DNA of 53,368 nt from Patescibacteria group bacterium. GTDB lineage: Bacteria > Patescibacteriota > Saccharimonadia > Saccharimonadales > 2-12-FULL-41-12. Below are positions 1 through 53,368 of the stretch, piece after piece. Both the position numbers and the translations under genes were made by a program. The DNA is taken from assembly GCA_038064875.1 (NCBI GenBank), contig JBBTSC010000001.1, forward strand, positions 1 through 53,368, written 5' to 3'. Numbering within the stretch: the stretch's first letter is position 1; each line of letters begins with the position of its first letter. The notes under the pieces are model-generated. The model ran no database searches and was not told the origin of the DNA. It worked only from the letters and a program-made list of their open reading frames with translations.

Positions 1-3000
1 CCAGATGAATCTGGAACCCTTTGTATCCAAACTTCTACCAGTTGTGGATTTGCTCCTACTTCAGGCTCAGGTAATTATATCCAAAATCAATACGCATCTC
101 CTCAAGCAGGTGATTTCAGTATTCAAGGGACTTCTGCTGGCAATAGTACTGCTACAATCCAAGGAGCAGTAAATAGCACAGCTACTACTCTGGTAGTACT
201 ACCTGGTTCAAGTCAATCTGGGCCAGTCTTAGATGTCCAGGGCGCTGCTGGCATAAGTGCATTGAGGGTTTCTACCGGTGGTGGGGTTATTATAAATAAT
301 AGTAATCAAGCAGTCACCACTACTGTAAAAAGAACATTAATTGTTGACACAGGTAGCTCAGCAACAGTAGGGCTTATTGTTCAGGGTAGGGCATCTCAGA
401 CGGCAGATCTTTTACAGCTTCAAGATTCTGCAGGAACGATACTCACTTCTTTCGATGCCTCCGGTAAACTTGTCTTTGGCCCATCTGGTTCACAAGACAC
501 CAACCTCTACCGTAGTGCAGCCAATTCGCTCAAGACGGATGATAGTCTATTAGTTCAGACAGCATCAAATTCAACTACTGCCTTTCAGGTCCAAAATACA
601 CTAGGCACAGGCTTATTCACTGCAGACACTTCTGGAATGAAGCTTACTAGTGGAGGGCAGTTAATAGCCCAAACCACTTTTACAAATCTAGAGGTAAATC
701 CAAGCCTAGAAACTAACTTAACGGGTTGGACCTATGATCCAGCAGTTGGAGTCCCTTTCAACTTCAGTCAGACTACTTCATGGTCGTCTTCTGGTACAAC
801 AGCAGGTAGGTATCAAGTAAATGCAGCAGGTTATGGTGATGTCATCACTTCCACAGGAGTGAATGGTTTTCCGGTTACTGTAGGCACAACATATACAGGA
901 CAAGCTGTGTTGAATGTTATTAGTGCCCACAGTTCTGGAGTACAAATAAGGATTAATTGGTACGATGGGTCAGGGGCACTACTTTCAAGTTCTACAAGCT
1001 CTGCTCAAACTGGTACTGGAGTAAAGAACTTATCCGTTACTGCCGTGGCTCCAGCAAGTTCTGCATATGCTTCGTTTTCTCTCGGAGTTCTAACGCCAGG
1101 AGCTAACCAAGACGTACAATTTTATTGGGATTCTGTAATGTTAGTGGCTAATGGTGCAACGCTTGATTATTTTGATGGCAGCATCCCAGGAGCGGTATGG
1201 AATGGTACCGCTCATGCCTCTACCAGCACGCGTAGCTCCATCCTAGGAGGGCTTTCTATATTCAGAAACACAACTAATTCGTCATCTGCCTTTCAGGTTC
1301 AAAACGCAACAGGTACAGACATAATGAACATAGATTCCACTAACTCACAGTTAAGTGTTAGAGGTATAAATAGTATTGCGGTACTGGGTTCAGAATTAGC
1401 TAGCGGAGTGGCTTGTAGTGGTACAAACTGGTCAGGTACCGGCCCATGGACTCACACAGCTGGCTCAACCACTAGTTTGTCATGTAGTCCACCAGCTTCA
1501 GTAACGGCAGGAGCTGTCTATCAAGTTGAATTTACAGTTGGAGGTTCTCCAACCGCAGGCACAACAGTAAGACCTAACATAGGTGGAGCTAATGGAATCT
1601 ATGTAGGTGAAAATAGTAGTGAGTCTCAGCTGATTACCACTAGCAATACTAACGCCTTAATTTTCACCCCATCTTCTAGCTTTAACGGGACAATCAACAG
1701 TATCTCGGTCAAGTTAGTTACCGTATCTAATAATGTGTTGTCTCTGAAAAACAGTGACAATACAGTTGGTTTAGAAATGCGCTCTGGAGGATCTGGCCTC
1801 AGGAATACATTTGTTGGACTTGGTTCAGGAAAAGCAAATATTACTGGCACTGAAAATGTGGCAGTCGGTGATTCATCACTCCTGTACAACACTACCGGTG
1901 TAGAGAATACTGCACTAGGTACTTCAGCCTTGTACTATAACACCACAGGCTACAATAACAGCGCCTCAGGTGCATACTCACTCACTAACAATACAACAGG
2001 CGGAGAAAATACTGCCTCAGGATCCTACTCACTAACTGATAATTCAACCGGTTCTAGAAATACAGCCACAGGGACCTACGCACTGAGCAACAACGAAATA
2101 GGTGATCACAATACAGCAAGTGGCTATAATGCTCTGGGCTCCAGCTCAACAGGGTCTTATAACACAGCCACCGGTTACTATGCGCTTGCATCCAACACGT
2201 TAGGCTCTTACAACACAGCCTTAGGCTATCAAGCTGGCAACACTGACGGTGGTTTTGCTACATTATCCAATCTCCAAGAAGCAAGTGCGATTGGATCATA
2301 TGCTCAAGTACAACAGAGTAACAGCTTGGTCCTTGGCAGAACGGCCACAGGTTCTAATCAGACAAATGTAGGTATTGGCACCACAGCCCCGACTAACCTC
2401 TTTAGTGTTTCGCCGATCTACTATAACACTGGTACGGCCTCACAATCCGGCACTACAATAACAGGATCTGGCACTACATGGACTAGCAGTATGGTTGGTA
2501 TGGAGTTTATTTTTGCCGATGGTACTAAAAGGACTATCACAGCATTTGGTAGCACTACTAGCCTAACAGTAGGCACATCAGGCACTGTTGGCTCTCAGAA
2601 TTACCGTATTCATAATCCAGCTTTCTATGTTACTAATACAGGATCTGTCTCTACGCGTAGTTCAACTAACTCAACCACAGCATTCCAAGTTCAAAATGCG
2701 GCTGGATCATCTCTGCTTAATATAGATACAACAAATAATAAGATAACAATTGGTGGCAATAACTCTGGTGAATTAAATACTTGGGCCTCTACTACTTCTT
2801 TGCCAGTCTCTAATCCTAGAGCCTACCACCCAACCGTTACAGCAAATGGCTACATGTACGTAATAGGTGGTTGGGACGATGTTTCTGCTAAAAGTACAGT
2901 GTACTACGCCAAGGTTGGTGTTGACGGAACAGTCGGTAGTTGGCAGACTAACGCAAATGCTTTGCCAATAGCAATAGGGGATAACGCTGCAGTGGTTGCC

Positions 3001-5229
3001 AATGGACATGTATATGTTTTGGGTGGCTACAATGGTTCTTATTTGGATACAGTCTACTACGCCAAGCTTAACGCCGATGGTTCCACAGGTGCTTGGCAAA
3101 CTACTACAAACCTTCCTGCTGTCAGACATTTGCCTACGGCAGTCACAGCTAATGGATATATATACTTACTAGGCGGTAAAGATTCAGGAAGTGTTTTCCA
3201 AAATAGTGTTTACTACGCTAAACTTAACGCCGACGGAACAGTCGGCTCTTGGGCAACAACCAACACGTTTACAACAGCTAGAGACGCACATACATCAGTC
3301 ACAGCTAATGGATACATATATGTGATTGGAGGAGAGAATCCTGCCTTGACCCCACTTACTTCTGTACAATATGCACAGCTTAACGCTGATGGAACAGTCG
3401 GTAGCTGGAGTGCTACTACTGCATTATCCACTGCGTTAGCGGGGCATGCCTCCGTTGTAGCCAATGGATACATATATGCTATGGGTGGCTATAATGGCAC
3501 TGCTAGTTCTTCTGTATATTATGCTAGGCTCAATTCTAATGGAACAATTGGATCATGGACTACAGCGACAACTACCTTACCTGCAGCTAGAGGTTTCTTC
3601 TCAGGAGTAACAACAAATGGCTACTTATATACTTTGGGTGGGCTGAATGCTTCAGGTAATTCACAGCGCGATGTTTACTACACTTCAACTCAACGTATTT
3701 TGATGGGCGGATCACTTGATCTAGTTGGCTTAGGTGTTGGCAACTTGTCTGATGGAGAATCAGGCTTAGGTGGATCACTAACAGCAGGTAACACCAACAT
3801 AATAGGCTCTCTTGATGTTAGAGGAGCCACTAATCTAGGTGCAGGGGTGAATGTGACTGGTAATTCCAATTTCAATCTATTATGGAATACAGGATTTAAT
3901 ATCCAAGATGCTGCTGGTAATTCAATGCTTAAGGCCATAAATGATCCAAATGGTAGCCATATAGAGATAGGTCATTCTTATCTAAGCCTTTCTGGTGTGC
4001 CGACTCCGGTAAACCCAACTGTAGCCAGTGCTAATGATGCCGGTGCGACTTTAGCTGTCGATACCTATTACTACAGAGTTGCATCGTATGACATTTCTGG
4101 ACTTCAGAGTGTTGCTATAGCGACGACTCCAGTTTCTATAACAAATCCTGATACTACAACCAGGCACACTGTATCTTGGACTCCTGTGGCAGGAGCTGCT
4201 GGGTATGTTGTTGATAGATCCTCTGACGGTGGAGCTACCTTTACCAGAGAAGACGTAGGTAATGTATCTTCTATAATCGACAATGGCATCACCTATGATT
4301 GGGTTAGTAGTGATTATGCAGCTAATGGTAGGATTGGTTATTCATCAAGTGTTACTCTGCAAGATGCAGGCGCCGTATTCTTTGATATTGATAACTATAC
4401 TTATATAAATAAAAACCAGTCTAGGAGTAGCCTTGATATTATCAACTTATCAGGAGATGTACAGATGGTGGGTGATAACCTTGTGTTCCAAAGCACGAGT
4501 ACATACCAAGACTTGTTTGGAATAACAACTGCTGGAGAAGCTTGGTTTGGTGTCGAAGGTGCAGATTCTGCTACAGCATTTAATATACAAAGTGACAGTG
4601 ATGCTAACTTATTCGTTGTTAACAGTGTGACGAGCAGGGTTCACATAGGAGATCCAACTGCTGATGCTAATGCAGTTCAGTTAGTATTAGATAGCAAAAA
4701 TACTTCTGGTGACCCGACAGGAGTTGATGGTGCGATGTACTATAATTCCAACGCAGGTAGATTCAGGTGTTACGAAGCCGGTGCGTGGAAAGAATGTAAC
4801 CACAGAACAGTAGTTAGACTTGGTAGCGATCAAGGAAACTCCAATGCTGTTGCCGACACCATGGAAGACGTTACGGGGCTATCTTGGAACGTTACCGCGA
4901 ACACTATGTATTCATTCAGCTGTACCATTTACTACACATCAGCAGCCACTACAACAGGATCAAGGTGGGCTATAAATGGCCCGGCAGGAAGTGGAATGAT
5001 GCAATCAGAGTATACTCTTACATCTACAACCTCAACACGTAACTCCATGGTTCAAGCATATGATTCACCGGGCGCCTCAAATGCCTCGTCTGCCTCTGGC
5101 ACGAACCTCGCTACTCTAAATGGATTCGTATTGCCAACGTCTAATGGAACGATAATAGTTAGACATGCATCTGAAGTCTCAGGATCAGCTATTACTGCTA
5201 AGGCAGGCAGTAACTGCGAGTGGTGGTAA
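1..5229 (+). CDS. Giant modular surface/adhesin-like protein, 5'-truncated (>1740 aa). Contains a CBM-like beta-sandwich, 17-aa beta-roll repeats, a Kelch propeller, an Fn3-like domain and a C-terminal fibre-tip-like domain
   Basis: Frame +1 is open from base 1 (PDESGTLCIQTSTSCGF...) into the listed 262..5229 ORF, so the true start lies upstream of the window. The protein is Ser/Thr/Gly/Asn-rich, with recurring NSTTAFQVQN linkers and internal repeat blocks. Confidence 0.8.
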   Translation, partial: PDESGTLCIQTSTSCGFAPTSGSGNYIQNQYASPQAGDFSIQGTSAGNSTATIQGAVNSTATTLVVLPGSSQSGPVLDVQGAAGISALRVSTGGGVIINNSNQAVTTTVKRTLIVDTGSSATVGLIVQGRASQTADLLQLQDSAGTILTSFDASGKLVFGPSGSQDTNLYRSAANSLKTDDSLLVQTASNSTTAFQVQNTLGTGLFTADTSGMKLTSGGQLIAQTTFTNLEVNPSLETNLTGWTYDPAVGVPFNFSQTTSWSSSGTTAGRYQVNAAGYGDVITSTGVNGFPVTVGTTYTGQAVLNVISAHSSGVQIRINWYDGSGALLSSSTSSAQTGTGVKNLSVTAVAPASSAYASFSLGVLTPGANQDVQFYWDSVMLVANGATLDYFDGSIPGAVWNGTAHASTSTRSSILGGLSIFRNTTNSSSAFQVQNATGTDIMNIDSTNSQLSVRGINSIAVLGSELASGVACSGTNWSGTGPWTHTAGSTTSLSCSPPASVTAGAVYQVEFTVGGSPTAGTTVRPNIGGANGIYVGENSSESQLITTSNTNALIFTPSSSFNGTINSISVKLVTVSNNVLSLKNSDNTVGLEMRSGGSGLRNTFVGLGSGKANITGTENVAVGDSSLLYNTTGVENTALGTSALYYNTTGYNNSASGAYSLTNNTTGGENTASGSYSLTDNSTGSRNTATGTYALSNNEIGDHNTASGYNALGSSSTGSYNTATGYYALASNTLGSYNTALGYQAGNTDGGFATLSNLQEASAIGSYAQVQQSNSLVLGRTATGSNQTNVGIGTTAPTNLFSVSPIYYNTGTASQSGTTITGSGTTWTSSMVGMEFIFADGTKRTITAFGSTTSLTVGTSGTVGSQNYRIHNPAFYVTNTGSVSTRSSTNSTTAFQVQNAAGSSLLNIDTTNNKITIGGNNSGELNTWASTTSLPVSNPRAYHPTVTANGYMYVIGGWDDVSAKSTVYYAKVGVDGTVGSWQTNANALPIAIGDNAAVVANGHVYVLGGYNGSYLDTVYYAKLNADGSTGAWQTTTNLPAVRHLPTAVTANGYIYLLGGKDSGSVFQNSVYYAKLNADGTVGSWATTNTFTTARDAHTSVTANGYIYVIGGENPALTPLTSVQYAQLNADGTVGSWSATTALSTALAGHASVVANGYIYAMGGYNGTASSSVYYARLNSNGTIGSWTTATTTLPAARGFFSGVTTNGYLYTLGGLNASGNSQRDVYYTSTQRILMGGSLDLVGLGVGNLSDGESGLGGSLTAGNTNIIGSLDVRGATNLGAGVNVTGNSNFNLLWNTGFNIQDAAGNSMLKAINDPNGSHIEIGHSYLSLSGVPTPVNPTVASANDAGATLAVDTYYYRVASYDISGLQSVAIATTPVSITNPDTTTRHTVSWTPVAGAAGYVVDRSSDGGATFTREDVGNVSSIIDNGITYDWVSSDYAANGRIGYSSSVTLQDAGAVFFDIDNYTYINKNQSRSSLDIINLSGDVQMVGDNLVFQSTSTYQDLFGITTAGEAWFGVEGADSATAFNIQSDSDANLFVVNSVTSRVHIGDPTADANAVQLVLDSKNTSGDPTGVDGAMYYNSNAGRFRCYEAGAWKECNHRTVVRLGSDQGNSNAVADTMEDVTGLSWNVTANTMYSFSCTIYYTSAATTTGSRWAINGPAGSGMMQSEYTLTSTTSTRNSMVQAYDSPGASNASSASGTNLATLNGFVLPTSNGTIIVRHASEVSGSAITAKAGSNCEWW
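1801..2238 (+). repeat. About 8-9 tandem 17-aa repeats (xxNTAxGxxALxxNTTG), beta-roll/YadA-head-like
   Basis: Translated units TENVAVGDSSLLYNTTG, VENTALGTSALYYNTTG, YNNSASGAYSLTNNTTG, GENTASGSYSLTDNSTG and others. Confidence 0.85.
2770..3690 (+). repeat. Six Kelch repeats (about 52-54 aa period) forming a beta-propeller
   Basis: Repeated (A/T)NGY(I/M)YxxGG...(V)YYA(K/R)LNxDGTxGxW units. DNA-level near-identities: GA(C/T)GGAACAGTCGG at 2923, 3232 and 3388; CAGTCACAGCTAATGGATA at 3140 and 3296. Confidence 0.9.
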
Positions 5230-5232
5230 CCC

Positions 5233-5739
5233 TTAGAAGTTTTCGATGAACTTAGTAAGAGTTGCTTCGTCTATTGCACCTGTTCCACTAACACTCAGTA
5301 GTGTATGATCCGTTATAATAATGCCTCTAGACTTATCACCCAATTCCGCTACATATCCTTTACCATAGCTAATCTCTATGTCTTTACTGCCTGACAGAAT
5401 ATCAGAATTAAAATCCGTTGGTTTCTTTTGCTGAGTAACTACTATTGTATTGTTTCCTGATTTGTAAAAGCTGGTAACAATACCACCAGATGATTTAATA
5501 GATTCGCCTTGTAGTTGAAAGTCATTACTTATTTTTTTAGGATATAAAATAGGAAAGTCTTGGGTCTTCTGAACAGACGAGAATTGTTCTTTATAAGGAT
5601 TATTTTTTTGCGATTTTATAAACAGTAGTAAGGTTGCGGAAGATATAATTATGATTACAGATGTGAGAAGACCTATAGTAAATACTTTAGATTGTTTGGT
5701 CCTGGTTGGGTTTTGGCCTAGGATACTTCTCTCTTCCAT
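5233..5739 (-). CDS. Hypothetical membrane-anchored extracellular protein (DUF4367-like, tentative)
   Basis: 168 aa with one N-terminal TM helix (IGLLTSVIIIISSATLLLFI) followed by a soluble domain. Confidence 0.55.
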   Translation of the reverse strand: MEERSILGQNPTRTKQSKVFTIGLLTSVIIIISSATLLLFIKSQKNNPYKEQFSSVQKTQDFPILYPKKISNDFQLQGESIKSSGGIVTSFYKSGNNTIVVTQQKKPTDFNSDILSGSKDIEISYGKGYVAELGDKSRGIIITDHTLLSVSGTGAIDEATLTKFIENF

Positions 5740-5796
5740 AACTAAATACTAGCGTGAACACATAGGTGGGTGCAAATTATAGTGACTCCTTAGATA

Positions 5797-5825
5797 TTGT
5801 CAAACAACGGTGTAACTGCTATAAT
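5797..5825 (+). promoter_or_regulatory. Sigma70-type promoter of rplU
   Basis: TTGTCA (5797-5802), 17-nt spacer, TG-c-TATAAT (5817-5825). SD-like AAAGGAAAG precedes ATG 5878. Confidence 0.7.
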
Positions 5826-5877
5826 GAGACTCAACTTAAAAGTATTTCAACATTTAGTGAGAAAAGGAAAGATTTAG

Positions 5878-6186
5878 ATGAGCAAAGCAGTTATTGCTAC
5901 TGGTGGCAAACAGTACTTGGTAGAGACAGGTGAGACCCTTGAGGTTGAACTACTTAAATCAAAGGACAAGAAAGTGTCATTTGACCCGCTACTTGTGTTT
6001 GACGGCAAAGATGTAAAGGTTGGTAAGCCTACCGTTAAGGATGCCAAAGTAACAGCAGAGATCATCAATCAGGATAAACAGACCGATAAAGTCACTTCAA
6101 TCCGCTATAAAGCTAAAAAACGTGTACGAAAAGTCCGCGGACATCGACAGCACAAAACTACGATCAAAATCACAAGCATCAAATAA
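5878..6186 (+). CDS. rplU: 50S ribosomal protein L21
   Basis: AVIATGGKQYLV ... RKVRGHRQHKT motifs, 102 aa. Confidence 0.97.
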   Translation: MSKAVIATGGKQYLVETGETLEVELLKSKDKKVSFDPLLVFDGKDVKVGKPTVKDAKVTAEIINQDKQTDKVTSIRYKAKKRVRKVRGHRQHKTTIKITSIK

Positions 6187-6233
6187 TAGAAGATAGAAAA
6201 GCTTTTACCAGAAGAGCGGGGAATATTTGTGTG

Positions 6234-6273
6234 ATAATACTAGTATTATACAGCTAGTAATATAGTACTATAT
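6234..6273. promoter_or_regulatory. Two adjacent perfect palindromes upstream of parA (putative operator sites)
   Basis: ATAATACTAGTATTAT (6234-6249, 16 bp) and ATATAGTACTATAT (6260-6273, 14 bp) each equal their own reverse complement. Confidence 0.45.
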
Positions 6274-6338
6274 ACTGATTGAGCTTTTCTTGTAGGGTTT
6301 GTAGCAGTTATGCTAATCTATAGGCAGACGAGGGGAAA

Positions 6339-7121
6339 ATGAAAAAGCCAAAAGTAATATCAATAATTAATCAAAAAGGTGGAGTAGGCAAGACTACAAG
6401 TGCGGTTAATATCGCTAGCTACTTGGTTAAGAGCAAATACAAGGTATTGGTAGTTGATGCTGATCCACAGGCAAATGCCACAAGCGGACTTGGCATCAAT
6501 AAAGACAGTGTCAGAACTTCGCTGTATGATTTTTTGATTGGTGACGTAAAAACTTCTGATGTTATTTTTAGCTCAGATATTGAAAACCTGGATGTTCTGG
6601 TAGCAAATCCTGCACTTGCAAGTCTGGACTATGATTTGGCGGGGAAAGACAGAAGAGAGTTTGTTATGAAAAATAAGCTCGCTGATAGAGAACTTGCTAA
6701 ATATGACTATATACTTATAGACTGCCCGCCGTCACTAGGGATGCTAACTGTAAATAGTTTGACTGCGTCTGACTACATACTTATTCCAGTCCAAGCAGAG
6801 TACTATGCGCTTGAAGGTTTGAGCCAACTTCTTCAAGTAGTGCAAGTTGTGAGTAAAAATTATAATCCAGAGCTTGAAATTGTTGGTGTGCTGGTGACCA
6901 TGTATGACAAAAGAACAGTTCTCAGCGATCAGGTCTATAAAGAATTAACGAGTTATTTTAAGTCCAAAGTCTTTAAATCTGTAATCCCTAGAAATGTGAA
7001 GCTTGCTGAAGCTCCGAGTTTTGGAAAGCCAATTTCAGAACATGACAGATGGAGTAAAGGCGCGAGAGCTTATAAATCTCTAACGAAAGAACTCATTAAT
7101 AGAATAGGAGACGGGGCATGA
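6339..7121 (+). CDS. parA: Chromosome partitioning ATPase ParA/Soj
   Basis: Deviant Walker A KGGVGKTT, VDADPQANAT, IDCPPSLG, IPRNVKLAEAPSFG. Confidence 0.96.
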   Translation: MKKPKVISIINQKGGVGKTTSAVNIASYLVKSKYKVLVVDADPQANATSGLGINKDSVRTSLYDFLIGDVKTSDVIFSSDIENLDVLVANPALASLDYDLAGKDRREFVMKNKLADRELAKYDYILIDCPPSLGMLTVNSLTASDYILIPVQAEYYALEGLSQLLQVVQVVSKNYNPELEIVGVLVTMYDKRTVLSDQVYKELTSYFKSKVFKSVIPRNVKLAEAPSFGKPISEHDRWSKGARAYKSLTKELINRIGDGA

Positions 7122-7978
7122 GTAAAGGTTTGGGCAAACAATTTGGCAGTTTGATGCCAGATAACTTTGACGATAGTATCTTGGTAGATAAGAAAGATAG
7201 AGTAAAGAACTTGCTCATATCAGATATTTTTCCAAACCCTGACCAACCGAGAAGAGACTTTGAGGCCGAGTCTATAAAAGAGCTTGCCCAATCAATTAAA
7301 CAGTATGGTATTTTGCAACCACTGATAGTAACTCCAGAGGGTGGTAAATATATGATTATCGCTGGAGAGCGTAGATTTAGGGCCGCAAGTTTAGCAAATC
7401 TGGAATTTTTGCCTGCATTGATTCGATCAAGTGAGGAGCTAGAACGCTTAGAGATCGGGCTTATTGAGAATGTCCAGAGAGTTGATCTCTCACCGCTTGA
7501 CCAAGCTGTCTCGATTGCGCGTTTAAATGAACAATTTAACGTGGATTATAAGGAAGTTGCCAAACGCCTAGGTAAGGCACACACGTCTATTCTTAATATT
7601 GTCAGATTACTCCAACTTACTGATGAAGCCAAAAAGGCGCTCTCCGAAGGTAAAATAACAGAGGGTCATGCCAAAGCGTTGCTTGCCATTAAGGATAATC
7701 CAGAATTGCTCAACACAATACTGCAGAAAGTGTTGAAAGGTAAGTTAAGTGTTCGAAGTACGGAGAGTTTGGTCAAACAGACTACTACTGAAAATAAAAT
7801 CAAGGCCAGTAAAAAGACAAATGACGACTATAAAGAAAAGCTAAAGCCACTTCAGAGTATCTTTGGGTCTAAAGTTGCTATTGCGAATAAGTCTCGGGGC
7901 AAGGGAATGGTGACTATAAGTTTTCAGAACAAAAAAGAGCTTGAAAAAATAATAGCCCTTCTGAGCTCAGTCAAATAA
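7118..7978 (+). CDS. parB: ParB/Spo0J partition protein
   Basis: NPDQPRRDF, IIAGERRFRA box, IENVQRVDL. Overlaps parA by ATGA. Confidence 0.96.
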   Translation: MSKGLGKQFGSLMPDNFDDSILVDKKDRVKNLLISDIFPNPDQPRRDFEAESIKELAQSIKQYGILQPLIVTPEGGKYMIIAGERRFRAASLANLEFLPALIRSSEELERLEIGLIENVQRVDLSPLDQAVSIARLNEQFNVDYKEVAKRLGKAHTSILNIVRLLQLTDEAKKALSEGKITEGHAKALLAIKDNPELLNTILQKVLKGKLSVRSTESLVKQTTTENKIKASKKTNDDYKEKLKPLQSIFGSKVAIANKSRGKGMVTISFQNKKELEKIIALLSSVK

Positions 7979-7982
7979 TTAG

Positions 7983-8579
7983 CTAGAAATGTTTTGTTTT
8001 TCCAAATGGGTAGATTCTGAAGGTGGCTTTGCCAACTATGTCACTTTCTGGAACAGTACCAAATACTCTTGAATCAAGTGAATTGCTCCGGTTGTCGCCA
8101 AGTACAAAAACTTCGCCTTCACCAACAGTCTCATCAATACTCCCAGATGTAATGCTGACTGTGGTTGTGTTTTTTTCTGGTCCCTCTCTGTCTACACTAA
8201 ATCCTTCAGGATTATCTTTGTTATAAATAGTGACCAAGCCTTCTTTTATGACGATTCTATCACCTGGCAAACCAATTACCCTCTTTATCAGTTGTTTGCT
8301 CTCGACAGCTCCTAGGCTATAGGCGTCTTTGTGGTTAAATACAATAATATCGTATCTCTTTGGTATGTAATCCTGTGTTGTTATTCTCGAGAAGGTCTTT
8401 TTATACTTGACCACAATAAGCCGATCTTTGTTGTGCATGGTTGTTTCCATGCTTGAACCTTCTACAACATAGGATTGGAATACGAATACTGTTAGCAACC
8501 AAGCCAAGAGTGGCGCAGATACTAAAATGAGTAGGGTAGACAGTAAATCTTTGTGTTCTTTTATAAAATTCTGCATCAT
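7983..8579 (-). CDS. lepB: Signal peptidase I
   Basis: GSSMETT (catalytic Ser), IKRVIGLPGD (catalytic Lys), GDNRSNSLDSR; one TM anchor. Confidence 0.95.
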   Translation of the reverse strand: MMQNFIKEHKDLLSTLLILVSAPLLAWLLTVFVFQSYVVEGSSMETTMHNKDRLIVVKYKKTFSRITTQDYIPKRYDIIVFNHKDAYSLGAVESKQLIKRVIGLPGDRIVIKEGLVTIYNKDNPEGFSVDREGPEKNTTTVSITSGSIDETVGEGEVFVLGDNRSNSLDSRVFGTVPESDIVGKATFRIYPFGKTKHF

Positions 8580-8680
8580 CTATTACTGAACTATTATATA
8601 GGAGATGACTTAATAAACATAAAAACTATTGAAGTTTCATATTGGAGACTAAATAGTCTATAATAAGGCTTTATAATCTT

Positions 8681-10333
8681 ATGGATAGAGAAAATAATAA
8701 CAAGCGCAAAAAGCAAGTTTCTATAGATGGCTTCAGCACGCCAAGAAGGTCTCAAAGTAGTGGATCTCTAGGTCTTCGTAAGGGTGCATCATATCAGCCG
8801 AACAAGCCTTCGCATCGACTAGATAACTTCGAGAAAAAAGAAGGTTTGAGCCCGAATAGACAACAATCTATGAAAATTAACACTTCACCTTATTTTAAGA
8901 AAGAACATGATTTTGAAGCTCCAGAAAAGTACAAAAAACGTGGAAGATTGAGCAGGCTTAAGTTCTGGGATAGGTCAGGTAAGCCACCTCTTAGTAGAAA
9001 GCAAAAAATACTGCGTGGTTTTGGCATATTTGCTTTCATAGTCTTGCTGGTCGTTGGATTTTTGTTTGCAAAAGGATACATCAATCTCCATAAAGCTTTG
9101 AAAGGCGGTGGGGGCGCGGCAGCTCTTGATACTAATGTTGACCCATCCAAGTTGAAGGGTGAAGGAGATGGCCGTATCAATATATTGCTACTTGGTCGTG
9201 GTGGAGAAGGTCATGAAGGTCCTGATCTTACAGATACAATTATCTTAGCGAGTATTGACCCTATTCAGAAGCAAGCCGCTCTGGTGAGTATCCCAAGAGA
9301 CTTATATGTAAATGTCCCAAGCTACGGATCTATGAAGATAAATGCTGCTTTTGCAAATGGCAAGAGTTCTGCTCTATCTAAATATTCTAAAATTACGCCA
9401 GAAACAACCAAACAAGCTGAAGACGCTGGGCTAAAAGTGGTGTCTGATACCGTAGAGAGAACACTTGGTGTGCCTGTCCACTACCACGCTATGGTTGATT
9501 TTGAAGGATTTGAAAAAGCAGTTAATACAGTTGGCGGTGTTGATATAGATGTAAAAACACCTGTCAAAGAGCAGATGCGCATAAAAGGTAAGAATTATAT
9601 TCTAGATGTGCCAACTGGTCGTCAGCATTTTGACGGATTCAGAGCTTTAGCATATTCTCGTTCGCGATATACTTCTGCTAGAGGAGACTTTGATCGGTCG
9701 GAGAGACAAAGGCAGATGATAGTAGCCCTTAAAGAAAAGACAATAAGTCTGGGCACTCTCTCAAATCCAGCGAAGATATCAAGCTTGCTAGATGCTTTTG
9801 GAAAACATGTTACTACTGACTTTAGTGTTAATGATCTGAATAGGCTCTACACTATAACTAAGGATATCCAGGCTAACAACATTATATCTGTGGGTCTAGC
9901 CGATCCACCAAATAACTATGTAACCACAGGAAATATCGGCGGATTGTCGGTTGTTATACCTAGGGCTGGAGTAGGCAATTACAAGGAAATCCAGAGCTAT
10001 ATCAGGAATACTTTGAAAGACAGCTTTTTAAAGAATGAGAACGCCAAGATAGTAGTTCTGAACGGTACTAACGTGAACGGTCTGGCCTCTAAGAAATCTG
10101 AAGAACTGAAGAGTTATGGCTATAATGTGGTTAAAGTCGATAATGCTCCAACCAAGAACTACAATAATTCGGTAGTAATCGACCTGCGTGCTGGGCAGAT
10201 GAAATACACAAAGAGTTATCTAGAGAAGAGGTTCAAATCCTCAGCGGTAGGTAGTTTGCCGGATGCAAATATACAAGCCGGAGATGCAGACTTTGTTATA
10301 ATTATTGGTACCAACACAGCTGTTGAAGAATAA
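8681..10333 (+). CDS. LytR-CpsA-Psr (LCP) family glycopolymer transferase with a C-terminal LytR_C domain
   Basis: Basic cytoplasmic N-terminus, one TM, INILLLG, TDTIILAS, SIPRDLYV, RSR...DFDRSERQ, C-terminal IVVLNGT...GLA. Confidence 0.92.
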   Translation: MDRENNNKRKKQVSIDGFSTPRRSQSSGSLGLRKGASYQPNKPSHRLDNFEKKEGLSPNRQQSMKINTSPYFKKEHDFEAPEKYKKRGRLSRLKFWDRSGKPPLSRKQKILRGFGIFAFIVLLVVGFLFAKGYINLHKALKGGGGAAALDTNVDPSKLKGEGDGRINILLLGRGGEGHEGPDLTDTIILASIDPIQKQAALVSIPRDLYVNVPSYGSMKINAAFANGKSSALSKYSKITPETTKQAEDAGLKVVSDTVERTLGVPVHYHAMVDFEGFEKAVNTVGGVDIDVKTPVKEQMRIKGKNYILDVPTGRQHFDGFRALAYSRSRYTSARGDFDRSERQRQMIVALKEKTISLGTLSNPAKISSLLDAFGKHVTTDFSVNDLNRLYTITKDIQANNIISVGLADPPNNYVTTGNIGGLSVVIPRAGVGNYKEIQSYIRNTLKDSFLKNENAKIVVLNGTNVNGLASKKSEELKSYGYNVVKVDNAPTKNYNNSVVIDLRAGQMKYTKSYLEKRFKSSAVGSLPDANIQAGDADFVIIIGTNTAVEE

Positions 10334-10341
10334 GACATACA

Positions 10342-11097
10342 ATGATTGCAAAATTACTAACTGAAAAAATAAAGCCGATGAAAGGGTTTTCCCACATCTT
10401 TCATATTATGTTGGTTGCTACGCTCCCTGTAGCTCTTTTTATTCTTGTGAGGCTTGAATTTACAGTTTTGGCTTTCTTGCTACTCCTTTTGAGTAAGTGG
10501 CGGATCTTTGCTGTTAGGACGAGATACTGGCTTGCAAATATAAGATTAAGCCTCGTTGATATGTTATTCGGAGCGGGTATTATTTTGGCGATGATGTCAG
10601 CTAACTCAATGTCAACTCAGCTAGTTTGGCTCGTCGTTTATCTAGTCTGGCTTCTATATATAAAACCTGGTTCATCTAAATTGATGGTCGCACTCCAGGC
10701 TGTTTTGGCTCAAGGCCTTTTCTTAGCAACTTTCACCGATAGGTATAGTCATTTTCATTCATTCATTCTTGTAATCGTATTTTGGTTCGTCGCTTATTTT
10801 TCTGCTCGACATTTCCTGGGTGGATTTGACGAAGAAAAACCAGGCTTACTGGCAAGCATTTGGGGGCTGTTCGTAGCGCAACTTGCGTGGGTTAGTTCAC
10901 ATTGGTTAGTTTTCTTCGGTAGTCTAGCCCAGCCAGTAGTTTTGCTAACGGCAATTTCAGTAGGCATTGCATCACTTTATTATCTCGAAAAAGAAGACAG
11001 GCTATCTACCTTTGCTCAGAAGCAAATAATCTTTTCGACGCTTTTTATAATCATTATTATTATCGTGCTTTCTGATTGGGGCGATAAAACCATTTAA
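10342..11097 (+). CDS. Polytopic membrane protein of unknown function
   Basis: 251 aa with about 8-9 hydrophobic segments; co-oriented and tightly spaced between LCP and htrA. Confidence 0.6.
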   Translation: MIAKLLTEKIKPMKGFSHIFHIMLVATLPVALFILVRLEFTVLAFLLLLLSKWRIFAVRTRYWLANIRLSLVDMLFGAGIILAMMSANSMSTQLVWLVVYLVWLLYIKPGSSKLMVALQAVLAQGLFLATFTDRYSHFHSFILVIVFWFVAYFSARHFLGGFDEEKPGLLASIWGLFVAQLAWVSSHWLVFFGSLAQPVVLLTAISVGIASLYYLEKEDRLSTFAQKQIIFSTLFIIIIIIVLSDWGDKTI

Positions 11098-11136
11098 GCT
11101 GATCTTAAGGTGGGAGAGGTAATATTTGATTAAGTT

Positions 11137-12309
11137 ATGAAAAAACCAATATCTCTTTTTAGTGGGACTGATACAAAAAAATTTGCTACTGTAGCATTGA
11201 TGCTACTTTCTAGTATTTCGGCGGGGTATGTCGGGGGATACTTCGGTAGTAAATCAATGAATGGCAGTAATCAGTCAGTGCAAGTAGCTAGGCAGGAGAT
11301 AGATAATGAAAGCAATTTGATAACACAAATTGCCAAAGATGTTGGGCCAAGCGTCGTATCGATCAATGTCGTTAGTCAGGGTAACCAGCAGACATTTTTC
11401 GGCACAAGAACTATACAGCAAGAGAGTGCAGGCACAGGGGTGATTATCGACAAGTCCGGTATTGTTATCACAAACAGGCACGTTGTGCCGAAACAGTCTA
11501 AGTCAGTTAGTATTACCCTTTCAGATGGAACAGAATTAAAAGATGTGGAAGTTATTGGTAGAACCAATGATAATGATAGTCTAGATATTGCATTCCTCAA
11601 GATTAAAGACACCAAAGGTAAAGATCTTAAGGTAGCAAAAATTGGTGATTCTTCAAAAGTACAAGTTGGCGATAAAGTTATTGCTATCGGTAATGCTTTG
11701 GGCCAATTTCAAAATACAGTAACAAGTGGAATAATCTCTGGTTATGGCAGGGATATTCAGGCAGGCGATGAGTCCGGAAGTGGTAGTGAGACCCTACAGA
11801 ATCTTTTTCAGACAGACACTGCTATCAACCAAGGAAACTCAGGTGGCCCGCTGGTCAACACTAAAGGCGAGATTATCGGTATTAATACTGCTGTTGCTAC
11901 TGGATCGGCCGAAAACATTGGATTTGCGATACCAATCGGTGACATACAGGGACTCATAACAAGTGTCTTAAGAGAAGGGAAGTTGCTACGTCCGTATATA
12001 GGAGTTAGGTATGTAAGTCTGACCGATGACTATGCCTATCAATATAATTTAAATGTTAAGCGTGGAGCGTATATAGCGCCAAATCCAGACGGTGACTTGC
12101 CAATTGTAGCGGGTAGTCCAGCAGAGAAGGCTGGTCTTAAAGAAAAAGACATAATAACCAAGGTAGATGGCATTGAAATTGATGATAAACATAGCCTGAC
12201 TTCACTGATAAATAGAAAAGCTGTGGGCGATAAAGTGACGTTGACTATTGTCCGCGACGGCAAAACAATGGAAGTGCATCTACAGCTAGAAGCTTCGCCA
12301 GCAAGTTAA
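11137..12309 (+). CDS. htrA: HtrA/DegP-family serine protease with a PDZ domain
   Basis: TNRHVV (His), DIAFL (Asp), INQGNSGGP (Ser), C-terminal PDZ. Confidence 0.93.
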   Translation: MKKPISLFSGTDTKKFATVALMLLSSISAGYVGGYFGSKSMNGSNQSVQVARQEIDNESNLITQIAKDVGPSVVSINVVSQGNQQTFFGTRTIQQESAGTGVIIDKSGIVITNRHVVPKQSKSVSITLSDGTELKDVEVIGRTNDNDSLDIAFLKIKDTKGKDLKVAKIGDSSKVQVGDKVIAIGNALGQFQNTVTSGIISGYGRDIQAGDESGSGSETLQNLFQTDTAINQGNSGGPLVNTKGEIIGINTAVATGSAENIGFAIPIGDIQGLITSVLREGKLLRPYIGVRYVSLTDDYAYQYNLNVKRGAYIAPNPDGDLPIVAGSPAEKAGLKEKDIITKVDGIEIDDKHSLTSLINRKAVGDKVTLTIVRDGKTMEVHLQLEASPAS

Positions 12310-12325
12310 TTACTTTATCATGGAT

Positions 12326-12355
12326 TTGACATCCAGTCTTTATTCGGTATATTAT
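12326..12355 (+). promoter_or_regulatory. Putative promoter of the orphan ORF at 12361
   Basis: TTGACA at 12326-12331, with TATATT (12348) or TATTAT (12350) at 16 or 18 nt spacing. Confidence 0.5.
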
Positions 12356-12360
12356 ATGCT

Positions 12361-13032
12361 TTGAATATGAGTATTGAACAGGGAGCAATCAGTGTTGAAG
12401 CTGAAGCGTATCTAATCAGAGATGCGCGTATTTATGTTGATTTGGAAGGCCGTCACGAGCCCAATGAAGAATCTGTCGAAAGATTGGACCAGATAAAGGA
12501 GTTATTCTCAAGTGATTTAACTGATCTCCAGATAATTGATTTAGTTGAGAGTGTAAGCGAGCACTCTAGGGATATTGAAGACCGGGGTGAAAAGGTGCCG
12601 GAGATGGTCGAAAAAAATACAGAAATGCTCCACGCGGCTATATTTGTTCTGCCCCGAATCGATACAATGCGGGCAATTAGGCTTTATAATTTAGCACTCA
12701 ATTCACCAGACTATCCAGAGACCGCAAGTATGGTAGTCAATGGGTTGCTAAATCTCAGCTCAATCAATCTTGATAGAAAAGCATTGAATCTATGGAAAAA
12801 AGCATCAAATTATCCTGGCAACAAGGCTTCAAAATGGGCAAAGCAATATTTAAAAAACCCAGACAAGGAAGCTAATGGTCTTTTAGACGAACCAGAGATT
12901 GAGAGACTTAGGAAATTTGGCAAAAAATTGACAGAGATGAGGCTTGAGGCGAGCTTAATCCCTCTTGAAGAGGCTGACAAGGACGTGAACCCTGACCAAG
13001 GTGAATCCGGCTCTTCTAGCGAGACTCTCTAG
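12361..13032 (+). CDS. Hypothetical acidic/helical protein (start at TTG 12361 or ATG 12367)
   Basis: 223-aa ORF with its own promoter and no recognised motif; its 3' end overlaps prmC by 78 bp. Confidence 0.55.
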   Translation: MNMSIEQGAISVEAEAYLIRDARIYVDLEGRHEPNEESVERLDQIKELFSSDLTDLQIIDLVESVSEHSRDIEDRGEKVPEMVEKNTEMLHAAIFVLPRIDTMRAIRLYNLALNSPDYPETASMVVNGLLNLSSINLDRKALNLWKKASNYPGNKASKWAKQYLKNPDKEANGLLDEPEIERLRKFGKKLTEMRLEASLIPLEEADKDVNPDQGESGSSSETL

Positions 13033-13761
13033 ATCTTTTTGCTGGGATTCAAGAGATTCGATTAATACATATTGTGGCTTGGTTTCAAGTTCGCCTACTT
13101 GACCCCAAAATTTATCATAGTGGCTGAGGCCATCCGTTCCGGAGAATAGGGCTCCACTTGGTTCTTGGCGTATTTCTGGACTTGTGATTAAGCCTGATGG
13201 CACGTAAGGCAGATTGGCTACAATCGCGGTGTCTGTATGTATGAGCTCAGAAATTGAACTCAGCAAATCGCTTTGAACAAAATTAATATTAGCGTTGTGG
13301 TATGACGCATTTTTTTGAGCAACTTTTAGTGCTTTTTGATCTATGTCTGTAGCAGTTACCTCTGTTTTAGGTAGCTCAAGTTTTATGGTAATGGCTAAGC
13401 AACCAGACCCAGTGCCAATGTCAACTACATATTTTGGATCGATGCTTTTTACTAGTTCGATGAGATCTTCAGACTCGGGGCGAGGTATTAGAACATCAGG
13501 ATTGACGTTGAAGAATCGTCCAAAAAACCAGGCTTTACCGCGAATGTAGGCAAGCGGTTCGCGTCTCACCCTACGTGCTACGAGTGTTTCTAGCTGGTCT
13601 GTTTGCTCTTTGTTTAATTCTTTCTCAGGATGGGCTAGAACCCACGCTCTGTCTTTGTCCAGAGTATCTTCAAGCAGGACAAGTGAATCTCTGCGCGGGG
13701 CATCAACACCTGATTCGCCCAGACGTTTCATACTTTTTATTAACCAAGTCGATATATTCAT
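12955..13761 (-). CDS. prmC: Release factor glutamine methyltransferase PrmC/HemK
   Basis: REPLAYIRG, VLIPRPESE, DIGTGSGCLA, ANLPYV (NPPY-like). Confidence 0.93.
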   Translation of the reverse strand: MNISTWLIKSMKRLGESGVDAPRRDSLVLLEDTLDKDRAWVLAHPEKELNKEQTDQLETLVARRVRREPLAYIRGKAWFFGRFFNVNPDVLIPRPESEDLIELVKSIDPKYVVDIGTGSGCLAITIKLELPKTEVTATDIDQKALKVAQKNASYHNANINFVQSDLLSSISELIHTDTAIVANLPYVPSGLITSPEIRQEPSGALFSGTDGLSHYDKFWGQVGELETKPQYVLIESLESQQKDLESLARRAGFTLVRVHVLVSLFKRD

Positions 13762-13788
13762 CTATGTGTTAAAATATAACATAGATGA
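13758..13788. promoter_or_regulatory. Symmetric bidirectional promoter between divergent prmC and serC
   Basis: Only 23 bp lie between the two ATGs. TCATCTATGT...ACATAGATGA is an inverted repeat. TAAAAT (+, 13770-75) and TATTTT (-, 13771-76) are each 9 nt from their ATG. Confidence 0.6.
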
Positions 13789-14867
13789 GTAGGGTATTTA
13801 ACTTTAGTGCTGGTCCAAGCACGTTGCCAGAAGTTGTGCTCCAAAGAGCTAAAAAAGAGCTTCTGGACTACGGCGGAACAGGGATGAGTGTGATGGAGAT
13901 GAGCCATCGAAGTCCTGAGTTTCTACATATCGCGCGACAAGCAGAGCTTGATATTAGAGATCTAATGAAGATCCCTGATAACTACAAGGTTTTGTTCCTG
14001 CAAGGAGGAGCAACTGGCCAATTCTCTGCAATCCCACTTAATCTTGCCAAGCAATCAGATAGAGCGGACTATGTTATTACCGGAATGTGGGGCAAAAAGG
14101 CCCATAAGGAAGCTTTAAAATACCTAGATAATGCCAACGTAGCCATCAAGACAGATGCACATACGCATGTACCGGAGGTTGAGGATTGGGATATCAGCTC
14201 GGACTCTGCCTATGTGCATATAACACCAAATGAGACAATTCACGGAGTTGCTTTTACTGATATGCCAGATGTTGGTGACGTTCCTCTTGTAGGGGATATC
14301 AGCTCAATGATCTGTAGTGGGCCACTTGATGTCTCAAAGTTTGGTGTGCTGTATTCTGGGGCACAGAAGAACTTGGGCCCTGCAGGTCTGACAGTTGTTA
14401 TAGTGAGAGATGATTTACTCGGTAGGGCAAGAGTCCATACTCCAGCAGTTTGGCACTGGGCTGACAAATCAGAAGCAGATTCAATGCTTAATACTCCACC
14501 AACATACAGCTGGTATTTAGCGGGTTTGGTGCTTGATTGGCTCAAGAATGATATAGGTGGGCTTGATAAAATGGCTACAACCAATAAACGCAAAAGCGAT
14601 GCTCTGTATAAAGCAATTGATGATTCTAATTTCTATGCAAATCCAGTCGAACCAAAATTCAGATCCAATATGAATATACCTTTTACACTAGCTGATCCTG
14701 AGTTGGACAAAAAATTTATTCAAGAGGCTAAAGAAAAAGATCTAGTTAACCTCGGTGGCCACAGAAGTATTGGTGGCATGAGGGCTAGTATCTATAACGC
14801 TATGCCTGAAGAGGGGGTTGACGCGTTAATTAAGTTTATGAAGGAGTTTGAGGCAAAAAATGGCTAA
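13785..14867 (+). CDS. serC: Phosphoserine aminotransferase
   Basis: FNFSAGPSTLP, SVMEMSHRS, QGGATGQF, GAQKNLGPAG (PLP Lys), NTPP, GHRSIGGMRASIYNA. Confidence 0.96.
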   Translation: MSRVFNFSAGPSTLPEVVLQRAKKELLDYGGTGMSVMEMSHRSPEFLHIARQAELDIRDLMKIPDNYKVLFLQGGATGQFSAIPLNLAKQSDRADYVITGMWGKKAHKEALKYLDNANVAIKTDAHTHVPEVEDWDISSDSAYVHITPNETIHGVAFTDMPDVGDVPLVGDISSMICSGPLDVSKFGVLYSGAQKNLGPAGLTVVIVRDDLLGRARVHTPAVWHWADKSEADSMLNTPPTYSWYLAGLVLDWLKNDIGGLDKMATTNKRKSDALYKAIDDSNFYANPVEPKFRSNMNIPFTLADPELDKKFIQEAKEKDLVNLGGHRSIGGMRASIYNAMPEEGVDALIKFMKEFEAKNG

Positions 14868-16023
14868 ATACAGTGTGAGAACATATAACAGCATATCTAA
14901 AATAGGGATTGATAAATTTTCTGACGATTACAGGGTTGGCCCAGATATAGAAAATCCAGATGCAGTTATGCTTCGATCTTATAATCTTCATGATGAGAAA
15001 CTTCCCAGTAGCGTACAGGCTGTTGGTAGGGCTGGTGCTGGTACTAACAACATTCCAGTTGATGAGCTTGCCAAAAAAGGAATCGTGGTTTTCAATGCGC
15101 CTGGAGCAAATGCGAATTCCGTTAAAGAACTTGTGATAGCTGGGATGTTGCTCTCTGCCCGTAACATACCAGGAGCGGTGGCTTACGTAGAAAATCTTGA
15201 ACCTGGTGACATGAAAAAGGCGGTAGAAGCAGGAAAGAAAAAGTTTGCAGGAAGCGAACTATCGGGGAAAACTCTCGGAGTAATCGGACTTGGAGCTATA
15301 GGCTACCGAGTAGCCAACACTGCTACAGATCTGGGTATGAAGGTTCTTGGTTATGATCCGGCCATGACGGTCAGCAATGCATGGCAACTATCTCCATCAG
15401 TTGATAAAATTGATGATCTAGACAGTTTACTTAGCCAGTGTGATTTTGTGACTATCCATGTGCCATTGCTCGACGCAACTCGTGGGCTTCTCGGTGTCGA
15501 TAGACTAAAAAATATGAAAAATACGGCCGTTTTGTTGAACTTTTCTAGAGACGAATTAGTAGACGAGACAGAACTCATAAAACTCTTGGATAAGGGCCAG
15601 CTAGCTCAGTATGTAACAGATTTCCCAAACAAAATAACTAAGGCTCACTCCAAAGTTATTGCGTTGCCACACCTAGGGGCTAGCACTGACGAAGCTGAAG
15701 ACAGCTGTGCGGTAATGATAGCTAATCAACTTCAAGAGTATTTGGAGAACGGAAATATTAAGAACTCAGTTAATTTCCCAGAGGCAAAGTTGCCAAGAAA
15801 AGGTGAGAAGCGAATAACTTTAGCTCACAAGAACGAGGCAGGGGTTGTGGCGCAAATTACTCAAATACTGGGTTCTTCAAAGATAAACATTGTAGAACTA
15901 CTCAACAAAAGTCGTGGTGAGCTAGCCTACACAATAATAGATATTGAGTCAAAAGATCTCCCAGATGGTGTATCCAAAGATCTAGAAAATATCCCTCAAA
16001 TCTTAAAACTTCGAATTATATAA
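14860..16023 (+). CDS. serA: D-3-phosphoglycerate dehydrogenase-type 2-hydroxyacid dehydrogenase with a C-terminal ACT domain
   Basis: RAGAGTNNI, GVIGLGAIG, NFSRD, PHLGASTDEAE, ACT-like HKNEAGVVAQI. Likely start is ATG 14860 (SD AAGGAG at 14841), overlapping the serC stop. Confidence 0.88.
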   Translation: MAKYSVRTYNSISKIGIDKFSDDYRVGPDIENPDAVMLRSYNLHDEKLPSSVQAVGRAGAGTNNIPVDELAKKGIVVFNAPGANANSVKELVIAGMLLSARNIPGAVAYVENLEPGDMKKAVEAGKKKFAGSELSGKTLGVIGLGAIGYRVANTATDLGMKVLGYDPAMTVSNAWQLSPSVDKIDDLDSLLSQCDFVTIHVPLLDATRGLLGVDRLKNMKNTAVLLNFSRDELVDETELIKLLDKGQLAQYVTDFPNKITKAHSKVIALPHLGASTDEAEDSCAVMIANQLQEYLENGNIKNSVNFPEAKLPRKGEKRITLAHKNEAGVVAQITQILGSSKINIVELLNKSRGELAYTIIDIESKDLPDGVSKDLENIPQILKLRII

Positions 16024-16123
16024 AGATTCATTTCACAAAGCTGAGCTGGATAGGCTAGTCTATATAGACAAAAAGTGAAAAATCTGCTATTTTTACAGAT
16101 AGTAATATTAAAAAAATAAAAGC

Positions 16124-16654
16124 ATGTCTGAACGAGAACGAACTAGAGAGATAGAAATTGCCGACTCTGCTAAAGTAGCAGAACTATATGCGTTAGTTCA
16201 TCTTGGGCTTGAGAACGCAACTGTTCATGATGATGATGGACACTCACGTGCTAGTTCCTGGACTATCATAGTTAGAAATAAGTATTCAGGATATGTACAT
16301 GTTGAAGCTGTAGATCCTTTCTCAGTCTTCAATAGTACTGGTTTATGCGCCATGGTATCCGTGGGAGAACTTGATGAAGGTAAAGAAGTTGATTTTGGTA
16401 ACAGTAGTTATCTAGATGATGTAAAAGAACTCGAGCACTTAACAAAAACATATTTTATCTATCATGATGGCTCCCGACTTAGTCTAGGGGTTGATACCAC
16501 AGTACAAAAACCGGCAGACGCTGATAGCAGATCAAAATCTGAGGAACTGTTACTTGGTGATGCTGATTTGGGACATAACCTCAGTACTGTTTATACGGCT
16601 GAAGCTGAAGAGTTAATTGCCAGATTAAGAGGCGTCTTAGCCCAAAAGCAATAA
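16124..16654 (+). CDS. Hypothetical acidic protein
   Basis: 176-aa ORF, D/E-rich, no recognised motif. Confidence 0.55.
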   Translation: MSERERTREIEIADSAKVAELYALVHLGLENATVHDDDGHSRASSWTIIVRNKYSGYVHVEAVDPFSVFNSTGLCAMVSVGELDEGKEVDFGNSSYLDDVKELEHLTKTYFIYHDGSRLSLGVDTTVQKPADADSRSKSEELLLGDADLGHNLSTVYTAEAEELIARLRGVLAQKQ

Positions 16655-16660
16655 TTTATC

Positions 16661-17713
16661 TTATTGGCTTTCGATAAGTTCGTGTTCAGCTTCAAGTAGT
16701 TTTTCGATCAAATCATCAATGTCTCCAGCAAGTGCTGAGGGTATATTTGACCGAGAATAGCCGATACGATGATCTGTTATTCGATCTTGTGGGAAGTTAT
16801 AAGTTCGAATTTTCTCGCTACGGTCACCAGAGCCAATAAGTTTTTTACGAGCATCAGATAATTCTTTTTGCTCAGCCTCGATTTTATTTGCAAGCAGTCG
16901 GGAGCGAAGCACGCTCATGGCTTTTTCTTTGTTCTTGAGCTGGTTTTTTTCGTCCTGGTTAGTTACGACTAAACCAGTAGGGATGTGTGTAATACGCACT
17001 GCGGAATCAGTTGTATTAACGGATTGGCCACCATGTCCGCTAGCACGATAAATATCAATTCGTAGATCCGCAGGTTTAATCTCTATATCTGTTTCTTCAG
17101 CTTCTGGCAAAACTGCGACGGTGGCCGTACTGGTGTGAACACGACCTTGAGATTCTGTCACAGGAACACGCTGGACACGGTGGACACCTGCTTCAAATTT
17201 GAGAAATTTATATGGTGAGTTACCGCGGATAGCAAAAGTAACTTCTTTAAATCCGCCAGTATCATTTGCACTATCACCAATATATTCAACCTTGCAGTTA
17301 TGATTTTCAGCCCAACGAGCATACATGCGGTACAGTTCTCCGGCAAAAAGGCTGGACTCGTCACCGCCAGCGGCGGCACGTATTTCTATAATCACATCGC
17401 GGTCGTTGTTGGGGTCTGCTGGCGTTAATATCTCTGAGAGCTTGGCTTCAACCTTCAGTAGTCTTGAACTTAGCTTTTCAAGCTCCGCGTTTGCCATCTC
17501 TGCCAACTCACCACCACTTTTAGACATTTCTGTGGCTTGACTGATCTGATCTTTTAACTCTTTTAACTGATTAAATAATTTAATAGTGTTTTGCAGTGTT
17601 GACTGTCTTTTGGCAATCTTGGGGTACTTAGGATCTGAAAAAATCTCTGGATTCTGGAGAGTTTTCTCGATATCAGCTAGTTCTTTTCGGAATTCCTGCT
17701 CTTTTTTATCCAT
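16661..17713 (-). CDS. prfA: Peptide chain release factor 1
   Basis: [22 protein letters not shown] (PVT anticodon mimic), [26 protein letters not shown]. Confidence 0.97.
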
Positions 17714-17759
17714 CTGTGCCCCCTAAGACCACCTTTTGATAAGAATTTAGACTTATTAG

Positions 17760-18107
17760 TTAACCGATTTTTTGTGAAGTTTGCTCTTCACTAACTTCTT
17801 CTGTGTCTTTTTTAGCTGTGTTCTTGGTAACTTTAGCTTTGGCTGACGCGCGGGCTTTAGCAGCTGCTGCAGCGCGGGCTTTGAATTTATCAACACGTCC
17901 TTCAACGTCAAGAAGCTTTTCCTGCCCAGTGTAGAAAGGGTGTGAACTGCTACTGATATGGACTTTTACAAGCGGGTATTCTTTTCCATCAGTGTATTTT
18001 ACGGTTTCATCAGTTTTTGCTGTCGAACTAACCAAAAACATTGTACCGTCAGAAATATCCTGGTAAACAACAGGACGATAATTATCTGGGTGTATTCCTT
18101 GTTTCAT
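17760..18107 (-). CDS. rpmE: 50S ribosomal protein L31 type B (Zn-independent) with an Ala/Lys-rich tail
   Basis: Start re-placed at ATG 18107 ([20 protein letters not shown]). [10 protein letters not shown] and GRVDKF present; no CxxC motifs. Confidence 0.93.
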
Positions 18108-18141
18108 CTCTCTCCTTAAAAAGTAATAAACTATTTCAAAC

Positions 18142-18188
18142 ATTTTAACATATCTTCTGTTGCGTATCAATCTGTTTTTTAGTATAAT
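18142..18188. promoter_or_regulatory. Back-to-back divergent promoters for rpmE (-) and rpsB (+)
   Basis: Plus strand: TTGCGT (18160-65), 17 nt, TATAAT (18183-88). Minus strand: TTGATA (18170-65), 17 nt, TG-t-TAAAAT (18147-42). Confidence 0.6.
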
Positions 18189-18211
18189 TGTAGGTGATAC
18201 AAATTAAGCAG

Positions 18212-18297
18212 GTGTTATACGCGTTCCTCCGATAGATACTTCTCAAAGGTTATCAAATCGGTCGTAGCACTGAAGAGAAAGGAAGAACACACGTATG
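18212..18297 (+). ncRNA. Structured rpsB 5' leader (candidate S2 autoregulatory, t44-like element)
   Basis: Inner hairpin CCGAT..GATA..CTT/AAG..TATC..ATCGG (18229-18261). The outer arm ATACGCGTTCCT can pair with AGGA...ACACGTAT, covering the SD and AUG. Confidence 0.5.
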
Positions 18298-19026
18298 AAA
18301 GTCGATATTGATATTAAAAAATTACTTGAAGCCGGAGCACACTTCGGACATAAGGCTAGCCGTTGGCATCCAAAAATGGCACCATATCTTCACAGCAAGC
18401 GTGATGGTAGCCATATAATTGATCTTACTACTACTGTAGAGTCTCTAGAAAAAGCTACTGAGTTTATTGAGAAAACAGCAAAATCTGGCAAGCAAGTTTT
18501 GATAGTTGGGACCAAAAGGCAAGCTAAAGGTCCAGTTAAGCAAGTCGCTATAGATACCAATATGCCTTATGTTTCTGAGCGTTGGGTTGGTGGGATGCTA
18601 ACAAATGTGGCAACTATCAGTGAGCGAATAAAAAGACTCAAAGATTTTGAGCAAAAGATGGACTCAGGCTATTTTGCTAGCAAGTACAACAAATTAGAGG
18701 TCCAAAGATTTCAGGAAGAAATCGATGAAATGAATTTCTTGTATGGCGGTATTAAATTTATGGATGTTAAACCAGGTGCTGTATTTGTATCTGATGTAAA
18801 CAACGATATTAACGCTGTTCGCGAAGCTAGAAAACTCGGAATCCCAATAGTTGCTATTGTAGACAGCAATGCAGATCCAAGTCTTGTTGATTACCCGATC
18901 CCTGCAAACGACGATGCGCTTAAGTCAGTTGCATTAATACTTAGCTATATTGAGCAAGCTATCAAGTTCGGCAAAGCTGGAGCTAAAGCACCTAAAGACA
19001 AAACAGAAGTAGCAAAGGAAAAATAA
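18295..19026 (+). CDS. rpsB: 30S ribosomal protein S2
   Basis: LLEAGAHFGH, RWHPKM, RWVGGMLTN, IPANDDA. Confidence 0.97.
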   Translation: MKVDIDIKKLLEAGAHFGHKASRWHPKMAPYLHSKRDGSHIIDLTTTVESLEKATEFIEKTAKSGKQVLIVGTKRQAKGPVKQVAIDTNMPYVSERWVGGMLTNVATISERIKRLKDFEQKMDSGYFASKYNKLEVQRFQEEIDEMNFLYGGIKFMDVKPGAVFVSDVNNDINAVREARKLGIPIVAIVDSNADPSLVDYPIPANDDALKSVALILSYIEQAIKFGKAGAKAPKDKTEVAKEK

Positions 19027-19028
19027 TC

Positions 19029-19631
19029 ATGGCAGATATAACAATAGATGAAATTAAAAGACTTCGAGAGCTTACTGGTGTTGGCATAACCGACGCAAAA
19101 AAAGCCTTGGTAGAAGCAAAAGGAGACTTTGATAAAGCTCTTTCTGCGATGCGAAAAAAAGGACTAACAAAAGCAGAGAAACGTGGCGAGCGTGAAGCGC
19201 GAGCAGGTATAGTTAGCACATATAATCATGACAACCGTATTGGTGTTGTCGTTGAGGTCAATTGTGAAACAGATTTTGTTGCTCGCAATGAGTTGTTCAC
19301 TGACTTAGTTAAGGATGTATCAATGCATATTGCCGCCAGTTCACCTATATATGTCAGTATCGAAGATGTTCCGTCAGAAGATGTTGATAAGGTGAAGGCT
19401 GAATTTACAGAAAAAGCAAAAGCAGATGGAAAACCAGAGAACATGATTGAGAAAATTGTTGAAGGTATGGTGTCTAAACATTTTGCTGAAAAATGTCTTA
19501 TGGATCAGCCTTTTATTAAAAATCCTGACCAGAAAGTCAGTGACCTCGTAAAAGAAAATATTGCAAAACTTGGTGAGAATATTGTCATAAAGAGATTTTC
19601 TCGCATGGCAATTGGCGAAGTTAGTTCATAA
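19029..19631 (+). CDS. tsf: Elongation factor Ts (short form)
   Basis: IKRLRELTGVGITDAKKAL, EVNCETDFVARN. Confidence 0.97.
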   Translation: MADITIDEIKRLRELTGVGITDAKKALVEAKGDFDKALSAMRKKGLTKAEKRGEREARAGIVSTYNHDNRIGVVVEVNCETDFVARNELFTDLVKDVSMHIAASSPIYVSIEDVPSEDVDKVKAEFTEKAKADGKPENMIEKIVEGMVSKHFAEKCLMDQPFIKNPDQKVSDLVKENIAKLGENIVIKRFSRMAIGEVSS

Positions 19632-19788
19632 CCACACCAAATAAAATAACGTTTTTTATACACAACTGACTGTCTACAAAAATATTTTTGCTTCGCACCA
19701 TATTGCAAATATGATTTGTCACAAAAACAAATTTTGTAGTCTAGTCAGTCGTGATCTAAAATTACGCAATTTTGTTTGGTGTGGTTAT
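19628..19788. mobile_element. 161-bp imperfect palindrome with 20-bp terminal inverted repeats (MITE/REPIN-like)
   Basis: ATAACCACACCAAATAAAAT (19628-47) matches the reverse complement of 19769-88 at 19/20. Inner arms are 19661-81 and 19732-53. The core 19631-19785 is flanked by TA on both sides. Confidence 0.55.
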
Positions 19789-19802
19789 AGTACAATATAC
19801 AT

Positions 19803-20246
19803 ATGAGTACGGATTCTCAGATCCAAACAACAGTTATAGAACAGGCATCAGCAGAAATAGCTGAGCAATTAAATAATTTGTTGGTTCAGCTGAGCCCGGA
19901 GTCCAGGGTTGAGCAAGGTAGGTTAGAGCGAATAATTAGCTCGGATACAGCAGGGATTATAGTTGCAAAAGACGGCGATAAAATTGTCGGCATGGCGACA
20001 CTAAATGTTATCCAGAAATTAGCAGAATCAAAAGCTGAGCTGGAAGATTTTGTGGTAGACGCAGACCAAAGGGGCAAGGGAGTTGCTAGTATCCTATGGG
20101 ATAGTGTTATTGATTGGTGTCGTCAAAAAGAAGTTGAGAATCTAGAATTTACTTCTAGGCCAGCGCGCCAGGCAGCGCAACAATTTTATAGCAAAATGGG
20201 TGCAGAAATAAGAGATACAAATTTCTTCAGATACAAAATAAAGTAA
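19803..20246 (+). CDS. GNAT-family N-acetyltransferase
   Basis: LEDFVVDADQRGKGVA acetyl-CoA motif, TSRPARQAAQQFYSKMG. Confidence 0.9.
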   Translation: MSTDSQIQTTVIEQASAEIAEQLNNLLVQLSPESRVEQGRLERIISSDTAGIIVAKDGDKIVGMATLNVIQKLAESKAELEDFVVDADQRGKGVASILWDSVIDWCRQKEVENLEFTSRPARQAAQQFYSKMGAEIRDTNFFRYKIK

Positions 20247-20263
20247 GGGGTATTAGTATAACA

Positions 20264-20821
20264 ATGGACAACATAGTTGATAGAACCAATTCAAAACTCA
20301 AGGATGCGTTAGAACATTTTAAAGATCAAGCAAAAAAACTTCGTACTGGCCGTGCGCATCCAAGTATGCTTGAAAAAGTAGTTGTTGAGGCATATGGACA
20401 AGAAATGCCGTTGATCCAAGTTGCCAGCGTGTCTTCTCCGGATGCACAGCTACTGCAGGTTACACCTTTTGACCCAAATAACCTAGAAGCTATTGTCTCA
20501 GCTATTAGTTCTGATAGTTCGTTAGGGTTCAATCCTAGTGATGACGGGAGGGTCATACGAGTGCCGGTACCAGCCTTAACAGAAGAAAGACGTAAACAAA
20601 TAGTTAAGCAACTCAGAGAAAAAGTTGAAGAATGTAATATTTCTTTTCGTAATCTTCGTCATGATGCACTAAAAGAAATTGATCAATCAGAAAAGAATAA
20701 AGAAGTATCAGAAGACGAAAAGAAAAGACTTGTTAAGTCCATTGAAGATTCGCTGGCGAAGTCCAAGCAAGAGCTAGAAACCATAGCCAAAGACAAAGAA
20801 GCAGATATCTTAAAAGTTTAA
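20264..20821 (+). CDS. frr: Ribosome recycling factor
   Basis: LRTGRAHPSML, GFNPSDDG, VPALTEERRK. Confidence 0.97.
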   Translation: MDNIVDRTNSKLKDALEHFKDQAKKLRTGRAHPSMLEKVVVEAYGQEMPLIQVASVSSPDAQLLQVTPFDPNNLEAIVSAISSDSSLGFNPSDDGRVIRVPVPALTEERRKQIVKQLREKVEECNISFRNLRHDALKEIDQSEKNKEVSEDEKKRLVKSIEDSLAKSKQELETIAKDKEADILKV

Positions 20822-20847
20822 TATTTGGGTTATAATACTATTAGAGT

Positions 20848-21969
20848 ATGAGTATTTTTCTAATTATCTTGGGGTTCTTGCTTTTTATTGGGCTAGTTTT
20901 AGTCCATGAATGGGGGCACTTTATTGCTGCTAGACGTGCTGGTGTTGAAGTCGAAGAATTTGGCATAGGTTTTCCACCAAAAGGTTGGGGCAAGAAAATA
21001 AAAACAAAGAAAAGTGAATTTTTGTTCACCATAAATCTTTTGCCACTTGGCGGTTTTGTTAGGCTCAAAGGAGAAAATGATTCGGCTAAGCATAAAGGGA
21101 GCTACGGGGCTGCCAGTTTGCCAGATAAGACCAAGATTATGGTGGCGGGAGTAGTCATGAATTTGGTGACAGCGTATGTCTTATTAGTAGTAATCGCCTT
21201 GATTGGTATGCCACAGATTATTCCTGATCAATATAAAGTAGACAGTGATTCTAAAATCACCCGCCAATTAGAAAACAAAGGCAAGGTTACCATAGCTAAA
21301 GTCTTGACCGATAGTCCCGCCCAGAAAGCAGATATTCAAGTTAATGATCAGATCCAGCTGATTAACGGCAATGTCATATCAAACCCGATGCAAATTTCTG
21401 AAATTACAAAAGAATACGCTGGACGTGCAATAGAAATCAAGCTTAATCGTGGTGGTGAGGATATAGTTAAGACGGTTCAGCTAAACGCCAAAGACAGTGG
21501 GCAGGGATATCTGGGCTTATCGAGTCAGTCCGAGCAGAAAGGTGTTGAGTTGAGACGTTCGACCTGGTCCGCACCTGTTGTGGCGGGTGGGGTTATAGCC
21601 CAGTTCACGGAGCTGACTTTCAGAGGACTCGGCTCAATAATAACTAATTTATTCAGTGGTGATCCTGGCAAGGCAGGTGATCAAGTCTCTGGTCCAGTAG
21701 GAATAGCGGTAGTCATAAAAGAGGGAAGTAAAATTGGCGTTCAATTTATACTAATGATAATTGCAATTATCTCACTTTCTTTAGCGATTATGAACATATT
21801 GCCAATCCCAGCTTTAGACGGAGGCAGGCTCTTTGTCACGTATCTTTTTAGGATTTTTAGGTGGGATTTGACCAAAGAACGTGAATCAGTTATTCATGGA
21901 GCAGGCTTTGCTTTCTTGATGGGGCTATTTGTGCTAATAACGGTAGTTGACGTTAGAAGGTTTTTCTAG
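20848..21969 (+). CDS. rseP: RseP-like site-2 intramembrane metalloprotease (M50) with a PDZ domain
   Basis: HEWGH, LLPLGGFV, NILPIPALDGG. Confidence 0.93.
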   Translation: MSIFLIILGFLLFIGLVLVHEWGHFIAARRAGVEVEEFGIGFPPKGWGKKIKTKKSEFLFTINLLPLGGFVRLKGENDSAKHKGSYGAASLPDKTKIMVAGVVMNLVTAYVLLVVIALIGMPQIIPDQYKVDSDSKITRQLENKGKVTIAKVLTDSPAQKADIQVNDQIQLINGNVISNPMQISEITKEYAGRAIEIKLNRGGEDIVKTVQLNAKDSGQGYLGLSSQSEQKGVELRRSTWSAPVVAGGVIAQFTELTFRGLGSIITNLFSGDPGKAGDQVSGPVGIAVVIKEGSKIGVQFILMIIAIISLSLAIMNILPIPALDGGRLFVTYLFRIFRWDLTKERESVIHGAGFAFLMGLFVLITVVDVRRFF

Positions 21970-21982
21970 GGGATAAAACGTT

Positions 21983-22738
21983 ATGCAAAAAACTAACCAG
22001 GATTTTGTCCCGATACTTCGTATAGCTCTGGCGGTTCTATTTATCCTTTTTGCTTACATTTTTTCACAACTAATCTCCGGATTGGTGGTATATACGGCTC
22101 TTGCTTTAGGTGCAGGTGGTCAGTCGGACACTTTAGACCAATTGCAGAATTCTACACTCTCGCAATTCGCATTCTTAGGCGTAGCGATGGCTGTTGAGCT
22201 AGGACTTTTCTATGGTCTTAGTCGTATAACAAAGTTAAATCTAGGCTATTTGAATCCAAATAAATTTTCATTAAGCAAGAGTTGGATAATCCCAGTAGCC
22301 CTAGCTATTTATATGATAGCTTCGTCGGCTTTGATGGGTCTTTTGAGTGGGGCAATTGATACAGACCAAAAACAACAAATTGGATTTGAGAATGTACAAG
22401 GAGGGCTAGAGCTTGCTATGGTTTTTGGGGCTCTGGTGGTCTTGGCGCCACTGGCAGAAGAAATACTTTTCAGAGGATTTTTGTATACAGAATTTAGAAG
22501 GAAGGCTAATCTAGTTGTTTCTTCTTTGTTGGTGAGTGCATTTTTTGCTGGATTTCATTTGCAACTTGGATCTGGTCATCCACCACTTTGGTCAGGATTT
22601 GTTGATACCTTTGTTCTATCTTTGGTACTTTGTTATGTTCGGGAAAAGACCGGCTCTATTTGGTACGGTGTCGGCATACATTCACTAAAGAACTTTTTAG
22701 CGTTCTTGTTGATATTTGTCCTACACATCAATATTTAA
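21983..22738 (+). CDS. CPBP/Abi (CAAX protease-like) intramembrane protease
   Basis: APLAEEILFRG, FAGFH and HSLKN motifs; multiple TMs. Confidence 0.9.
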   Translation: MQKTNQDFVPILRIALAVLFILFAYIFSQLISGLVVYTALALGAGGQSDTLDQLQNSTLSQFAFLGVAMAVELGLFYGLSRITKLNLGYLNPNKFSLSKSWIIPVALAIYMIASSALMGLLSGAIDTDQKQQIGFENVQGGLELAMVFGALVVLAPLAEEILFRGFLYTEFRRKANLVVSSLLVSAFFAGFHLQLGSGHPPLWSGFVDTFVLSLVLCYVREKTGSIWYGVGIHSLKNFLAFLLIFVLHINI

Positions 22739-22775
22739 TCTGTCAATTACAGCGTCGATAGTTTAGAATAGTTAT

Positions 22776-24032
22776 ATGAAAATCACAGATTTATTTGTAA
22801 AGACAACAAAGAATATCCCAGCAGATGAACAGGCAGTAAATGCTAAGTTGTTGATCCAGGCAGGATATGTACATAAAGAAATGGCGGGTGTTTATTCGTA
22901 TTTACCGCTCGGTCTTATGGTATTAGAAAATATTAAAAAGATCGTCCGAGAAGAGATGAATTCGATTGGTAGTAGTGAACTGATCATGACGAGTTTGCAA
23001 CGTAAAGAGCTATGGGAGAAGACTAACAGATGGTCTGATAAGGAAGTTGACGTTTGGTTTAAATCCCGTCTTAAAAATGGCACAGAAGTGGGATTTGGTT
23101 GGTCGCATGAAGAACCAATAACTGACATGATGCGAAATTTTGTATCAAGCTACAGGGATTTGCCCATCTATGTCTATCAATTTCAGACAAAACTGAGAAA
23201 TGAACTTCGCGCAAAGAGCGGGATCATGCGCGGACGTGAATTTGTGATGAAAGATCTGTACTCATACTCTTTGACTGAGGAAGATCATGAAAAATTTTAT
23301 CAACAAGTCGTTGATGCTTATAGTAGGGTTTTTAAGCGTGTTGGGTTGGGTGACGCAACGCATTTTACTTATGCATCCGGCGGGGCATTTACGCAGTTCA
23401 GTCACGAATTTCAGACTGAGTGTGAGGCTGGTGAGGATATTATCCATATTGATAGAAAGTCAAAAGTTGCGATCAATGATGAAATTCTCTCAGATGCTAT
23501 GATAAAAAAACTAAAAGTTGATCAGTCAAATCTAGAGAAAGTAAAAACAGCAGAAGTTGGCAATATCTTTAGTTTTGGTGCGAAGAAATCTGAAGAACTG
23601 GGCCTTTATTTCACGGATGAAAAAGGTGATAAGAAGCCAGTAATACTAGGATCTTATGGAATTGGTATCACCAGACTAATGGGCGTTATTGTAGAAAAAT
23701 TTTCGGATAACAAGGGCCTTGTTTGGCCAGAAGAAGTGGCTCCTTTTAAGGTCTATTTAGCAACAATAGGAGATGATAAAGCAGTTCATGAGTCTGGTAG
23801 AAAACTGTATGAATTCCTACAGAAAGCAGGTGTCTCTGTGTTGTATGATGATCGAGACCTGAGGGCAGGCGAGAAATTCGCCACCTGCGATATGATAGGC
23901 ATACCGCAAAGGTTAGTCGTCAGTGAGAAGACGATAAAAAATAAAAATATAGAATTCAAAAAGCGCCAGAACATTGAGGCAGAATTTATACACCAAAAAG
24001 ATTTAGAAGATCTGTTTGCAATAAAAAGTTAA
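22776..24032 (+). CDS. proS: Proline--tRNA ligase (short form, no editing insertion)
   Basis: YQFQTKLRNELRAKSGIMRGREFVMKD, EVGNIF, GSYGIGITR, anticodon-binding domain. Confidence 0.95.
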   Translation: MKITDLFVKTTKNIPADEQAVNAKLLIQAGYVHKEMAGVYSYLPLGLMVLENIKKIVREEMNSIGSSELIMTSLQRKELWEKTNRWSDKEVDVWFKSRLKNGTEVGFGWSHEEPITDMMRNFVSSYRDLPIYVYQFQTKLRNELRAKSGIMRGREFVMKDLYSYSLTEEDHEKFYQQVVDAYSRVFKRVGLGDATHFTYASGGAFTQFSHEFQTECEAGEDIIHIDRKSKVAINDEILSDAMIKKLKVDQSNLEKVKTAEVGNIFSFGAKKSEELGLYFTDEKGDKKPVILGSYGIGITRLMGVIVEKFSDNKGLVWPEEVAPFKVYLATIGDDKAVHESGRKLYEFLQKAGVSVLYDDRDLRAGEKFATCDMIGIPQRLVVSEKTIKNKNIEFKKRQNIEAEFIHQKDLEDLFAIKS

Positions 24033-24037
24033 TTATC

Positions 24038-24084
24038 TATAATGTTTATCAACGTGGGTCAGAACTGACCTATTTATTTGGAGG
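24038..24084 (+). promoter_or_regulatory. greA promoter and leader with a terminator-like hairpin
   Basis: TATAAT 24038-43; hairpin TGGGTCAGAACTGACCTA 24055-72 followed by TTTATTT; SD GGAGG 24080-84. Confidence 0.5.
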
Positions 24085-24088
24085 AAAA

Positions 24089-24550
24089 ATGAAGAAATTG
24101 TTTCATATGACAAAAGACGGAATTGAGGAACTAAAGAGTGAGCTCAGTTCATTAAAGCTTAGGCGTGGAGATATTGCGGAAGCTATTAAAGATGCTCGTG
24201 AGCAAGGTGACTTAAGTGAAAATGCTGAATATCATGTTGCTAAAGATGAGCATGAAAAAACAGAGTCACGTATCCTAGAGCTTGAGCACATATTACAAAA
24301 CGTAGAGGTTATTACTAAGCGTGGTGGTAAAGGTAAGGTAACACTTGGCTCTACTGTAAAGCTAAAGACAGGTGACGGTAAACTAACAGAATTCACGGTT
24401 GTAGGTACGGTAGAAGCTGACCCACTTAGCGGAAAAATATCCGACGAATCACCAATTGGTCAAGCTTTGATCGGTAAAAACGTAGGTGATGAAGTAGAGA
24501 TTAACCTCTCAAGCGAAAAACGTAAGTTTGTCGTCGAAAAAATTGGCTAA
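24089..24550 (+). CDS. greA: Transcription elongation factor GreA
   Basis: AREQGDLSENAEY, ISDESPIGQALIG. Confidence 0.97.
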   Translation: MKKLFHMTKDGIEELKSELSSLKLRRGDIAEAIKDAREQGDLSENAEYHVAKDEHEKTESRILELEHILQNVEVITKRGGKGKVTLGSTVKLKTGDGKLTEFTVVGTVEADPLSGKISDESPIGQALIGKNVGDEVEINLSSEKRKFVVEKIG

Positions 24551-24596
24551 ATTTAACGTACTCAGATCATAGTTAACCTGTTATAATGGTTTTCAA

Positions 24597-26114
24597 ATGG
24601 CTAGCTTAAAAGAATACAGAGATGAACGGCTCAAAAAACTAGAAACTTTGAAATCAAAGGGCTACAATCCGTATCCCACAAAGGCGACCCGGAGTGTCTA
24701 TGCAAATGATATCAGGGATAAGTTCAAAGATTTAGAAGGTAAAAAACATTCGATAGTCGGTAGGATTACGAGTATTCGTAGTTTTGGTAAAATAGCTTTC
24801 ATAGTCATTAAAGATAACTCAGGCCAGATCCAGATTTTTTTAAGATCTGGAGAAGTAGCAAAGAGTGATCCAAAAAATGGCGTACTTGATATTTCTGATA
24901 TAGGGCTTCTGGACAGTGGTGATTTTATAGAAGCAAATGGGGTAGTAGGAAAAACTCAGACTGGCGAGATCAGTCTCATAGCCAATAGTATCAAGCTCGT
25001 CGGCAAGTCCATAAGACCTCTTCCTTCGTATGATGGATTTACTAATAAAGAAGAGCGAATGCGACGTCGCTATGTGGACACAACAATTAACGAAGATGTA
25101 TATCAAAGATATTTAAGACGTAGCAAATTTTGGCAAGCGACTAGAGATTTTCTCATAAAAGAAGATTTTATAGAGATCAGCACTCCAGTGCTAGAGAATA
25201 CTACCGGTGGAGCGGATGCTAAGCCTTTTGTGACGCACATGGATGCTCTGGACCAAGATTTCTATCTACGAATTAGTCACGAGCTACCTCTCAAGCGTCT
25301 TCTCGGTGGCGGTTACGAGAAAGTCTTTGACCTTGGGCCAAGGTTTAGGAATGAGAATTACTCAGACGAACATTTACCGGAACATATGTCCATGGAATGG
25401 TACTGGGCTTATGCTGATTGGGAAGATGGAATGAACCTCACTGAAAAAATGATCAGAAAAATAGCAGATGATGTTTGGGGGACTAGGAAGTTTAGTCTAG
25501 CCAATGGGCAGAAAATTGATCTTGGCAAAGATGGTGAAAAGTTCAGAAAGGTTAGCTTTGTTGAGCTTATCAAAGATAAATATGACCTAGATGTTATGAG
25601 TTGCACTTTGAAAGATGCAGTAGCTGAACTAAAGAAAATTGGCGGAGAAGTTGAGAAGATAGACAATAAATCTAGGGTTATTGATAAATTATGGAAGAAA
25701 TTGAGAGCAGAAATAGCAGGACCGGTATTTTTGGTGGATATTCCTAAGTATTTACAACCACTTGCGAAGGTTCAGCCAGATAACCCAGAGCTCAGTGAAC
25801 AGTTCAATCTCATTCTGGGTGGTACAGAGGCGTGTAAAGCATACTCTGAACTCAATGATCCAGTTGATCAGCTAGATAGATTCAAGGAGCAACAGAAAAT
25901 GCGTGAAGATGGTGATGATGAAGCAATGATGCTGGATATTGATTTTGTCGAAATGCTTGAATACGGTATGCCACCGGCCTGTGGTTATGGACATAGTGAA
26001 CGTCTTTTTTGGCTACTTGAAGGTGTTACTGCCAGGGAAGGTGTACCTTTTCCTCAGTTGAGACGTGAAATTAGCGAAGTCACCAAAAAGATCTACCCAG
26101 ATCTAAATTTATAA
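24597..26114 (+). CDS. lysS: Lysine--tRNA ligase (class II)
   Basis: OB fold with RSFGK, TTGGADAKPF, YLRISHEL, FRNE, MPPACGYG. Confidence 0.96.
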   Translation: MASLKEYRDERLKKLETLKSKGYNPYPTKATRSVYANDIRDKFKDLEGKKHSIVGRITSIRSFGKIAFIVIKDNSGQIQIFLRSGEVAKSDPKNGVLDISDIGLLDSGDFIEANGVVGKTQTGEISLIANSIKLVGKSIRPLPSYDGFTNKEERMRRRYVDTTINEDVYQRYLRRSKFWQATRDFLIKEDFIEISTPVLENTTGGADAKPFVTHMDALDQDFYLRISHELPLKRLLGGGYEKVFDLGPRFRNENYSDEHLPEHMSMEWYWAYADWEDGMNLTEKMIRKIADDVWGTRKFSLANGQKIDLGKDGEKFRKVSFVELIKDKYDLDVMSCTLKDAVAELKKIGGEVEKIDNKSRVIDKLWKKLRAEIAGPVFLVDIPKYLQPLAKVQPDNPELSEQFNLILGGTEACKAYSELNDPVDQLDRFKEQQKMREDGDDEAMMLDIDFVEMLEYGMPPACGYGHSERLFWLLEGVTAREGVPFPQLRREISEVTKKIYPDLNL

Positions 26115-26201
26115 AAATAATACCCCCTCATATTTTAGCTGTTGACACAAAATGTTATAATAGTAATGGTTAAATATAAGTATTAAACAGAGAAAATAAA
26201 A

Positions 26202-26669
26202 ATGACTACACAAACACCAGAGAACCCGCTCATAGATTTCATAGATCATGCAGGGGTTAATACGATGAAAACATCGGATATGCACAGAGCTCTTGAAGCT
26301 CTCGATAGATTAGGCGAAGGTGCTCCAGAAGAGGTGATACACGAAGCTGATAGGAGTGTGAACTATTTTGCTCATACAGCTAGCGATTTTGTGTGTTCTG
26401 CGGTACTTCAGGCGCCAGATGCACGAAGAGAAGAAGTTGCACAGACTGCATGGGGCCAGGTCGTTCAAGCTACTGATATTCTAGTGCTTGGCCCAGATCA
26501 TCCGAGTGTTAGCGCTGAACATCCAGATATTCAGTGCTCAGCGGAGGAGATAGTCCCAGGAGAGGAAGTCAAAGTGAATCCTAAAGAAAGAGCCACCTGG
26601 CGATCTAGAGTCCAAGAGCTTGTAAGCTCTATGGTAGAAGGCGAAGTAAAACTCTTCATAGCTTACTAA
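26202..26669 (+). CDS. Hypothetical acidic protein
   Basis: 155-aa ORF with an upstream TG-t-TATAAT (26153-61) and a downstream hairpin CTTACTAA-tcat-TTAGTAAG (26662-81). Confidence 0.55.
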   Translation: MTTQTPENPLIDFIDHAGVNTMKTSDMHRALEALDRLGEGAPEEVIHEADRSVNYFAHTASDFVCSAVLQAPDARREEVAQTAWGQVVQATDILVLGPDHPSVSAEHPDIQCSAEEIVPGEEVKVNPKERATWRSRVQELVSSMVEGEVKLFIAY

Positions 26670-26741
26670 TCATTTAGTAAGAGTGTTGTTAAAAAATAGC
26701 TTTCCGAAGGTGTTCTGCCGGATTATGTTATAATTGTCTTC

Positions 26742-27716
26742 ATGAGTGAGAAGAGTAATAAATCAACCAAAAAAACAACTAAAAAAACTGCATCAAAGTC
26801 AGTAAAAAAAGTAACAACTAAATCAACAAAAAAAGCTAAAGTAGCTAAAAAACCAGTAGTTGCGGTGAGTAATGAGGGAGTAAAATCACCAGCACTATTT
26901 GGTCGAATTAAAGGACAGGCGTCTGCTTTTGTAGCAAGATTTAGTCCAAACAAAGATCACGACAACTTCGTTAAACTAAACAGTCTAATATCATCATCTG
27001 CATTGATATATGTACTGCTCGGAGTGCTTAGTGTGTTGGTACTAAAGCCTTTTTATGGCACTGTATCTGTATATTTTCAGACAAAGGACTTTCTAGCTGA
27101 TAATGCAAACGAACAGCTTCTAGGAATTAAAGATCTATACACAATCGATCTAAGATGGATACTGGTTGGTCTGCTAGTTATTTCGGCAATTTTGCTAGTC
27201 ATAACTTCTACAAAAAAGAGAGACATGTATGAGAAATCTTTGAAGAATAAAGATTCAGCTCCTCGCTGGATTTACTTAGGTATTTCATCTGTCGTGACAT
27301 TAACTCTCGTTTCTTTGTTAGTAGGGCTAAATGATCTTGCAGTTATCAAAATGTCTGCAGGTTTGATCATAGCAACAGTTGCCTTAGGCATCATCAGTGA
27401 TAGACAGAACGCTGGTAGCAAAAAACCCGTGTGGCTCGCATTTGTAGTATCACTATTTACAGGCGCAATTGCCTGGTCAGCTATCCTTGGTGCAACTCTA
27501 GGTAGCTATATATATTCAGTTGAAAACTTTGCTTGGTACATCTACGCAGTGCCAGCTGTAGTGTTACTAGGTTTTATCGGATTTGCTTACAATCAATATC
27601 GATATATCTCAGGGAAGACAAAAGATTTCATTGCATACGAAAAGAAATTTGTCTGGCTAGATCTAACTTCAAAAGTTCTCGTATTTGTTCTACTCGTATT
27701 AGCCCTACATAAATAA
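26742..27716 (+). CDS. Heliorhodopsin-family 7-TM protein (divergent) with a Lys-rich N-terminal extension
   Basis: Seven hydrophobic segments and a long loop between TM1 and TM2. HeR-like motifs: YEKSLKNKDSAPRW (helix C Arg-Trp), SLLVGLND, LGIISDRQN, W231, GAIAW, FIGFAYNQ, and YE..F.WLDLTSK with the retinal-site Lys311. Confidence 0.8.
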   Translation: MSEKSNKSTKKTTKKTASKSVKKVTTKSTKKAKVAKKPVVAVSNEGVKSPALFGRIKGQASAFVARFSPNKDHDNFVKLNSLISSSALIYVLLGVLSVLVLKPFYGTVSVYFQTKDFLADNANEQLLGIKDLYTIDLRWILVGLLVISAILLVITSTKKRDMYEKSLKNKDSAPRWIYLGISSVVTLTLVSLLVGLNDLAVIKMSAGLIIATVALGIISDRQNAGSKKPVWLAFVVSLFTGAIAWSAILGATLGSYIYSVENFAWYIYAVPAVVLLGFIGFAYNQYRYISGKTKDFIAYEKKFVWLDLTSKVLVFVLLVLALHK

Positions 27717-28981
27717 TGTCGCACGAAAATTTGCAAAAAGTTCGTCTTGATAAGTTCGTTCAAGGTGGTCAGGCTTTGGGGTTGCTCGAAAGCGGAAAAA
27801 AGATATTTGTTTGGGGTGGTTTGCCCGCCGAATTGGTAGAAGTCAGAGTCACCCGTAACAAATCATCGTACGCCGAGGGCATAGTTGAGAATATAATTGA
27901 GCCTTCTAACGAGAGAATAGAGCCTAAAGAGCCAGCAAGCTATCTGTCAACGAGCCCTTGGCAGATCATGGACTACGGTTACGAGACTCAAGTAAAAAAA
28001 CAGTTAGTCATTGATGCCTCTGAGCAACATAGCGTAGTATTGCCAGAATTTGAAGTAGCAAATGAGGTAGATGAGTCGTCAAGTTATGGCTATCGCAACA
28101 AGATGGAATATAGCTTTTATGGTGATGAAAAAGGGGTGCACCTAGCTCTCTTTAAAAGAGGCACTCACTACAAGAGTATCGTTGAAGGATCAAAGTTAGC
28201 AGACCCAGAAATAGATAAATCCGCGCAGGAAATCCTCGAGTTGCTAAAAAGTAAAAACGTACGCGCAGGTGATCTAAAATCTCTAATAATTAGAACAAGT
28301 AATAATGGTGACAATGTTGGCTGTCTTTTTGTAAAAACGGAAGATTTCCCGACAATTGATGTGCCAAGTATTTTCACGGGATTTTCAGTCTACCATTCAA
28401 ATCCTAAGAGTCCGGCGTCTGTGCCAACAAAATTGTTACAAGAATCTGGCAAGAACTTCCTGAGTGAATCTATAAATGGCAATTCAATAAATTTTGGTTC
28501 GCTTGGATTTTTTCAGGTCAATATACCGGTATTTGAGCAGGCTATCCAGAGAATATCAAAATATGTAGGTAATCATCAAATCATAGATATGTACGGTGGT
28601 GTAGGGACGATAACTACAGCATTAGGCTCAAAGAACGCCACAATCATAGAAAGTGATTCGGCGAATATAGAATACGCTCAGGTAAATACCAAAGACCTGG
28701 ATGCGCAGATTATTCATGAATCTGGAGAAAAGGCGCTAGAACATATAGTTAAAGACAAAATTTTGGTTGTTGACCCACCGCGAGCGGGCTTGCACCATAA
28801 AGTGGTGGGCGCCATTAACGAAGTCAAGCCAAAGTCTTTGGTTTATCTATCTTGTAACCCAGTAACGATGATGCGCGACCTCAGCCTCATAGATAATTAT
28901 AAAATTGTTGATTTTACTGTCTATAACTTTTTCCCGAGGACGCCACATATTGAGTGCTTGGCTGTGTTAGAATTAAAGTAA
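27716..28981 (+). CDS. rlmD: RlmD/TrmA-family RNA (uracil-5-)-methyltransferase with a TRAM domain
   Basis: N-terminal TRAM, YGYRNKMEY, FFQVN, DMYGGVG, VDPPRAG, YLSCNP (catalytic Cys), FFPRTPHIE. Exact target uridine uncertain. Confidence 0.8.
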   Translation: MSHENLQKVRLDKFVQGGQALGLLESGKKIFVWGGLPAELVEVRVTRNKSSYAEGIVENIIEPSNERIEPKEPASYLSTSPWQIMDYGYETQVKKQLVIDASEQHSVVLPEFEVANEVDESSSYGYRNKMEYSFYGDEKGVHLALFKRGTHYKSIVEGSKLADPEIDKSAQEILELLKSKNVRAGDLKSLIIRTSNNGDNVGCLFVKTEDFPTIDVPSIFTGFSVYHSNPKSPASVPTKLLQESGKNFLSESINGNSINFGSLGFFQVNIPVFEQAIQRISKYVGNHQIIDMYGGVGTITTALGSKNATIIESDSANIEYAQVNTKDLDAQIIHESGEKALEHIVKDKILVVDPPRAGLHHKVVGAINEVKPKSLVYLSCNPVTMMRDLSLIDNYKIVDFTVYNFFPRTPHIECLAVLELK

Positions 28982-28991
28982 GCGATATATT

Positions 28992-29678
28992 ATGAAGATT
29001 CACAGGTTTTACATTGGTGGGAAGATAGATCTAAAGCATGATTTTTGGGTGCATGATGAGGCTTTGCTTTGGCAGTGGAACAGAGTGCTTAGGTTCAAAG
29101 AAGGGCGGGAAATTGTTCTATTTGATGGAGTTGGCAAAGACAGGCTTTATGAGATTAAGTCCATTAGCCCCAAAGAAGCTCACCTGAATTTGGTGACAGA
29201 ACTACACGCTAAGTTACCAAAAACACATGTTTATTTGTTTTGGTCGCTGATAAAGAGCGATAAAAATGATTTGGTTATCCAAAAGTGCACTGAGCTTGGG
29301 GTTACAAATTTTGTGCCAATTATTTCAGAAAGATCGGTAAAGACAGGATTCAATTTAGCTAGAGCAGAGAAGATAGCAGTCGAAGCTAGTGAACAATGTG
29401 GCAGATCGACGATCCCTCATATAAGAGAGCCAATTCATATTGAGGAGCTTGTGAAAGAATATGATGATGTCCAGCTTTTAGTTTGCCATTTTGGTCATTC
29501 AGAGCTAGAGCAAATTAAAAAAGACAATAAAATCGGCATAATAGTTGGACCAGAAGGTGGATTTACAGATGAGGAAGTGGCATCTTTGGTGGCAGGAGGT
29601 GCAAAGATTATTGAGCTTGGCCAGATGACACTCAGAGCAGAAACAGCAGCTATTGTGGCAGTAAGTAAGTTTCTGTAG
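28992..29678 (+). CDS. rsmE: 16S rRNA m3U1498 methyltransferase
   Basis: QKCTELGV, EASEQCGR, IVGPEGGF, LRAETAA (SPOUT fold). Confidence 0.95.
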   Translation: MKIHRFYIGGKIDLKHDFWVHDEALLWQWNRVLRFKEGREIVLFDGVGKDRLYEIKSISPKEAHLNLVTELHAKLPKTHVYLFWSLIKSDKNDLVIQKCTELGVTNFVPIISERSVKTGFNLARAEKIAVEASEQCGRSTIPHIREPIHIEELVKEYDDVQLLVCHFGHSELEQIKKDNKIGIIVGPEGGFTDEEVASLVAGGAKIIELGQMTLRAETAAIVAVSKFL

Positions 29679-29738
29679 CTTAAGGAGGGAAAACCCAATA
29701 AGGTTTCTCCTTCCTTAGACTCTCCCGCCTTGGCGGGA
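29679..29738. repeat. Tandem hairpins: a CTTAAGG-type palindrome plus the REP-like TCCCGCCTTGGCGGGA
   Basis: CTTAAGGAGGGAAAACC-caataa-GGTTTCTCCTTCCTTAG (29679-718), then TCCCGC-cttg-GCGGGA (29723-38). Confidence 0.55.
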
Positions 29739-29831
29739 TCGTGATCCTCCCTTTCCAATGTGTAGATTTTTGTGATCAAGTAACAAAAATTACTATCTAA
29801 AGGAAATTTTTGACCTGTTATAATAGAACCA

Positions 29832-30626
29832 ATGGCTTATAGCACTCGTAATACAAAACCTTATTCTCCTGGGCAGAAAGACCCTTTCAAAGTTAGCCGG
29901 ACAAAAATCGAGGATTTTCATAATTGTCCTCGATGTTTTTGGCTAGATCGGCGAATGAAGATCACGCGCCCAAGCAGCCCGCCATTTAATATCAACAAAG
30001 CAATTGACGAATTGTTTAAAAAAGAATTTGATTATTATCGTAAAAAAGACGAGCAACATCCGCTTCAGGTAGAATTTGGTGTTGATGCAAAGCCATATGC
30101 TCATAAAGATTTAGATCAGTGGCGACACAATTTTACAGGGGTGCAGGCGCTACACGCGCCAACAAATCTGCTTGTATTTGGTGCCGTAGATGACATTTGG
30201 GTAAATCCAGAGGGTGAACTCATAGTCGTAGATTACAAGGCTACCGCCAAGACAGGTGAGATTACAGATCTTGGTCCGGTAGGTGGCTGGCAAGATACAT
30301 ATCGTCGTCAAATGGAAGTGTATCAATGGCTACTCCGCCAAAATGGTTTCGCGGTGAGTGACGTGGGTTATTTCGTGTACGCAAACGGAGATGCTAGCAA
30401 AGAGCATTTCAAGAATATTATAGAATTTCGAACAAATGTTTTTCCTCACAAAGGTGATGATTCATGGATAGAACCGACTCTTAATAAGATGAAAGATTGT
30501 TTGGAAGGTGAGATGCCAGAAGTTGGTGTGAGTGTCATGGGTGGTCCGTGCGAACACTGTACGTATGCACGTGCTCGGACAGAACTAACTCTCAAGCATA
30601 TCAATGGAAAAACTAAGAAAAAGTAA
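29832..30626 (+). CDS. PD-(D/E)XK nuclease family protein (Cas4/AddB-like, solo)
   Basis: GAVDDIW...VVDYKAT, RQMEVY motif, N-terminal CPRC and C-terminal CEHC. Confidence 0.85.
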   Translation: MAYSTRNTKPYSPGQKDPFKVSRTKIEDFHNCPRCFWLDRRMKITRPSSPPFNINKAIDELFKKEFDYYRKKDEQHPLQVEFGVDAKPYAHKDLDQWRHNFTGVQALHAPTNLLVFGAVDDIWVNPEGELIVVDYKATAKTGEITDLGPVGGWQDTYRRQMEVYQWLLRQNGFAVSDVGYFVYANGDASKEHFKNIIEFRTNVFPHKGDDSWIEPTLNKMKDCLEGEMPEVGVSVMGGPCEHCTYARARTELTLKHINGKTKKK

Positions 30627-30640
30627 GATATAATAAAGCT

Positions 30641-31867
30641 ATGTTAGATATTAAGTTTATTCGGGAGAATCCAGAACTTGTAGAAAAAAAATCTGCAGAG
30701 AAAAATATCAAGGTAGATGTCAAAAAACTTCTCGAGGCTGATAGTGTTCGTCTAGGTTTGATACAAAGAGTAGATGTTCTCAGAGAAAAAAGGAACCAAG
30801 TTGCCGACAAAATGAAGGGCGGGAAGCCAGATCCAGCCCTTGTTGAAGAGGGTAAGCAGATAAAGCTCGCGCTCGTTAGCGAAGAAGAGTTACTCGGCAA
30901 AGCAAGACAAGAATTTGATGATCTACTAAATGACATTCCAAATCTTCACGCAGACGATACTCCCATCGGTGGTGAGGAAAATAATCAAGTTATCAAGGTA
31001 GTTGGTAATGCTGAGAAACAAGAAGGTGTAGTAGATCATTTAACGTGGCTTGAGCAAAGAGATTTTGTTGATTTTGAGCGTGGGGCAAAGACTTCAGGTG
31101 CTAAATTCTTCTACAGCAAAGGTGATTTAGCTAAAATGGAACTGGCTCTAACTCAGTTCGCTATGGCAGAGGTTGAAAAGCACGGCTTTACACCTATGAT
31201 TGTTCCAAATCTAGTAAATTCCAGATCTATCAAAGGTACTGGTTTTGCGCCAAAAGGTGACGAAAAACAGATATATAAAGTCGAAGGCGAGGACTTAAAC
31301 CTCATTGCAACTTCAGAAATTCCAATGACCGCCTATCATGCAGATGAAATTATAGACATAGACAGGCTCCCAATATGCTACGTAGGGTATAGCCCATGCT
31401 ATCGAGTGGAGGCTGGATCATATGGAAAACATAGCAAGGGACTTTTTAGAGTTCACCAATTTTACAAAGTAGAGATGTATGTATTTTGTGCCCCTGACCA
31501 GTCAGAGCAGTGGCACGCCAAAATTCTAGAAATTGAAGAATCAATCTTATCAAAACTCGATATCCCTTACCGCGTAGCTAATATTGCAAGCGGTGATCTT
31601 GGTGCTCCTGCTTTCAAAAAATACGATATTGAATACTTCAGTCCTATAGACGGCGAGTACCGTGAGCTAACCAGTTGTTCAAATGTAACTGACTACCAAG
31701 CAAGACGAATGAATATACGCTACCGCGACAAAGACGGCCAAATTAACTTCTTACACACGCTAAATGGTACAGCTATGGTAACCAGCCGAGGGCCGATAGC
31801 AATCATAGAAAATCATCAAGATGGCAGTGGCAACCTCAACATCCCAGAAGTTCTCAACCTAAATTAG
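30641..31867 (+). CDS. serS: Serine--tRNA ligase
   Basis: MLDIKFIREN, LIATSEIP, CYRVEAG, GLFRVHQFYKVE, ELTSCSN, HTLNGT. Confidence 0.96.
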   Translation: MLDIKFIRENPELVEKKSAEKNIKVDVKKLLEADSVRLGLIQRVDVLREKRNQVADKMKGGKPDPALVEEGKQIKLALVSEEELLGKARQEFDDLLNDIPNLHADDTPIGGEENNQVIKVVGNAEKQEGVVDHLTWLEQRDFVDFERGAKTSGAKFFYSKGDLAKMELALTQFAMAEVEKHGFTPMIVPNLVNSRSIKGTGFAPKGDEKQIYKVEGEDLNLIATSEIPMTAYHADEIIDIDRLPICYVGYSPCYRVEAGSYGKHSKGLFRVHQFYKVEMYVFCAPDQSEQWHAKILEIEESILSKLDIPYRVANIASGDLGAPAFKKYDIEYFSPIDGEYRELTSCSNVTDYQARRMNIRYRDKDGQINFLHTLNGTAMVTSRGPIAIIENHQDGSGNLNIPEVLNLN

Positions 31868-31899
31868 TTGTTCAATACATTAAAAGATAGGAGCAAGGT

Positions 31900-32259
31900 A
31901 TGATCAAGTCAATACAACTAAGTGGCGTTCACAGCAAGCTGACAAAAGAAGTCCGCGCTTATGTTCAGAAAAAGATAGGTGGGCTTGATAAATTTATACC
32001 AAAAGACGCACGAGGTAGCACTCAGGTAGATGTCAAAATAAAAGAAGCAAAGTCCAAAGACAAGCAAATGTTTGAATGTGAAATAATCGTAAAGCTACCA
32101 AAAGCAAATCTAGCAGTTCATGAAAAATCCACAACCGCTCTGTCTGCCATAGATATCGCGGAAGATAACCTAAAAAATCAGCTCAAAAAGTACAAAGAAA
32201 AACATTCTGGCCCAAGACTACACCGTAGGATTTTGCGTCGTATCAACAGAAGGGGCTAG
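31900..32259 (+). CDS. hpf: Ribosome hibernation promoting factor (short HPF/RaiA)
   Basis: IQLSGVHSKLTKEVRAYVQKKI, AIDIAEDNLKNQLKKYKEK; SD AGGAG. Confidence 0.9.
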   Translation: MIKSIQLSGVHSKLTKEVRAYVQKKIGGLDKFIPKDARGSTQVDVKIKEAKSKDKQMFECEIIVKLPKANLAVHEKSTTALSAIDIAEDNLKNQLKKYKEKHSGPRLHRRILRRINRRG

Positions 32260-33065
32260 CCAAGTAGGGCACCACCGTCGACTACTATCTGTGAACCAGT
32301 CATGTAGCTAGATAGATCACTAGCTAAAAACAATGCGACTTTACCAATTTCGTCAGGCTCTCCCATACGGTGCATCGGTATTTTTGCCAAAAAAGCGTCG
32401 GTGATGGCCTTCATGTCTATACCTGGCGGAAGCTTGCTAGGGTCTTGCATGGTAGCTACCCCAGGAGTAGATATACCCCCTGGCGCAATAGCGTTAACCC
32501 AAATTTTATTCTCAGCAAGTTCAATAGCTACATTTTTAGTAAAGCCCCAAACTCCGTGCTTACTAGAGTCATAATGAGCCAGGCCAACCATAGATGGGTG
32601 AAGAGCATCAATAGAAGTAACATTTATAATCCTTCCACCATTGCCTTGTGTGATCATCTGCTTGCTGACTGCTTTTGTGGTCAGGAAAACACCTCGAAGA
32701 TTAACATCAATAACTTTCATGAAATCAGCTTCCTCCATGACACTAAGAGGCTGGCTCGGGAATATTCCGGCGTTATTGACCAATATATCGATCTTTCCGA
32801 ATTTTTCCAGGGTCTTTGATAGCAGATTGTCAATATCAGTTTTGCTACTAACATCAGTTACAACTGACAGAGCAGAGTCCGCTCGCAGATTATTTAGTTT
32901 GCTTGCTTCTGAATCAGCATTTTGTTGATTCATATCTGCGATAACTATTTTTGCTCCGGCTTCATGGAGTCTTTCGGCAATTCCTTGACCAATCCCGACA
33001 GCACCGCCAGTTACTATGGCTACTTTATTTTCTAAAGATATAAGTTGTGATAGTGGTTTGTTCAT
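32256..33065 (-). CDS. Short-chain dehydrogenase/reductase (SDR)
   Basis: TGGAVGIG, DILVNNAG, YDSSK (YxxxK), NAIAPG. Shares a CTAG stop overlap with hpf. Confidence 0.93.
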   Translation of the reverse strand: MNKPLSQLISLENKVAIVTGGAVGIGQGIAERLHEAGAKIVIADMNQQNADSEASKLNNLRADSALSVVTDVSSKTDIDNLLSKTLEKFGKIDILVNNAGIFPSQPLSVMEEADFMKVIDVNLRGVFLTTKAVSKQMITQGNGGRIINVTSIDALHPSMVGLAHYDSSKHGVWGFTKNVAIELAENKIWVNAIAPGGISTPGVATMQDPSKLPPGIDMKAITDAFLAKIPMHRMGEPDEIGKVALFLASDLSSYMTGSQIVVDGGALLG

Positions 33066-33212
33066 AGCTCTATTATTATCCTTAAGCTTATTTTCTGCAA
33101 CTTTTCGTTATTGGTCAGGTATGAACAAAATTACAGCGGAAGTGGTGTTAATTATCCCTAAAAAGGGTTATAATATTCTCTAAATGATTGAGATAGGGGT
33201 AGTTTTTTTCTG

Positions 33213-35813
33213 ATGAAGAAGGTATTGAAGAAAGTTCTTGGTGATCCGAGTGTAAAACGGGTCAAACAACTCACTAAACGTATTAAAAACATTAATGCGC
33301 TTGAAGAAAAATATAGACAGATGTCTAAGAAAGATCTTCAAAAGCAGACGGATGTACTTAAAAAGCGTTTAGAAAAAGAATCTTTGGACAAGATTTTGCC
33401 TGATGCATTTGCGCTTGTTCGCGAAGCATCAGTACGTGTACTTGGTATGAGGCATTTCGATGTTCAACTAGTCGGGGGTATGGCTCTGCACCAAGGTACA
33501 GTGGCAGAAATGAAAACAGGTGAGGGTAAGACATTAGTAGCGACTCTACCAGTCTACCTAAATGCTCTAACCGGAAAAGGTGTACATGTTGTCACGGTCA
33601 ACGAATATTTGGCTCAACGTGATGCTGGTTGGATGGGAGAACTATATGACTTCTTGGGGCTATCTGTAGGTGTTATTATCGCTGACGAATCATTTTTATA
33701 CGATGCAAGTTATGACAATAAAGATCATACTGATCCAAGAATGCGTAAACTTAAATCTGCCAGTCGACAAGAAGCATATCGTGCCGATATAACGTACGGT
33801 ACCAACAACGAATATGGCTTCGACTATCTGCGTGACAACATGGTTCGTGATGAATCACAACTTCGACAGCGTGAGCTCAACTTCGCCATTGTTGACGAGG
33901 TAGACTCAATCTTAATTGATGAAGCACGAACACCTCTGATCATTTCATCATCTTCGCAGGCTAGTTCAACAGCATATGAACAATTTGCCAGGATTGCTAG
34001 GCAACTTGAGAGAGATACGCATTATGAAGTTGACGAAAAACGTCGCGAAGTTGCGCTTAATGACGACGGTGTTGATTTGATAGAAAAGATATTGGGCGTT
34101 AAAAATTTCTACACAAGTGAAAATATTCGAAGTATTTATCATATGGAGCAAGCGCTCAAAGCTGAAGGACTTTTCCACCGTGACAAAGAATATGTTGTTA
34201 CTACAGAGGGTGAAATCGTTATTGTCGATGAGCACACGGGACGTCTTCTTAAAGGGCGTCGCTACAATGAAGGGCTTCACCAGGCAATCGAAGCCAAGGA
34301 AGGCGTTGATATCCAAGAAGAGTCAATGACCTTGGCTACTATAAGTTTCCAGAACTACTTCCGACTTTACGAAAAATTATCTGGTATGACTGGTACGGCA
34401 GCCACAGAAGCCGAAGAATTCCATATGATTTACAAGCTCGACGTTCTTGAAATACCACCAAACAGAAAGCTTGCCAGGATAGATCTACCAGATAAAATCT
34501 ACAAAAATGAAATAGGCAAATTCCAATCAATAATCGCTGAAGTTAAAGTGCTACACAAAAAAGGTCAGCCAGTGCTTATCGGTACTGCATCCATAGAGAA
34601 AAACGAACTATTAAGCCACTTGCTCAAAGAAGCAAAAATACCTCATGAAGTTTTAAATGCAAAAAACAACGAACGTGAAGCAGCTATTGTGGCAAAAGCT
34701 GGGCAAAAGGGTGCCGTCACACTTGCTACTAACATTGCTGGTCGTGGTACAGATATTGTCCTGGACGATGATGCTAAAAAAGCAGGTGGTCTTTTTGTCC
34801 TAGGGTCTGAGAGACATGAATCAAGGCGTATCGACAATCAATTAAGGGGACGATCTGGTAGGCAAGGTGACCCAGGAACAACACAATTCTTTGTCTCCTG
34901 TGAGGATGATCTTATGCGAATCTTTGGCGGTGATAAGATACTTGGACTGATGAATCGCCTAAAAGTTGACGATACTACTCCTGTGCAAAATAGAACTATT
35001 TCAAAAAGCTTAGAAGGCGCACAGAAAAAGGTAGAAGGCTTTAACTTTGATATGCGTAAAAATGTCGTTAAGTACGATGATGTTATGAATCGACACCGTC
35101 GAGCAACATATTCTATGAGACGTGAAATCTTAAAGAATTCAGATATTTCACCTCGAGTTAAGCAGTTCCTCAAGACAGAGGCCGAAGATTTAGCAAATTC
35201 ACCACTCGCAACCTCAAAAGAATACGAAGAATTCCTACAAAGTGTTTTCCCGCTGGGTGACAAGACCATGGATAGATTATTTAGTCTTACTCCTAGAGAG
35301 TTTGAAAAAGAGCTTGTTAAAGAAGTTGACAAGCTTTACAAAGCCAAGGAAAAAGAATTTGGTGAGGAAATATTCAGAAAAGTAGAGCGCGATATTTATT
35401 TCCAATTACTTGATGAGCACTGGATGGAGCATCTTGAGAATATGGATTATCTAAAGCAGGGAATCCACTGGGTCGGTGTAGCTCAGCGTGATCCACTTGT
35501 CGAATATCGCAAACAATCACAAAAAATATTTGAAGATATGCAACTGAGTCTGCGGAGTATTTTTAGCAAAACTATACTTCGAATAGAGGCAGTTGACGTA
35601 GAGACTGCACCGGTAGAAACAGAATTGACTCTTGCTGCCAAGAATTCAGTTGATAACGCTGACCAGATAATTCACTCTGAAGGTTACGGGGAAGATGATT
35701 TTTCTATCAAGCAAAAGTCCGACAAATCACCAACCAAAAAACAGGTCAAGAATAAGAAGAAGGCTCGAAAGGCCGAGCGGAACCGAAAAGCAAAGGCTAG
35801 AAAAAGAAAATAG
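33213..35813 (+). CDS. secA: Preprotein translocase ATPase SecA
   Basis: EMKTGEGKT, DEVDSILIDEARTPL, TNIAGRGTD, QLRGRSGRQGDPG. The basic C-terminal tail lacks a SEC-C motif. Confidence 0.98.
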   Translation: MKKVLKKVLGDPSVKRVKQLTKRIKNINALEEKYRQMSKKDLQKQTDVLKKRLEKESLDKILPDAFALVREASVRVLGMRHFDVQLVGGMALHQGTVAEMKTGEGKTLVATLPVYLNALTGKGVHVVTVNEYLAQRDAGWMGELYDFLGLSVGVIIADESFLYDASYDNKDHTDPRMRKLKSASRQEAYRADITYGTNNEYGFDYLRDNMVRDESQLRQRELNFAIVDEVDSILIDEARTPLIISSSSQASSTAYEQFARIARQLERDTHYEVDEKRREVALNDDGVDLIEKILGVKNFYTSENIRSIYHMEQALKAEGLFHRDKEYVVTTEGEIVIVDEHTGRLLKGRRYNEGLHQAIEAKEGVDIQEESMTLATISFQNYFRLYEKLSGMTGTAATEAEEFHMIYKLDVLEIPPNRKLARIDLPDKIYKNEIGKFQSIIAEVKVLHKKGQPVLIGTASIEKNELLSHLLKEAKIPHEVLNAKNNEREAAIVAKAGQKGAVTLATNIAGRGTDIVLDDDAKKAGGLFVLGSERHESRRIDNQLRGRSGRQGDPGTTQFFVSCEDDLMRIFGGDKILGLMNRLKVDDTTPVQNRTISKSLEGAQKKVEGFNFDMRKNVVKYDDVMNRHRRATYSMRREILKNSDISPRVKQFLKTEAEDLANSPLATSKEYEEFLQSVFPLGDKTMDRLFSLTPREFEKELVKEVDKLYKAKEKEFGEEIFRKVERDIYFQLLDEHWMEHLENMDYLKQGIHWVGVAQRDPLVEYRKQSQKIFEDMQLSLRSIFSKTILRIEAVDVETAPVETELTLAAKNSVDNADQIIHSEGYGEDDFSIKQKSDKSPTKKQVKNKKKARKAERNRKAKARKRK

Positions 35814-37099
35814 TGAAACATACAGTTAAGAAAATTAGTCTGAAGGGTGGGGCTAAGGGCTTGATAGTGCATGTCCCAGGGGCAACTGTCATGACTTTGG
35901 AATTTCAATTTATTGCCGGGGAATTTTTAGTACCAAAAAAGAAATGGGAAGTCCCTCACCTCATGGAGCATATGCTACTCGGTGCCAACGAGAGATATCC
36001 GAAAGCACGGCTCTTTCAGCAGGAATTTGAAAAAAATGGGGCATATTGTAATGCTAGCACAGGGGCTTACGGCATAAGCTACGTGGCAGAATGTGCTGAT
36101 TTTGAGTGGGAAAGAATCACGGACTTACTACTTCTCGCTATAACAAAACCTAAATTTCTAGAACAAGAATACAAGGGCGAATTTGGCAATGTCGAAGAAG
36201 AGCTAATATCGCGCCACAACAACTATTTTCGTCAGCTCAGCCTCGCTATGAGAAAAGCCTACGGTCTTTACGCAGAGACCGATAAAGAGCGAATTGAGCT
36301 TATGAAGAACATAGAGCTCAAAGATATAGTCAACCACTACAAGAAGACACATAGTGCGCAGAACATGAGATTTATCATTGCAGGTAATATTCCTCCAGGT
36401 AAAGAAAAAAAGATAAAGAATATGATCGAACAGTCTCATTTTGCATCTGATACAGAAAGAATAGCGATGCCAGACGAAATGCCAAAAATGCTGAAGGCTC
36501 CACTAGTTATTGAAAACAAGACAGTTGAGAACCTTCACTTTTACATAGATATTATTATGAATAGTCCAATAAAAAAGCCTGCCGATCGTTACGCTATTGG
36601 AGCGGTCAATCATCTACTGACAGGAACTCTGTATTCCAGGATACTTGGCGAGGCAAGGGAAAAGGGCTGGGCCTATAGTCTAAGTTCTGACATGTCGTAC
36701 AACAAAGATTTTTCAGTCTGGTGGTTTGGCGGACAAATTAGTCGCAAAAATATAAGAGGAATTTTCGACATTATAGTTAAGGAGATCAAAGATATCCAGG
36801 CTGGTAATATAACAGATGAAGAAATAGATAGAGCCAAAGATTATGCTCTTGGTAGTTTCCAGCGCGGAGGTCAAACAGTTGGCTCAATAGCTGGCAGTTA
36901 TTCATGGAAGTATTATTACGAAAATAGTTTGATAAAATACGACAAAATCCCAGAACTTATCAGAGGTGTGACAAAAGAGCAATGTGTAACCATGGCTCGA
37001 AAAATACTAAAAGATCAGACTTGGTCTATCGGTTTCTTAGGCACAGTAGACAAAGAGCTAATCGAAGAACTAGAATCAAAGATAAAAACGATATTCTGA
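35813..37099 (+). CDS. M16 (pitrilysin/insulinase) family zinc peptidase
   Basis: Inverted zincin HLMEH and the two-domain M16 layout; start overlaps the secA stop. Confidence 0.88.
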   Translation: MKHTVKKISLKGGAKGLIVHVPGATVMTLEFQFIAGEFLVPKKKWEVPHLMEHMLLGANERYPKARLFQQEFEKNGAYCNASTGAYGISYVAECADFEWERITDLLLLAITKPKFLEQEYKGEFGNVEEELISRHNNYFRQLSLAMRKAYGLYAETDKERIELMKNIELKDIVNHYKKTHSAQNMRFIIAGNIPPGKEKKIKNMIEQSHFASDTERIAMPDEMPKMLKAPLVIENKTVENLHFYIDIIMNSPIKKPADRYAIGAVNHLLTGTLYSRILGEAREKGWAYSLSSDMSYNKDFSVWWFGGQISRKNIRGIFDIIVKEIKDIQAGNITDEEIDRAKDYALGSFQRGGQTVGSIAGSYSWKYYYENSLIKYDKIPELIRGVTKEQCVTMARKILKDQTWSIGFLGTVDKELIEELESKIKTIF

Positions 37100-37111
37100 T
37101 ACAATACTTCT

Positions 37112-38191
37112 ATGGATAAAAAGGAAATCAGTGAGCTTAGTAGCGCTATTGAAAAGGCGTACAAAGGCTTAAATATAGATGATGATGTGAAACTTCTTGA
37201 GAAAAAGAAGGCAGAATCATTAAACCCTGATTTTTGGCAGAATTCAGATCATGCAAGCAGTGTGATGCAGGAAATATCTAAATTAGAATCAAAAATTGCC
37301 GAGTGGCAAAGCCTAGCAAATGATATCAAAGATTTGGTTGAATTGGTCGAGATGGGGGACTCATCTTTAGTCGGGGATATACAATCTCAATTCAAGCAGG
37401 TCAGTGAACGATTTGAAGCAAAAAAAATTGAGCTAGCGTTCAGCGGACCGTACGACAACTCAGATGTGTATTTAGAAATATTTGCCGGAGCTGGCGGGAC
37501 TGATGCGCAGGATTGGACACAAATGTTACTCAGAATGTACTTGCGCTGGGCGGAGAAGAATAAGCTCAAGTCATCTGTTATCGAAGAATCATCTGGAGAA
37601 GAGGCGGGACTTAAAAGTGTTCGAATTGAACTATCGGGAGGAGATTATTTATACGGAAAACTGAAGGGCGAAGCTGGGGTGCACAGGTTGGTTCGTCTTA
37701 GTCCTTTCAACTCAGACAATTTACGCCAAACAAGCTTTGCTAAAGTCGATATTCTGCCTAAAATTAACAGCCCAGAGCAACTTGAGATTGACGAAAAAGA
37801 TCTAAAGATTGACGTATTTCGTGCTGGTGGCCACGGCGGACAGAGTGTGAACACTACAGATTCAGCTGTGCGTATCACTCATCTGCCAACGAACATAGTT
37901 GTATCGATCCAAAATGAGAGGTCTCAGATCCAGAATAAAGAAACAGCAATGTCGATACTTCGTTCTAAATTGGTTGCACTTCAACTCGAGCAACACAAAG
38001 AAAAAATCCAAGATCTTAAAGGTCCTAATGTATCTGCAGAGTGGGGTAATCAAATTAGAAGCTATGTTCTGCATCCTTATAATATGGTCAAGGATCTCCG
38101 AACCAACTACGAGACCAGCGATACAAGTGGCACGTTAGACGGCAACATAGACGAATTCATAACCGCCTACATCAATCACAACTTAAAATAA
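37112..38191 (+). CDS. prfB: Peptide chain release factor 2 (uninterrupted ORF)
   Basis: GAGGTDAQDW, GVHRLVRLSPF (SPF anticodon mimic), GGQSVN, WGNQIRSYV. Confidence 0.97.
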   Translation: MDKKEISELSSAIEKAYKGLNIDDDVKLLEKKKAESLNPDFWQNSDHASSVMQEISKLESKIAEWQSLANDIKDLVELVEMGDSSLVGDIQSQFKQVSERFEAKKIELAFSGPYDNSDVYLEIFAGAGGTDAQDWTQMLLRMYLRWAEKNKLKSSVIEESSGEEAGLKSVRIELSGGDYLYGKLKGEAGVHRLVRLSPFNSDNLRQTSFAKVDILPKINSPEQLEIDEKDLKIDVFRAGGHGGQSVNTTDSAVRITHLPTNIVVSIQNERSQIQNKETAMSILRSKLVALQLEQHKEKIQDLKGPNVSAEWGNQIRSYVLHPYNMVKDLRTNYETSDTSGTLDGNIDEFITAYINHNLK

Positions 38192-38222
38192 TTTAACTTG
38201 ATTAATAGAGATTAAGTCCAAG

Positions 38223-38261
38223 TTAATAGGACAAAGTCTCGGTGGGTCTTTCCTCCTTAAG
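38223..38261. repeat. CTTAAGG-type hairpin between convergent prfB and the AICAR transformylase gene (possible bidirectional terminator)
   Basis: Minus strand reads CTTAAGGAGGAAAGACCCACCGAGACTTTGTCCTATTAA. Its 5' arm closely matches the element at 29679. Confidence 0.5.
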
Positions 38262-38265
38262 GATT

Positions 38266-39309
38266 CTAATGTGCGTAGAATCCACGTCCAGAGTCTGGGC
38301 CAGCGTTATCGGGTACCGTATAAAAAGCAACCCCTAGATCCGTAAGTGTCTTCGCAACTTCCTCATCTTTGACAGATCCGTTCGTAGCAAAAATCGCTTT
38401 CACGCCAGCTTTAGCAAGTACTTCAGGTCCATCTGGAAAAGGGAAAAAGCTATCTCCAAAAGCTACTGAGCCTACAACTTCATGATTTGCTGCTACAGCG
38501 CGCTTTACAGCTAGCTCAGCTGCAGATACTCGGTCTTGTTGCCCTACACCGTTACCGATCAGCATACTGTCTTTAACGAGTGTGATTGTATTGCTGTTGC
38601 TGGTAACTGCAATAGCCCAAGCCAGCATCACAGAATTTTTCTGGGCTTCACTAAACGGGATTGAGTTTTTTGTAGTAACTTTTGAATCAAAATCCAAGAT
38701 ACTTGTGTAGTTATCTTGCGTAATATGTCCGCCACGCAAATAACGATCACGCTTTGTGCTATCAAGAGAATTTTTGTCTAGGTTAGCTAGGGCAGGGTTA
38801 GAGAACAATCTTAATTTGCCGTTCTTTCTCTGAAGAATTTCCTTCGCTTCATCTGTAAAAGATGGGGCTACAACCATATCAAGGAGTCTTTTTCCGTATG
38901 CAGAATTATATGTAACGAGCTCACTAGCGACATCACCAGTGACTTCAAAACTAAGCATCAATGATCCACCAAATATTGCTCTTAGATCTCCATCAAGCAT
39001 ATTTTGAACAACTTGTTTCCAGTTATCACCAACCCCAGCGCCACAGCAGTTACCATGTTTTGCGCCCAGAGCTATCAACGGGGTCTCGCCAGTATTAAGA
39101 GAATACACAGCACCCACATGAGTTATAGTCTGAAGCATTCTGTCTAGATCTGTTATATTGCAAAAACTTGGGTTCTCTCCTTGGGTTAATTCAAAATTGC
39201 CAATAGCTAGCGGGTCATTTGCTCCTCCTGGTAGCATATCAATGCCATAGCACTTTTGCTGAGGATTTTCTCCGTAAATGACAGTTATTTCTGATAATTT
39301 TTTACTCAC
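38266..39309 (-). CDS. purH: Stand-alone AICAR transformylase (PurH C-terminal domain only)
   Basis: YGENPQQ, AKHGNCCG (catalytic Lys-His), RAIFGG, SNSNTI, GVGQQDRV, DSFFPFPD. No N-terminal MGS-like cyclohydrolase domain. Confidence 0.88.
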   Translation of the reverse strand: MSKKLSEITVIYGENPQQKCYGIDMLPGGANDPLAIGNFELTQGENPSFCNITDLDRMLQTITHVGAVYSLNTGETPLIALGAKHGNCCGAGVGDNWKQVVQNMLDGDLRAIFGGSLMLSFEVTGDVASELVTYNSAYGKRLLDMVVAPSFTDEAKEILQRKNGKLRLFSNPALANLDKNSLDSTKRDRYLRGGHITQDNYTSILDFDSKVTTKNSIPFSEAQKNSVMLAWAIAVTSNSNTITLVKDSMLIGNGVGQQDRVSAAELAVKRAVAANHEVVGSVAFGDSFFPFPDGPEVLAKAGVKAIFATNGSVKDEEVAKTLTDLGVAFYTVPDNAGPDSGRGFYAH

Positions 39310-40040
39310 TGGGGTGTCTCTCCATTCTTGTTAATAATGTAAAATTCAGATTTGGCCGCTGGGTTCATGGGTATCATTTTCACCGCAATACTTATCTTGT
39401 TTTCCGCGTCCAGTAGCTCCCAGAATTTCTGAGCAATATCCTCAGCGGAACCAGCTATTCCTACTACGAAAGGTCTAGAATCAAATGAAGGTATGGGGTC
39501 TCCATCCCCTTTATATGTATGGATACAGAGGCCTTTACCTTTTTTAAAGTTGGCAAGAGTTTTCTCATATATTTTTCTAACAGGCCTATCCTCGATAGGA
39601 TCTTTGCTAATGATTGAGAATTTTATTGATTGATCAGACCCAAAAAATCCAGAAATTCTCGGTGTAAAATTAGGTGCATCTGGTTCATAGGTTCTGGTAG
39701 CTAATGCATCTTCAAAGCTAGAACCTTTCTCTACAAAATCAGCAATAGTCGTGGTTTGATCTCCGTTACTGACAATGTGATTATTTGCTACTTCAGTCAT
39801 TGCATCATAAATAATAAGACTAGGATCTTCTACTTTTGAAGGATCATAGGCTTTAGTCTTCAGGTTTTCGTTTTCTAAGCTGAGGATTCTGTTGCGCGAA
39901 TTTTCACTGCGTCCCATTAGCCAGTACACTTGCACAAAATAAGTGCCAGTGCTATCAATTCCCATAATAATTCCTCTGCCAGGATAAGAGTTGTCTCTAA
40001 GGGCAGACTCGTTCAGTACGTGTTCTTCCACGGATTTCAA
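39306..40040 (-). CDS. purO: Archaeal-type IMP cyclohydrolase (Ntn-hydrolase fold)
   Basis: NSYPGRGIIMG, YWLMGRSENSRNR, IVSNGDQT, YEPDAPNFTPRISG. Probable start TTG 40040 after an AGAAAGGGA SD; overlaps the downstream gene by 4 bp. Confidence 0.85.
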   Translation of the reverse strand: MKSVEEHVLNESALRDNSYPGRGIIMGIDSTGTYFVQVYWLMGRSENSRNRILSLENENLKTKAYDPSKVEDPSLIIYDAMTEVANNHIVSNGDQTTTIADFVEKGSSFEDALATRTYEPDAPNFTPRISGFFGSDQSIKFSIISKDPIEDRPVRKIYEKTLANFKKGKGLCIHTYKGDGDPIPSFDSRPFVVGIAGSAEDIAQKFWELLDAENKISIAVKMIPMNPAAKSEFYIINKNGETPQ

Positions 40041-40106
40041 AAGTCCCTTTCTTACATATATTAGCAAAAACCGTACGTGTATTCAAAGTTTGCTATAATA
40101 GTCCTA

Positions 40107-40793
40107 ATGATATTGTTAGATCGGGTATCAAAAGTCTATAACAAGAATTCTACAGAGGCAGCAATTTCTCGGATTAGTCTACATGTCGAGCCGAAAGAGT
40201 TTGTGATAGTGGTGGGGCAGAGTGGTGCCGGTAAATCAACACTATTCAAATTGTTAACACGTGAAGAAAAACCAACAAGTGGCAAAATTATTGTCGGAGG
40301 AATAGATTATGAGAATCTCAAAGACAAGGACATCCCAAAGTTGCGTCGTAAAATAGGTGTTGTTTTTCAAGATTTCAAATTGCTTCCTAACAAAACAGTT
40401 TTCGAAAATGTAGCTTTTGCACTTGAAATAGTTGGCGTTAGCAACCGTGAGATCAAGCACACAGTACCAAAAGTATTATCTATAGTCGGACTCAAATCAA
40501 AAGAAGATAGATATCCACGTGAGTTGTCTGGTGGGGAACGACAGAGGGTGGCAATAGCCAGGGCAATTGTTCGTCAGCCAAAAATCCTAATAGCTGATGA
40601 GCCGACTGGTAACCTCGACCCAAAGCATGCATGGGATGTTATTCGGGTGTTAGAGCGGATCAACAAATTCGGAACAACCGTTATGCTGACCACTCACAAC
40701 CAAGAAATTGTGAATAAATTGAAAAGACGGGTGATTACCATTAAAGACGGGAAGATCGTTAGCGATAAAGCTAATGCATCATACGAGGTTTAG
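40107..40793 (+). CDS. ftsE: Cell division ATP-binding protein FtsE
   Basis: GQSGAGKST, FQDFKLL, LSGGERQR, ADEPTGNLD. Start re-placed at ATG 40107. Confidence 0.95.
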   Translation: MILLDRVSKVYNKNSTEAAISRISLHVEPKEFVIVVGQSGAGKSTLFKLLTREEKPTSGKIIVGGIDYENLKDKDIPKLRRKIGVVFQDFKLLPNKTVFENVAFALEIVGVSNREIKHTVPKVLSIVGLKSKEDRYPRELSGGERQRVAIARAIVRQPKILIADEPTGNLDPKHAWDVIRVLERINKFGTTVMLTTHNQEIVNKLKRRVITIKDGKIVSDKANASYEV

Positions 40794-40796
40794 ACT

Positions 40797-41789
40797 ATGA
40801 GCAGGCAGACTAGGGGTAGAAAATTCACTACAATAATGCGGATCTTTAAGACCGGATTTATCAATTTCTTTAGAAATTTCTCACTGAGTGTCGCAGCCAC
40901 AGCCGTTATGGTTGTAACACTTACGATTGTTCTGTTTTTTGTGATTGCTAATGCAACTTTTAACCATTCAATCCAGGAGATCAATGACAAAATTAACGTG
41001 TCGGTTTATCTAAAAGATAATATTTCTGAAGATAAAAAAGAAGGCTTGATGCAGGATCTGCGCAGTCTCAGCAATGTCAAAGAACTTAAATATGTATCGA
41101 AAGAAGATGCTTTAAAGCAATATCGTGAGGACAACAAAGACAATCTCGAACTACTTCTAGCTGTGTCACAGACAGATAATCCTTTGCCAGCTACAATCCA
41201 GATAAAGCCAAAAGACCCAAGCAGAAACGAAGAAATCAAGACAGTTTTAGAGCGTTCAGATATTAAAGAACTCCAATCTGACGAAACTTCCTACTCTGGT
41301 GATCGCAAAGAGGCAATAGATAAGATTTCCACTGCCACCACGTTTTTCAAAAAAGCCGTTTTCGTATCTGTAGTTGTCTTTGCTTTTATCTCTATGTTGA
41401 TTATTTTCAATACAATTCAAATGGCTATATTCAACCGACGTGACGAACTCAGGATCATGCGACTTCTAGGAGCTAGTACTTGGTTCATTCGTGGGCCCTT
41501 CATTGTAGAAACTATGTTCTACGGCGTTGTGTCGGCTGTCCTCTCAATAGTAATCTGTAATGCATTGTTTGTAGTGCAGGAGCAAGCGTTTGACTCGAGC
41601 ACACTCGGCCTTTTGGACATAACTTATGCAAATCAATATTTTGCTGATAATTTCTTTATATTCTTCGGCATGCAATTACTCTTTGGCATGTCTATTGGGG
41701 CAATATCAGCTCTAATAGCTACCAAGAGATTCTTGAGGTTCTCGAACAAATCACACATCCTTTGGCGCAAGCGTCAACAGACATTATAA
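40797..41789 (+). CDS. ftsX: Cell division permease FtsX
   Basis: TM1, large extracellular loop (YVSKEDAL, NPLP), IFNTIQMAIFNRRDELRIMRLLGAS. Confidence 0.93.
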   Translation: MSRQTRGRKFTTIMRIFKTGFINFFRNFSLSVAATAVMVVTLTIVLFFVIANATFNHSIQEINDKINVSVYLKDNISEDKKEGLMQDLRSLSNVKELKYVSKEDALKQYREDNKDNLELLLAVSQTDNPLPATIQIKPKDPSRNEEIKTVLERSDIKELQSDETSYSGDRKEAIDKISTATTFFKKAVFVSVVVFAFISMLIIFNTIQMAIFNRRDELRIMRLLGASTWFIRGPFIVETMFYGVVSAVLSIVICNALFVVQEQAFDSSTLGLLDITYANQYFADNFFIFFGMQLLFGMSIGAISALIATKRFLRFSNKSHILWRKRQQTL

Positions 41790-41817
41790 GAATTCCCACA
41801 AAACATATAATCACCAC

Positions 41818-41846
41818 TTGAAAAAGCTTACGTTTTTTGCTATACT
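41818..41846 (+). promoter_or_regulatory. Promoter of the CHAP hydrolase gene
   Basis: TTGAAA (41818-23), 17 nt, TG-c-TATACT (41838-46). Confidence 0.65.
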
Positions 41847-41902
41847 GTGACTACTGATAACAAAAACAAAATACAATCTAACATTATAAAGAGGCATCGC
41901 CG

Positions 41903-43012
41903 ATGAGAAAACAGCTCAAAACAATATCTACAACCCTAACAATCGTAGTCTTTGTGGCTACAGTTTTAGTTGTGCCTATTGTCCAAGCTGATAGATTCGA
42001 CGAACAAATCAATGCGATAAATCAAGATACCTCTGTAAAACAAAATCAGAATTCCCAGCTTGGCGCAGAAGCAGCTTCTCTCAGCGACACAATCAACAAA
42101 TTGCAAGAGCAAATCAATGCGATGCAAAGCAAAATTGACACTAACAGGCAGAAAATTGATGAGCTTAAAGTAGAAATTGCTAAGGCAGAAGCAGAATTGG
42201 CCAAACAACGCTCAATTTTAGGTGAAACTATCAAGAGTATGTATCTTGATGGCGACATTTCAACCCTTGAGATGCTTGCTACGTCCAAGGATCTGAGTGA
42301 TTTCTTTGACAAACAGCAATATAAGGAAAGCGTTCAAAATAAAGTAAAAGTTACCTTGGACAAAGTTCAACAACTAAAGCTAGACCTCAACACCCAAAAA
42401 GAAACAACAGAGAAGATTTTAGCAGAACAACAAAGTCTACAGAATCAAGTATTGGCACAAAGAGCCGAAAAAGATCGTATTCTTAGTCTGAATCAAGATC
42501 AGCAAAATGCTCTCAATGCACAGATAAAAGAAAACAGTGCTAAAGTGTCACAACTTCGTTCACAGCAAGCAACTGAAAATGCCAAACTCTTTAGAGGCGG
42601 TGGTGCTCGTGTTGTTCCTGGTTCGAATGGTCGCGACACGTATCCAAATGTTTGGAGAAATTCTCCTCAAGACTCTATGCTTGATAGTTGGGGCATGTAT
42701 AACCGCGAATGCGTTAGTTATACTGCTTGGAAAGTTTATGAAAGTCGAGGCTACATGCCATATTGGGGTGGCCGTGGAAACGCTAACCAGTGGGACGACA
42801 ACGCTCGAGCAGCTGGAATACCCGTAGACGGTAACCCGAGGCCTGGTGATGTGGCAGTATGGAACGTCGGCTACTATGGTCATGTTATGTATGTCGAGAG
42901 CGTAAACAGCAACGGCACAATCAATATCAGCCAATACAATTATTCGTATGACGGAACATATTCAGAAGGCTATAACTTAAGCCCTGCTGGTCTCGTATTT
43001 ATACACTTTTAA
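41903..43012 (+). CDS. PcsB/CwlO-like peptidoglycan hydrolase (signal peptide, coiled coil, CHAP domain)
   Basis: Long Q/E/K heptad coiled coil, ECVSYTAW (Cys), WGGRGNANQW, GHVMYVE (His); follows ftsEX. Confidence 0.9.
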   Translation: MRKQLKTISTTLTIVVFVATVLVVPIVQADRFDEQINAINQDTSVKQNQNSQLGAEAASLSDTINKLQEQINAMQSKIDTNRQKIDELKVEIAKAEAELAKQRSILGETIKSMYLDGDISTLEMLATSKDLSDFFDKQQYKESVQNKVKVTLDKVQQLKLDLNTQKETTEKILAEQQSLQNQVLAQRAEKDRILSLNQDQQNALNAQIKENSAKVSQLRSQQATENAKLFRGGGARVVPGSNGRDTYPNVWRNSPQDSMLDSWGMYNRECVSYTAWKVYESRGYMPYWGGRGNANQWDDNARAAGIPVDGNPRPGDVAVWNVGYYGHVMYVESVNSNGTINISQYNYSYDGTYSEGYNLSPAGLVFIHF

Positions 43013-43016
43013 AAAA

Positions 43017-43042
43017 CTTAAGAGAGGGACACCCCCTCTTAA
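43017..43042. repeat. CTTAAG-type hairpin after the CHAP gene stop
   Basis: CTTAAGAGAGGG-acac-CCCCTCTTAA. Confidence 0.5.
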
Positions 43043-43065
43043 CGCTTCGCTATTCTCCCCCAAGC

Positions 43066-43104
43066 AGTAAAATATTCCAGAAGTAAATTCTGAGAATATT
43101 TTTT
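43066..43104 (+). terminator. Putative intrinsic terminator
   Basis: AAAATATTC-CAGAA-gtaaa-TTCTG-A-GAATATTTT followed by further T residues; AT-rich, so weak. Confidence 0.45.
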
Positions 43105-43196
43105 ATCTTTGATTTGGCTTAAGATTATTGTTCGAATATCCTCGACATTATTAGCCTAAAACGATAGAATGTATAGATAAACAAAAGAGGGGAACA

Positions 43197-44396
43197 GTGG
43201 AAGAATCAAAGAATTCTAAGAAGAAAAATTGGCTAATTTTTGGCCGAAACCTCGTCCTATTATCAGCGATATTTTTAATTGGTGCATATTTTGGGAAGTA
43301 TGGATACAAATTTACCCCAGACGGTATTTATCAGACAAGCGTTCAAAATAATGAGACAAAGCTTAATTACGGTGAGGTAGATCAGGTATATGAGCAGTTA
43401 AAAAACAATTTTGATGGACAACTCGACCAGCAGAAGCTAAATGATGGCCTCAAAGAAGGGCTTGTACGTTCTGCAGGAGATCCGTACACTGAATACCTCA
43501 ACGTAGAGTCTAGCAAAGAATTTAGTGAAGATTTGTCAGGGAGTTTTGAAGGAATTGGTGCGGAGCTTAGTAAAAAAGAGAAGTACGTAGAAGTAGTGTC
43601 GCCTATAACTGGCTATCCTGCTGAAAAAGCTGGTATTAGATCAAAAGACGTGATTGCAGAGATTGACGGACAGTCAGCATATGACATTTCGGTGTCAGAA
43701 GCAGTCAAAAAGATTCGAGGTCCAAAGGGCACAAAGGTCAAATTAAAGGTCGTCCGAGACGGCAAGCCAATAGATTTCGAAATAACTAGAGAGACGATAT
43801 CTTTGCCAAGCGTTACTAGTGAGATGGTTGAGGGTGTAGGCGTGATTAAAGTTTCACGTTTTGGCTCCGATACTTCGAGTCTAGCGCGAAGTGCAGCGGT
43901 TGATCTAAAGGCAAAAGGGGCTAAAGGCATTGTGCTTGATCTGCGGAATGACCCAGGTGGATTGTTAGATTCAGCGGTTGATCTCTCAAGTCTATGGCTC
44001 GACGAAAATCAGCTTGTTGTAGAGGAAAAGCGTGGTGGAAAATCTATCAAAAAGATTAACGCCACAGGTGACAATATTCTCAAAGGCATACCAACAATAG
44101 TGTTGATTAACAGTGGTAGTGCAAGTGCAAGTGAAATTACTGCTGGAGCACTGCGTGACCATGGCGTAGCGACACTTATTGGTGAAAAATCATATGGAAA
44201 AGGAAGCGTTCAACAAGTCATAGAGCTGACTAATGGCGCATCACTGAAGGTAACTATTGCTCGCTGGTTTACCCCAGGTGGCAAAAACATCGACAAAGAA
44301 GGTATCAAGCCAGACGTAGAAGTTAAAATGACTGACGACGACTATACGAACAAAAAAGATCCACAAAAAGACACTGCCATATCAAAACTTAAATAG
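43197..44396 (+). CDS. ctpA: Carboxy-terminal processing protease (S41A) with a PDZ domain
   Basis: GDPYTEY, GIGAEL, LDLRNDPGG, SASASEI (Ser), GKGSVQ (Lys); GTG start with SD GAGGGG. Confidence 0.93.
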   Translation: MEESKNSKKKNWLIFGRNLVLLSAIFLIGAYFGKYGYKFTPDGIYQTSVQNNETKLNYGEVDQVYEQLKNNFDGQLDQQKLNDGLKEGLVRSAGDPYTEYLNVESSKEFSEDLSGSFEGIGAELSKKEKYVEVVSPITGYPAEKAGIRSKDVIAEIDGQSAYDISVSEAVKKIRGPKGTKVKLKVVRDGKPIDFEITRETISLPSVTSEMVEGVGVIKVSRFGSDTSSLARSAAVDLKAKGAKGIVLDLRNDPGGLLDSAVDLSSLWLDENQLVVEEKRGGKSIKKINATGDNILKGIPTIVLINSGSASASEITAGALRDHGVATLIGEKSYGKGSVQQVIELTNGASLKVTIARWFTPGGKNIDKEGIKPDVEVKMTDDDYTNKKDPQKDTAISKLK

Positions 44397-44462
44397 AATA
44401 TTGAATTTTAGGCTAACCAGTTATATAATCTTTCTAGTTTAAGTTTTAGGTAAGGAGTAGCT

Positions 44463-44852
44463 ATGGGTCCTGAATCAGCTGGTGAGGCTAGAGAAGTGGT
44501 GGATGTACAAAGAGTTGAATTGACTGAGTTCGAGCAAGGTCAAGGGATTGTTGTCCAGCTAGAAGGTGGAGGATCTCTTAGCGTTGGGCTTATTGATCCC
44601 GAGAGTGGTTTGGCAGTAGTCAAACTAAATACCCAAGGTCCCGGCAGGGTTGGTTATCGGGATACTGTTGCTATAGTAGGCACGAGACCTTATCAAGAGG
44701 GAGCTGTAAAACGAGTCGACCAAAAAGCAGAAGCCGATGTGGAGGGCGTTGAGTGGGGTGTGGTAACTTTCGGTGAAGAATTGGTGATCAAGGGCCAAGA
44801 AGTAGATAAAATTCTGTTCACCGGACAAGCCGTAGAATGTATCGTAGCTTAA
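44463..44852 (+). CDS. Hypothetical acidic protein
   Basis: 129 aa with SD AAGGAG and no recognised motif. Confidence 0.55.
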   Translation: MGPESAGEAREVVDVQRVELTEFEQGQGIVVQLEGGGSLSVGLIDPESGLAVVKLNTQGPGRVGYRDTVAIVGTRPYQEGAVKRVDQKAEADVEGVEWGVVTFGEELVIKGQEVDKILFTGQAVECIVA

Positions 44853-44945
44853 ATAGAATACACAATAAATTTCGTTATAGAAGTACATTGCTGTAGAATA
44901 GATAGGTAAACAAGGGAGAGGATTTAAGGATTATTGAGATAGGTC

Positions 44946-46523
44946 ATGACTAAATATATTTTTGTGACTGGAGGTGTACTATCAGGGCTCGGTAAGGGTA
45001 TCACTGCTGCATCTATCGGTAACATCTTGAAAAGTCGTGGACTAAAAGTCAGTATCCAAAAATGCGATCCTTATCTTAACTTCGATGCAGGTACCCTAAA
45101 TCCTGCGGAACATGGTGAATGTTTTGTAACTCGTGATGGCGCAGAGACAGACCTAGACTTAGGGCACTACGAAAGATTCCTAGACGAGGAAATGACTCGC
45201 TCAAGTAGCCTAATGAGCGGTCGAGTGATGATGGAGTTAATCAATGAGGAGAGGGACGGCAAATATCTTGGTAAAACAGTCCAGGTTATCCCACATCTTA
45301 CAGATCTCATTCAAAAGAAAATTGTTGAGGCAGGTAAGAACTCAGATGTGCACATTGTCGAAATCGGTGGTACTGTTGGCGATTTTGAAAGTCCAGCTTT
45401 TGTAGAGGCTATACGTGAACTCGGATTCAAACAAGGACGCGAGAATGCGCTTTTTGTACATGTAGTTTATGCTCCGTATCTGGGTGCTAGCCAAGAATTT
45501 AAGACTAAACCGGCTCAGAACGCAGTTAGGGATTTAAGGGCTGTTGGTATTATGCCAGATATCTTGGCGGTGCGCAGTGAAGATCAGCCGGGTAAAGAAA
45601 TTGTTACCAAAACGAGCATGTTCAGTGGCGTTCCAGAGGAAGCGATTGTACTTTTACCAAATGCGAAGAGTATTTATGAGGTTCCACTAACACTTGAAGA
45701 ATCAAAAATTGGTGAATATATTGTCGACAGACTTAAATTAAAAGCTAAAAAACCTTCTAACAAAGACTGGAAAAAGATGGTTGATTTAGCGCTGACTAAA
45801 AATCGCACTAAGCGCAAGATTGCCTTTGTGGCAAAATATCTAGACAACCAAGATACATACATTTCAGTGTTTGAAGCACTTCGTTCGGCTGCACTGTGGG
45901 AAGAAATTGACCTAGAAATAAATTGGATAGATTCAGAAAAATTAAACTCTCCAGATCAACTCAAAGAATATGATGGGATATTGGTGCCAGGTGGCTTCGG
46001 AGTGCGTGGGGCAGAAGGCAAGATCTTTGCTGCAGACTATGCATATAAATCAAATACGCCGTATCTAGGCCTCTGTTTGGGCTTGCAGGTGGCTATTATT
46101 GCTGCAGTACGAAGGCAATTAGGTACAAAAGATGTTAATTCAGTAGAATTTGATCCAAATACCAAGAATCCGGTGATATTTACTATGCCAGACCAATTAG
46201 GCAAAGAAAACACAGGTGGCACAATGCGACTTGGTAACTACGACTGCAAGCTAGACAAAAAATCGAAGGTATATGATCTGTATGGGTCTGAAAATATCGT
46301 TGAAAGACACCGACATAGGTATGAATGCAACAACGATTATGTAGATGTCATAAACCAATCAGGGATCAATATAGTCGGGCGTAACACAGAAAGAAATCTT
46401 GTTGAGATAATTGAGGGTAGCGACCACCCTTTTTACGTTGCATCGCAGTTTCATCCTGAGTTTAAGTCAAGGCCAGTCAGACCACATCCTCTCTTTGCGG
46501 GATTCGTCAAAGCCTTGAAATAA
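44946..46523 (+). CDS. pyrG: CTP synthase
   Basis: FVTGGVLSGLGKG, ETDLDLGHYERF, KTKPAQ, PGGFG, GLCLGLQ (Cys), ERHRHRYE, QFHPE. Confidence 0.98.
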   Translation: MTKYIFVTGGVLSGLGKGITAASIGNILKSRGLKVSIQKCDPYLNFDAGTLNPAEHGECFVTRDGAETDLDLGHYERFLDEEMTRSSSLMSGRVMMELINEERDGKYLGKTVQVIPHLTDLIQKKIVEAGKNSDVHIVEIGGTVGDFESPAFVEAIRELGFKQGRENALFVHVVYAPYLGASQEFKTKPAQNAVRDLRAVGIMPDILAVRSEDQPGKEIVTKTSMFSGVPEEAIVLLPNAKSIYEVPLTLEESKIGEYIVDRLKLKAKKPSNKDWKKMVDLALTKNRTKRKIAFVAKYLDNQDTYISVFEALRSAALWEEIDLEINWIDSEKLNSPDQLKEYDGILVPGGFGVRGAEGKIFAADYAYKSNTPYLGLCLGLQVAIIAAVRRQLGTKDVNSVEFDPNTKNPVIFTMPDQLGKENTGGTMRLGNYDCKLDKKSKVYDLYGSENIVERHRHRYECNNDYVDVINQSGINIVGRNTERNLVEIIEGSDHPFYVASQFHPEFKSRPVRPHPLFAGFVKALK

Positions 46524-46550
46524 TCTGAGCGATAGATTACCATAAGAGTT

Positions 46551-46928
46551 ATGAATACAGACAAAAAAATACTTTTAGTAGAAGATGACGATAATTTAGC
46601 AGGAGTTTATTCCGTTCGGCTGGAAGCCGAAGGATTCAAAGTAGCCAGGGTTGCTAATGGCGAAGATGCTCTTGCAAAAGCAATTGAATACAAGCCAGAT
46701 CTGATCTTGCTTGACATAATGATGCCGAAAGTGAGCGGGTTTGACGTTCTAGACATCCTACGTAATACACCAGAGACTACAGAGACAAAAGTCATTATGT
46801 TAACCGCACTTGGTCAAGATAGCGACAAAGCTAAAGCGATGCAAATGGGCGCAAATGACTATTTAGTAAAATCTCAAGTTGTAGTTGCGGACGTTGTTGA
46901 TACTATCAAACAACATCTTGGAATCTAA
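46551..46928 (+). CDS. Single-domain response regulator (receiver only)
   Basis: LVEDD, LLDIMMP (phospho-Asp), MLTA, YLVK; no output domain. Confidence 0.92.
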   Translation: MNTDKKILLVEDDDNLAGVYSVRLEAEGFKVARVANGEDALAKAIEYKPDLILLDIMMPKVSGFDVLDILRNTPETTETKVIMLTALGQDSDKAKAMQMGANDYLVKSQVVVADVVDTIKQHLGI

Positions 46929-46939
46929 GATAATAATTT

Positions 46940-47212
46940 TTATTCTACAGTGACTTCTGTACGAGGAGCTGTTTTGCCGGTAAATAGTTTTACTCGGCGT
47001 TTTTTGAACCTAACGATACCATCTTTTGAAGCGTGAATAGTGAAGTTACGACTTAGAAATGTGCCTTTTCCAGCACGCTTGGTCATACCAACTTGTCGGA
47101 CAATAACTTGTCCAGTTTTAACAGTTTGACCACCAAATAGTTTTACACCAAGCCGTTGACCGGGACTATCATGATTATTTTTACTGGAACCACCTGCTTT
47201 AACTTTCGACAT
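46940..47212 (-). CDS. rpmA: 50S ribosomal protein L27
   Basis: KAGGSSKN..DS.GQRLGVK, GQVIVRQ. Confidence 0.96.
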   Translation of the reverse strand: MSKVKAGGSSKNNHDSPGQRLGVKLFGGQTVKTGQVIVRQVGMTKRAGKGTFLSRNFTIHASKDGIVRFKKRRVKLFTGKTAPRTEVTVE

Positions 47213-47217
47213 CTAAA

Positions 47218-48375
47218 TTACTTTCTTATTAGTGCTACTAGTTCACGTCCTACGAGTTGACCTTTTCTGTGGTAGATAAGATCTTTATCCTCTGCATGAA
47301 CAAACTTAAGCCTATTATAGCCCAATTTCTCGAGAGAATCAAGGGTTCCCAGGTGCTTAAAGCCTTGCCGAGTTTTCCAAGCAGGGACAGCAATACACAT
47401 TCGGAATCCTGGCTTAGTCTGCATGGCGACATTTTTTAAGAATTTAGTATGGATCGTATCACAGTCATTCATTATTTTGGACAGTGTCGCATGATCTGGT
47501 TCAGATGATAGTGGGCGTCCTAAATACGTTTCACCAGCTATCGTATCAGGAGTGTTATCCCAGTCGTAGGTTGTGGCGTCTCCTTGCTCTATAGAGGGTA
47601 GCTCAGCAAATCTATGCTTTTGATTCAGCCAAGCTATATTTTTGTTTGAATATTCAACCATCCGTTCATCGAGGTCAGATCCCATAGCTTTAAAGCCCAT
47701 CAGCAGGGATTCTTGGATTATCACCCCAGTACCACAGAAAGGGTCTAAAACAGTGCTATCAGTATCAGGATTAGCTATATTTATGATTATTTGAGCAAGT
47801 TTCGGCGGTAGCATGCCGACACGTGCATCACGCATTGGGCGATTTTGATCTCGGTGAGCGTAGGCATTAATGTCCTGAACCTCTGTAGTTTGGGCCAGAT
47901 ATGTCCTTTTACTGGCTTTGATAACCAATATCTCAAGGCCAGTAGCGCTGACAAGCCCGTTATGCAGAACTTGTGCTGTTGATAGATAAGTTTCTTTGTT
48001 TGGGACAACGCGTACGCCATGCTTTGATGACTTTATGACCTTTTTTATCTGCAGAGAACTGGCATTAATTTTGCTAGGAGATATACTAAATCCATAAGCG
48101 CTAATACCGAACTTTATTTTACCTTCTGGAATATGGTGCAGGTGCTGAGGGAGGGAGTCAGAGATATACTTTATGATGTCTGGCCAGTTTGTGGTTGGGA
48201 GCACAGTTAGTATTTTGCCTAGTTTTTGAGTTCCGCCCAAACGGCCGAATTCGACATCTGGGGTGTCTACCACACAGGCAAAAGGTGGGAGTGGGGTTAG
48301 AGCTTTTGAGCCATAGAGACTTTCAAGTTCTGCAATGCCAAGGGCAGGCTGTCTGCCTAAAATAGTAACGTACAT
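47218..48375 (-). CDS. Trm11/Trm-G10-like SAM-dependent RNA methyltransferase
   Basis: GMLPPKLAQIIIN, VLDPFCGTGVIIQE, GSDLDERMV. Start re-placed at ATG 48375 (MYVTILGRQ), 7 nt after TG-c-TATAAT. Confidence 0.75.
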   Translation of the reverse strand: MYVTILGRQPALGIAELESLYGSKALTPLPPFACVVDTPDVEFGRLGGTQKLGKILTVLPTTNWPDIIKYISDSLPQHLHHIPEGKIKFGISAYGFSISPSKINASSLQIKKVIKSSKHGVRVVPNKETYLSTAQVLHNGLVSATGLEILVIKASKRTYLAQTTEVQDINAYAHRDQNRPMRDARVGMLPPKLAQIIINIANPDTDSTVLDPFCGTGVIIQESLLMGFKAMGSDLDERMVEYSNKNIAWLNQKHRFAELPSIEQGDATTYDWDNTPDTIAGETYLGRPLSSEPDHATLSKIMNDCDTIHTKFLKNVAMQTKPGFRMCIAVPAWKTRQGFKHLGTLDSLEKLGYNRLKFVHAEDKDLIYHRKGQLVGRELVALIRK

Positions 48376-48431
48376 GACTGTCATTATAGCACCGAAGAGA
48401 TTGCAATCAGATTTGTGATAGAATAACAACT

Positions 48432-49121
48432 ATGAACACAATGAACAACCTTCCAAAAAAAGACGACTCACCTGCAGAAGAAGATTATCGTAGGCCAATG
48501 GGAGACCCCACTGATGAAGGTGCTCAGCCTAGACCCCCGGTAACTCCTAGTCAGTTAGAAAAAGATGAAACCGAGGCTAGACACGAGGAAGAACGTAGAC
48601 AAGAATTAGAAAAAATAGGTGAAAATATAAAAGAAGCACTCAGGATTTCAGAAGAAATAGCTGAGCACTTTGATGCAGGAGAAAAAGATGGGTTTAATCG
48701 CCATGTAAATTTTGATCGTGTGAGTAATGATTTCACATATACTGATCCTGAGAGTGGCAATGTAGCCCATTTTGTGCGGAGGGGAATGGATGGGCTAGAA
48801 GAAGGCCAAGAGAGAATATGCTCAGTAACAGTAACAATTCCTAATAGGGATGATCTGTTAGTGGAGATTGATCTAGACAAAAGAACTACACCGATGACAA
48901 TTGATAACTATTCAGATGAAGCCATGATTTCGCTTATGAACTCACAAGATGAATATGTGAGTTCTGGTTTTTACACAACAGATCCACTAAACTTTCTAGT
49001 AAATGATTCGACACAGCCATGGAGTATAACTCCTTACATGAGTAGCATAGTCGCAGTAAACTCTTTGAAGCAGATAAATGATAACTTGTCCTCTCAGGCT
49101 GAACTTACAGTTACTCAATAA
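48432..49121 (+). CDS. Hypothetical acidic protein
   Basis: 229 aa with a low-complexity P/E/D N-terminus; TG-a-TAGAAT 7 nt upstream. Confidence 0.55.
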   Translation: MNTMNNLPKKDDSPAEEDYRRPMGDPTDEGAQPRPPVTPSQLEKDETEARHEEERRQELEKIGENIKEALRISEEIAEHFDAGEKDGFNRHVNFDRVSNDFTYTDPESGNVAHFVRRGMDGLEEGQERICSVTVTIPNRDDLLVEIDLDKRTTPMTIDNYSDEAMISLMNSQDEYVSSGFYTTDPLNFLVNDSTQPWSITPYMSSIVAVNSLKQINDNLSSQAELTVTQ

Positions 49122-49146
49122 GTTAGTCATCAGTGTCACAGGCACA

Positions 49147-49204
49147 GGCTGAGACAGTATGACATCTCTCAGCCATTGACATATAGTAATAAAGAAATTA
49201 TAAT
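49147..49204 (+). promoter_or_regulatory. Hairpin abutting a perfect-consensus sigma70 promoter
   Basis: GGCTGAGA...TCTCAGCC (49147-74), then TTGACA (49176-81), 17 nt, TATAAT (49199-204); ATG follows 7 nt later. Confidence 0.75.
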
Positions 49205-49211
49205 ATGTGAA

Positions 49212-49712
49212 ATGAGTGAGTTTCGTGACACTTCACCAATACAAGAAGGTTCTATTGAGGACCAAAGAATGTTACTTCTTGATATTCAAGGCCAATTACT
49301 GACCGCCGAGTATGCCGGACTTTTGGGCAAAATCGATGCAATGATGGGAGAAAACGAGTATAGAGGATCCTTTTTTAACGATTGCGATCTGCTGAGACCT
49401 GTTGTGGCTCTTAGTAAACTGAGGACTGAATTTGGAGATTCGATAGATATCTATAATATCCGACTTGTAGGTACAAAAAACACGCCAGTTAGCGTGAGTG
49501 AGAAATATCTTGATTTTCCGGTAGCTGAGTCTATTGGGAGTGATGTTGTTCTGCCTAAGGACGGGTTTGATGATGAGGATGTATCATTAGTCACTAGACA
49601 GATTGCACTGCTTCACACCGCTAGAGAAGAGGGCTTGTTACCAAATCTTAGCGGTAACATGGCGTACATATTTGACCCTTCAACAGCAATTGCTATGAAA
49701 AAGCAGGTATAA
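49212..49712 (+). CDS. Hypothetical acidic protein
   Basis: Start re-placed at ATG 49212 (MSEFRDTSP), because the listed TTG start at 49176 is the -35 box. Confidence 0.6.
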   Translation: MSEFRDTSPIQEGSIEDQRMLLLDIQGQLLTAEYAGLLGKIDAMMGENEYRGSFFNDCDLLRPVVALSKLRTEFGDSIDIYNIRLVGTKNTPVSVSEKYLDFPVAESIGSDVVLPKDGFDDEDVSLVTRQIALLHTAREEGLLPNLSGNMAYIFDPSTAIAMKKQV

Positions 49713-49716
49713 AGCC

Positions 49717-50523
49717 TTAAGCTACTTTTTGTGTTTTGCTAGAGACGCCTGGTCTTAAGAAGTCAACAGCCTTGCGTCCTACGCCTCGAATACCTTTTTT
49801 GGATTGCTTCATTTTCTGCATATCTCGGTCTGCTTCTAGGTGGGTTTGACCGATACCACCAGAGAGGCTAATCTTGACTGGATCTCTCTTTGACCCGTAA
49901 GTTCGGGTACTGAAGTAAGCAACGACCATATCTCGCATCTGCTCAGCTGTCTCTAGGTCCATTCCATCAGCGATAATTGCAAATTCATCACCGCCCAGCC
50001 TGAATAGACGTTCACAATGAAATATTTTGGCGATTTCTTTGATTGATCTAGCAGTATGTTTGATAGCTTCGTCGCCCGCCTCATGACTCACTTTTTTGTT
50101 AATTTTGCCAAAGTTATCTCCGTCAAACATAAAAATTAGAGTGTCAGGGTCCCCCTCTGCCGTAGCAAGAGCTCTAGTGAAAGCAGCATTATTGCCAAAT
50201 CCAGTATGTGGGTCAACTTCTATCGCGCGTGTACTCCTTGCCCTTCGGTCGATTATGGCAGGTGTGATAGCTTCAACTAGCGAGCCTAGCTGGTCGTCAG
50301 CTAGAGGTTTTCCTTGATCATAGTTCCATGCAGCTATATCTGCGATAACATGCATAGAATCATTCTCTGTGGCGAAAAAAGCCTGTGTTTCTCCTTGGTT
50401 TCCAAGATCTGTTGCATTGTCGCTCGCAACTTTCATAGTTGCTGCAATGTAGTCGCTACGTTGCTGATCGCTTTCAGCGCCGTTACCGTTGAGTGTTTCT
50501 GGTGTTGTTTGCGGTTGCTTCAT
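49717..50523 (-). CDS. GGDEF-domain protein (putative diguanylate cyclase)
   Basis: DPHTGFGN, FDGDNFGKIN, HEAGD, FRLGGDEF, ISLSGGIG, ADRDMQKMK. Confidence 0.85.
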   Translation of the reverse strand: MKQPQTTPETLNGNGAESDQQRSDYIAATMKVASDNATDLGNQGETQAFFATENDSMHVIADIAAWNYDQGKPLADDQLGSLVEAITPAIIDRRARSTRAIEVDPHTGFGNNAAFTRALATAEGDPDTLIFMFDGDNFGKINKKVSHEAGDEAIKHTARSIKEIAKIFHCERLFRLGGDEFAIIADGMDLETAEQMRDMVVAYFSTRTYGSKRDPVKISLSGGIGQTHLEADRDMQKMKQSKKGIRGVGRKAVDFLRPGVSSKTQKVA

Positions 50524-50599
50524 CGCTTATGATTATAACAAAAAACGACTAAAAAGTCAATTTTCTAAAGGGTTAGTCAACTGCTATAATTGTAGGACA

Positions 50600-51640
50600 A
50601 TGGGAGAAGTAAAGAGCTATATTTTTCTTAAGTGGAGAGCTGTATTAACAGTCTTTACTCTTATTGCTTTGGCAATTTTAATTTATGCCACTAGACAAGA
50701 AATATCTGAGACTATCTCGAATTTGGGCCGAGTGAATGGGGCTATACTTTTTGCTATGTTGTTTTGGCAAGCACTAAGCTATAACGCATACACACGCATG
50801 TATCAGAGGTACTTTGCTATGTTCAACAAGAAAATACCGTATCGCGATATGCTCAAAATCACACTTGAAATGAATTTTGTTAATAATGTTTTTCCGACGG
50901 CAGGAGTCAGTGGATTCTCGTATTTTGGTGTCAGGATGAAAGAATTCAAAGTCAGCGCAGGAACAGCTACAACAGTTCAATTGATGCGTTTTGTCAGTGT
51001 ATTCTTGTCTTTCCAAGTTTTGTTAGTAGTCGGACTTATTGCTCTGGCTATAGAGGGGAGGGCGAGTAGTCTTGTTATTTTGATTGCAAGCTCTATAGTG
51101 ACATTATTGGCGGTTGGCACGCTAGTCTTGATATATATAGTTAGTGACAAGAGGCGAATCAACAGCTTTATGGTGTTTCTTGCAAAGATTATCAACTGGC
51201 TCTTGCACAAGTTGCACCTTGGCGGACGTGAGTCTATAAAACTTCATAAGGTAGAAGAACTATTTGGTGAGCTTCATGAGAACTATGTCTTCATGAGAGG
51301 CAGACTGTCGTCCCTAAAATCTCCCCTAGGCTATGCGCTTTTCGCGAATATTTGTGACATAGCGATAATATACACTGTCTACCTGGCATTTGGAGCGCCT
51401 ATCAATATCGGGGCTGTGATCATCGCTTATGCTATCGCTAATTTTGCTGGACTAATATCTGTTTTGCCTGGTGGAATCGGTATTTACGAAGGTTTGACAA
51501 CCGCTACGCTATTGGCCACAGGAGTTCCAGCAGCTATCAGCATCCCAGTGGTGATTATGTTTAGGGTTCTTAGTATGCTTATGCAACTACCGATAGGTTA
51601 TTTCTTTTACCACAAGAATATCAACAGAAAGAGACATTGA
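50600..51640 (+). CDS. Lysylphosphatidylglycerol synthase TM-region (UPF0104/MprF flippase-like) membrane protein
   Basis: NFVNNVFPTAGVSG, PGGIGIYEG, VIMFRVLS. Start re-placed at ATG 50600, after TG-c-TATAAT. Confidence 0.85.
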   Translation: MGEVKSYIFLKWRAVLTVFTLIALAILIYATRQEISETISNLGRVNGAILFAMLFWQALSYNAYTRMYQRYFAMFNKKIPYRDMLKITLEMNFVNNVFPTAGVSGFSYFGVRMKEFKVSAGTATTVQLMRFVSVFLSFQVLLVVGLIALAIEGRASSLVILIASSIVTLLAVGTLVLIYIVSDKRRINSFMVFLAKIINWLLHKLHLGGRESIKLHKVEELFGELHENYVFMRGRLSSLKSPLGYALFANICDIAIIYTVYLAFGAPINIGAVIIAYAIANFAGLISVLPGGIGIYEGLTTATLLATGVPAAISIPVVIMFRVLSMLMQLPIGYFFYHKNINRKRH

Positions 51641-51641
51641 G

Positions 51642-52757
51642 ATGTCTGAAACCAGGGAGATGCCAGAGTTCAGTGTCAGTCAGTTTGTAGCTGTTTTTAA
51701 TCAGTCAATTGAGATGCTTTACCCTGTGGTCAGTGTATTTGGTGAGATAGCTAATTTCAAGGTTAGCAAGAATAGATGGGTGTATTTTGATCTAAAAGAC
51801 GAGGAGTCGTCTATCAGGATGTTCGGAACGGTCTATGGTTTGCCGGGTCCGCTGGAGGATGGTATGCAGGTGCAAATTGTCGGTCAGCCGAGGCTTCATA
51901 ATACGTTTGGTTTTAGTATATCTTTCACCAAAATATTGCCAGTGGGCGAGGGTTCTATAAAAAAGGCGAATGATTTACTGTATAAAAAACTGGAAAAAGA
52001 AGGTTTATTTGACGTTGGGCGAAAGAGGGAAATACCGTATCCTCCAGATAGGATTGCCCTGATCAGCTCAAAAGAATCAGCAGGCTACGGTGATTTTTTG
52101 AAGATTGTAAAAAATAGGTGGTCTGCACTGCAAATAAAGACATATAATGTGCAGGTGCAAGGTGCAGACGCACCAGAGCAAATCATCTCTGCGATAAAAG
52201 AAGCTAATTTATCAGATGCCGAAGTGATTGTTATTGTGCGTGGTGGTGGGTCCAAGGACGATCTAGCTAGTTTTGATCATGAGCAAGTTGTCCGGGCGGT
52301 GGCATCAAGTCGTATTCCAACACTCATGGCTATTGGGCATGAGAGAGACGAGAGTCTGGCAGAGCTGGCAAGTGATCTGCGTGCGAGTACACCAAGTAAT
52401 GCTGGTGAGATTTTGGTCCCAGACAAAATGCATGAAATTAAGCTTTTAGAACAAAAAATGTATACACTAGATACTATTTTAAATAGAGTTTTTTCTACTC
52501 AAAATGAGCAAATTAACAAAGATTCAGAGACAATCTATCGGCTTTTTACAGAGGTGATCAGTAGAGAAAAGCACGAACTTGTGGTAAAAAAGCAAATACT
52601 GGCTTCACTCGATCCCAGGGTGCTTTTGGCCCAAGGCTATGCAGTGGTGAAAAAGGCAGGAAAGCGTATTCTGAGCAAAAATCAACTGAAAGTTGGGGAT
52701 GGTCTGGAGATAATTTTGGGAGATGGAACTGTGCATTCAACGGTGGACAAGGTATAA
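51642..52757 (+). CDS. xseA: Exodeoxyribonuclease VII large subunit
   Basis: GEIANFK...YFDLKD (OB fold), IVRGGGSKDDL, AIGHERD, STPSNA. Confidence 0.95.
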   Translation: MSETREMPEFSVSQFVAVFNQSIEMLYPVVSVFGEIANFKVSKNRWVYFDLKDEESSIRMFGTVYGLPGPLEDGMQVQIVGQPRLHNTFGFSISFTKILPVGEGSIKKANDLLYKKLEKEGLFDVGRKREIPYPPDRIALISSKESAGYGDFLKIVKNRWSALQIKTYNVQVQGADAPEQIISAIKEANLSDAEVIVIVRGGGSKDDLASFDHEQVVRAVASSRIPTLMAIGHERDESLAELASDLRASTPSNAGEILVPDKMHEIKLLEQKMYTLDTILNRVFSTQNEQINKDSETIYRLFTEVISREKHELVVKKQILASLDPRVLLAQGYAVVKKAGKRILSKNQLKVGDGLEIILGDGTVHSTVDKV

Positions 52758-52765
52758 TTGTATAA

Positions 52766-52933
52766 ATGAAAAAGAGTTACCGGGAATTAAAGCAAGAATT
52801 AGACGAGGTGATTGACCAGCTCAGTTCGCCGAATATTGATATTGACGAAGCTATAGCGTTGCAGAAAAAAGGCCAAAAACTTATCGATCAGCTAGAGGCT
52901 TATCTGAAAGGTCTGGAAAAAGAAGAGAAGTGA
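52766..52933 (+). CDS. xseB: Exodeoxyribonuclease VII small subunit (55 aa, not in the ORF track)
   Basis: Translated by hand: MKKSYRELKQELDEVIDQLSSPNIDIDEAIALQKKGQKLIDQLEAYLKGLEKEEK*; follows xseA. Confidence 0.9.
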   Translation: MKKSYRELKQELDEVIDQLSSPNIDIDEAIALQKKGQKLIDQLEAYLKGLEKEEK

Positions 52934-53368
52934 TATTTCTACTTTTGGGGTTCGTCTGCATTCTCTTCATAGGAATAGTATTGGTCGGAGCTCCTTATGT
53001 ACCGAGCAAAAGGCTACATATACAGGCAGGGCTCGATCTATTGAACTTAAAAAAGGGCCAAACACTTGTAGAGTTGGGCTCTGGTGATGGACGAGTACTC
53101 AGAGAAGCAAGCAAACGTGGGATTAAATCTGTTGGCTACGAGCTAAATCCAATTTTGTATATTATTTCTTGGGTTTTATGTTGGAAGCACAGATCAAATG
53201 TGACGATAAAATTAAGAAATTATTGGCTTTCTGATCTCTCCAATGCCGATGGTGTTTTTGTCTTTTTGGCGGGTACGTATATGAATCGGTTGGATCGTAA
53301 GATGTTAAAATCAGGCAAGGGAACAAAATTAGTCAGTGTTGGCTTCAAAATCCCTGACAAAAAGCCCC
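52930..53368 (+). CDS. Membrane-anchored class I SAM methyltransferase (FAM173-like), 3'-truncated, not in the ORF track
   Basis: Translated by hand from GTG 52930: MIFLLLGFVCILFIGIVLVGAPYVPS...VELGSGDGRVL...GYELNP. Open to the window end. Confidence 0.8.
   Translation, partial: MIFLLLGFVCILFIGIVLVGAPYVPSKRLHIQAGLDLLNLKKGQTLVELGSGDGRVLREASKRGIKSVGYELNPILYIISWVLCWKHRSNVTIKLRNYWLSDLSNADGVFVFLAGTYMNRLDRKMLKSGKGTKLVSVGFKIPDKKP

Follow-up and report, generated by a model that had tools for sequence, protein, structure and literature searches.

It is very probable that the segment at 19631-19785, between the tsf and GNAT acetyltransferase genes, is a non-autonomous DNA transposon (MITE) and a member of a family of ~160-nt rod-like hairpins in Saccharibacteria and other Patescibacteria. 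The segment lies in a window of 53,368 nt, by which we mean the whole stretch of DNA that was analysed, from the genome assembly of a groundwater Saccharibacteria (G000; 0.81 Mb, two contigs, 97% complete). The family is multi-copy and patchily distributed, with recent bursts of near-identical copies and with filled and empty orthologous sites, which together are the signature of a transposable element and bear out the original prediction of a non-autonomous mobile palindrome. MITEs are ordinary elements, and no gene able to move this one was found.

The coordinates of the element, its parts and the adjoining genes are collected in Table 1. As originally described, the region forms a long palindrome with terminal inverted repeats and a second inverted pair. 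The outer arms (19628-19657 and 19759-19788) show 83% complementarity over 30 nt, and the inner inverted pairs are CACAACTGACT / AGTCAGTCGTG and CTACAAAA... / ...TTTTGTAG. The stretch 19628-19788 folds in prediction as one rod-like hairpin with an energy of -57.4 kcal/mol on the + strand, compared with -27.2 +/- 3.6 kcal/mol for dinucleotide shuffles of the same strand. Measured against such shuffles, the z-scores were -8.4 (+ strand) and -9.5 (- strand), and none of the shuffles folded equally well. Apart from one spurious antisense ORF overlapping the 3' end of tsf, the element contains no ORF. Its left outer arm fits the semi-conserved subfamily pattern TA-[GA]CC-N-CCAAA(A)YAAAAT, which emerged when the arms of ~59 copies were stacked. 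The inner core carries the 5' motif CTGTCTACAAAA, the 3' motif TTTTGTAGTC and the apex motifs TTCGCACC (19692-99) and TTTGTCAC (19715-22), as well as a stem-loop ATATTG-CAA-ATATGA at 19700-14.

Table 1. Positions of the hairpin element, its parts, its flanks and the neighbouring genes in the window
Feature	Coordinates	Strand	Basis
tsf (elongation factor Ts)	19029..19631	+	ORF list; Pfam EF_TS 5.3e-36; sequence
CATA, left 4-mer of the presumed target duplication (4 bp), differing at one base from the right 4-mer	19627..19630		register inferred from 28-29 young copies
Element proper, 155 nt, rod-like imperfect palindrome, very probably a MITE of the CPR hairpin family	19631..19785	+ (family sense strand)	
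Left outer arm / terminal inverted repeat (ACCACACCAAATAAAATAACG...)	19631..19657	+	inverted-repeat search; ~59 stacked outer arms
Conserved strand-specific inner core	19661..19752	+	alignment, RNAalifold, model R1, 60-copy alignment with covariation
Right outer arm / terminal inverted repeat (...CGCAATTTTGTTTGGTGTGGT)	19759..19785	+	inverted-repeat search
TATA, right 4-mer of the presumed target duplication (4 bp)	19786..19789		sequence; register from young copies
GNAT acetyltransferase gene, genus-specific insert between tsf and frr	19803..20246	+	Pfam Acetyltransf_1 3.1e-19

The tsf stop codon lies in the left tip and the hexamer TACAAT begins at 19791, both as claimed at the outset. The stop codon TAA (19629-19631) is composed of the last two bases of the left flanking 4-mer and the first base of the element. 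On the right side, TATA and the bases that follow it give two -10-like hexamers, TATAGT (19786-91) and TACAAT (19791-96), the latter being located outside the element, 6 nt from the ATG of the GNAT gene. Downstream of the GNAT gene follow frr, an M50 protease gene and proS. The element had also been suggested to act as a terminator and promoter module, which our consensus scan did not support, as it detected neither a promoter nor a terminator inside the element, and no terminator-like T-run. A search of Rfam with the palindrome gave no family match (the best scores were 13-19 bits, far under the gathering scores). Integron attC core sites (R''/R') read RYYYAAC...GTTRRRY and occur in a cassette context; the tips of the element, TCATAAC and GTTATAG, are off this consensus by eye and the copies are scattered rather than arrayed, and we rejected an attC site. 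The idea of a retron was ruled out on sequence and context.

BLAST of the element against G000 returned no second near-identical copy, and an 11-mer search of the same genome for its terminal repeat returned no further copies. The claim that there is only one copy thus holds within the window and for near-identical sequence in the genome, but not for the family, which has ~10 diverged members in G000. A scan for long local palindromes revealed ~10-11 rod-like hairpin elements of 159-166 nt, and these were found by structure-aware scans only, not by sequence searches. Although diverged in sequence, all copies have one geometry and place the apex loop at position 77-86. The inner core is common to the copies and strand-specific; the outer arms are different and self-complementary. 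The core reads TG[GT]YYAAAA on its 5' side and TTTT[GA]A[TG]C on its 3' side, around the apex YTYCGCAC-C-[6-bp stem, 3-4-nt loop]-YTTTGTCRC. Because MAFFT alignment of full-length copies missed the outer stems, the covariance model (R1) was limited to the inner 93 nt, for which RNAalifold predicted 29 pairs, 21 of them with compensatory changes. R1 gave 10 matches in G000 at E <= 2.4e-4, with scores of up to 87 bits on the sense strand versus 25 bits on the reverse; the window copy scored 75.6 bits on the + strand versus 23.3 bits on the - strand.

Within the same taxonomic family, R1 copies were present in 16 of 30 genomes and in seven of eight genera, at 0-16 per genome, and the element lengths across genera clustered at 160-170 nt. 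Across the phylum, R1 matched in only five of the 301 genomes sampled, one of them the distant CPR2 genome G153. That genome has at least 13 strong R1 matches and ~27 pairs of the terminal repeat CTGGACTTACGCAAA, among which are truncated and internally deleted copies.

The original prediction had proposed covariation as a check, and compensatory changes were indeed found throughout. Among 59 distinct copies, 82.8% of the cells were paired, compared with 58% for shuffled copies and 33-45% with slid partners. Changes on both sides were seen at 29 of 29 pairs, the covariation score was 0.62 versus 0.10-0.16, and on the sense strand G-U pairs outnumbered A-C mismatches (136 vs 81). In these copies the hairpin is maintained along its whole length by compensatory change while the sequences of the arms drift. 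Such whole-length change exceeds what simple recognition of terminal repeats requires, and we counted it against the MITE reading. With respect to their surroundings, the G000 copies that abut a gene end are of mixed orientation (three sense and five antisense to that gene), and the sense strand is on the leading strand in nine of 11 copies, which is not significant (p about 0.07).

Filled and empty orthologous sites were obtained by comparison with G001, a sister species of the same genus. BLASTN, which had been proposed as a check, gave no second copy in G000. The closest homologue of the window copy is in G001, a full-length element of 74% identity at another locus, between a holB-like gene and a TPR gene, with the neighbouring stop codon likewise inside its tip. 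The holB-TPR junction of G000 is an empty 18-nt spacer. The tsf-GNAT spacer of G001 is without the element and contains an unrelated 105-nt palindrome unmatched by R1. Two other G001 copies, L050 and L057, also have empty orthologous sites in G000 (window positions 40031-40107 and 8583-8743, respectively). An empty-site allele of the window copy was further sought via the identical GNAT protein, which occurs in assemblies from Hainich groundwater (well H51), and all contigs carrying this protein were filled. Recent bursts are represented by a young subfamily of five near-identical copies with perfect ends CTCGACTTACGCAAA in G001, and by ~27 near-identical copies in G153.

The palindrome had been associated with a replacement of pyrH by the GNAT gene. 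The gene order contradicts this association, since 29 genomes of the family have the order rpsB-tsf-frr without pyrH, with tsf and frr usually 15-60 nt apart. A GNAT gene is located between tsf and frr only in this genus (g1) and is absent from that junction in other genera; several other genomes carry other inserts of 0.3-1 kb there. As G001 has the GNAT gene without the element, the GNAT gene predates the element, and the window copy is unconnected with gene replacement at the tsf locus. Excision of the element together with one 4-mer leaves ...AGT TCA TAG TAC AAT..., in which tsf ends with TAG at the same codon. The pre-insertion site would have read ...GTTAGTTCATA joined directly to GTACAAT.

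The target duplication was analysed on young copies. Their terminal repeat is GGACTTACGCAAA / CTSGACTTACGCAAA, and young relatives have perfect terminal repeats of 15-16 bp. With the element defined as CTSGAC...GTCSAG, we compared the flanking 4-mers of 29 young copies: 13 pairs were identical, 14 had one mismatch and two had two mismatches, whereas only 20% were identical in a control in which left flanks were paired with the right flanks of other copies. The same 4-mer register came out best when every register and length was scanned. In a second set of 29 CPR-type copies, 58.6% had perfect 4-bp repeats, compared with 16% upon shuffled pairing. The target consensus is T-N-N-A, mostly T-W-W-A. 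An inverted (palindromic) flank model, derived from the first four G001 copies (TATA/TATA, TTAA/TTAA, TTGA/TCAA), was rejected because further copies had direct, non-palindromic repeats, namely TTTA/TTTA (six times), TAGA/TAGA, TCTA/TCTA and TAAA/TAAA. In about half of the young copies the two 4-mers do not match perfectly, one copy (L060, TTGA/TCAA) looks inverted rather than direct, and the signal is noisier than expected for copies differing by ~5%. Length bookkeeping at two G000/G001 empty sites, where the spacers are too diverged to discriminate, fits a net gain of 2 bp or 6 bp better than one of 4 bp. We therefore place moderate confidence in a family target duplication of 4 bp, or of 2 bp inside a T-NN-A site. 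The window copy, CATA-ACC...GGT-TATA, has flanks that agree at three of the four positions. The TA dinucleotide described on each side of it is present at both tips, but is better read as a part of CATA (19627-30) and of TATA (19786-89).

A search for the mobilising enzyme was made by domain and by terminal repeat. PF13358 (DDE_3, IS630) was absent from G000, G001, G008 and G153, although the control genomes gave matches; the single DDE_3 match came from G023, a genome with 6% contamination, where it lies on a small contig. The IS630-family transposase that had been expected was accordingly missing from the copy-rich genomes. PF01609 (DDE_Tnp_1, IS4/IS5 type) was absent from all 24 genomes tested. 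We found no cognate autonomous element with the same ends in G153, G001 or G000, nor in the 905 kb that surround 120 copies of other phyla, and in G153 no long element enclosed by these terminal repeats. Two bounded segments were considered and discarded: a 777-bp segment between terminal repeats in G153, which encodes two small membrane-like ORFs and no transposase, and a 1.77-kb segment between MITE arms on a Saccharibacteria contig (L182), which has two orphan ORFs that match no family and lack homologues. A Hymenobacter insertion sequence with HTH_Tnp_4/DDE_Tnp_4 domains beside MITE copies was also rejected, its ends being unrelated. A BLAST search of plasmids with a cyanobacterial copy returned fragments only and no transposase. 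Solo terminal repeats adjoin housekeeping genes (DprA, TsaD, AsnB and similar).

For the window copy, we propose that the element would have inserted at a T-N-N-A site (CATA/TATA) overlapping the tsf stop codon, and that, by analogy with the young copies, 4 bp of the target would have been duplicated. With a purine as the first base of the element, TA followed by A would re-create a stop codon (TAA) at the same place. A re-created stop codon would leave tsf intact, so that even a genome with hardly any intergenic space could tolerate the insertion. Five of the ten G000 copies overlap the adjoining gene's stop codon with their tip, suggesting that the TAG/TAA-tipped subfamily is well suited to gene ends. 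The window copy is probably now old and immobile. It is most likely co-transcribed as a long hairpin in the rpsB-tsf-GNAT-frr messenger, to judge from its position, and it is probably not an RNA gene. Direct duplications of 4 or 5 bp point to staggered cuts and make a DDE-type transposase acting in trans our best guess, and the family may thus have been mobilised in trans by such a candidate enzyme. The conservation of the hairpin along its whole length and the weak leading-strand bias leave room for a step that may depend on structure.

Three other explanations were weighed against the MITE reading. The original prediction derived the palindrome from an IS630/Tc1-mariner element with TA target duplication, and this origin now appears very improbable. 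Many copies, this one included, do have TA at both tips (TA-RSC...GSY-TA), and the comparison of L057 with the empty G000 site fits a net gain of 2 bp. However, the best register in 28-29 young copies is a T-N-N-A 4-mer immediately next to the terminal repeat, TTTA and TTAA flanks do not fit fixed ends with an adjacent TA on both sides, the termini are not of the CAGT type, and G000, G001, G008 and G153 lack DDE_3 (see above). According to another explanation, mentioned as an alternative in the original prediction, the palindrome is first and foremost a structured RNA kept by selection for pairing, which would make it a cis-acting mRNA hairpin (an RNase III site, a stabiliser or a terminator) or one of a family of small RNA genes. 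The strong covariation, with every pair doubly changed, argues for this, as do the defined strand of the core and the excess of G-U pairs over A-C mismatches on the sense strand; moreover, the element lies within a co-directional operon and is therefore probably transcribed. Yet covariation is expected of transposon ends anyway, since both are bound by one protein. The mixed orientation relative to adjacent genes, the presence or absence at orthologous sites, the recent bursts with target duplications, a copy number that ranges from 0 to 27 among related genomes and the lack of both an Rfam match and a terminator-like T-run further disfavour a primary RNA function, which we consider improbable.

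A hairpin-dependent mobile element, in which the folded single strand is recognised by its structure, as for the REP/RAYT or IS200/IS605 ends, and no classical DDE enzyme takes part, would account for the hairpin extending over the whole length, for the fixed size of 160-166 nt and for an apex motif that is conserved while the arms drift. The lack of DDE transposases in the PF13358 and PF01609 searches and the position of the sense strand on the leading strand in most G000 copies are in line with it. HUH/Y1 transposition, however, leaves no target duplication, whereas direct duplications of 4 and 5 bp are seen here, and the replication bias is not significant; we regard this mode of movement as very improbable.

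The terminal repeat of the young subfamily extends beyond the Patescibacteria. A scan of species-representative genomes with the pattern GACTTACGCAAA-N(105-135)-TTTGCGTAAGTC gave at least 120 stretches. Among the matches listed, the hosts are many Nostocales, Legionellales, Burkholderiales (Undibacterium, Comamonadaceae) and Moraxella, and further Hymenobacter, Chloroflexota, Desantisbacteria, CPR2 and several Saccharibacteria. The young-subfamily repeat also ends MITEs of 130-160 bp in cyanobacteria, proteobacteria, Bacteroidota and Chloroflexota. Terminal-repeat pairs reach ~100 in Calothrix parasitica and in Cylindrospermum NIES-4074; a Moraxella genome of 2.6 Mb has ~60. The non-CPR copies have ends YAG-GACTTACGCAAA, long self-complementary arms that differ between lineages, and a clean 5-bp direct duplication (70.6% perfect vs 0.4% upon shuffled pairing). 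Among the R1 matches listed, none was in a non-CPR-titled locus and all titled matches were in CPR loci, indicating that the terminal repeat is common across phyla while the interior is specific to Patescibacteria. As the young repeat CTSGACTTACGCAAA matches the ends of MITEs in many phyla, a widespread, related group of transposases is likely. A text search of the literature for the terminal-repeat sequence matched only unrelated primers.

These observations can be joined into a broader reading, in which a cross-phylum superfamily of hairpin MITEs with the end YWG-GACTTACGCAAA includes the window element. That end is present in Cyanobacteria, Pseudomonadota, Bacteroidota, Chloroflexota, Desantisbacteria, CPR2 and Saccharibacteria. 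The superfamily would have amplified recently in Patescibacteria genomes that have no recognisable transposase, which suggests movement either via an undescribed enzyme, possibly phage- or episome-borne, or via recognition of the rod hairpin and its apex rather than of the termini. The TAG/TAA-tipped subfamily, including the window copy, would be adapted to land on the stop codons of ultra-compact genomes and to restore them. Taken as a whole, we regard this joint reading as rather unlikely.

The CPR family was compared with known small palindromic elements. Correia elements of Neisseria are non-coding, have long terminal inverted repeats beginning with TATAG, form one long hairpin, occupy AT-rich sites near genes and are often co-transcribed. 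Their copies within a genome are near-identical and duplicate TA, and we know of no transposase for them. The size of these repeat-enclosed elements (CREE/NEMIS) is within ~100-160 bp (PMC3184786, Table 1). The CPR elements resemble them in being small and non-coding, with long terminal inverted repeats that likewise start with TATAG, a single hairpin, AT-rich sites beside genes and, probably, frequent co-transcription. Compared by description, they differ from Correia elements in the 4-bp duplication (T-N-N-A), in the high divergence of the G000 copies and in the conserved strand-specific apex. The Rickettsia palindromic elements (RPE) and the Wolbachia palindromic elements are ~100-150 bp long, reside in very small, reduced genomes, fall into diverged subfamilies and are sometimes translated in frame; to our knowledge, they too have no transposase. 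The CPR palindromes are likewise diverged and located in reduced genomes, and one copy (L182) lies inside an ORF of 580 aa. Unlike RPE, which are typically inside genes, most CPR copies are at gene ends or in spacers and have terminal repeats and target duplications. RUP is associated with an IS630-type element that duplicates TA, whereas neither an IS630-type transposase nor TA duplication was detected for the CPR family. ERIC/IRU and RUP, the enterobacterial and pneumococcal MITEs, are small imperfect palindromes in the spacers of transcription units (PMC3184786, Table 1).

A further comparison concerns Nezha (Zhou et al. 2008), which PMC3184786 describes as an element of 130-170 bp with terminal and direct repeats, a stable hairpin and AT-rich targets in Anabaena and Nostoc, and as sharing its ends with ISNpu3. 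The published Nezha sequence has the coordinates NC_007413: 2978180-2978317, and ISNpu3 comes from Nostoc punctiforme PCC 73102. The young CPR terminal repeat GGACTTACGCAAA ends MITEs of 129-159 bp in many Nostocales genomes and in Burkholderiales, and the inner core of the CPR family was not found in these non-CPR copies. The cyanobacterial elements fit the description of Nezha by host range and size, which is circumstantial and a comparison by description only. For its Nezha template, MUSTv2 quotes a 10-bp direct repeat (PMC6042816), whereas we measured a 5-bp duplication in the cyanobacterial copies; therefore, we did not equate the two.

In the literature search, we found no paper describing MITEs in Saccharibacteria or Patescibacteria. 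The usual description of Patescibacteria (CPR) is one of streamlined genomes with little mobile DNA. Here, a hairpin element spreads in genomes of 0.8-1.1 Mb, inserting at the ends of genes, providing stop codons and interrupting operons with hairpins of 160 nt. For annotation, this is relevant to the calling of gene ends, to spurious ORFs and to candidate ncRNAs, and such insertions could affect the expression of compact operons. The 13-nt terminal repeat, which also occurs in MITEs of cyanobacteria, proteobacteria and Bacteroidota, offers a handle on the transposase family and on DNA exchange.

One copy of the element is located on a contig classed as viral, and it is this copy that is cited for a possible phage- or episome-borne enzyme in the superfamily reading. 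A pattern search for a viral empty site gave no match, and an exact look-up of the Avd protein encoded next to the copy returned filled sites only. The copy has a 421-aa ORF on one side and, on the other, a diversity-generating retroelement with its Avd and reverse-transcriptase genes, a neighbourhood that we took to be a coincidence.

In most genomes of the family, tsf and frr lie 15-60 nt apart, and at least eight genomes carry differing inserts of 0.3-1 kb between the two genes, the GNAT gene in the genus of the window's genome among them (loci L064-L090). The gene pyrH was found at this junction in none of the family genomes of these loci. Given the different inserts in at least eight genomes, the tsf-frr junction appears to be a hot spot for the insertion of small genes. 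In the sister species G001, the tsf-GNAT spacer contains a 105-nt palindrome, GCCAAAACCAAACG...CATTTGGTTTTGTC, at the place where the window carries its MITE. This palindrome, with its GC-rich apex hairpin, is unique and unrelated to the MITE. It was not matched by R1, the covariance model of the inner core of the MITE family, and BLAST returned no second copy.

Two MITE insertions in G001 (L057 and L050) correspond to spacers of the window that are empty. The window site that corresponds to L050 is located within a well-conserved non-coding stretch (..AAGAAAGGGAC..CCGTGGAAGAAC..), possibly a leader or a small RNA. On the contig JBBTSC010000001.1, GC skew locates the origin at about 650 kb and the terminus at about 170 kb, and the sense strand of the MITE family is the leading strand in nine of the 11 copies on this contig (p about 0.07).

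In L182, from a Saccharibacteria contig, an ORF of 580 aa runs in frame through a full MITE copy, a situation that resembles the in-frame palindromic elements of Rickettsia; the terminal repeat of this copy is translated as KLDLRK, a sequence that occurs again further along the protein. The copy in L130 comes from a 53-kb contig that has been classified as viral; it is flanked by a 421-aa ORF and by the genes for Avd and the reverse transcriptase of a diversity-generating retroelement.

In Hymenobacter fastidiosus, three contig ends (L267, L272 and L275) share one repeat (..GAAGCTGTTTGAGTTAG..) inserted in or next to MITE copies, and the copies in L271 and L274 have a different insertion sequence, with DDE_Tnp_4/HTH_Tnp_4, in their vicinity; other insertions seem to be attracted to MITE copies in this species. 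Several non-CPR members (L156, L179, L187, L208, L210 and L223) contain the arm palindromes GTCATTGCGAGC / GTCATTCCCGCG...CGGGAATGAC. The resemblance of these palindromes to small repeats that are common in cyanobacteria and betaproteobacteria suggests that these members harbor nested or chimeric repeats.

A palindrome scan of JBBTSC010000001.1 also revealed a class of hairpins of ~125 nt and two bigger ones. None of them was matched in the R1 search, and they may therefore represent other repeat families or terminator-like structures.

Positions of the palindromes, MITE copies and empty sites
Feature	Sequence	Position	Note
tsf-GNAT spacer of G001	L016	2320-2491	minus strand
MITE copy within ORF	L182 (CAYQBK010000036.1)	2746-2900	
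MITE copy on viral contig	L130 (IMGVR_UViG_3300025582_000056)	6937-7099	
Empty counterpart of L057	window	8583-8743	
Empty counterpart of L050	window	40031-40107	
Hairpin	JBBTSC010000001.1	245470-245596	~125-nt class
Hairpin	JBBTSC010000001.1	738023-738145	~125-nt class
Hairpin	JBBTSC010000001.1	323951-324072	~125-nt class
Hairpin	JBBTSC010000001.1	697519-697643	~125-nt class
Hairpin	JBBTSC010000001.1	517842-518049	208 nt
Hairpin	JBBTSC010000001.1	372176-372362	187 nt

Follow-up and report, generated by a model that had tools for sequence, protein, structure and literature searches.

A conserved natural variant of heliorhodopsin (HeR), in which the retinal lysine is kept and the counter-charge stands on helix 7 instead of helix 3, is confirmed by sequence comparison in a Saccharibacteria symbiont. 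The gene lies in a 53,368-nucleotide stretch of DNA (contig JBBTSC010000001.1, assembly GCA_038064875.1), here called the window. All characterised HeRs, as well as every HeR-like cluster in a survey of ~40,000 sequences (November 2026), carry a site composed of Glu (TM3), Ser (TM7) and two His residues (PMC13739731, PMC7049168). No published description of a HeR variant with a TM7 counterion was found in the literature. Both the function of HeRs and the identity of their proton-accepting group are still debated. The features of the locus are listed in Table 1.

Table 1. Positions of the HeR gene, its chromophore-site codons and the flanking features in the window.
Feature	Position	Strand	Remarks and basis
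Extended -10-like element TGTTATAAT	26726..26734	+	Ends 7 nt 5′ of the ATG; found by eye
HeR-family gene	26742..27716	+	324 aa; TAA stop at 27714-27716; ORF list, Pfam, AF2, Foldseek
Lys/Thr-rich polybasic N-terminal tail, aa 1-50	26742..26891	+	Predicted disordered and cytoplasmic; pLDDT <50
Seven-helix core and AB beta-hairpin, aa 71-322	26952..27707	+	DSSP on AF2 model; Foldseek match to HeRs
Tyr90 codon, position of HeR TM1 His (48C12 His23)	27009..27011	+	Aligned to the His that canonical Saccharimonadia HeRs have here
Leu152 codon, position of HeR TM2 His (48C12 His80, TaHeR His82)	27195..27197	+	Alignments
Tyr178 codon, position of HeR helix-3 Glu counterion (48C12 Glu107, TaHeR Glu108)	27273..27275	+	Alignments
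Asp307 codon (GAT), helix 7, Lys-4; position of 48C12 Ser237 and BR Asp212	27660..27662	+	Alignments; proposed sole counterion
Lys311 codon (AAA), position of retinal Schiff-base lysine	27672..27674	+	Alignments; invariant in clade
TRAM and m5U RNA methyltransferase (RumA/TrmA-like)	27716..28981	+	Pfam PF05958, PF01938
RsmE-type RNA methyltransferase, part of conserved HeR-MTase-RsmE order	28992..29678	+	Pfam PF04452, PF20260; synteny

The HeR-type identity of the protein is confirmed by both the family profile and the predicted fold. At 87 bits, the match to the Pfam Heliorhodopsin profile (PF18761) exceeds the cutoff of 26.7 and pairs residues 91-313 with profile positions 13-232 of 242; the NCBIfam HeR equivalog NF038020 gives 79.1 bits, which is under its cutoff of 100, and Bac_rhodopsin (PF01036) gives no match to the protein at E<=10. 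The AF2 model (pLDDT 81 overall, >90 in the core) superposes on TaHeR (PDB 6IS6) with a TM-score of 0.89-0.90 and an rmsd of 2.0 Å across 249 columns, and on HeR-48C12 (PDB 6SU3/6UH3) with a TM-score of 0.83, so that the helix-by-helix HeR layout noted in the preliminary description is borne out. All ten of the best Foldseek matches of the model are HeRs, with 16-19% identity to the solved structures. In the model, DSSP places the helices at residues 71-100 (TM1), 137-156 (TM2), 173-193 (TM3), 199-223 (TM4), 232-258 (TM5), 266-289 (TM6) and 296-322 (TM7), and the AB beta-hairpin shared with canonical HeRs spans residues 105-136, with strands at 105-115 and 125-136. The one relative that carries a name, at 70% identity, is annotated at NCBI as a “hypothetical protein.” The wider family, with 439 hits, was revealed by an exhaustive HMMER search; word-indexed searching returned only 10 matches to the query alone and 20 to the alignment of its clade, probably because the low-complexity tail saturates the word index.

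The residues of the chromophore site were placed by pairwise and multiple alignment. A phmmer search against the PDB aligned RWIYLGISS of helix 3 to RWFEYSISA of TaHeR, and WLDLTSK of helix 7 to ILSLVAK; in a MAFFT alignment of 152 sequences, which includes TaHeR and 48C12 fragments, Tyr178 falls in the column of the Glu counterion, Asp307 in that of the Ser, Lys311 in that of the Lys and Leu152 in that of the TM2 His. The four substitutions and the retained Schiff-base lysine that the preliminary description had read by eye are upheld: Tyr occupies the place of the helix-3 Glu (Glu107->Tyr), the helix-7 SxxxK motif has become DLTSK (Ser237->Asp), the two cavity histidines are replaced by Tyr90 (His23->Tyr) and Leu152 (His80->Leu), and Lys311 is aligned to the retinal Lys of both reference proteins. 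Further differences from canonical HeRs are found in the retinal pocket (Tyr108->Leu, Asn138->Ile, Met141->Thr) and at Asn101, which is Ser, and the query additionally bears an extra polybasic N-terminal region of ~70 aa. On the other hand, the TM3 RW motif and a framework comprising Arg175, Trp176, Tyr163, Glu300 and Asp220 are retained, and the canonical residues Tyr92, Arg104, Trp105, Glu149, Tyr226, Glu230, Trp173 and Phe206 all have conserved equivalents. In 48C12, the Schiff base forms direct hydrogen bonds to Glu107 and Ser237, the latter standing in place of BR Asp212 (PMC7049168). By sequence and evolutionary comparison, it is well supported that the single buried carboxylate predicted to pair with the helix-7 Lys has been relocated from helix 3 to helix 7. 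For the predicted pairing, the known geometry of the equivalent residues of 48C12 and BR was taken as the guide.

Across the family, the relocated counter-charge appears as a feature of a clade. The clade of the query (28 representatives, SH-aLRT 98) is a deep one and, in this analysis, comes only from Saccharimonadia; 27 of its 28 members combine a neutral TM3 residue with Asp/Glu at Lys-4 and the Lys itself, and position 178 is occupied by Y, F, A, L, V or M, never by an acid. The co-occurrence of the two changes, for which a survey of homologs had been proposed, accordingly extends across the whole clade. Asp/Glu307, Lys311, Trp176, Tyr163 and Glu300 are all invariant in the 40 sequences with a TM7 acid. 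When the 164 Lys-bearing relatives among 219 pooled sequences are considered, the acid is on helix 3 only in 111, on helix 7 only in 41, on both in 3 and on neither in 9, a mutual exclusivity with a Fisher p of 3e-26, phylogenetically uncorrected. The TM7-acid state requires at least 4-7 independent changes on the tree. An independent-pairs test (treekit) yielded only 3 pairs with support, which does not suffice for a sign test, and the covariation is therefore reported as change counts and the uncorrected Fisher value, without a phylogenetic p-value.

The genomic context provides a further line of comparison. The start of the m5U methyltransferase gene overlaps the HeR stop codon by 1 nt (TAATG), and this gene lies directly 3′ of the HeR gene in 22 of the best-matching 30 related loci. 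The same HeR, m5U methyltransferase and RsmE order carries fully canonical H/H/E/S/K HeRs in one Saccharimonadia family (f14), and D/E-type HeRs in four others (f6, f12, f13 and f15). In the family to which the window belongs, 9/9 genomes have the TM7-Asp type at this locus. Because one locus holds canonical, Asp-type and TM7-Asp HeRs, the query looks like a single orthologue whose chromophore site has been rewired, and the Saccharimonadia canonical and Asp-type HeRs (Chiriac et al., 2022; PMC9166423), which share with it the organism class, the locus and, in many cases, a Lys-rich tail, are probably its orthologues. These HeRs have Glu/Asp in TM3 and Ser/Asn/Gly at Lys-4, whereas the query clade has a neutral TM3 residue and Asp at Lys-4. 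The monophyletic clade, the near-perfect mutual exclusivity of the carboxylates and the canonical syntenic orthologues together support the proposal, made in the preliminary description, that the counterion has moved to helix G. Upstream of the gene, the TGTTATAAT element suggests a possible near-leaderless HeR transcript; a two-hexamer promoter scan did not return this element, and the scan for promoters and terminators gave nothing above chance. A 155-aa upstream ORF was considered as a diverged MsrA and rejected, as it has no Pfam match at E<=10 and does not resemble the MsrA-like ORF of a genome of the same family; the real msrA is ~100 kb away.

The closest mechanistic analogue of the query site is found in the schizorhodopsins (SzR1/SzR4, PDB 7E4G), in which Phe occupies the TM3 site and the only Asp is that of TM7. 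The likeness to Tyr178 and Asp307, that is, a non-acidic or aromatic TM3 residue and a lone TM7 Asp at the position of BR Asp212, is convergent and confined to the counterion layout. By contrast, schizorhodopsins have the N-out topology of type-1 rhodopsins, resemble these in TM6 and TM7, and carry a TM3 Cys within an FSE motif, whereas TM3 of the query reads RWIYLGISSV, without the Cys. Membership in the schizorhodopsins was rejected: the best profile and fold matches are all HeRs, Bac_rhodopsin gives no match, and schizorhodopsin structures are absent from the significant Foldseek matches. Similarly, a type-1 rhodopsin was rejected on the lack of a PF01036 match and on weak Foldseek matches (TM-scores of 0.5-0.65, rmsd 5-10 Å), even though the helix-7 DxxxK is shared with bacteriorhodopsin (Asp212-x3-Lys216). 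Type-1 proton pumps additionally carry Asp85 in TM3, and their membrane orientation is opposite to that of HeRs.

The distribution of charges fits the inverted, N-in topology of canonical HeRs, which the query would share according to the positive-inside rule: by charge count, loops BC, DE and FG are net positive (K+R of 6, 2 and 2), and loops AB, CD and EF are net acidic. The first 70 residues contain 19 K+R and 2 D+E, and Lys-rich tails also occur in syntenic HeRs of other Saccharimonadia families, the canonical ones included. The remark that the window contains no retinal synthesis genes can be extended to the entire genome (97% complete) with respect to phytoene synthase (PSY) and the RPE65-type oxygenase, both of which are absent. 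Searches of the genome for blh and for another rhodopsin (PF01036) gave no match, and in both cases the control likewise matched no genome. Rapid uptake of external retinal is reported for TaHeR and for the type-1 rhodopsins of Saccharibacteria (PMC9296517).

These features may be combined in the following model. The gene would encode a seven-helix HeR-family protein of inverted topology with a cytoplasmic polybasic tail, which would still bind all-trans retinal at Lys311; since the genome lacks the carotenoid pathway, the retinal would be scavenged from the host or the environment. Asp307 would then serve as the sole counterion of the protonated Schiff base, and possibly also as the proton acceptor, which would amount to a schizorhodopsin-like chromophore site within a HeR scaffold. 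As for other HeRs, the most likely role would be that of a slow light sensor or regulator, whose tail may touch a cytoplasmic partner. Retinal binding and photoactivity appear somewhat more likely than not. It is also tempting to speculate that a schizorhodopsin-type site, with a neutral or aromatic TM3 residue and a sole TM7 Asp, was rebuilt convergently in an inverted scaffold without the cavity His residues, giving new photochemistry and possibly vectorial proton movement, although this stronger version seems rather unlikely.

The most serious competitor of the retinal-binding model is a retinal-independent membrane protein, in which Asp307 and Lys311 would form a purely structural, buried intrahelical (i, i+4) ion pair and the role of the locus would be chromophore-free, for example with the tail tethering or regulating a cytoplasmic partner. 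This reading is less likely, and is nevertheless credible in view of how the lysine behaves in the family. Lys is absent from 45 of 150 representatives, a distribution that needs 27 changes on the tree, so that its loss is common and independent; of 15 variants with Arg in its place, 14 retain the carboxylate, whereas it is gone from 30 of the 40 with a neutral residue, exactly as a plain charge-pair rule predicts. Because Arg, which allows no Schiff base, is still paired with a carboxylate, the covariation of Lys and acid could reflect a buried ion pair. Furthermore, the Lys-less members retain most of the other conserved residues, including Trp176, Tyr163, Glu300 and Glu220, which, together with the repeated loss of Lys, implies that light sensing may not be the core function of the family. 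The tail and the synteny are likewise conserved irrespective of the state of the chromophore site, and the named relative (70% identity) belongs to a MAG labelled “RIFCSPHIGHO2”, which denotes aquifer groundwater, a dark habitat. The substitutions at several positions of the retinal pocket also count against retinal binding. The absent carotenoid pathway and the frequent loss of Lys in the family thus keep a non-photoactive role as a live rival. However, Lys311 is invariant in 40/40 sequences with a TM7 acid, despite being lost so often elsewhere; the syntenic orthologues of f14 are of a kind experimentally shown to bind retinal; the HeR fold is kept with high model confidence; and the use of exogenous retinal has precedents in HeRs and in Saccharibacteria rhodopsins.

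A different function for a retinal-bound protein would be that of a light-driven ion transporter, either a proton pump or a channel, instead of a sensor. As the sole TM7 counterion and the aromatic TM3 residue reproduce the schizorhodopsin arrangement, the clade could move protons: schizorhodopsins with Phe in TM3 and Asp in TM7 only are inward proton pumps, for which the single-counterion layout is considered critical, and viral HeRs indicate that proton transport is possible on a HeR scaffold (PMC9448325). The lack of a match to another rhodopsin in the genome points the same way, with the reservation that its control was also unmatched. On the contrary, an unsystematic look found no equivalents of the schizorhodopsin TM3 Cys and cytoplasmic Glu acceptor, the extracellular half is hydrophobic as in non-transporting HeRs (V/L/F at positions 202, 203 and 206), profile and fold are both those of a HeR and not a schizorhodopsin, and regulation is the role to which the tail and the neighbouring housekeeping genes point; transport is therefore improbable. 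Finally, the low identity to solved HeRs and the missed NCBIfam equivalog cutoff might suggest that no relocation took place at all, either because the alignment is shifted by one residue or one helical turn or because the gene is a decaying, pseudogene-like HeR remnant under neutral drift. This explanation is largely refuted and most improbable, because three independent alignments agree and are anchored by the invariant TM3 RW motif and the TM7 E...K, the ORF is intact, homologues of 70-99% identity keep the motif, Asp307 and Lys311 are invariant over a deep clade, and the structural superposition is close (rmsd 2.0 Å over 249 columns).

The clade offers a natural swap experiment, having neither the TM3 Glu nor the two His residues and bearing Asp at the position of type-1 Asp212. 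Its members can be used directly to test the roles of the counterion and the cavity in HeRs, the dependence of colour and photocycle on counterion position, and the relation between a TM7-only counterion and transport. The survey of Chiriac et al. (2022) reported SLVAK-, SLIAK- and SFVAK-type motifs only and was screened for SxxxK (PMC9166423), which was also used as a HeR criterion by Bulzu et al. (2021); the query clade would be excluded by this requirement, and HeR surveys so defined would overlook the TM7-Asp group. In the stronger and rather unlikely version of the model, if scavenged retinal is bound, Asp307 would act as the proton acceptor as well as the counterion, which would represent new HeR photochemistry. 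Such a site might also move protons in a membrane orientation opposite to that of schizorhodopsins, and would provide a light-driven or light-gated activity for an episymbiont without another rhodopsin. Moreover, one conserved locus spans canonical, Asp-type, TM7-Asp, Arg and Lys-less states, and would allow a direct test of whether light is required at all for what HeRs do in the cells of CPR bacteria.

The query matches the Pfam Heliorhodopsin family (PF18761) over residues 91-313 at 87 bits (gathering score 26.7), in line with the family match that the preliminary description had predicted; against the NCBIfam heliorhodopsin (HeR) equivalog it scores 79.1 bits, below the cutoff of 100. Searched with phmmer against PDB sequences, it finds TaHeR (6is6, E=2.5e-10) and 48C12 (E=5e-5), and its RWIYLGISS in TM3 is paired with RWFEYSISA of TaHeR and its WLDLTSK in TM7 with ILSLVAK. 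The same assignments are given by a MAFFT L-INS-i alignment of 152 sequences that includes TaHeR and 48C12 fragments, in which Tyr178 occupies the column of the Glu counterion, Asp307 the Ser column, Lys311 the Lys column and Leu152 the column of the TM2 His; Tyr90 lies in the column that holds the TM1 His in canonical HeRs of Saccharimonadia. Because phmmer, the MAFFT mapping and the Tyr90 column agree, all alignment statements made earlier from the sequence hold, namely the changes of Glu to Tyr178 in helix C and of Ser to Asp307 in helix G, the retention of Lys311, and the replacement of the TM1 and TM2 histidines by Tyr90 and Leu152. The HeR-family gene is real, intact and selectively maintained. 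Upstream of its ATG lies a perfect extended -10 element (TGTTATAAT), which a generic -35/-10 scan did not report and whose position suggests that the HeR transcript may be leaderless or near-leaderless.

An AlphaFold2 model built from an alignment of 27 clade members (mean pLDDT 81, pTM 0.73; core residues 71-324 mostly >90) contains a disordered segment at residues 1-50, seven helices and a beta-hairpin between TM1 and TM2 (105-136). The top ten Foldseek matches in the PDB are all heliorhodopsins (TaHeR, TM-score 0.89-0.90, rmsd 2.0 A; 48C12, TM-score 0.81-0.85), with type-1 rhodopsins ranking far below. The first 70 residues carry 19 K+R against 2 D+E, basic residues cluster in loops BC, DE and FG, and loops AB, CD and EF are acidic, a charge distribution consistent with a predicted N-in orientation like that of HeRs.

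An exhaustive HMMER search of 1.84 billion representatives yielded 439 relatives at E<=1e-3, and the TM3 acid, the position four residues before the Lys (Lys-4) and the Lys itself were tabulated for the best 150 of them. Among the Lys-bearing sequences of these 150, the acid is found in TM3 only in 66, at Lys-4 in TM7 only in 32, at both sites in 2 and at neither in 7; both acids are missing from 23 of the 33 that have neither Lys nor Arg. In an IQ-TREE tree inferred with the trait columns left out, the query belongs to a clade of 28 representatives (SH-aLRT 98), 27 of which combine a neutral TM3 residue (Y/F/L/A/V/M) with Asp/Glu at Lys-4 and the Lys, so that the suspected co-occurrence of the two changes extends across the clade. 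The TM7-acid state accounts for seven changes on the tree, isolated cases included, at least four of which are forced by well-supported branches. In 40 such sequences there is no variation at Asp/Glu307, Lys311, Trp176, Tyr163 and Glu300, and position 178 varies among neutral residues; fixed positions 307 and 311 together with a drifting position 178 are the pattern expected if the constraint had shifted from helix 3 to helix 7. When the 150 representatives were pooled with 69 proteins from genomes of the same class (219 sequences), the 164 with Lys at 311 comprised 111 with the TM3 acid only, 41 with the TM7 acid only, 3 with both and 9 with neither (Fisher p=3e-26, no phylogenetic correction). 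At the level of sequence and evolution, these data demonstrate a relocation of the counter-charge, out of helix 3 and into helix 7.

The Schiff-base Lys is itself missing from ~30% of the best 150 representatives, canonical-looking HeRs among them, with 27 changes on the tree. In the pooled set, 14 of the 15 Arg variants keep a carboxylate (TM3 only, 12; TM7 only, 1; both, 1; neither, 1), and both acids are gone from 30 of the 40 sequences with a neutral residue at 311, the other 10 having the TM3 acid only and none the TM7 acid. It is therefore a serious, if less likely, alternative that these residues pair as buried ions and that the core role of the protein needs no retinal, because the coupling of Lys and acid holds equally for Arg variants, which are incapable of forming a Schiff base, and because the Lys has been lost many times without obvious decay at other conserved positions.

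We infer instead that the query binds retinal. The protonated Schiff base of 48C12 forms direct hydrogen bonds with Glu107 and Ser237, which take the places of Asp85 and Asp212 of BR, respectively, and a water-filled Schiff-base cavity is lined by His23 and His80 (PMC7049168). High conservation of these residues in all HeR subfamilies has been described, and a 2026 survey of ~40,000 rhodopsins reports H1.50/H2.58/E3.45/S7.46 in canonical HeRs and all of its HeR-like clusters (PMC13739731). Unlike 48C12, the query has a carboxylate at the position of Ser237, where the Schiff base is contacted, and a neutral residue at the helix-3 site; in the most likely mechanism, Asp307 alone would thus stabilize the protonated Schiff base that retinal forms with Lys311, with Tyr178, Ser148 and Ser182 as hydrogen-bond partners and with the histidine-based proton-accepting group absent. 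A working case of a TM7-only counterion is known from schizorhodopsins, in which the TM3 site is occupied by Phe and TM7 supplies a single Asp (PMC10424672; bioRxiv 10.1101/2025.10.15.682728).

The window's genome (810 kb, 97% complete) contains a single HeR-family gene, the TM7-Asp copy, and a clade-profile search found HeR-family genes in 152/401 same-class genomes and 96/187 genera. A type-1 rhodopsin search of the window's genome gave no match, the control being silent in every genome as well. The order HeR, TRAM/m5U RNA methyltransferase, RsmE is conserved (related loci L002-L031 and L036-L056): of the 30 best loci, 22 have the methyltransferase directly downstream of HeR and six of the remaining eight have an RsmE homologue downstream in its stead, and in the window the HeR stop and the start of the methyltransferase share 1 nt (TAATG). 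Upstream, the neighbor is MsrA (PF01625) in all seven related loci scanned, and the msrA of the window's genome is located ~100 kb from HeR; the orphan ORF next to HeR in the window has no Pfam match at E<=10, and none of 29 related loci contains a homologue of it.

At this same locus, family f14 has fully canonical HeRs (His/His/RWxEY/SLVAK), families f6, f12, f13 and f15 have TM3 Asp/Glu with Ser/Gly/Asn at Lys-4 and a Pro in place of the TM2 His, the Lys has been lost from families f10 and f4, and the window's own family, f1, is of the TM7-Asp type in 9/9 genomes. Tails comparable to that of the query, with 14-21 K+R among the first 60 aa, occur on many of the syntenic HeRs (L003-L031) and span many Saccharimonadales families in every chromophore-site state, the fully canonical included; most lower-scoring class matches elsewhere are ordinary canonical HeRs without a tail. 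The simplest reading of these sequences would be one orthologous tail-bearing HeR, the Schiff-base site of which has been rewired lineage by lineage. Lys203 is invariant in the TM7-Asp clade and, with a single exception, has an equivalent in the syntenic proteins with TM3 Asp/Glu and no His; canonical HeRs have a hydrophobic residue at this site (the Leu132 position of 48C12). Two f1 genomes carry, besides the TM7-Asp copy, a second HeR at a separate locus.

Coordinates of the features discussed (G, genome, with G000 that of the window; L, related locus of the same class)
Feature	Position	Strand	Remarks
HeR-family ORF, 324 aa	26742..27716	+	Intact; ORF listing
Extended -10 element	26726-26734		7 nt upstream of HeR ATG
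Orphan acidic ORF, 155 aa	26202-26669		Directly upstream of HeR
N-terminal region, aa 1-70	26742-26951		Lys/Thr/Ala-rich, polybasic; aa 1-50 predicted disordered
Lys203	27348-27350		Near extracellular end of TM4
TRAM/m5U RNA methyltransferase, RsmE	27714-29678		Downstream of HeR
msrA	G000:C1:127169-127621		
L034, second HeR	G328:C1:416300-420250		Canonical, tail-less, His/His/RWVEYS/SLVAK, 254-260 aa
L035, second HeR	G239:C1:36600-40600		As L034
L051	G307:C1:9000-13000		Rare state: TM3 Gln, Glu at Lys-4
L054	G286:C2:585400-589500		Rare state: TM3 His, Asn at Lys-4
L020	G266:C1:75917-79762		Rare state: both Asp residues present

Searches of the window's genome for phytoene synthase and for an RPE65-type oxygenase gave no match, and the positive controls gave matches; blh likewise gave no match there, with a control that was silent in every genome. 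The group is identified as Saccharibacteria by the only named relative, which comes from a MAG with a label that denotes aquifer groundwater. Retinal would be scavenged from outside; TaHeR and type-1 rhodopsins of Saccharibacteria take up external retinal fast (PMC9296517).

Full-text literature searches on heliorhodopsins, including those of Saccharibacteria and other Patescibacteria, turned up no report of a HeR with a TM7 Asp counterion. Two surveys covering CPR or GTDB HeRs use the SxxxK motif as the criterion for bona fide HeRs and list SLVAK, SLIAK and SFVAK as common motifs; because they demand SxxxK, the TM7-Asp clade would be filtered out. With its relocated Schiff-base counter-charge, putative photoactivity and putative cellular role, the query is of clear interest for rhodopsin biophysics and easy to test.
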